From a virus (taxonomy: Duplodnaviria > Caudoviricetes): a stretch of DNA of 29,270 nucleotides. The position numbers were made by a program, and so were the translations under genes. Positions 1 to 29,270 of this stretch are shown piece after piece (the first letter of the stretch is position 1; each line of letters opens with the position of its first letter). The DNA is taken from positions 1-29,270 of IMG/VR virus record IMGVR_UViG_3300030061_001980; one strand, 5' to 3'. Below the pieces are notes generated by a model. It was not told where the DNA came from. It made no database searches and saw only the letters and a list, made by a program, of their open reading frames with translations.

Positions 1-2
1 CT

Positions 3-1049
3 AAATTACAAAAACACGGTATGAGAAGTATGATTATATTAGATGAGAGTACATCTATAAAAAATTTAAGAGCATCAAGATCTAAAGCTATAATTAAATT
101 AGGTCAACTTGCTAGATATAAAAGAATTCTTACAGGTTCTCCTATTACTAAGTCTCCATTAGATTTGTTTTCACAATGTGCGTTCTTAGATAAGAAGTTA
201 TTAGGGTATGATAATTATACAGTATTCAAAGCTAAGTATGCAGTTATGTTTAGTATAGAACGGGGTGGGTACAATATACAAATACCAAAGTATTATGTAA
301 ATCTTGAAGAGCTAGAATATAAACTAAAAAACTTTTCATATAGAGTACGAAAAAAAGATTGTCTAGATTTACCCGAGAAGATGTATGTTCAAAGATATGT
401 AGATCTACCGGATGAACAAAGAAAAGCCTATGAACAATTGAAAGAATCTGCTTTAATGATCTTGAGAGATGCAGAGGTATCTTACAATAATAAACTTACT
501 GAACTACTTAAGCTACAACAAGTAGCTAATGGCTTTGTCAAAACAAATGAAGGGGACATTGTAGATTTTAAAACTAATGCCAAGCTAACAGAGCTTATGA
601 ATATAATAGGAGAGACAGAAGACAAGTGTATTATCTGGGCTAACTATGTTCATAATATTGAAAGCATTAAAAAAAAATTAGCTGAGACTTATGGTGTAGA
701 CTCAGTCGTATCTATTTATGGTAAAGACTCAGTTGACGCTCGTAATCAAGCAGTTGAAAAATTCCAAAATAAAGAAGAGTGTAGATTCTTAGTAGGTAAC
801 CCAACAGTAGGTGGATATGGTTTAACACTGACTGCTGCTAAGTATGTTATCTATTTTAGTAACTCTTATAATCTTGAAGTAAGACAACAAAGTGAAGATA
901 GGGCTCATAGAATAGGACAGAAGTCTCAAGTAACTTATATTGATATAATTTGTAGAGATACAATAGATCAAATGGTATTACACAATCTTGAAAACAAAAT
1001 TGAATTATCTGCTAAGACTCTTGGGGAACAGGTTCAGAAGTGGCTTTAG
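3..1049 (+). CDS. SNF2-family (SF2) helicase, 5'-truncated by the window edge
   Basis: IILDESTSIKN (Walker B-like), LTGSP (motif III), GGYGLTLTAA (motif V), QSEDRAHRIGQ (motif VI). The frame is open upstream of the ATG at 21 to the window start. Confidence 0.92.
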   Translation, partial: KLQKHGMRSMIILDESTSIKNLRASRSKAIIKLGQLARYKRILTGSPITKSPLDLFSQCAFLDKKLLGYDNYTVFKAKYAVMFSIERGGYNIQIPKYYVNLEELEYKLKNFSYRVRKKDCLDLPEKMYVQRYVDLPDEQRKAYEQLKESALMILRDAEVSYNNKLTELLKLQQVANGFVKTNEGDIVDFKTNAKLTELMNIIGETEDKCIIWANYVHNIESIKKKLAETYGVDSVVSIYGKDSVDARNQAVEKFQNKEECRFLVGNPTVGGYGLTLTAAKYVIYFSNSYNLEVRQQSEDRAHRIGQKSQVTYIDIICRDTIDQMVLHNLENKIELSAKTLGEQVQKWL

Positions 1050-1752
1050 TTTTATGATATCGTTCTACTCTCTCTAACCATTTCTCTTCATACTCTTTTA
1101 ATTTATTTTCATTCATTTTAAATTCTTGATAAACTTTATCTTTAGTACAGATACATATTAATCCTTGTGTTATAGGACCATACTGTTTCTTATGTGCTAA
1201 TGAGTATGCACAGATTTGATAGTAATAATCTTCTACATACTCTTCTCTTTTTAATTTGTTTGATTGCTTGAAGTCAATGATCGTAGGTTGATCATCATAC
1301 AAACCAACTACATCTGTTGCACCTGCCCATCTATCTTCGTATGCAAGACTAACTTCATTACCCCATACTTCTTTTAATTTACCTAGGTTGTCTACAATTT
1401 CGTGAGCCATAAGTCGTGGTAAGGCACCCTCTGGTGACAGATTAATATAACCTCTTCCATCAATATAATTCTCAAGAACATAATGCATCTCAGTTCCTCT
1501 AGTTGCAGCTTGGTTAGTTATTCTTTGTGCTTCTTGATAACCGACTCTTTCTCGCCAAGCATCAAGTCCAGCTTTCTTATCTTCTGATTGTGTAGCTGAT
1601 AATATAGTAGTTACTGATGGTATTTTTATGTCTCCAACATTATAGTGCCGTGAGCCGAGGTCATTGTCTCTAGTATACTTAGCATAGTCGTATTTCTTTT
1701 CGAGTTTTAAGTCGGTAATATAAAATGAATTATTTTCTCTAACAAGACGCAC
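1012..1752 (-). CDS. PD-(D/E)XK exonuclease (lambda-exo/MGME1-like)
   Basis: PSVTTILS, RGTEMH, E..L...WAGATD, IIDFKQS and YYYQICAY motifs. GTG start. Confidence 0.88.
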   Translation of the reverse strand: MRLVRENNSFYITDLKLEKKYDYAKYTRDNDLGSRHYNVGDIKIPSVTTILSATQSEDKKAGLDAWRERVGYQEAQRITNQAATRGTEMHYVLENYIDGRGYINLSPEGALPRLMAHEIVDNLGKLKEVWGNEVSLAYEDRWAGATDVVGLYDDQPTIIDFKQSNKLKREEYVEDYYYQICAYSLAHKKQYGPITQGLICICTKDKVYQEFKMNENKLKEYEEKWLERVERYHKTKATSEPVPQES

Positions 1753-1760
1753 AAGGTCTT

Positions 1761-1976
1761 TTAGTTTAATTTCAAAATAAGAGCAACAATTATTCCTAGC
1801 ATTGTTGTCATTAAAAATCCTGTAGATGCTATCATTATTTTTTCAAGTCTATGTATATCTTGATGAACATCATTTATTTTTCTATTAGTTTCTTCTTGCA
1901 TAATTCTACATAACTTCTCATGGTCATCCATTCTTTGATGAGCGAGTATATCTTTACTAGAAGCTTTTTTTGGCAC
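1761..1976 (-). CDS. Small membrane protein with coiled coil and C-terminal TM (XhlA/holin-like)
   Basis: HEKLC...RLEK followed by hydrophobic IMIASTGFLMTTMLGIIVALIL. Confidence 0.6.
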   Translation of the reverse strand: MPKKASSKDILAHQRMDDHEKLCRIMQEETNRKINDVHQDIHRLEKIMIASTGFLMTTMLGIIVALILKLN

Positions 1977-4584
1977 TGACTATCCCTCCCTTATTAAAAA
2001 GGTTTAGGGCCTGTGCTAGTTCTGTATTTGATTGTCCACCCATAGGTAAACTAGATGGTGTTACATTTGGTAAAGGAATATCAGATCCAGATCTTACTAT
2101 TGATCCTGCTCGTTGTCCTGTACCTTGTTGTTGTACTCCAGATTGTAAGTATGGATCTATTTCTATTGCAGGGGCATTCTCTGGATCAAATTCTCTTTTG
2201 GCAGGAGCACCTGGCATAACACCCGTTTTAAAATATTGTTCATAAGCTTCTTTGTTTCCTTGCACTTTGTCCATAGCTGCCTTAGCTTCTACAGGACCTA
2301 CAATACCTTCTGCAACTAAAGCACTACCTAATTGTCCAACATATCTAGTTAGCTTTTCATAACTATCAATTCCTTTACTACCTTTACCTAGACCTTCAAT
2401 TAATGCTCTAGTTGTTGCAGGTCTAGACATTGCATAAGCTAAACCAGCAGGACCTAATACAAAAAATGTTGCAGCACCTGGATCGATTGTACCTGTACCA
2501 AAACCAACTACACCAACTATTTGTGATAATGCACCAGCTTGTTTCATCTGTACAAGCATGTCTCCACTTGTTCCTGCTGCACCTGGTGGTTTTATTTTAC
2601 CTTCAATTAATTGTAATCTTCTAACATAATCCTTTATGCCTTTTATTTGACTGTCTTTAAGAAAACCTACTGGTAATCCTGTTTTAGGATCATTTCCAAA
2701 TAACCAATCATAGTCTTTCATAAATTTTTCTGCTTTAGGAACACTAAGTTTGTAATACTGTCCTGATTTATCAACACTATTTCTTAAAAAATCTTTGAAG
2801 AACTGTCCTTGTAATGCTCCTTGAATTGCTTCTCTTTGAGGAAATAAATCATATTGTTTTCCTCCAGCATTTATTTTACCATCTTTTAAACTTTTTTGAA
2901 AAGCTCTAAAGTAACTTGGCTTACCTGCACCAATAATATTTTTATATAATCTTTCTTGACCAAAGTCAGTTTTTAATAAATCACTTACAACTTTACCTTC
3001 GAATGCCCTTCCTCCTAATCTTGTAAAATCTGAAGCAGCTCTTCTTGCTCCATTTACTGAAGCTGGTAAAGGAGAGTTTGCTAACATAGATTCCAGTCTT
3101 TTTAATATCTCGGCTTGAACCGACTTTGCTCTTCCTAATGGTCTCATTCCTCCTATTTCTTCATAGGCAACTCTAAAAGTATTGTAATCTGCTTCATCAC
3201 CCATTCTAGTTAAAACTCCTAACATTGTAGTTACGTCTGGATTATCAGGAACTATATTATCCTTTGTAGCTTGTTTTATGTAAGTATTTAAATTACTAAC
3301 TACCTCATCTTTACCTAAATATGAATTATAAACATTTATTTTTGCCGGTACTTCAGGGCCTCTAATTTTTACATTGAATGCAGGATCATACGAACCATCA
3401 GCTCTTCTTGTAGCTTTGTTTACACCATCTGCTAATTGATTCCATAATTTATCCTTCCCTCTTTGATAAATTTTTTGGCCACCTATAATTTGTCCATTTA
3501 AAAAAGCAGTTACACCATCTGCAGCAGTATCATAGTCTATCTTTGGTAAGTCCTTTGTTAATACTTTTGTAAAATTATCAATAGATTCAATTGTCATTAA
3601 TCTACTTAAACCTTCTGTTTGTCTAATAAACGCACCACCACCAATAGAGGCAGCAGACAGTGAACTAGCTAATTCAACACCAGATTGTTCTGTAACTTTA
3701 CCTGCAATAATATTAGCATCTTCAAATTTATATTTACCTCTTTTTACATTAAAGAAATCTGGGTTAGCTTTTTGTGCACTTAAAAATGCATCATCAATTA
3801 ATTCTGTACTTTCTAAAATAGTTCTTTGTTCTGGTGTTATAAAAACTTTTTGTGATTCATCTGATAATTTATCTAATACTTCTTTACTTGGTAGTTTTCC
3901 TGTTTCTTTAAACTTAGCAACTTCCTTGTAAAATAATTTATCTCCATCTAAACCTCTAATAACATCTTGAGCACCATCAATTGTTTTTAAAGAAAATCCT
4001 GTAACCTTGTTGTATGTTTTAGCTAAGGCTCCTGCCATACCAAAACCAAGTAGTTCACCAAAAGCACCTTGAGCTGTACCTCTTGCAACTTCTCTTACAA
4101 TACTTTCTTTAGGATCAAATGTTTGAGATATAGCTGCACCAGCTCCACCCCCTAATCCAGCACCGGTCACACCTCCGATTAATCTTTGTTTATTTTTACT
4201 TAAATTTAAAAGTGGTCTTGCTATTCTAGCAACTCTTGCTGCCATTAAACCTGTACCCACTAAAGAAGATCCTCCTGTAAAAGGAGCTGCCGCAACACCT
4301 GCAATACCACCAGCGATAGATAAACCTACCTCTGTTACTATTCTCATAAAGTCTGGGCTTGCTAAAAAACTTTCTGTATCTTTGTTGTACTTTCCTTTTT
4401 GTGCATCAGATAAAACATCTTCAGGAGTAATCATAAGTTTCATCTCATCATCAAAACTTAGTCCTCCATCTTTACCTGTAGCACCTTTAGCTGCTAAAAC
4501 AGAATCGATAGCTACTTGTTCTTTAGGAGTAGGCTCAGTCCCTTTAATTTTAAATGTGTTTCCTTGTACAACTATCTCTGCCAT
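1957..4584 (-). CDS. Large internal virion/DNA ejection-like protein
   Basis: 875 aa with Gly/Ala-rich hydrophobic segments, last of three such genes at the end of the morphogenesis operon. The function is inferred from position and composition. Confidence 0.6.
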   Translation of the reverse strand: MAEIVVQGNTFKIKGTEPTPKEQVAIDSVLAAKGATGKDGGLSFDDEMKLMITPEDVLSDAQKGKYNKDTESFLASPDFMRIVTEVGLSIAGGIAGVAAAPFTGGSSLVGTGLMAARVARIARPLLNLSKNKQRLIGGVTGAGLGGGAGAAISQTFDPKESIVREVARGTAQGAFGELLGFGMAGALAKTYNKVTGFSLKTIDGAQDVIRGLDGDKLFYKEVAKFKETGKLPSKEVLDKLSDESQKVFITPEQRTILESTELIDDAFLSAQKANPDFFNVKRGKYKFEDANIIAGKVTEQSGVELASSLSAASIGGGAFIRQTEGLSRLMTIESIDNFTKVLTKDLPKIDYDTAADGVTAFLNGQIIGGQKIYQRGKDKLWNQLADGVNKATRRADGSYDPAFNVKIRGPEVPAKINVYNSYLGKDEVVSNLNTYIKQATKDNIVPDNPDVTTMLGVLTRMGDEADYNTFRVAYEEIGGMRPLGRAKSVQAEILKRLESMLANSPLPASVNGARRAASDFTRLGGRAFEGKVVSDLLKTDFGQERLYKNIIGAGKPSYFRAFQKSLKDGKINAGGKQYDLFPQREAIQGALQGQFFKDFLRNSVDKSGQYYKLSVPKAEKFMKDYDWLFGNDPKTGLPVGFLKDSQIKGIKDYVRRLQLIEGKIKPPGAAGTSGDMLVQMKQAGALSQIVGVVGFGTGTIDPGAATFFVLGPAGLAYAMSRPATTRALIEGLGKGSKGIDSYEKLTRYVGQLGSALVAEGIVGPVEAKAAMDKVQGNKEAYEQYFKTGVMPGAPAKREFDPENAPAIEIDPYLQSGVQQQGTGQRAGSIVRSGSDIPLPNVTPSSLPMGGQSNTELAQALNLFNKGGIVSAKKSF

Positions 4585-4592
4585 ATAAATCC

Positions 4593-5456
4593 TTAATTTG
4601 CACTAACATCGTATTTGTTACCATCGTATTGTTTAATACTAACACCTTCACTTAAATCTACATAGTTAGAGGCACCTCTTCCAGAAGCCTCCATAATCTC
4701 AAGTGCAGTTGTAAAGTCTGCATTATTATCTTCTGCAATTGCAATAGCATCTGCAAAGTAACTATCTAATGCTTGTAGCTTTGCTTCAAATGTAGCTTCA
4801 GTATCACCTACCTGTGGAATAAGTTTTGTAATTCTTTCTGCTTCTTGTTCTGATACTGCAGCACCAGAGATTGCTTGTGTAACGAATGATGTTGCTTGTT
4901 GTATTCTACTTTTAAAAGCACCGTAGTCTTTTGAAAATTGTGAGCCACCTACTTTACCAATCGATGCTCTAATTCTTGATAGATCACCAAATCCTACAGG
5001 CTTACCTAATTTATAATAGTCATCACCTATTCTAGATAAAATAGTTCTTACTCTTTTACTTCCTTGAATTTGTTTTACAGATTCTGCTGATGGTTTAGAT
5101 ACAACAGTTATCTTTCCCTTACCATCTATTTGAGCAACAGATCCTTTTGGTAAATTATATTGTACTAATTCTTCATCTGTTAAGGTACGAGAACGATCTA
5201 ATCCTGTTCCTTTTTGTTTTTCTACAGATAAAATAGTAGCCGGAAGTTTACTAACTCCTTCCCCTAATGCTGTTAATGCAGGAGCAATTCCTGATCCTTT
5301 TGCTTGAAGTAATGGTGCAGCCAAAGTTGCTGCATAAATAGCTTTTTCTTTAGGAGTTAGCCCAGTTATACCTCCTGTTTGAAAATGTTTTATAGTTGGC
5401 TTCAATGACTTGAAGTATCTATCTTTAAACATTTTTCTTGTTAATACTTTATCCAT
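4593..5456 (-). CDS. Putative internal virion/ejection protein
   Basis: 287 aa with an SGAAVSEQEAERI..LIP segment typical of podovirus ejection proteins, and fitting synteny. Confidence 0.55.
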   Translation of the reverse strand: MDKVLTRKMFKDRYFKSLKPTIKHFQTGGITGLTPKEKAIYAATLAAPLLQAKGSGIAPALTALGEGVSKLPATILSVEKQKGTGLDRSRTLTDEELVQYNLPKGSVAQIDGKGKITVVSKPSAESVKQIQGSKRVRTILSRIGDDYYKLGKPVGFGDLSRIRASIGKVGGSQFSKDYGAFKSRIQQATSFVTQAISGAAVSEQEAERITKLIPQVGDTEATFEAKLQALDSYFADAIAIAEDNNADFTTALEIMEASGRGASNYVDLSEGVSIKQYDGNKYDVSAN

Positions 5457-5458
5457 GA

Positions 5459-6319
5459 CTACCTCGGTTGCATCATGTTATAAGCAGAATATCCTGCTAA
5501 ACCAGTTCCCACTGCTTGTGCTAACGGATTAGCTCCGGGAGCCGTGGTTGCTGTAAGTGTACTCTGTGTAGTAGGTAAATTAGTCATAATACCTTTTAAG
5601 AACTCAACTCTTTGATATGGCTCGTATGCTCTTTGTAATGCAGTTTGTCTTTGAGCTTGAAGAGCTTGTTGTCCAATACCTCTTTGTAATGCACCTGCTT
5701 GCATTTGAGTATTTATATCAGCTAAAGACATCGCTTGTTGTTGGGCACCCAATTGGCCTAACCCTTGGCCTGCAGCTAATTGTGTTGAAGTTTGTAAACC
5801 TTGTTGTTGTTGTGCTGCACCTAATGCAGTTTGAAATCCTGCTGCTTGTGCTTGACCCATAGCCTCTAAAGTTCTTTTTTGTAATTCTGCTTGTTGTACA
5901 CCTTCTCTACCACCACCAAAAGCTCCTGCATTCACAGCGTTAGCAGCTAATTGATTTTGAGCCATCAATCCTTGTCTTCCAATTTCATTAGTTACATATT
6001 GTTGGTAAGGGTTTAAAAATTGATTTATGTTTGGTCCCGCTGCAGCAGTTTGTTGTGCTCCAGTAAATGCACCAATACCAGATGTAACTGAACCAGCACC
6101 AACACCTGTTTGACCTGCTTGTGTAATACCTGCTCGCTCTAAAGGACTTAGAGGTGCAACTTGAATTCCTGGAAGATTAACTGGATTCTTAGCTAAGTTT
6201 GCAGCTTCGTCATATAAGGCTAGTTTTCTAGCCTCTACTCCTGGTGCTTCTCTTGCAATACTAGTTTGTGTTCCTGTAGAGCCTGAACCACCTCCACCTC
6301 CACCACTGAATATACTCAT
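5459..6319 (-). CDS. Putative DNA pilot/ejection protein
   Basis: Gln/Ala/Gly-rich, with FLNPYQQYV, GAFGGGREGV and a C-terminal LAQAVGTGLAGY helix. Confidence 0.6.
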   Translation of the reverse strand: MSIFSGGGGGGSGSTGTQTSIAREAPGVEARKLALYDEAANLAKNPVNLPGIQVAPLSPLERAGITQAGQTGVGAGSVTSGIGAFTGAQQTAAAGPNINQFLNPYQQYVTNEIGRQGLMAQNQLAANAVNAGAFGGGREGVQQAELQKRTLEAMGQAQAAGFQTALGAAQQQQGLQTSTQLAAGQGLGQLGAQQQAMSLADINTQMQAGALQRGIGQQALQAQRQTALQRAYEPYQRVEFLKGIMTNLPTTQSTLTATTAPGANPLAQAVGTGLAGYSAYNMMQPR

Positions 6320-6777
6320 TAGTTTAACTCCTTTTCAAATTCAATATGTCTAGACTTAAAACCATATTTTGGCATAACTTTTTTATATCCTGGTCTCATA
6401 TAAGCTTTGACTTTTTTACAACCATTTACCCTAGCAAAAGTTTCTAAAGTATTAATTAATTTTTCTTCCCATAAATTCATTTTTTTACCAGTACAAATTA
6501 ATCCTTGTAATTCCTTAAAGTTTGGGTTCTCAAATACTCGAGTTGTTACAACACCATAAACTTTATTAGATTCATCCCCCTCTGATCCAAATACTAAAAA
6601 CAATTGGTTGTCTCCAGATAAAAGTAATTCTTTAATATCATTAGGCTCTGCATAACCTCCACTGTAAACTAAAGCTTCTTTAATCATAAAATGAACTAAA
6701 TCCCAAATATCCTCTACCTTAGAAGGAATAATGTGTAATACTTCAATATTGTTTTTAACTATCTTTTGTGCTTGCAT
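6319..6777 (-). CDS. GNAT-fold acetyltransferase-like virion assembly protein
   Basis: LETFARVNGCKKVKAYMRPGYKKVMPKYGF resembles a GNAT C-terminus. It lies just upstream of the ejection genes. Confidence 0.55.
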   Translation of the reverse strand: MQAQKIVKNNIEVLHIIPSKVEDIWDLVHFMIKEALVYSGGYAEPNDIKELLLSGDNQLFLVFGSEGDESNKVYGVVTTRVFENPNFKELQGLICTGKKMNLWEEKLINTLETFARVNGCKKVKAYMRPGYKKVMPKYGFKSRHIEFEKELN

Positions 6778-7693
6778 CGACTAAATCATAAATTCGTTTT
6801 AATTTTTTTTGTTGATCATAAAAGAAACTAGCACCTGCTTTTCTCATGCTTTTATAACTTTTAGGATCTCCCCCAGATAAAATACCTGCACCTAAAACAG
6901 CGTCAGCTCTAGATACAAATTCTCCATCAGCTAATTGTGCAAGCATTGTATCTTCATCCTTGTCACCATTACCTGCACCATCTTCAACATAACCTTTAGC
7001 TCTAACATAATTGTTGTAATCGTTTTCGTTATGGTCTGTTTTAGATGGTAAATAATTAACTCCACCTTGATTAAACTTTTTTACTGCAGTAGCTAAACCA
7101 CCTTGATTTGCATAAAACATATTAGATCCATAAGTCTCATCTCTTGTTGGCATAGTGTTTTCTGCAGGTGTAAAGGCACCTTTTAATTTAGCAGATTGTT
7201 CTCCATATGCTTTAGCGTAATCTTCTTCAGTAAATGGTGGATCTACTTCCTCTTCTTCTTGTAATAAAGGTAAAACACTTGAAGCTATAATAGCTGTTTG
7301 GAATGGATTTTCTTTTGCTTTTTTTAATAAGTTAGCAGCTATACCTTTTTTTTCTGCTGCCTCTACTACATTTAATCCAGATAATTCTCCACCTCTTGAT
7401 ACAATATCATTACCAAATTTATCTACACCTATAACTGTACCTTCAGGCATGTTTGCTTTATTTAAAAAACTTGTACCTAAATTTCCTTTAGGCATAGGTG
7501 CTACTGGCTGTGCTCCTCCTAATCCAATACTAGATAATGGAGCATTTTGAAATGATGCAGGCCCAATGCCTGATGCCCCTAATGCATAAGAACCACCACC
7601 AATTAAGGCAGCATCTCTTAATGCTCTCTTTGTTGATTTACCTCTAAGTTTTTGTACACCAAATGTGGCTAATGCTAATGTAAATGGATCCAT
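6755..7693 (-). CDS. Putative internal virion protein
   Basis: Hydrophobic Gly-rich N-terminus and a C-terminal G.G....D...AQLADGEFV..ADAV module. Confidence 0.55.
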   Translation of the reverse strand: MDPFTLALATFGVQKLRGKSTKRALRDAALIGGGSYALGASGIGPASFQNAPLSSIGLGGAQPVAPMPKGNLGTSFLNKANMPEGTVIGVDKFGNDIVSRGGELSGLNVVEAAEKKGIAANLLKKAKENPFQTAIIASSVLPLLQEEEEVDPPFTEEDYAKAYGEQSAKLKGAFTPAENTMPTRDETYGSNMFYANQGGLATAVKKFNQGGVNYLPSKTDHNENDYNNYVRAKGYVEDGAGNGDKDEDTMLAQLADGEFVSRADAVLGAGILSGGDPKSYKSMRKAGASFFYDQQKKLKRIYDLVDASTKDS

Positions 7694-7717
7694 AGTCTAT
7701 TTTCCTAATAATAGCAT

Positions 7718-7746
7718 ATAGTATCATTTTACTTGTTAGGTTTCAA
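7718..7746 (-). promoter_or_regulatory. Sigma70-like promoter for the internal-protein genes
   Basis: TTGAAA (7741-7746), 17 nt spacer ending in TGA, then TACTAT (7718-7723), an extended -10. Confidence 0.6.
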
Positions 7747-8601
7747 CTCATCTACAAAACGTCCTTCATATTGGTGTTCCCCAACATGTATAATTTTGTC
7801 AGTAATAAAGGCATAGCATTTACCACCTATGTCCTTCCAGAGCTTACAGAATGAAAAGTCTTCTCCTAGATATGTCTTTGTTTCTGGGTCATGTATACAA
7901 TCAAAAAAGTTCCACATGTGAGGTTTATCTACATAGGCTCCATTAATTACATTTTTTTGTACAATAGCTTTTTCTGGATAATGTTTTATTAACTTATCAA
8001 ATACAGATCTTTTAATCATCATACATCCTGTTGGGCTGTGAGTTACCTCTATAACCCCATCATTAATCTTTATATTGTTATCGTTTTCAACTCTCATTGG
8101 ATAAGTATTAAAAGAACTTTTTAAATCATTTATATTTTTTATTTCATTGTTTTTAATCCTTTCCATAGTCTTGTCCCACATAATAGTTTTTAAGGGATAT
8201 GGTATAGATATTATATCCTTGTCTAATTCCAACATTTTAAAAATAGACTTAGAGTTAAAATATATATCTGAATCTATAAATACCATATGGGTGTAATTAG
8301 ATTCTAAAAAACCAGCTACACACAAGTTTCTACCCTGTGTCACTAATGATGATTTTACTAGTGAAAAATTTACTTTTATTTTCTTTTCAAAGCAGAGTTT
8401 TTGGAACTCTAACAAGGCTTGTGTATAATGAATTGAACACTCACTGTGTACTGGGGTAGCAATATTTATTGATATACCAGAATACTCTGAGCTAGTATCT
8501 TTTGGTTTCCACATAGGAGCAATAGCTTTTTCATGAGTTGCTGAATTTACTTTTACTTCTTTAAGTGTTTGATAAGTATCTTTATTTATTGTTTCTTTCA
8601 C
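7729..8601 (-). CDS. GT-A fold (GT2-like) glycosyltransferase
   Basis: IATPV, SLVTQGRN, MVFIDSD (DxD), TGCMMIKRSVF, GEDFSFC and HVG motifs. Confidence 0.85.
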   Translation of the reverse strand: MKETINKDTYQTLKEVKVNSATHEKAIAPMWKPKDTSSEYSGISINIATPVHSECSIHYTQALLEFQKLCFEKKIKVNFSLVKSSLVTQGRNLCVAGFLESNYTHMVFIDSDIYFNSKSIFKMLELDKDIISIPYPLKTIMWDKTMERIKNNEIKNINDLKSSFNTYPMRVENDNNIKINDGVIEVTHSPTGCMMIKRSVFDKLIKHYPEKAIVQKNVINGAYVDKPHMWNFFDCIHDPETKTYLGEDFSFCKLWKDIGGKCYAFITDKIIHVGEHQYEGRFVDELKPNK

Positions 8602-9517
8602 TAAGGGCTCCTTTCAAAAAACCTGTCCATTCATTTCCCTTTTTTTCCCAACTGTAAAATCTTTTATAAAACTTCTGTTGTTCTTCTAAATGTTCTTGCA
8701 TAAATTCAGTATGTAAATAATTAGCAGCAATCTCTATAGCACTTCCTGTAGCTATACCCATACTTTCATAATCATTACTATAATTTATATATACTGGCCA
8801 TTCTGCACATGTTTCGTATAATGCTCCAAAGTTATTTGTAATTACATGAACTCCAGAAGCCAAAGCCTCTAAAGCTGATGCACAAGAAGTTTCTTCAAAT
8901 ATAGATGGATAAACAAACATATCATAAGTAGGCATCTTTTCTAAAATATATTCATTTGGTTTATACCCAATATAATTTACATTAGGTAATTTTTTAGCTT
9001 GTTCATATAAGGGTTCAAATCTTTCATCAAAATCTTTTTTAAATTCATCACCATAAACTTCTGTTGAACTATAAATATCCATTATAATGTTAGGGTTTTT
9101 TATTTCTTGCATTGCACGAAGAACAACATTTAATCCTCTCCATGGTGTACAGTGGTGTATTAATTTTACAGGATCTCCTTTTTTATAAATTTTTCTTTTT
9201 GGAAAATTATCAATACCATTTTTTATTACAATAGATCTTTCTGTTGGGATATCATGAAAGTATCTAAATTTTTCATAATTCCAATGACTATTAAATACAT
9301 ACCAATCATATTCTTCATGACGAGATTTATTAGAAAAAAAAGGTTGTAAGTTTCCTTGATCCCAAGAATTTTTTTGCCAAAGAATATTTAATTTATTTGG
9401 ATCAATTGGAACCTTACCAGGTATAGATGTACATATTTGTACTTGATCTAATAACTCTTTTGAAACATGTTTCTCCAACAGTTCCATTTGTATTTCAGTA
9501 GCACCTCTAGGTTTCAT
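8582..9517 (-). CDS. GT-B fold (GT4-like) glycosyltransferase
   Basis: VFNS, VIKNGID, PWRGL, and FVYPSIFEETSCASALEALASG carrying the E-x7-E signature. Confidence 0.88.
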   Translation of the reverse strand: MKPRGATEIQMELLEKHVSKELLDQVQICTSIPGKVPIDPNKLNILWQKNSWDQGNLQPFFSNKSRHEEYDWYVFNSHWNYEKFRYFHDIPTERSIVIKNGIDNFPKRKIYKKGDPVKLIHHCTPWRGLNVVLRAMQEIKNPNIIMDIYSSTEVYGDEFKKDFDERFEPLYEQAKKLPNVNYIGYKPNEYILEKMPTYDMFVYPSIFEETSCASALEALASGVHVITNNFGALYETCAEWPVYINYSNDYESMGIATGSAIEIAANYLHTEFMQEHLEEQQKFYKRFYSWEKKGNEWTGFLKGALSERNNK

Positions 9518-11034
9518 TTATGTATATTGGTTTTTAAAAATTTTAATAATGTTGGCTTATTATCTATCACATTATTCCATTCTTTTATATCATTATATCT
9601 TCTCTTATTTTCTGATAAAATTTCTCTTAATGGTAGGTTTGATTTTGTTAAATTTTTTAAAGTTTGCGAATAAAAATTCATACCTGTCATTATATAATGT
9701 TCACCATACCGGCTACTGAAATATTGATTATCATTTCCAACATCATAACGAACGGCCATGTCTTTATGTATTTTATCTGTTTTTGCAAATTGTAAATAAT
9801 TTTTGTTATATATATCTTTCCAATATTCAGTATCATTCCTTTTTGATAATGCATAATGTTCTGCAACAAAATCTGTGAAGTTATCAAAAAAATGTGTACA
9901 TTTTAAATTAAAACAATCTTTGTCATATTGTGTTATAGAATCATGTCTTTCAAATACATCTAATAAATTTAACAAAAATTCATGAACAGAAAGCAAACCA
10001 TTTGATTCCAAAGGTTCTATAAATCCTGCTGCTAATCCTATTGCACATACATTTTTATAAAATATCTTTTCAAAACGACCAACTCTCATACTTATATTTT
10101 TAAAAGAAGAGTTTGAATAATCATGTTTTTTGTAATCTAAATGTTTTTTAAATTGTTCTAAGGCTTCTTCGTCTGTTACATATTTATCAGAGTAAACATA
10201 ACCAGTACCTATTCTTTCCCAACTAGGAATATTCCATACCCATCCATTTTCTATAGCTGTGCAATTAGTAAAAGGTTCTAATTCTTTTTCTTTATTTTTA
10301 TAAGGTATTCTAGTTGCCCAAGCTTTGTTGTTGGGTAGTAAATCATTGTAACTTAAAAAGTTACCACCTATTTTATGCATAAGTAAAGATTTAAAACCAG
10401 TACAATCAAAATAAATATCAGCCTCAAAATCATCTAAAGATTCTATACCTTGGTTACTTACTTTTATATTTTTTACATCTTGAACAATATGTTTTACTCC
10501 TTTAGGTATACAATAATTATTTTTTAACCAAGTACCAAATTTTGTAGCATCAAAATGGTAAGCAGTATCTGTTTTAAAATCAAATCCAGGTAATTCATTA
10601 TTTTCATTTTTAAAAAGTTTATTACTGTTTACTAAAGGCATACTAGAACTTATAAAATTTGCATAATCACTGTTAGGTAAATCTTTATTAAAATACTTTT
10701 GAACATACCAATTTTGTTTCCCTAGACCTAAGTTGTTTTCATTTGGTGCACCAAAAGGATAATGAAATCCACCATCATTCAATTTGTAAAAATTTTCAAA
10801 ACGAATACTTAATTTATAACTAGCATCTGTATGAGGCATAAAATCTTCATCTTTAATTTCTAAAAATTCTAACCACCTATTTATGTATCCTAGTGTGCTC
10901 TCACCGACACCTACTGTTGGTGTATCTGGAGACTCAATTAAAAATATTTTTTTAGTAGGGAAAGTTTTAATTAAAGTTGCAGCAGTCATCCATCCTGCTG
11001 AACCACCACCTAATATTATTATATCAGCTTTCAT
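9514..11034 (-). CDS. Flavin-dependent halogenase (tryptophan halogenase/PrnA-like family)
   Basis: GGGSAG, GVGEST, ASYKLSIRF (catalytic Lys position), AYHFDA, FDCTG, GWVWNIP (WxWxIP) and FIEPLESNG. Confidence 0.9.
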   Translation of the reverse strand: MKADIIILGGGSAGWMTAATLIKTFPTKKIFLIESPDTPTVGVGESTLGYINRWLEFLEIKDEDFMPHTDASYKLSIRFENFYKLNDGGFHYPFGAPNENNLGLGKQNWYVQKYFNKDLPNSDYANFISSSMPLVNSNKLFKNENNELPGFDFKTDTAYHFDATKFGTWLKNNYCIPKGVKHIVQDVKNIKVSNQGIESLDDFEADIYFDCTGFKSLLMHKIGGNFLSYNDLLPNNKAWATRIPYKNKEKELEPFTNCTAIENGWVWNIPSWERIGTGYVYSDKYVTDEEALEQFKKHLDYKKHDYSNSSFKNISMRVGRFEKIFYKNVCAIGLAAGFIEPLESNGLLSVHEFLLNLLDVFERHDSITQYDKDCFNLKCTHFFDNFTDFVAEHYALSKRNDTEYWKDIYNKNYLQFAKTDKIHKDMAVRYDVGNDNQYFSSRYGEHYIMTGMNFYSQTLKNLTKSNLPLREILSENKRRYNDIKEWNNVIDNKPTLLKFLKTNIHK

Positions 11035-11076
11035 TTTGATTATTAGGACTTTAAAAATTGTCCAGATAATTAAACA

Positions 11077-11274
11077 TTATTTTTTTGTGTGTGCTCCTAA
11101 AGAAACTCTTGTAACTTTAATTTCAAGGTCTTGTCTAAAGTCATCCACAGTAGTATCAGTATTGGGATCAGCAACATCATTATCAAAATCAGTTTTGGTA
11201 TCATAAACTTTACCTGTTCTTTTATGTTTAATTATTTCTTTTGCTGTTGCAGGAATTTTTGGTAAATCACTCAT
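11077..11274 (-). CDS. Hypothetical protein (65 aa)
   Basis: Intact ORF with an upstream AGGAG RBS near 11281-11285. Confidence 0.75.
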   Translation of the reverse strand: MSDLPKIPATAKEIIKHKRTGKVYDTKTDFDNDVADPNTDTTVDDFRQDLEIKVTRVSLGAHTKK

Positions 11275-11286
11275 AGTTTTCTCCTC

Positions 11287-11424
11287 TTACTTTTGTCTAC
11301 GTCCTTGTCTATTGTATTTTTTATTATTTTGCAACTTTTTTTTCTTGTTAGGATTTTTACAGTGTCTTCGAGGCCTTTTCCTAGGTTTATCTCTTTGAAC
11401 AAAATCTTTAAATTTTTTAGCCAT
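11287..11424 (-). CDS. Highly basic 45-aa protein, not in the ORF track
   Basis: Translated by hand: MAKKFKDFVQRDKPRKRPRRHCKNPNKKKKLQNNKKYNRQGRRQK. It overlaps the upstream stop (ATGGCTAA) and fills the gap. Confidence 0.7.
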   Translation of the reverse strand: MAKKFKDFVQRDKPRKRPRRHCKNPNKKKKLQNNKKYNRQGRRQK

Positions 11425-11767
11425 TCTCCTGTGATCTATCTATTTGTGCATAACTTATTGCACCTTGTATTGTATTACTGCCTGTTGCTGCTTGCACTGT
11501 TATTGCATCTCCAGCTTCTAAATTTAAACCTTGAGGTGTAGCGTTAACTTGTGTTTTTGCAGCCACATCATCTCTAAAAAATTCGTACTCTGCACTTGAG
11601 TCGGACGAATCAACTAAATTCATGTTTACTAAAATAGCTGATGAAGCATCACTGTTAGAACAGTAAACGCTTTTTACAATACATGTTGCATCACTAGGGC
11701 AAGTAAACACTGTAGTCTTCCCTGTGGTAGCTTGTTTGAAACCTTGATTTTTATATCTAATTGTCAT
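11417..11767 (-). CDS. Small beta-rich structural protein
   Basis: 116 aa, with alternating beta-strand pattern and LNLEAGDAITVQA, located downstream of the stabilisation gene. Confidence 0.6.
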   Translation of the reverse strand: MTIRYKNQGFKQATTGKTTVFTCPSDATCIVKSVYCSNSDASSAILVNMNLVDSSDSSAEYEFFRDDVAAKTQVNATPQGLNLEAGDAITVQAATGSNTIQGAISYAQIDRSQENG

Positions 11768-11928
11768 GTTAAAAAGTAATTAAAAGCATCTTGTTCATTT
11801 TTAAGTTCTTGTTGATAAGAAGTATTTAACTTATCTTGCATCGTTCGTAAAGACTGTGCTATTTGTCTTTGATTTTCTTCAGTATAATTTCGTGTTGGTT
11901 CTGGTATTACTATATCTACTCTTGCCAT
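11764..11928 (-). CDS. 54-aa helical protein, not in the ORF track
   Basis: MARVDIVIPEPTRNYTEENQRQIAQSLRTMQDKLNTSYQQELKNEQDAFNYFLT, with TAATG and ATGA overlaps to both neighbours. Confidence 0.75.
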   Translation of the reverse strand: MARVDIVIPEPTRNYTEENQRQIAQSLRTMQDKLNTSYQQELKNEQDAFNYFLT

Positions 11929-14081
11929 TATCTCATACCATCTGGTTGTACATCTATTCTAAAAGTTCCAAAACGCCAATTTTCTTCGGTAGATGTATTT
12001 GCAATTTTTAAACTTGCAAATCTAGCTCTTGCTCTGGTGTCTACTTTTTGTGTTGATCCGGTGACCGTGAATGGTCCAAGTGGGGACGATGCTTCTGTAT
12101 CAGAGGGGAAATCTCTAAGTAAAATAGTTACTTGAGCATTACCTTGTATTGTTTTAAAATCTGGAACAAATCTTCTTAAACTCATAAATACTTGAGCATT
12201 ACCTTCTATATTAAGACCAAAATCTCCCGATTCTATAAAAGCAGGTATAGCAGTTTTAACTCCTGTACTACTTACTTCATCCACACCAATTTCATGTGCA
12301 AAGTATTTAGTTGCACCATTTATATTTGTAACTCCTTGTATAGTTGGAAAAGTTGGAGTTGCAGTTGAGTCAAATTCTGTAGCATAAGGATTATCATATA
12401 GATTTGCGTCCGCCCAAGTTGTTCTCGATAAAGAGCCAGTTACCCAAGTTCCATCTTGATAATTAAAACACACATACCTATCATTAAAATCAGAACCAGA
12501 TTTAGGATAGTACCAACATATTTCTTCGTATAAATGATTTAAACCTGCATATACAGATTCTCCACCTTGATAATTAATTCCTAAATTATTACCATTTTTA
12601 GTTGTAAAAACAAAATCTTCAACTTGGCACGGTAAAGATTTAACAGTACCATCAAAAACAAAAAACCCACCTGATTCTCCCATCCAATAAACAGCTCCAT
12701 TAACATATTTAATAGAGTGTTGACCTATAGCTCCACAATTAGAACCAACTTGTCTTATTGAAAAAGTGAATGGGGGACCAACAAATTGCATTACGTATGC
12801 TGAATTATCAGTAAGAATTAAAGTATAGTCTTTTCCTTTTACAGCTCCAACAATTTTAGTTCCAGAGTCAAGCCTAAAAGTACCAGCAGTGTTAACAGAT
12901 GTTGGAGTATAATCAGATATATTTTCTTGGTCTGAAAATCTTATAAACATTTTGTCTTGTGTTGTCTCATCACCTATAGTGGTTTCTGTACCTAACATTA
13001 CTAAATGTCTATCTCTATCTGAAACTAAGGACATTACTGATTTAGTTGGTGCATTTGAAATAACTACTGCTCTTGTGTTTAAAGCGTTTGGATTAGAATT
13101 AATAGGGTTCCATTCAAAAGATTTACCATTTTTAATAGTTGCAATTAATTTTTCTCCAAAATTATCTAATGACCATGATGCTGGATCTTGTTGTAGTGTT
13201 TGTGATAAGGAAGCTACACCCCAACCTGTAAATACCTCCACTCCAGCTCCACTAGAATGTGCAGACCTGGTGCCAGCTGCAGCTCTTGTAATTCCTGTTA
13301 GATCATTTGTAGATATACCAGTATAAGAAATAAACTCTGCTCCAACTTTTATTGTTCCGGTAGCAGGAAATCCTGTCGTTGATGCAAGAGTAATTGAAGT
13401 TCCTGATCCACCCGTTCCTGCGGTGTCATCTAACAAAGCTCCATTCAATGTGCTAAATACTTGTTGTCCTCCACCCCACAATCCAGTTCCCCAACCAAAA
13501 CCATAAGTAAAACCTAAAGCTCCTGGTTTTATGTATGGATTAACAACTGCAGATCCACTACCATTAACAGTAGTCCCTGCTGCACTAGCCATTGTAATTG
13601 TAAACTCGTCACTATTTGGAACAGTAACTACTTGAAAAGTATTTGTTGTAAAATTTGCCGCACTATATCCTGCTCCAGATGGAGGTGTTACGGATGTAAA
13701 TGTAAATAAGTCTCCAGGTTCTAAAGTATGTGCTGCTTTATTTACTGTTACTGTAGCCGAAGTGTTTACTGTATCAAAGGTACATCCTGTTAAAGCTGTG
13801 CCTAAAGGTGTAATATCGTAAAAAGCTTCTTCATAATAAATAGCTAATATTTTATTAGTGCCAATTGCACCATATCTTCTACCATCTAAATCTGCCCAAA
13901 TAAATTGTTCTCTAGCTGCACCTACTAATGTATTAGTTAAAATTTCTTCCCATCCACCTATTTTTTCTGGAAGACCATATCTAAATCTTACAAAATCTCC
14001 ATCAGTCCATTGTCCCTCAGCTCCTGTCTGAGAAACTTGCTTGTTAAAACCTGGGGCTATTTGTACTTTTGTTAGAGGCAT
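11928..14081 (-). CDS. Tail hub/packaged-DNA stabilisation protein (P22 gp10/T7 gp12-like)
   Basis: 717 aa beta-propeller-like pattern, with IRFSDQEN, SNCGAIG, VYWMG..GFFVFDG, and C-terminal KVDTRARAR...WRFG. Confidence 0.7.
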   Translation of the reverse strand: MPLTKVQIAPGFNKQVSQTGAEGQWTDGDFVRFRYGLPEKIGGWEEILTNTLVGAAREQFIWADLDGRRYGAIGTNKILAIYYEEAFYDITPLGTALTGCTFDTVNTSATVTVNKAAHTLEPGDLFTFTSVTPPSGAGYSAANFTTNTFQVVTVPNSDEFTITMASAAGTTVNGSGSAVVNPYIKPGALGFTYGFGWGTGLWGGGQQVFSTLNGALLDDTAGTGGSGTSITLASTTGFPATGTIKVGAEFISYTGISTNDLTGITRAAAGTRSAHSSGAGVEVFTGWGVASLSQTLQQDPASWSLDNFGEKLIATIKNGKSFEWNPINSNPNALNTRAVVISNAPTKSVMSLVSDRDRHLVMLGTETTIGDETTQDKMFIRFSDQENISDYTPTSVNTAGTFRLDSGTKIVGAVKGKDYTLILTDNSAYVMQFVGPPFTFSIRQVGSNCGAIGQHSIKYVNGAVYWMGESGGFFVFDGTVKSLPCQVEDFVFTTKNGNNLGINYQGGESVYAGLNHLYEEICWYYPKSGSDFNDRYVCFNYQDGTWVTGSLSRTTWADANLYDNPYATEFDSTATPTFPTIQGVTNINGATKYFAHEIGVDEVSSTGVKTAIPAFIESGDFGLNIEGNAQVFMSLRRFVPDFKTIQGNAQVTILLRDFPSDTEASSPLGPFTVTGSTQKVDTRARARFASLKIANTSTEENWRFGTFRIDVQPDGMR

Positions 14082-14086
14082 ACTGA

Positions 14087-14115
14087 ATTATACCTTATAT
14101 TACTTATTTTGTATA
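14087..14115 (-). promoter_or_regulatory. Sigma70-like promoter, probably leaderless
   Basis: TATAAT (14087-14092) is 5 nt before the ATG at 14081. TATACA lies 17 nt upstream and there is no SD. Confidence 0.55.
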
Positions 14116-14126
14116 GAATTGAGAGA

Positions 14127-14633
14127 TCAAATAAAAGTAAAAAGAGCCACTTTTCTTAAACCTAAATTTGGATAATAAAAAAAATGTGGATAATCTTTAA
14201 AGAAAAAACCTCTATATTTTTTAGGCTCTACTAGTTGTAACACAGTCTCGTGTGACTGATCAGTAACACCAGTGTCTCCAGAAGAATCATTTAAATATAT
14301 TAATAATTGATTATGTGTAAAAGGGTGGTCTGTGTGTATACCACATTTGTAGCTATCCTTAATTGGTGGAAAAACATTAATTGTGCATCTAAATATTTTT
14401 GAACAACTAATATTATGCTTTCTACAAAAAGTATATAATATGTGATAAAGGCCATCTTTTAATGGACTACCTTGATCTCCCCTTCTATCTAAAACAATAT
14501 GTTGAAAATGATTTGCATTATCGTTTTCTTTATCTGCAGATCTTACAAATTCAAATTTATATCTTCTCGATTCAAATATATGATCTAACCATTTCTTTTG
14601 GTCATCATGTAAAAAATTATCATCAATTATCAT
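14127..14633 (-). CDS. 2OG-Fe(II) oxygenase
   Basis: HTD...LIYLNDSSGDT...H...RKV gives HxD/H and the 2OG-binding Arg. Confidence 0.8.
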   Translation of the reverse strand: MIIDDNFLHDDQKKWLDHIFESRRYKFEFVRSADKENDNANHFQHIVLDRRGDQGSPLKDGLYHILYTFCRKHNISCSKIFRCTINVFPPIKDSYKCGIHTDHPFTHNQLLIYLNDSSGDTGVTDQSHETVLQLVEPKKYRGFFFKDYPHFFYYPNLGLRKVALFTFI

Positions 14634-15115
14634 TACATATACTTATCTGCAAAATATTCTATTTCAATATAGGCTTTGTATTTCTCATCAGTACAACTAT
14701 AATTTTGAATATCTAAATTAGAATGAATTGAAAACATTCTATTTTGCTCTGGGTAAACATCACCAACTTTAAATAAATTTATATGACCATTATTTTTATT
14801 TAAAAAATAATAACATTTTTCTGTAGAGTGAATTGCAAGAACATCTTCATTTTTTTTAATTAGTTCTATTTTTTTTTCTGTTCTAGGGACAACACAAATT
14901 TTAGCATTAATTATGGATCTATCTAAAAAATTTATAAGTGGCTTTATTGTATGTGCAAAAGTACTAGACATTTCTCTTTTATAAAATAACATATGATAAA
15001 AAATCAAACAATCTTGACTATCATCAATACTAAATGAAAAAATTGGATTTTTAATTAACTGTTCTAGTATTTTAAAACTATTATTGCTAATAGCATTATT
15101 TTGTAATTTTATCAT
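14633..15115 (-). CDS. Degenerate 2OG-Fe(II) oxygenase-like protein
   Basis: YFLNKNNG...YPEQNRMFSI...SCTDEKYK aligns by eye to its neighbours, but HxD and the distal His are absent. Confidence 0.55.
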   Translation of the reverse strand: MIKLQNNAISNNSFKILEQLIKNPIFSFSIDDSQDCLIFYHMLFYKREMSSTFAHTIKPLINFLDRSIINAKICVVPRTEKKIELIKKNEDVLAIHSTEKCYYFLNKNNGHINLFKVGDVYPEQNRMFSIHSNLDIQNYSCTDEKYKAYIEIEYFADKYM

Positions 15116-15326
15116 CTATTTTAACTTTGCCAGACATTGTTTTAAGATTTTTATCTTCTTCATTTAAACCTACATGCCACATAGCAATAATATTCATTAA
15201 GTTATTACTAAAATGTCTTAATCCAGTTGATGTAAGAATTAGTTTCTTGTTTTTTTTAATTATTTCTATTTCCTTATCCTCAAATACAATATCACATCCA
15301 CCATCATCTAATTGTTTAAAAATCAT
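15096..15326 (-). CDS. Hypothetical protein (76 aa)
   Basis: ORF with overlapping start and stop inside the oxygenase cassette. Confidence 0.65.
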   Translation of the reverse strand: MIFKQLDDGGCDIVFEDKEIEIIKKNKKLILTSTGLRHFSNNLMNIIAMWHVGLNEEDKNLKTMSGKVKIDDKITK

Positions 15327-15865
15327 TCTTTTATCATACCTAACATATTTCTTTGATCAAATTTAAAATTTGCATTTACACCATCTTGATCTACATAATG
15401 TAAAAATACTTGACTTTGAAAATCATCATTTAACATTTCTCTTTTGTGTTTTAAATCAATTCCATAATACATCACTGCATCTCCAGGCTCAGTAAAAATT
15501 TCAGTATCGTCTACAGTAATTGGCCATCTATTTGGTGCACCGTCTATATGAGCTGTAATACTTATTTCACATGAAGGTCTATCTGTATGTTCTGGTAAAA
15601 CTGCTCCATAAGTATACATTCTCCAATAAGAGTAAGTAGGATATAATTTTTTTCCAGATTCTTTTTCTACTAAGTTTTTTTTATTTAATAAAATTGATTC
15701 CATTAAAGGATCCGCATAATATCCTGGATCTCCATGAGGGTATAAATCATTTGAAGGTGGATCACAGGTGGGTATGGTATTCCTATGTCTATACTCACAA
15801 TATTTAGAAAATATTGCAAGTTCTGTTTCAGTAAAGAAATTTTTTATTTTTTTAAATTTTTTCAT
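15323..15865 (-). CDS. 2OG-Fe(II) oxygenase (PKHD-like)
   Basis: YWRMY..GAVLPEHTDRPSCEIS, PGDAVMYYG...HKRE, QVFLHY. The start was chosen at the ATGA overlap, with 15874 as alternative. Confidence 0.85.
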   Translation of the reverse strand: MKKFKKIKNFFTETELAIFSKYCEYRHRNTIPTCDPPSNDLYPHGDPGYYADPLMESILLNKKNLVEKESGKKLYPTYSYWRMYTYGAVLPEHTDRPSCEISITAHIDGAPNRWPITVDDTEIFTEPGDAVMYYGIDLKHKREMLNDDFQSQVFLHYVDQDGVNANFKFDQRNMLGMIKE

Positions 15866-16470
15866 TGTGCCCATGCTACTATTGAATATCTCTCTCCCTC
15901 TGTAACCGGATTTATAAAATGTGGATACATAAAATTTGAAGGAAAAATAATTAATGTATTTTCTGTGTCATTTATTTTTAAAAAAGATTTTGAATTATTT
16001 GGTAAAAAAAATTCAAGTTCACCACCCTTGTAGTCTTTGTTAATTAAAAAAACAAAACTTAAAGCTCTGTTAGATGCATGTCCGTGGTCTAAATGCCTTT
16101 CAAAATAAGATCCTTTATCATACCTTAGTAAATCAATTTGATTAATTTTTAAATGCACATGATCTATTGGTAAAACTGCATTTATATATTTACTCGCATA
16201 CAAATTAAAATAACTTATAATTCGATTTGTAATTCTTACATTTGTCATACTATCAGTTTCAAAAGAATTCATAAATTCTGATTTACTAGTTCTTGAATCA
16301 TCAACCTTGTTATCAGCACTTCTGTCTACCTTATATACTGTTGATTTATTAATTTTTGCAAAAGAAGGTTTGTCTTTTGCATATTTTTTTATTTTATTGA
16401 AGGTTGGTTTATCCAACACATTTTTATATATTCTAATATAATCTGAAACGTAATGACCTTCTAATTCCAT
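15862..16470 (-). CDS. Prolyl-4-hydroxylase/PKHD-type 2OG-Fe(II) oxygenase
   Basis: LLRY..G.YFERHLD, R.LS, YKGGEL.F, IFPSNFMYPHFINPVTEGERYSIVAW. ATG at 16470 is preferred over TTG at 16485. Confidence 0.9.
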   Translation of the reverse strand: MELEGHYVSDYIRIYKNVLDKPTFNKIKKYAKDKPSFAKINKSTVYKVDRSADNKVDDSRTSKSEFMNSFETDSMTNVRITNRIISYFNLYASKYINAVLPIDHVHLKINQIDLLRYDKGSYFERHLDHGHASNRALSFVFLINKDYKGGELEFFLPNNSKSFLKINDTENTLIIFPSNFMYPHFINPVTEGERYSIVAWAQ

Positions 16471-17177
16471 GATCTTTTTTTCCAAACTTTGTCTTTATAA
16501 AATTTGAAATAATGTAAAAAAAATTTTAAATCAAAAGACTTTTTATGTTTATTTTCTTTTGTTTCCATAACCCAATTATCTCTTTTAAATGGAATAACTT
16601 GTGCATAGGGAGTACCTTTTAACAATGTGGTATTTAGTACTGGATATTTATCTCCATTAAAAACTATAGGAAAATTAATTTCACCTTCATAAGTATCTGT
16701 TTCTACTATGCCAGAAATTATAGAAAATCTATCATCAGTATTATTTAAAGGTGACACAAATAAACAAGAATATCCAGGAGGTGTTTTTATAACCCAAGGA
16801 TTCATTATTTTATGTACACCAAAATTTAAATTTTTATTTAATAGTGGAGAACCTTTTACTTGATCAACACCATGAGGCCATTGTCCAGATTTATTTAAAT
16901 TTAAACCTTCGTCATGATTTTCAGTTCTTATGTTACTAAATCTTTTTCCCTCATTATCTATAACATTGTGCTCAACATATAAATCTTTAGGTATTTTTAA
17001 CACGTATCCTGTAGTTAAAGCTTCTAAAAAGGGCATACATTTTTTTACAGTATTTGCTTTATCAGAGTTGTCTAATGTTTTAAACCATTTTGGAATGTTT
17101 ATTTTAATAGGTTGAGGGTAATCTTCTTTGAGCAAAAGATATTCTTTTGGGCAACTAAATTCTATTTTTTTGACCAT
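16461..17177 (-). CDS. Conserved phage protein with dUTPase-like motifs
   Basis: KCMPFLEA..TGY, PWVIKTPPGYS, SGIVETDTYEGEINFP and KGTPYAQVIP. Confidence 0.55.
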   Translation of the reverse strand: MVKKIEFSCPKEYLLLKEDYPQPIKINIPKWFKTLDNSDKANTVKKCMPFLEALTTGYVLKIPKDLYVEHNVIDNEGKRFSNIRTENHDEGLNLNKSGQWPHGVDQVKGSPLLNKNLNFGVHKIMNPWVIKTPPGYSCLFVSPLNNTDDRFSIISGIVETDTYEGEINFPIVFNGDKYPVLNTTLLKGTPYAQVIPFKRDNWVMETKENKHKKSFDLKFFLHYFKFYKDKVWKKRSWN

Positions 17178-17217
17178 AGTAAATCTATAGATGATTTACA
17201 TTTATAAGTAAATAAAT

Positions 17218-17682
17218 TTATTTTGTAGGTAATTCTAATAAATTTTTATAAGTAATAGAATTGTTTTGACAGTATTCTTCCCAACATAAACCTAACGGCC
17301 AAGTAACTGAATTTACATCAAAATTATTAAGATAATTTTTGTAATCAGTCCATTCTGAAGCTTTTGCATGATCTGCATTAAGTTCAAGCCATGAAGCTAT
17401 ATTAGTAGATAAGTCATTCATATAAGCTACTATGTTTTCTTGTGTTCCTCTTTCCTCTACTGGAATAACAGGATCAACATGTGTAAAAGTAAAATTAGTT
17501 CCATCATAAGATGTAATTGTGCTATTGAAAGATTTTACTTTTATAAAATCTTCTGAGCTAACTTCTATTATACTAACATTTGGTTGATCAGTATAATATT
17601 GTTGATCTGAACTATTTTCTACAATAGAGATTAAACTTGAAGAGTTTATTGGTTGTAAAGAGTCAAAATAAAAATAAGCCAT
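17218..17682 (-). CDS. Putative tail-fibre assembly chaperone
   Basis: Acidic 154-aa protein immediately after the fibre gene. C-terminal WTDYKNYL...VTWP resembles Tfa-type W..YR..L...WP. Confidence 0.5.
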   Translation of the reverse strand: MAYFYFDSLQPINSSSLISIVENSSDQQYYTDQPNVSIIEVSSEDFIKVKSFNSTITSYDGTNFTFTHVDPVIPVEERGTQENIVAYMNDLSTNIASWLELNADHAKASEWTDYKNYLNNFDVNSVTWPLGLCWEEYCQNNSITYKNLLELPTK

Positions 17683-17693
17683 AATTAATTTCC

Positions 17694-18944
17694 TTAAGCA
17701 GTTATAAGAATTACTCCAGCTGAACCACCGCCTCCGCCACCGAGACCTCCGCCAGCGTTTCCACCTGCTCCACCATTTGATGGACCATAATTTGAGTCAT
17801 TAGCATTTCCAAAACTTTGACTTGATCCAGGTGCACTACCTGAAGAGCCCGTGTTACCAGTACTTGGACCGTGTCCATTTCCGCCACCGCCACCGTTTAC
17901 TGTAGCAGTTCCACCATTGTAAGCTAAAGTTGATGCATTGCCAGAACCTCCTGGGTTTCCATAACCTACACCACTATTATAAGGTCCCGCATTTCCTCCA
18001 TTACCAACGGCATAAGCATAACCCGTAGACGCAGCAGTAGGTACTATGTAATAACCGTAACCTCCTCGACCTCCAGCTCCACCATTTTTATTAGGAGTGT
18101 GGCCACCGCCACCGCCTCCGCCTCCGCCAGATTTTATAAAAGCACCCATGTCTTTTCCAGCTGATGGTGATGTAAATGTTCCGCTACCACTTGTGTAGTA
18201 AGCTCTAACTAAAGTTGGGTCTCCACCGGATGCACCAGATGAAGCAGCAGTAATTCTACCTTGTGCATCGACTGTGATTGCTGATGAAGTGTATGATCCT
18301 GCGGTTACAGCAGTGTTAGCTAATTGATCTGCACCTACTGCATCGTCTGCTATCTTAGCTTGAGTCACATTATCGTCTACAATTGAAGCAGTCACTACAG
18401 CGCTTGCTGCAAGTTGGTCTGCACCTACTGCATCATCGGCAATCTTAGCTTGCGTTATTGCGTCATCGGCAATTTGTGCAGTTGCTATAGTTCCAGAAAT
18501 ATTAGCAGCAGCAACAGTGCCACCTAAAGTGTCTAATGAAATTTCATTTAAATTTGTTCCATCAGAATATGCAGCATAAATTTTTGCTTGGTCTAAAGTA
18601 AATCCTGTTCCAGATGCAGTTTTAATTGTAAGGTTTGTAGGATTTGTCAAACCTGTTGCATCAAAAATATAAAATTTTTCTATTGAATCTGGGATCGTAC
18701 AGATTGTGCTTGAAGCTATTGAAGCTGTAGCAAATTTAATTACCATGTTTCTAGCGTTAGAAGCAGCACCATCACTCATTGCAAGAGCTAAAGTACCACC
18801 ACTTGAAAGTGTTACTTGTTCAAATCCTGCTACGGCTTGTTGAATTAAATTTAAATTAGTATTTGTTTTATCTCCCCATGTACCAGCATTTTCACCGGTT
18901 ACCATTAGTTCGAGTTTTAAATCTGCGGAATAACTAGATGTCAT
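17694..18944 (-). CDS. Tail fibre with 10-aa repeats and Gly-rich tip
   Basis: N-terminal GENAGTWG.KTN.NL anchor, ADDAVGADQL repeats, ITVDAQGRITAAS, and a Gly-rich C-terminus resembling a polyglycine adhesin. Confidence 0.8.
   Translation of the reverse strand: MTSSYSADLKLELMVTGENAGTWGDKTNTNLNLIQQAVAGFEQVTLSSGGTLALAMSDGAASNARNMVIKFATASIASSTICTIPDSIEKFYIFDATGLTNPTNLTIKTASGTGFTLDQAKIYAAYSDGTNLNEISLDTLGGTVAAANISGTIATAQIADDAITQAKIADDAVGADQLAASAVVTASIVDDNVTQAKIADDAVGADQLANTAVTAGSYTSSAITVDAQGRITAASSGASGGDPTLVRAYYTSGSGTFTSPSAGKDMGAFIKSGGGGGGGGGHTPNKNGGAGGRGGYGYYIVPTAASTGYAYAVGNGGNAGPYNSGVGYGNPGGSGNASTLAYNGGTATVNGGGGGNGHGPSTGNTGSSGSAPGSSQSFGNANDSNYGPSNGGAGGNAGGGLGGGGGGSAGVILITA
18301..18490 (-). repeat. 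Coding tandem repeat with a 30-nt unit and a 90-nt higher-order duplication
   Basis: gcacctactgcatc...atcttagcttg occurs at 18331 and 18421 and encodes TQAKIADDAVGADQLA twice. Confidence 0.85.
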
Positions 18945-18969
18945 AAATTTTATCTCCTAAATAATTATA

Positions 18970-18998
18970 ATTTTACCTTATTTATGCAGCCCGATCAA
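18970..18998 (-). promoter_or_regulatory. Sigma70-like promoter for the tail-fibre gene
   Basis: TTGATC (18993-18998), 17 nt spacer, TAAAAT (18970-18975), followed by an AGGAG RBS. Confidence 0.55.
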
Positions 18999-20343
18999 CC
19001 TCTGTCCAAATATTGTTTACACCAGGGTTTATCTCTGCCCATGCAGTAATATTAGGGCTTCCAACGGATGATGTAAATTGTATGCCTGTAACATCTACAA
19101 TTGAACTACCTACTGCTGTAACAGAACCGACTGAACTTGTTAATTGAAGACCTCCTACACCTATTATTTGACCTGGAATTTCATCATGTTGACCGAGTGA
19201 CATCGCTAACTGTTGTCCAGTAACAGGTTCAATAGTAGTTTGTTGAAGGGTAATTGTGCCTATAGTTGATGTTAGCTGTATACCAGTTACATCCACAGGT
19301 GTTTTTAAACCTCCTGCAGCATTTCCTACTTGAGAAGTTATCGAACCTGCACTTGTTACTGTAACATTTGCATCTGCTTCAAAACTTACAGAACCCATTG
19401 TAAAATCTAATTGATCTTCTGCAGGTAAAACAACTATTCCAAAATCTCCAACTAATGAAATTATTCCTTGTGTAGATGTTAAAGAAGAACCTGTAACACT
19501 GACGGTTACATCAGTAAATCCTGCTTCTTCCCCAATTGATGATGTTAATGTTTGTCCTGTTAAAGCAACTGAATAATTAACACCCCATGCAAATTCTCCC
19601 CATGCTGCTCTTCCCCAACCTTCTCCTGTTAGTGTAGATTCATCTACTGTTGCAGCTCCAATAGATGAGGACATTGAAACTCCAGAAGTGATTGCACCAA
19701 TACCTACAAGAGTTTGTCCAACTGCCATAGACTCTAAACTTCCTGTTACTGAGACTAAAGCTGAAGTACCTCCAACTGGAGTACCTATAGAAGAAGTTAG
19801 TTGTTGTCCAACTGCAGTTACTTGATGATCAATGACGTGAGTTTCATTTCCAATAGTTGATGTTAATGATATTCCTGTTACCGATACATCAACGTGACCT
19901 TGGTCTCCCCAAACACCATTACCCCAAGATAATCCACCCCAAACATTTGATTCAATATCAAATATTCCACCCATGCCAATACCATGAACATAACAAAGAT
20001 AATAAAAATCAGTTGCTGATGATGGTGTTACTTCTACATAACGAGTAGTAGCAGCATTAAAGGTTGTTGTGTTTACGTAGTTTGCATAGTTAGAGGCACC
20101 ATCTAAATAATATGTTACCCCTGATGTAAGGTATTGATCTCTGCTTGTAGTTGTAGAAAAAATTAATGGGTGATTGTCATTTGATGAAGCACTTTGTTCA
20201 AATCTTAGAGTTCCACCTTGAACCCAATTTACAGTTCCAGGACCAGTTGAATTTCTAGCACCGTTTAAATAATAAACATTACCAGTCCCACCACCGTATA
20301 GGTTTCCTGAAGCTACGGTTACTGTATAAGTATACTCTGCCAT
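18982..20343 (-). CDS. Tail/fibre structural protein with N-terminal cupredoxin-like domain
   Basis: HPLIF and YYLCYVHGIGMGG motifs, WG-rich segments, and repeated V.VTG..LTS..G units. Confidence 0.65.
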   Translation of the reverse strand: MAEYTYTVTVASGNLYGGGTGNVYYLNGARNSTGPGTVNWVQGGTLRFEQSASSNDNHPLIFSTTTSRDQYLTSGVTYYLDGASNYANYVNTTTFNAATTRYVEVTPSSATDFYYLCYVHGIGMGGIFDIESNVWGGLSWGNGVWGDQGHVDVSVTGISLTSTIGNETHVIDHQVTAVGQQLTSSIGTPVGGTSALVSVTGSLESMAVGQTLVGIGAITSGVSMSSSIGAATVDESTLTGEGWGRAAWGEFAWGVNYSVALTGQTLTSSIGEEAGFTDVTVSVTGSSLTSTQGIISLVGDFGIVVLPAEDQLDFTMGSVSFEADANVTVTSAGSITSQVGNAAGGLKTPVDVTGIQLTSTIGTITLQQTTIEPVTGQQLAMSLGQHDEIPGQIIGVGGLQLTSSVGSVTAVGSSIVDVTGIQFTSSVGSPNITAWAEINPGVNNIWTEVDRAA

Positions 20344-20360
20344 AGCTCCAGGACCTTAAA

Positions 20361-20804
20361 TTATGCTAATCTTAATATAGCTGCCGAAGTTGTGAAAGCT
20401 GGGAACTGAATAGTAAATGTTCCAGAAGTTGCAGTCTTGTCACCACCAAAATCTAATACAGCAACTGCATCAGTAGTATTTGAACCACCGTTTGTAGTTG
20501 TGTTATAAATTAAAGCACCTCTTGCAGTAAGAGTTACGTTTTGAAAACTTAAATCAGCAAAATCAGTAATAGCTACTGAAGATGAAACTTTTACACCTTG
20601 GTTTACTAAAGCACTTCCACCAGCTGAATAGTTTGATGAAGATACTTCATTTGCAGTTGCATAGTTTGTTGTTGATTTTCCTAAAGTTGCCGAACTTGTG
20701 TACATCGCTAATTTGTATGTATCAGTTGATGCATCAAAATCGTGACTTCCTTGTAGTAATTCTTTTTTAAAAGAATCACAGATTGCGTTTGTTGTTATTG
20801 CCAT
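20361..20804 (-). CDS. Tail structural protein
   Basis: SFKKELL.G.HDF...YKLAMY, YSAGG..L, ARGALIYN and LDFGGDKT, in the tail-gene context. Confidence 0.65.
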   Translation of the reverse strand: MAITTNAICDSFKKELLQGSHDFDASTDTYKLAMYTSSATLGKSTTNYATANEVSSSNYSAGGSALVNQGVKVSSSVAITDFADLSFQNVTLTARGALIYNTTTNGGSNTTDAVAVLDFGGDKTATSGTFTIQFPAFTTSAAILRLA

Positions 20805-20822
20805 AATTATTCTCCTTTAAAA

Positions 20823-21500
20823 TTATTGGTTTGGAGAAGGAGAAGGTACTACCACTCTAGGTACACCGTCATCAAACTCCCCTCGTCTTCTTCTACCCAT
20901 TTGTTGTAGGGCAAAATTCTGTACCTCTTCAGTATACTTTGTTTGATATAGATTGTATAGATTGTCTGGTCCTTTTAAAAATCTAAATGCTTCTGCTAAT
21001 ACTCCATGCAATAGCATAGATTCTTGATGTTGAGATAAATAAGTATTATTTGTACTGGTAAAATTAGGTGGATCTTTTACATAATTTATTTGAACAGTTG
21101 AAGCACTTCCTGGAGTTGGTGCTACTAAAATAATATTACCTGTTTGAACATTATCCTCCCAATTAGCATAATATTTTGGTGTACCAGTTGTTGAATCATT
21201 TGGTGCAAATTCTGAAATAAAACTAGTATCTCTTTTTTCTAAAAATGTTCTGTTATTAGATCCATCTATAACTTGAACAGATCTAATTATTAAAGCATCA
21301 GATGGTAAAGAAACATATCTATTATTAGCAGTAAAAGTTGAAGTAGCATATTTTCTTAAATCATCATAATCTACTCTACCAGCAATATCTAATTCAATAT
21401 TTCTAATAAAATCTTGAATAATAGCATCGGTTAAAACATTACTACTTACTTCAGTATAATTTCTTACTTGTGTTAAAAAATTTGAATGAGTTATTGCCAT
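20823..21500 (-). CDS. Head-tail adaptor/tail tubular A-like protein
   Basis: FIRNIE...YVSLPSD...GTPKYY...VAPTP...Y...LLHG.L.EA. AGGAG RBS for the next gene downstream. Confidence 0.65.
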   Translation of the reverse strand: MAITHSNFLTQVRNYTEVSSNVLTDAIIQDFIRNIELDIAGRVDYDDLRKYATSTFTANNRYVSLPSDALIIRSVQVIDGSNNRTFLEKRDTSFISEFAPNDSTTGTPKYYANWEDNVQTGNIILVAPTPGSASTVQINYVKDPPNFTSTNNTYLSQHQESMLLHGVLAEAFRFLKGPDNLYNLYQTKYTEEVQNFALQQMGRRRRGEFDDGVPRVVVPSPSPNQ

Positions 21501-21937
21501 TATGTAATACTAACCTCTACAGAACCCATTATTGATATAAGTTCTCTTCTTCTATTTTGTAATGATGGATCTTCTGGAACCATACTGTGAATTGTTGTTG
21601 TAATTCCATTTGATGTAACATTAAAGTCTTGTGTTTTAAAAGCAAAATCTCCTGGTAATGATAAATTAGCAACTCCAACATGAATACCACCAGAATCTGA
21701 AATAGTTTGATCATTTGAAAATTCTTGAGTTGGTTGTTGGAATTTCATCACTCTTGGATTTCTTAAAGCTATAGCATCTGCTTTATGATATGGTGGATCA
21801 AGTTGTGGATGTTTTGGTTCGTACTCAGATATATGTACTAATGATCCATTCCATTCTTTGACCATTTCTTTGTAAGGAAACGCTTGTCCAGATCTATCAG
21901 AAATAGCTTTTGATCTTTTACCTGTTGCAAATGACAT
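21500..21937 (-). CDS. Conserved head-completion-region hypothetical protein
   Basis: AISDRSG..FPY.EM.KEWNG...EYEPKHPQ, with 1-nt overlaps to both neighbours. Confidence 0.65.
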   Translation of the reverse strand: MSFATGKRSKAISDRSGQAFPYKEMVKEWNGSLVHISEYEPKHPQLDPPYHKADAIALRNPRVMKFQQPTQEFSNDQTISDSGGIHVGVANLSLPGDFAFKTQDFNVTSNGITTTIHSMVPEDPSLQNRRRELISIMGSVEVSIT

Positions 21938-22632
21938 TATACTCCGTCTCCAAAATATGTTTGAGGTGAAATATAAACAGAAGCTCTTTGACCGTCTTCA
22001 TTTAAAGCTCTAAGTAATTCATCTTCATATAATTGTTTTAATATTTGTATTCTATCTGGTGCTCTTTTTATTGATAAATAATATGCAAGACCAGAACACA
22101 TACATGGTAAAAATCTATACGCTACATCTGCTTGATTTGAATATACTCCAGCGTCTTCAATTCTATTTATAGTATAAAATTTTAATGTAGTGTAAGTAGT
22201 TGCATCTGGTGCAAGATATAAACTTATAGTTGGTGTTGTTTGTCTATCAACAAAATACTGAGAAGGTTGTCCTGTTTGTAATTTATTTGGAAGTGCAGCA
22301 TAAGCAGATCTATCAATTTTAGTTAATGCAATATCATTTGTTGATGAAGCATTTCCTGCTGCATTTGTCGTAGAGATGTATGCTTCTAAAACATCATTTA
22401 CATTAGCATCTACTGTATATGTAGCTGTGCCTGCAACTAAGGCTTTTTCGTTTAATTCAACTTTCCAAAGATGTACACCTCTGTTTCCCCACTCTGAAAA
22501 TAAAAGATTTAAACTTCTTCTTGCACTACGTAAGTCATTTCCACTATTAGTCCGCATACCACATCGTTCATATGCTTCTTCAATAATATCATCGATATTT
22601 AAATCGAATGTTGTAGTTCCTGACGTAGCCAT
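21937..22632 (-). CDS. Head-tail adaptor/tail tubular A-like protein
   Basis: DIIEEAYERCG, ARRSLNLLFSEW.NRG, GQPSQYF, LYLAPD and GLAYYL motifs. Confidence 0.65.
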   Translation of the reverse strand: MATSGTTTFDLNIDDIIEEAYERCGMRTNSGNDLRSARRSLNLLFSEWGNRGVHLWKVELNEKALVAGTATYTVDANVNDVLEAYISTTNAAGNASSTNDIALTKIDRSAYAALPNKLQTGQPSQYFVDRQTTPTISLYLAPDATTYTTLKFYTINRIEDAGVYSNQADVAYRFLPCMCSGLAYYLSIKRAPDRIQILKQLYEDELLRALNEDGQRASVYISPQTYFGDGV

Positions 22633-22638
22633 AATTCA

Positions 22639-22860
22639 TTACATTATGTCTTTGTAATAATCCAAAGACTTTCCTGGTATTAAGTTTTCATCTTGAAGGC
22701 CTTCACCTTGAGTTCTGGCTGCACCATAACCTTTAGCTTCATCACCTTTATAAGCTTTCATCATCTTACCTGATTTAGCCTGCATCATCTTAAAATCTTC
22801 ACCAGATATTTTACCATCTTTGTTTTTATCTAATTTTACTTGATCACCTTTTAATGCCAT
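22639..22860 (-). CDS. Small EF-hand (Ca-binding loop) protein
   Basis: LDKNKDGKISGEDF matches the DxNxDGxIxxxD loop. AGGAG RBS. Confidence 0.75.
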   Translation of the reverse strand: MALKGDQVKLDKNKDGKISGEDFKMMQAKSGKMMKAYKGDEAKGYGAARTQGEGLQDENLIPGKSLDYYKDIM

Positions 22861-22878
22861 AATTTTCTCCTTAAAATA

Positions 22879-23148
22879 TTATACGTCTATCATACCACCA
22901 TAGTATCTCTTGGTAAAGGTACTGACGTTTGTTGGTTTGCCTCCAGTATTACCGGCTTGTCTCTTTCTTGCAACAGCAGAACGCTTTTGCGAGTCTGTCA
23001 TTCGGGCGGCTTTTGCAGCAGGCACGCATTTGGGGTATTTTCTTTTTGATCCACTTGCAGATTTTCTTCCACATTTTTTATATCCTCCCCCTTTTTTAGG
23101 TGATCCTATATCAACCCATTTTTCATTGAACCATTTTTTAAGACTCAT
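22879..23148 (-). CDS. Basic small protein (89 aa)
   Basis: Probable start MSLKKWFNEKWVDI at the TAATG overlap, with C..R..YPKCVP and K/R-rich composition. Confidence 0.7.
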   Translation of the reverse strand: MSLKKWFNEKWVDIGSPKKGGGYKKCGRKSASGSKRKYPKCVPAAKAARMTDSQKRSAVARKRQAGNTGGKPTNVSTFTKRYYGGMIDV

Positions 23149-23636
23149 TAAAATACGCCTTTGAAACCTTTGCCTCTTATCGCTGCTCCTGATCCACGTA
23201 CCTCGCCACCACACATCATTTTATTTGCAGAGGAGCCAGTCATGTTTGTTGTTGTATCTATTTGTAAGCCTCTAGGTAAATCTTCTAATCTATTGTCGTA
23301 TTTATCTCTTGCCTTCTTTTTCTTTTTTTTCTTAGCACCCATGTCTTTTCCACCACCATATTTAAGCTTCAGAGTGCTTAAAGTTTCTGCTTGTGCAGCA
23401 TGTGTTTTAGATGCTTTTTTTAAACCTTTTATTACTTCATTTACTTTTACTTTAGTTTCTCCACCAAGTTTTTTACCTGCTGGTTTGGGTCCTTTAAAAT
23501 CTTTTCTTTTTACACCCGATGGATCTTTGATTTTACCAGCACAAATTTTACTTGCGTATGCATTTGCATATGCGCTGGGGTAAACACGAAATTTTCTTTT
23601 AGCAGCAGCTTTGCCTCTTGCACATAATTTAGTCAT
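23148..23636 (-). CDS. Lys-rich basic protein
   Basis: CARGKAAAKRKFRVYPSAYANAYASKIC and C-terminal RGSGAAIRGKGFKGVF. Confidence 0.75.
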   Translation of the reverse strand: MTKLCARGKAAAKRKFRVYPSAYANAYASKICAGKIKDPSGVKRKDFKGPKPAGKKLGGETKVKVNEVIKGLKKASKTHAAQAETLSTLKLKYGGGKDMGAKKKKKKKARDKYDNRLEDLPRGLQIDTTTNMTGSSANKMMCGGEVRGSGAAIRGKGFKGVF

Positions 23637-23642
23637 GCAAGA

Positions 23643-23671
23643 ATTATATCATTTTTTAATTAAACAGTAAA
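23643..23671 (-). promoter_or_regulatory. Extended -10 promoter, probably leaderless
   Basis: TTTACT (23666-23671), 17 nt spacer ending in TGA, TATAAT (23643-23648), then 6 nt to the ATG at 23636. Confidence 0.65.
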
Positions 23672-23803
23672 CGTCTTGGCTAATGGGTTTTTCTTCTTTT
23701 TTTTAATAGATAACTTAACTCTTTTCTTTTTTTCTTTTTCATCTCTTGCACCTCTTAATTTACCATCAATTTGTGCAGGAATTTGTCCTCTAGTTATTGT
23801 CAT
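23660..23803 (-). CDS. Basic 47-aa protein, not in the ORF track
   Basis: MTITRGQIPAQIDGKLRGARDEKEKKKRVKLSIKKKKKNPLAKTFTV, with a TAATG overlap to the peptidase stop. Confidence 0.6.
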   Translation of the reverse strand: MTITRGQIPAQIDGKLRGARDEKEKKKRVKLSIKKKKKNPLAKTFTV

Positions 23804-24279
23804 TATAATATATCCTTTGCTTTACCTAGTATTGGTTTATACTTTGTTTTTCCTTCTTGTCTATAAGCTAATAAGTATTGTTCTCTTCTATTTTCAGGAA
23901 TCCAACTTGCGTGGATCCAGCCCGAGTTGGGTTCTCCAGGAGTGTAGTACTCGAGAATCAATTGATCTGTTTCAAGGTTCTTTTTTACCCAATCAGCTAC
24001 TTCAGCATTATCAACTCCTACACATTCGAAATCACAAGCCTCAGCTTTTGCATGTTGTGAATTTCTAGAGCTGCCAATAGCTAGACATAAATCCTCACTA
24101 CGAAATCCACTAGTCACTTTTACTCTGCCGAAATGGTCTCGTACCGGTTGCAGTATATTTTCACAAAGATCTTTTAATTTTTCTATTTGCCCTGCATTAG
24201 GATTATTATTAATACCCTTCCTAACGGCTGTATCTGATTTTATCAGCTCCAGTAAAGTAAAGTTACGAGATAAGTTCAT
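23803..24279 (-). CDS. Peptidase M15A (Zn D-Ala-D-Ala/L-Ala-D-Glu type), probable endolysin
   Basis: VTSGFRS, SQHAKAEACD (H-x6-D) and WIHAS. Confidence 0.88.
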   Translation of the reverse strand: MNLSRNFTLLELIKSDTAVRKGINNNPNAGQIEKLKDLCENILQPVRDHFGRVKVTSGFRSEDLCLAIGSSRNSQHAKAEACDFECVGVDNAEVADWVKKNLETDQLILEYYTPGEPNSGWIHASWIPENRREQYLLAYRQEGKTKYKPILGKAKDIL

Positions 24280-24285
24280 ATTGAT

Positions 24286-24314
24286 ATTATAATTAAATTT
24301 ATATTAAAATACAA
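24286..24314 (-). promoter_or_regulatory. Sigma70-like promoter, probably leaderless
   Basis: TTGTAT (24309-24314), 17 nt spacer, TATAAT (24286-24291), then 6 nt to the ATG at 24279. Confidence 0.6.
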
Positions 24315-24321
24315 TCCATGG

Positions 24322-24807
24322 TTAATTTTTTTCATAGTAGTTTAAATTTACCACAACTCTTCTTTTTGTATCAGTTTGTGAATATAATGCATGGTATGTA
24401 TCACCTTCCATAATTAATATTTTATTTTTTTTAGGAAAAACTTTTAAATTTTTATCTTTAAAAACAGTAGGTCCATTTGATTCATTAATATATAATATAG
24501 CAGTTTTAAAGTTTTTATAAGGGTAGTCTATATGCCAACCAGTTCTTACAGGATTTTCATTTTGTAAAAATAAATTAGCTCTTACTTGAATTATAGAAGA
24601 ATAATTTAATTTATTTAATATAGGTTTAATTAAATTAAAAGAATTAGAATTTATTCTATCTTCATTAAAAAAAGAATGTGTAAAATATGGAATTTGATCA
24701 GTATATTCAGTACTACCTCTATAATACCATGGAAGTTCTTTTTCTAATAAATAATTCTCTAAATTTAAAAAATCACTCTCATCTAAAAAATTTTCTATAA
24801 CTTTCAC
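24322..24807 (-). CDS. 2OG-Fe(II) oxygenase
   Basis: VRANL, WHID, TAILYINESNGPT, H, and RRVVVNLNY. Confidence 0.85.
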   Translation of the reverse strand: MKVIENFLDESDFLNLENYLLEKELPWYYRGSTEYTDQIPYFTHSFFNEDRINSNSFNLIKPILNKLNYSSIIQVRANLFLQNENPVRTGWHIDYPYKNFKTAILYINESNGPTVFKDKNLKVFPKKNKILIMEGDTYHALYSQTDTKRRVVVNLNYYEKN

Positions 24808-25022
24808 TATTCAATTATTAGCTTTTTTATAGACAAAGATCCATCAATATTTTCTTCTAACTCTGCCTTACCCTTATAGCATTTATAAGATACAGTTTCA
24901 CTGTATTGTCTTTCTGCTGTAAGTTTACCACGTATACATTTTGCCATACCTTCAGGTTGATAACGAGCTTCTTTAATTTCTCCGTTTACAAACATAAGAA
25001 GAGCCACCACAGTTTCAATCAT
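24807..25022 (-). CDS. Hypothetical protein (71 aa, two Cys)
   Basis: Hydrophobic N-terminus, with coupled overlaps on both sides. Confidence 0.7.
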   Translation of the reverse strand: MIETVVALLMFVNGEIKEARYQPEGMAKCIRGKLTAERQYSETVSYKCYKGKAELEENIDGSLSIKKLIIE

Positions 25023-25095
25023 ATTTTCTTACCTGTATTAATATAGCCATCACAATAACTGTAAATATAATACCTATAAAAAATAAACCTATCAT
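25015..25095 (-). CDS. 26-aa single-TM microprotein, not in the ORF track
   Basis: MIGLFFIGIIFTVIVMAILIQVRKYD, with an ATGA overlap upstream and an ATGATTGA overlap downstream. Confidence 0.55.
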   Translation of the reverse strand: MIGLFFIGIIFTVIVMAILIQVRKYD

Positions 25096-25514
25096 TGACC
25101 ATTTCCATTCTTGTAATGCATGTCTCTAGCTTTATCTTTTAATGACTCAATATCTTCTAAAACTTTATCCATTTGTTTTGTTAAAAATTCTATGTTGACT
25201 TTGTTTAGTGCCATACTATCTATGTGTTCAGATAACTTATCCGTAGTTTTGTACAAATCTTCCAGCATCATGTACTGCTCGGAATCTGCAGGAAGCGAAC
25301 CAAGTTGACCCCGTGGCCATTTGATTCTAAACTCTGTATTTTCTTCTAAGTCCTTCTCCATTATTTGTAACCTGGTGTCTGCAACATTAAGACGTTCTAT
25401 AATCTGGAAATAACCCATAGTGCCGAGTGCTACGATTACGATCAAGCTAGCAACCGTCTTCATAGGCATCTGCACGGCAGCCGATTCAGATATGTTTAAT
25501 GGTTTATTGCTCAT
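25092..25514 (-). CDS. Membrane-anchored coiled-coil protein
   Basis: TM segment VASLIVIVALGTMGYF followed by heptad-rich sequence. Probable start MSNKPL. Confidence 0.7.
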   Translation of the reverse strand: MSNKPLNISESAAVQMPMKTVASLIVIVALGTMGYFQIIERLNVADTRLQIMEKDLEENTEFRIKWPRGQLGSLPADSEQYMMLEDLYKTTDKLSEHIDSMALNKVNIEFLTKQMDKVLEDIESLKDKARDMHYKNGNGQ

Positions 25515-26073
25515 TTGTAGGTTCTGGTAATTCAAAATCTTTTGGAGGTAGCATTATGTTTTTTGTGCCCATAAATTTTTTATTTTTATGTTCAGGTAGG
25601 TTTTGATAATCGTCTCTTAGATCATCCCAAGCACTACCGTCTGGTGCTTCTTGTTTATCATCATTAATAATTATACCAGAGCATTTTGCTACAAGCAAAT
25701 GGAAGTTAGGGTTGTATTTTAATGTAGGGTTTCTGTTAACTTTTCCACACATTTTCATCAATTCTAATTGTTGTTTTAGTTCCATATTTTCTTGTTGAAC
25801 ATCTTTAAATCTATTGGTGCAAGCTGATCCTAAATAATGTCTATAAGTCAAACGTATGGACCTATCGTCAGAAGGGCTATTATAATTATTATCAGGATTA
25901 TAGTGTCTATACCTAGACTCCGAGTCCCTCTGTTCGATTGATATGCTAACATCACCAGTGCTACAAGTATTAGTACCGTTATTGAGATAGTCATTTCTAC
26001 TGTGTGCAGGTTTCATAAAACATAACATAATTAATGCACCTGTAAAATAATAATTCATCCTGGCGATCTCCAT
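25504..26073 (-). CDS. Putative exported Cys-containing protein
   Basis: Signal-like GALIMLCFMKPAHS (AxS cleavage-like), four further Cys and a short coiled coil. Confidence 0.65.
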   Translation of the reverse strand: MEIARMNYYFTGALIMLCFMKPAHSRNDYLNNGTNTCSTGDVSISIEQRDSESRYRHYNPDNNYNSPSDDRSIRLTYRHYLGSACTNRFKDVQQENMELKQQLELMKMCGKVNRNPTLKYNPNFHLLVAKCSGIIINDDKQEAPDGSAWDDLRDDYQNLPEHKNKKFMGTKNIMLPPKDFELPEPTNEQ

Positions 26074-26086
26074 GTTGCATAAATCC

Positions 26087-26398
26087 TTAATAATTCATTT
26101 CTCTATTTAAATCTTTTATATCGTAAGTGTGTTCTCTAACTTGATCAGCTAAAGTTCTATATAAATTTTCTGCCATCTGCCATGTAGCTTCAGCAGAAGA
26201 TAATCTTGTATTAATGTCTGTAATATTTTTTTCGGCTACTTCTAAATCTCTTTGTAGATTTGTAATAGCTAATTGATTAGAATTAATAGTGTCTGTAAGA
26301 TTAACAATATAACGTACTCCTGTAAATGTCCCGACTAATACGGAAGCTACCACAGGTACCATTACTATATTTTTCTTTAACAGATCTACTAAATTCAT
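26087..26398 (-). CDS. Membrane-anchored coiled-coil protein
   Basis: TM segment IVMVPVVASVLVGTFTGV followed by a long heptad pattern. Confidence 0.7.
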   Translation of the reverse strand: MNLVDLLKKNIVMVPVVASVLVGTFTGVRYIVNLTDTINSNQLAITNLQRDLEVAEKNITDINTRLSSAEATWQMAENLYRTLADQVREHTYDIKDLNREMNY

Positions 26399-26499
26399 TT
26401 TTTCTTTCTTTTAAATATATTATCAATCCAACTAGCTGCTTTGTCTAGTGCACCAAAAAAATTATAAATCCACTTATCTATCACTTTTTTTACCGTCAT
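26395..26499 (-). CDS. Small amphipathic peptide (about 34 aa)
   Basis: MTVKKVIDKWIYNFFGALDKAASWIDNIFKRKKK, with an ATGA overlap to the next gene. The start is uncertain. Confidence 0.5.
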   Translation of the reverse strand: MTVKKVIDKWIYNFFGALDKAASWIDNIFKRKKK

Positions 26500-27265
26500 T
26501 TTCAAAAGACATATCATGAGCATATTCTTTGTACTTTTCATAAGTTCTTTTTTCAGCTTTTTCTTCTTCTTCATACATTTTTTTTTCTTCTTCATAACCT
26601 TCCATTAACATTTCGCTTAAGGTTTGTTCTTTTTTTTCCATTTCGTAGAACATTTTATCACTGTCTTCTGTAACCAATCCGTTGTCTTCCGCATCCCAAT
26701 ATGTAGTTTGAACTTTATAGTCTGGCCAACTGTTATCAGTAGTATAACTATTAATGTGCCACAAAATACGATTATTAGGCTGAGCTGCATAATTACCGTT
26801 AGCAAGAGCCAATATATGTGCACACTTATGTTCTTGAGGAATTTCAGAATGTTCAACATCTAAAATATTAACATCTGGGTGGCCCCAGTCAATTGTGAAT
26901 AGATATTCACCATGATAAAATTTTTTATCTAAACCTAAATATTTACCCTTTACACCAGCCAACCAATCAAACTTATGAACACTAGGCCAATAACTAAAAC
27001 AGTTCCACAATTCCAACTCGTGCGTCTGCATATTCGGCACATCGGCTCTATCATGTGATTTTTGGAAAAACGCTGAGATAGGCAAACGCCAAAAGCATGC
27101 ACCATTTGGTAACATGATATTGAATAAGATTGCACGACCTGATATGGATGTAAGGCCGAAGATAACACATTCTTCACTTTCTCCGTGATGTTTTTTAAGA
27201 TCATATAAATACTCCTTTTTTACTTTACAATATATAGGTGGTATATTAGCATTTAGGTAAGACAT
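26474..27265 (-). CDS. Conserved phage hypothetical protein with charged C-terminal tail
   Basis: YLNANIP, RLPISAF, LWNCFS, YLFTIDW, EHKC.H and QPNNR motifs. Confidence 0.75.
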   Translation of the reverse strand: MSYLNANIPPIYCKVKKEYLYDLKKHHGESEECVIFGLTSISGRAILFNIMLPNGACFWRLPISAFFQKSHDRADVPNMQTHELELWNCFSYWPSVHKFDWLAGVKGKYLGLDKKFYHGEYLFTIDWGHPDVNILDVEHSEIPQEHKCAHILALANGNYAAQPNNRILWHINSYTTDNSWPDYKVQTTYWDAEDNGLVTEDSDKMFYEMEKKEQTLSEMLMEGYEEEKKMYEEEEKAEKRTYEKYKEYAHDMSFENDGKKSDR

Positions 27266-27268
27266 AGT

Positions 27269-27577
27269 CTAACACTTCCATCTACGTCTCGCTTGTCTTA
27301 TTCTTGAATTAGGATCTTTAGCTGCTTTTGGAAATTTTTTCATTTGTCCTAACGATCTTGCACAATATGATTTTCTTCTAGCTGCTCTTTTCTTACCTGG
27401 ATTATCTTCTGTAACTGCAGTTTTTAATTTGCTTCCAGGATTTTTTCTTCTGTAAGCCATTACTCCAGCTTGAGTCATTCCCGCTCCACTTTTTGTAGAA
27501 CGGAAATTCTTTTTATTTCTAGGTGGCATTCCACCTTTTTTTAATTCGATTATATCAGCGTAATAATCTAAATTCAT
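27269..27577 (-). CDS. Basic small protein
   Basis: GAGMT.AGV.AYRRKNPGSKL...RRKSYCARS.G...RRRWKC, very K/R-rich. Confidence 0.75.
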   Translation of the reverse strand: MNLDYYADIIELKKGGMPPRNKKNFRSTKSGAGMTQAGVMAYRRKNPGSKLKTAVTEDNPGKKRAARRKSYCARSLGQMKKFPKAAKDPNSRIRQARRRWKC

Positions 27578-27578
27578 T

Positions 27579-27866
27579 TTAAGTAAATGAAATAGTTACA
27601 CCACCAGTGCCAGCAATAGTTGCATGAATACCATCTGCAAAAAATATTCCATTTCCTGGTAAGTAAATATCTAAACCCTCAGTTCCAAAAAGATAAGTTG
27701 CAATAACATCTCCTGAACCACCTCCAGATCTAAATATAATTGAGCCACTAGCATTTCCTTTAGCTTGAATAGAAGTTAATCTTGCTCTTCCTCCTACGGC
27801 TACCATTTGAGTTGTAGAAGTTGCATGTGCACTCGACTGGTCTGATGAAAAACTTGATCCACCCAT
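27579..27866 (-). CDS. Small beta-rich virion protein
   Basis: 95 aa with an AGGAG RBS and the IYLPGNGIFFADGIHA motif, two genes after the capsid. Confidence 0.65.
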   Translation of the reverse strand: MGGSSFSSDQSSAHATSTTQMVAVGGRARLTSIQAKGNASGSIIFRSGGGSGDVIATYLFGTEGLDIYLPGNGIFFADGIHATIAGTGGVTISFT

Positions 27867-27883
27867 AATTTTCTCCTTTAGTT

Positions 27884-27903
27884 GTGGCTCCAGAAGGAGC
27901 CAC
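27884..27903 (-). other. Intergenic stem-loop without U tract
   Basis: GTGGCTCC-TTCT-GGAGCCAC, a perfect 8-bp stem just before the RBS. Confidence 0.7.
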
Positions 27904-27913
27904 TAATTATTTA

Positions 27914-28459
27914 TTACTGTGCATCAAAAGGTGTTGCAAGTGTTCCATTACCAAGTAACTGACCCTCTACAGCATATAAGTTAGCTGCGATTGCAGTAAA
28001 TTTGATTCTTGAACCTGCTAAACCACCTGTTGTAGCGTTAGATCCACCAGCTTCACCATTAAGGTTAACTTCATTATCATTAGTTGTAACTTGAAATTGT
28101 TTACCAGCTACTGACGCAGTAATACCGACTGTAGCAGCACCAACAAATTTGTCAGCTGTGTTAGCAGTCTTGATAGTTCCTGTGAAATTATCAATAAAAA
28201 GAATTTCAAAAGTTGTACCAATTGTATTTGCATTATTTGGATCACTTCCTGGACCTGCAATAGCAGAATCAGCAGTTGAAACAATTGCAGGTAAAGTTAT
28301 TGCAGTAGGTGTTCCAGTGGGATCCATTGTTACAAGTCTACCTGCGTGATCAGCAACTGTTAAATCTGTTGCTAAAAGTTCTGCTTTAACTGCATTTGGT
28401 CCTAAGTTAATAAAACCATTTTTTGATCGGACTGGTCCGTCAAATGTTGTATTTGCCAT
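27914..28459 (-). CDS. Putative capsid decoration/minor head protein
   Basis: MANTTFDGPVRS..GF, ITLPA and Ala/Thr/Gly-rich. First gene after the MCP, with an AGGAG RBS. Confidence 0.6.
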   Translation of the reverse strand: MANTTFDGPVRSKNGFINLGPNAVKAELLATDLTVADHAGRLVTMDPTGTPTAITLPAIVSTADSAIAGPGSDPNNANTIGTTFEILFIDNFTGTIKTANTADKFVGAATVGITASVAGKQFQVTTNDNEVNLNGEAGGSNATTGGLAGSRIKFTAIAANLYAVEGQLLGNGTLATPFDAQ

Positions 28460-28486
28460 AATATTTTCTCCTTTGTATAGCTTTAA

Positions 28487-28546
28487 ATTTTGTAGTCTCT
28501 ATACCGTCTGCCTAGTCAGTCTACAAAATAATTTATTTTCTAGGTC
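28487..28546 (-). ncRNA. Pseudoknotted structured RNA, probably the Mu-gpT-DE motif
   Basis: CCUAG (28540-28544) pairs with CUAGG (28511-28515), interleaved with AUUUUGUAG (28521-28529) pairing with CUACAAAAU (28487-28495). It lies downstream of a gpT-like capsid gene. Confidence 0.6.
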
Positions 28547-28551
28547 TTTTT

Positions 28552-28580
28552 ATTATACACAAAAAAAGGGGCAGTGTGAA
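28552..28580 (-). promoter_or_regulatory. Sigma70-like promoter embedded in the terminator
   Basis: TTCACA (28575-28580), 17 nt spacer, TATAAT (28552-28557). Confidence 0.65.
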
Positions 28581-28593
28581 CACCGCCCCTTTT
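28561..28593 (-). terminator. Rho-independent terminator after the major capsid gene
   Basis: AAAA-GGGGCGGTG-TTCA-CACTGCCCC-TTTTTTT: a 9-bp stem with one G-U pair and a U7 tail. Confidence 0.88.
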
Positions 28594-28617
28594 AAGTAAT
28601 ACTAATTGTATTATTTA

Positions 28618-29268
28618 TTAACTAGTTGGTAAGTTTCCGTTACCAAAGATTGCTCTAGGATCTGAGAATCCAAAAGAGTATCTTTCTCTAGCTTTAAATC
28701 TTACGTTACCAGTATCGAAGTCACCTTCAATCGCAGTTTTGATTGGTGATCTAACGAAATGTTTCATTCCATTAGGTACATCAGTCATTAGGTAGTACGA
28801 GTCAGTATCAGTTAAGAAATTATTAACTGAGTATCCTTCTGGTACCATACCCATTGAAGCGATTGCGTTGATATCGTTATCAGCTGTTGAAGTTCTCTGA
28901 GGAGACTTCATTAATCTCTCAGCAGTAAATTGTAATTCTTTTGGAATTATCATCTTTCTACCTTGAGTAGCGATTCTTAGACCTCTTTCGTCTACGAATC
29001 CAGCGATGTCGATTAACGACTGCTCTAATGAAGTTTCATTAAGATCTGCAGCTACTGTAAGAACATTTGAAAATGTTCCGCCAGTCGCTAATGGGTGTGC
29101 GTTAGAAATTAACGGTACCCCGTCTCCACCAGTAACAGCAGCGAACTGTGCTTGGTTAAGTACGTTAGCAGCTTTAACTTGCTTCGTGTTTGACATAGAT
29201 CTTGCAAGAGCTCTTGTGTATCTTGCAGCTAATCTGTCATATAGGTTGTCTTCGATTGCTTCTTCAGT
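28618..29268 (-). CDS. Major capsid protein (Mu gpT-like, HK97 fold), 5'-truncated
   Basis: The frame is open to the window edge (TEEAIEDNLYDRLAARYTRALARSM...), with DERGL.I, IIPKELQF.AERL and GDFDTGNVRFKARERYSFG.SDPR. It is followed by a strong terminator. Confidence 0.88.
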   Translation of the reverse strand, partial: TEEAIEDNLYDRLAARYTRALARSMSNTKQVKAANVLNQAQFAAVTGGDGVPLISNAHPLATGGTFSNVLTVAADLNETSLEQSLIDIAGFVDERGLRIATQGRKMIIPKELQFTAERLMKSPQRTSTADNDINAIASMGMVPEGYSVNNFLTDTDSYYLMTDVPNGMKHFVRSPIKTAIEGDFDTGNVRFKARERYSFGFSDPRAIFGNGNLPTS

Positions 29269-29270
29269 GA

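Follow-up and report, generated by a model that had tools for sequence, protein, structure and literature searches.

The RNA motif Mu-gpT-DE (Rfam RF03012) is the closest described relative of the element analysed here. It reportedly originates from Weinberg et al. in 2017; its Rfam model comprises 53 positions and is of the type 'Gene; sRNA'. Flaviviral xrRNAs are built as a three-way junction with the 5' end paired into the fold and a loop paired with a downstream strand. Translational riboswitches combine a compact junction and invariant unpaired nucleotides with a pseudoknot close to the Shine-Dalgarno (SD) sequence. HDV-like ribozymes have a strand order different from that of the RNA described below. 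According to PMC10690425, a pseudoknot in the leader of T4 gene 32 serves translational self-repression; autoregulation of the P22 scaffolding protein appears as a title in a reference list (PMC2115188). For Mu-gpT-DE, CaCoFold gives 11-13 pairs and a pk label, and rows in the supplement of PMC7657543 name RF03012. The element is not mentioned in the available parts of PMC9599517 and PMC10690425, and literature searches yielded neither a function of Mu-gpT-DE nor a description of the long form presented below, which may be among the unnamed candidates of Fremin et al.

The window, i.e. the whole stretch of 29,270 nt that was analysed, covers part of the genome of an HTVC023P-type pelagiphage. 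The 3' part of its major capsid protein gene (28618..29270, minus strand) leaves the window at the right end, and the partial protein is 92.6% identical to the capsid protein of Pelagibacter phage HTVC023P. It matches PF25209 above cut-off, PF10124 (Mu-like gpT) weakly and phrog_371 (major head); in some records the capsid family is labelled Mu-like gpT. The element is located on the minus strand within the 158 nt that separate the capsid stop at 28618 from a 181-aa gene (28459-27914). This gene starts with ATG at 28459 and has the SD sequence AAGGAG (28468..28473, assigned from sequence) with the core AGGAG at 28472-28468, where the earlier note had placed it. An 8-bp GC-rich hairpin lacking a U tail (27903-27884, minus strand) separates the 181-aa gene from the next SD and likely has a role in mRNA stabilisation or processing. 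The post-capsid operon also encodes, on the minus strand, a very basic 102-aa DUF6321 protein (27269-27577) and a 263-aa phrog_3704 protein labelled ferredoxin (26474-27265).

Within the element, a segment of 70 bases is a conserved RNA that is predicted from sequence comparison to fold into a doubly pseudoknotted three-way junction (all coordinates on the minus strand). The junction is built from three GAC strands at 28521-28519, 28508-28506 and 28497-28495, in which G1-C3, C1-G2 and C2-G3 are paired and the three A are unpaired. G1-C3 closes P2, a helix formed by AUUUUGUAG (28521..28529), whose last base is G1, and CUACAAAAU (28487..28495). C1-G2 closes the short P4 hairpin CUG/CAG (28508..28519), and C2-G3 closes the loop of the third arm (28497..28506). 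Both loops are engaged in further pairing: the P4 loop ACUAGG contains CUAGG (28515-28511), which pairs with the 5' end of the RNA, CCUAG (28540..28544), to form P1, and the third loop contributes GUAUAG (28504-28499), which pairs with CUAUAC (28475..28480) beside the SD to form P3, the second pseudoknot. The 3' strand of P3, 21 to 16 nt before the start codon, stops 1 nt short of AAGGAG; P2 ends 14 nt before it. The H-type pseudoknot of the earlier note holds as far as CCUAG 28544-28540/CUAGG 28515-28511 and the 9-bp helix AUUUUGUAG/CUACAAAAU are concerned, which are present and do cross. That there are two helices only does not hold: the 3-bp P4, C2-G3, the three GAC strands and P3 had been omitted, and P3, P4 and C2-G3 covary too.

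The folding energy of the RNA part alone is ordinary (z = -0.7 to -1.5), the nearest-neighbour minimum free energy (MFE) structure has a different core, and the P3 duplex is weak (about -4 kcal/mol). The case for the RNA rests on covariation. Relatives were collected as 80 loci via the 181-aa protein, 80 via the capsid protein, 10 annotated phage records and 119 rows from a junction-pattern scan. Using the gene start and three GAC-like triplets as anchors, with no pairing demanded, 231 of 298 loci with 150 distinct cores were obtained; these anchors fix the GAC-like triplets and part of the N-terminal motif of the downstream protein. P1 and P3 were counted by script because MAFFT misregisters them, leaving out the mis-anchored locus L164. 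P2 and P4 were read from an independent MAFFT alignment of 61 sequences less than 80% identical, picked among cores with perfect P1, 29 of which came from the pattern scan that fixed two P2 pairs at the junction. Paired cells count sequences and not events; there must be at least as many events as there are distinct types.

In the 61 sequences, 96.3% of cells are paired, whereas shuffles reach 67.1% and slid controls 21-45%. Each of the nine P2 pairs varies on both sides. In the anchored cores, P2 positions 2-7 from the junction are paired in 95-100% (43-72% with shuffled partners). The middle pair of P4 is paired in 61/61 with four pair types and changes on both sides. All 5 bp of P1 are matched in 145 of 149 cores with 22 loop types, whereas loops of other types match in 52 of 3129 combinations. 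P3 has at least five Watson-Crick pairs in 139 of 149 cores and comprises 33 different helices (about 5% in the control). Thus, both crossing helices of the earlier note covary, and P1, P2, P3 and the middle pair of P4 do so across HTVC023P-type and related phages. The unpaired A is invariant at all three junction positions (61/61). G1-C3 becomes A-U in 8 of 150 cores and U-A in L076 and L164. As the anchors had fixed C2-G3, this pair was tested by separate scans: U2 combined with A or G at position 3 yielded 120 rows, of which 19 were structured, all 19 with A3 and with three P1 subtypes, and among 119 rows with C2 and non-G3 none was structured. Five gene-linked rows that seemed to carry C2 and non-G3 were register artefacts with a true GAC adjacent in each. 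U1-A2 variants gave no structured case among 105 pattern rows, and C1-G2 is invariant. This means that two of the three junction pairs, G1-C3 and C2-G3, covary; because C1-G2 never varied, the three-fold picture rests on these two pairs and on stacking on P4.

In 137/137 long forms, P3 ends at a distance of -6 to +8 nt relative to the SD core. It overlaps the core in 65; in the other 72, including the window, P3 lies 0-8 nt before it. The long-form model finds a single copy in the window at 72 bits (next-best 17) and detects HTVC023P, HTVC027P, DSL-LC04 and 023Pt_psg01. All four complete genomes that bear the RNA have one copy. About 2000 IMG/VR stretches match one narrow pattern, of which, judging by a sample, roughly four fifths are real; in cellular genomes (2 of 64 parts scanned) none of 120 pattern rows has both P1 and P2. 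A hybrid form with long P1 and P2 and the GCCA loop of the short form facing AUG GC occurs in L128, L138, L190, L193, L208, L224, L248 and L287, loci that by eye have an additional small hairpin able to pair with the SD.

Is this RNA Mu-gpT-DE, as the earlier note assumed? With Rfam covariance models, RF03012 matched the window neither at gathering (49 bits) nor at E values up to 10, and it matched none of 20 long-form loci. It exceeds the cut-off at the same position in Roseobacter phage CRP-902 and L152 (positive controls: L166 72.3 bits, L152 66.7 bits), and matches in three further loci remain below it. Conversely, the long-form model gives 13 bits or less on short forms, i.e. each model misses the other form. 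The RF03012 consensus CCCU-GAC-hairpin-GAC-loop-GAC-AGGAG..AUG has three GAC strands in the pairing frame of the window, and the window RNA is located, like the motif, directly after a gpT-like capsid gene and before the next start. Kinship stands at the level of junction core and position, and membership by score falls: with the same GAC core and no RF03012 match, the window RNA is an elaborated relative. Judged by sequence, it is a variant form of an already catalogued orphan motif. A freshwater-2 match (17 bits, compared with 49.9 needed) was rejected as driven by the SD/AUG tail, and other weak Rfam matches were terminator-driven and below gathering. The covariance models of Rfam ribozymes and riboswitches did not match the window, for ribozymes even at E values up to 10.

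A short-form pattern found 120 rows, 106 with a capsid gene upstream. The third loop of the short form can form at least four Watson-Crick pairs with the start codon in 43 of 46 loop/start combinations, compared with just 12 of 139 P3-bearing long forms. Loops of the type ACC(C/U)A accompany AUG GGU in 4/4, and a GCC(A/G) loop faces AUG GC in 8 of 10 long forms without the usual P3; this loop-to-AUG covariation comprises few events. CaCoFold may already depict this pairing between loop and start codon in the short form. L150 and L151 have the same downstream N-terminus behind another leader, in which two GAC surround a CC-UUCG-GG hairpin and TATTAAC is repeated; this leader is possibly a third form. 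L167 (Synechococcus phage MinM2 record, 1525-1634) has no GAC junction. There, the loop CCGTCTCC of a GC-rich hairpin can pair with the SD region GGAGACGG; this pseudoknot involving the SD occupies the same position and is unrelated.

Upstream of the RNA, the capsid gene is followed by an intrinsic-terminator-like hairpin with a U tail (28557..28593, minus strand). The stem (28593-28564) has 13 pairs, 7 of them G-C, and a 4-nt loop (fold z = -4.9). The loop and the start of the 3' arm carry TTCACA (28575..28580), a predicted -35 box that is in register in relatives, and 17 nt later follows a perfect TATAAT (28552..28557), the predicted -10 box, so that +1 is predicted near 28545. Both boxes are found on the minus strand as the earlier note had described them. 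With 11/12 matches, the pair tops 52 promoter-like sites in window 20000-29270. As shuffled sequence yields 41.6 such sites, a single site is weak evidence, and conservation had to decide. In 145 aligned relatives, the TATAAT consensus is located at -13..-8 relative to the P1 start. Boxes in register are found in 62 of 143 relatives under a strict definition (2% in controls) and in 100 of 143 under a relaxed one (5-6% in controls). The spacer is 17 nt in 57 of the 62 strict sites, 50 of the 62 are nested in the terminator hairpin, and the conserved boxes place the predicted +1 0-2 nt before P1. Hence, the element carries -35 and -10 boxes of the sigma-70 type at 17 nt in a conserved register, and both the boxes and their spacing recur in homologues as the earlier note had anticipated. 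Metatranscriptome contigs from 4/4 sets cover part of the leader, and one spans 28463-28701; such contigs reveal neither strand nor start nor level, could stem from DNA, and were not counted as evidence. In read-through RNA of the window, the -10 region could pair with the 3' strand of P3; this pairing was rejected since, by eye, relatives whose P3 strands differ do not preserve it.

Terminator, promoter and RNA can occur apart from one another. Among the first 80 loci, 21 have a gap of 200-1300 nt between the capsid gene and the downstream gene, with one or two extra genes in 20 of them. In 21/21 gapped loci, several of which are near-duplicates, the hairpin remains behind the capsid gene and the RNA before the downstream gene. 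The RNA lacks a promoter in 17 of 143 relatives. In these, the hairpin is at most 12 nt from P1, a promoter is found in 0/17, and the U tail has a mean of 4.1 compared with 6.8. The promoter occurs without the terminator in L010, L017 and L043; in L017, just the right half of the terminator is left, together with TTCACA-17-TATAAT. In L045, both boxes are present at 17 nt and the stem is gone. In five of five loci without the downstream gene there is no RNA, yet a TTTAC-17-TA promoter is retained in the hairpin. A fusion of terminator, promoter and RNA into one control element, as postulated by the earlier note, is not supported, given the promoters without terminator, the 17 promoterless copies and these five loci. 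Its view that the RNA goes with the downstream gene and is not a capsid 3' UTR is supported, as the RNA stays with its gene (21/21); the separate start is a prediction.

The link between RNA and gene is close. The RNA is present in 65 of 66 capsid-anchored loci that have the gene, the exception being L150. In a complete 63-kb genome without the gene, the long-form model peaks at 18 bits, and four distant phage records have neither the N-terminal motif nor the RNA. When only the junction pattern with two junction-side P2 pairs was fixed, 97 of 119 rows were structured, and 97/97 precede this N-terminus or a close variant (judged by eye), 86 of them with a capsid gene within 900 nt; the other 22 rows have neither structure nor capsid. 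Two types of insertion were observed. In L010, L014, L017, L028, L042, L043, L045 and L083, one or two genes of 155-190 aa that by eye resemble 2OG-Fe(II) oxygenases are located between capsid terminator and leader RNA. Several of them begin 6-8 nt past a TTGCA-17-TA box pair within the terminator and are, because of this short distance, likely leaderless and transcribed from the nested promoter. In L062, L068, L069, L072, L077, L079, L163 (HTVC027P gp60-61) and L165, two short ORFs (about 85-96 and 40-81 aa) are followed by a conserved non-coding inverted repeat GTAGC-TACTTAA-AAAA-GCTAC and then by the leader-RNA promoter.

The 181-aa protein received no family name from Pfam, PHROGs, a PDB sequence search or the Atlas. 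It is predicted by structural modelling to be a homotrimeric capsid spike or decoration protein with a beta-sandwich knob. The monomer model is middling (pLDDT 65), and the fold closest to it is that of the C-terminal knob in gp52, the capsid spike of Pseudomonas phage Pa223 (PDB 9ny6; Z 9.1, rmsd 2.7, 99 aligned; Foldseek E 4e-4; 9% identity). The three-copy prediction scored 0.95 (best control 0.00) with residues 1-24 within the interface, and the trimer runs agree in 92% of contacts (pLDDT 90 or more). Of 30 solved homo-pairs, 20 reached the mark, as did 1 of 23 single chains; the pass may reflect likeness to solved trimers. The Pa223 spike is a homotrimer fixed at three-fold axes through its N-terminal 40 residues (10.1101/2025.06.11.659172). 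The 181-aa protein would share with it the homotrimer, the N-terminal anchoring and the knob fold; it lacks a triple beta-helix. As tailspike and baseplate domains are nearly as close (Z 7.3-8.1), the predicted capsid location also rests on gene position and on one annotation: the positional equivalent in phage DSL-LC04 is named 'cement protein'. The bodies of 139 complete downstream proteins fall into 22 clusters, and the N-terminal module T-T-F-x-G-P-V-R-S alone is common to all. This motif was partly demanded by the anchor; the junction-pattern scan did not demand it. The proteins are acidic (median pI 4.4 for the 139 proteins, 4.5 for that of the window), and the conserved N-terminal module contains one usually basic residue.

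We propose that the RNA is a translational operator that lowers spike synthesis and is read by surplus unassembled trimer, a reading in which ligand and direction of control are proposed and whose chance we put somewhat short of even. Host sigma-70 polymerase would initiate just 5' of P1 at the promoter inside the capsid terminator, as the conserved boxes suggest. The RNA would then be the front end of the post-capsid message; in promoterless relatives, read-through would include it in the transcript. In the transcript, P2, P4 and C2-G3 would make the junction with its three unpaired A, the P4 loop would hold the 5' end in P1, and in P3 the third loop would pair with the translation-initiation region, as covariation indicates. 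Located within the 30S footprint or on SD or AUG, P3 should make the folded state slow for initiation. Being weak, it would open unless stabilised. The stabiliser might, speculatively, be the free spike trimer with its three conserved N-terminal arms, which are normally docked on the capsid. Empty capsid sites might then compete the trimer off the RNA and match spike output to capsid number, a step that is likewise speculative.

The structure is positioned as expected for an operator, at the translation-initiation region of its cognate gene, and in the sequences compared, the third loop or the outer helix always reaches this region. Feedback by free trimer is the best single guess, given that the RNA and the N-terminal module accompany each other and are both three-fold. 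The acidic protein, atypical of RNA binders, argues against it. Further points against an operator are the invariant C1-G2, the MFE in favour of another core, and the L150 gene, which has no clear junction. In the 72 of 137 long forms without P3/SD overlap, window included, repression is uncertain, and the fold might have no effect or enhance translation; as P3 there lies 0-8 nt before the SD core, repression in the window depends on the ribosome footprint. Going further, the RNA might be a pseudo-three-fold mimic of the capsid docking site, each GAC strand meeting one N-terminal arm of the spike trimer; this elaboration is doubtful. If it is true, free trimers shut down their own synthesis until newly made capsids draw them off, the orphan Mu-gpT-DE motif gains a function, and some of the most abundant ocean phages possess a symmetry-matched RNA decoy that counts virion parts.

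Alternatively, a knot that needs no ligand could constitutively set the translation rate and/or keep nucleases away from the 5' end of the post-capsid message, in the manner of an xrRNA or a structured standby site. The nucleotides with which the transcript is predicted to begin are paired in P1, the topology with three-way junction, 5' pairing and downstream pseudoknot resembles that of flaviviral xrRNAs, and the SD core is free in 72/137. However, the short form keeps the GAC core without P1, and the A that are unpaired and invariant at three positions (61/61) exceed the needs of a simple dimmer. Moreover, the RNA is lost with the spike gene while downstream genes and promoter persist, and we consider a ligand-free role unlikely. 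The same operator might instead be opened or closed by the major capsid protein, the procapsid or another late phage protein. Conservation of the neighbourhood concerns the capsid gene (at most 900 nt away in 86/97), and the spike body is swapped among 22 clusters while the RNA core stays unchanged, but no result singles out the capsid protein, and the spike N-terminal module co-occurs equally well, so that such a ligand appears decidedly unlikely. Compact junction, invariant unpaired nucleotides and SD-proximal pseudoknot are also the anatomy of a translational riboswitch, and an aptamer for a metal ion or host metabolite could gate spike translation. Nevertheless, the RNA is seen only before one virion gene of one phage group, in single copy in 4/4 complete genomes, and 0/120 cellular rows combine P1 and P2 (2 of 64 parts), which leaves a riboswitch a slim chance. 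A self-cleaving ribozyme or a free small RNA (e.g. packaged, with a pRNA-like three-way junction) would suit the double pseudoknot, the invariant core and the Rfam type 'Gene; sRNA', and cleavage could create the 5' end in the 17 promoterless copies, but is very improbable, as no ribozyme family matched even at E values up to 10, the strand order is unlike that of HDV-like ribozymes, no terminator separates RNA and gene, and SD or AUG is overlapped in many copies.

With the operator fed back by free trimer as the preferred reading, an orphan RNA becomes a testable cis-regulator whose conserved unit is a three-GAC junction tied to one virion gene. The junction would reach the translation start by three routes: a strand beside the SD, the SD itself or the start codon. 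Although common, the long form escapes Rfam, and it is testable because it is present in the cultured phages HTVC023P and HTVC027P. If the spike trimer reads the RNA, the stoichiometry of capsid to decoration protein is set after transcription.

Among the known systems, Mu-gpT-DE is the nearest, as it precedes the same T-T-F-x-G-P gene after a gpT-like capsid gene. In its short form, a 4-bp P2 includes the SD, P4 is long, P1 is missing and the loop can pair with the start codon. The window form, by contrast, has a 9-bp P2 without the SD, a P4 of 3 bp with its loop paired to the 5' end, and P3 upstream of the SD (in relatives upstream of or on the SD); the outer helix CCUG/CAGG with the SD is not found in the window. 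Flaviviral xrRNAs, for which there was no Rfam match in the window, differ in that the window RNA is a phage leader whose 5' end pairs with a hairpin loop, and whose P1 is missing in the short form. The products of T4 gene 32 and of the P22 scaffolding gene are known or proposed nucleic-acid binders, whereas that of the window is predicted to be an acidic trimer on the virion surface. No kinship in sequence or structure with these two systems is apparent, and the likeness is one of arrangement: a phage leader structure at the translation start and feedback by the unassembled product, here proposed for the spike.
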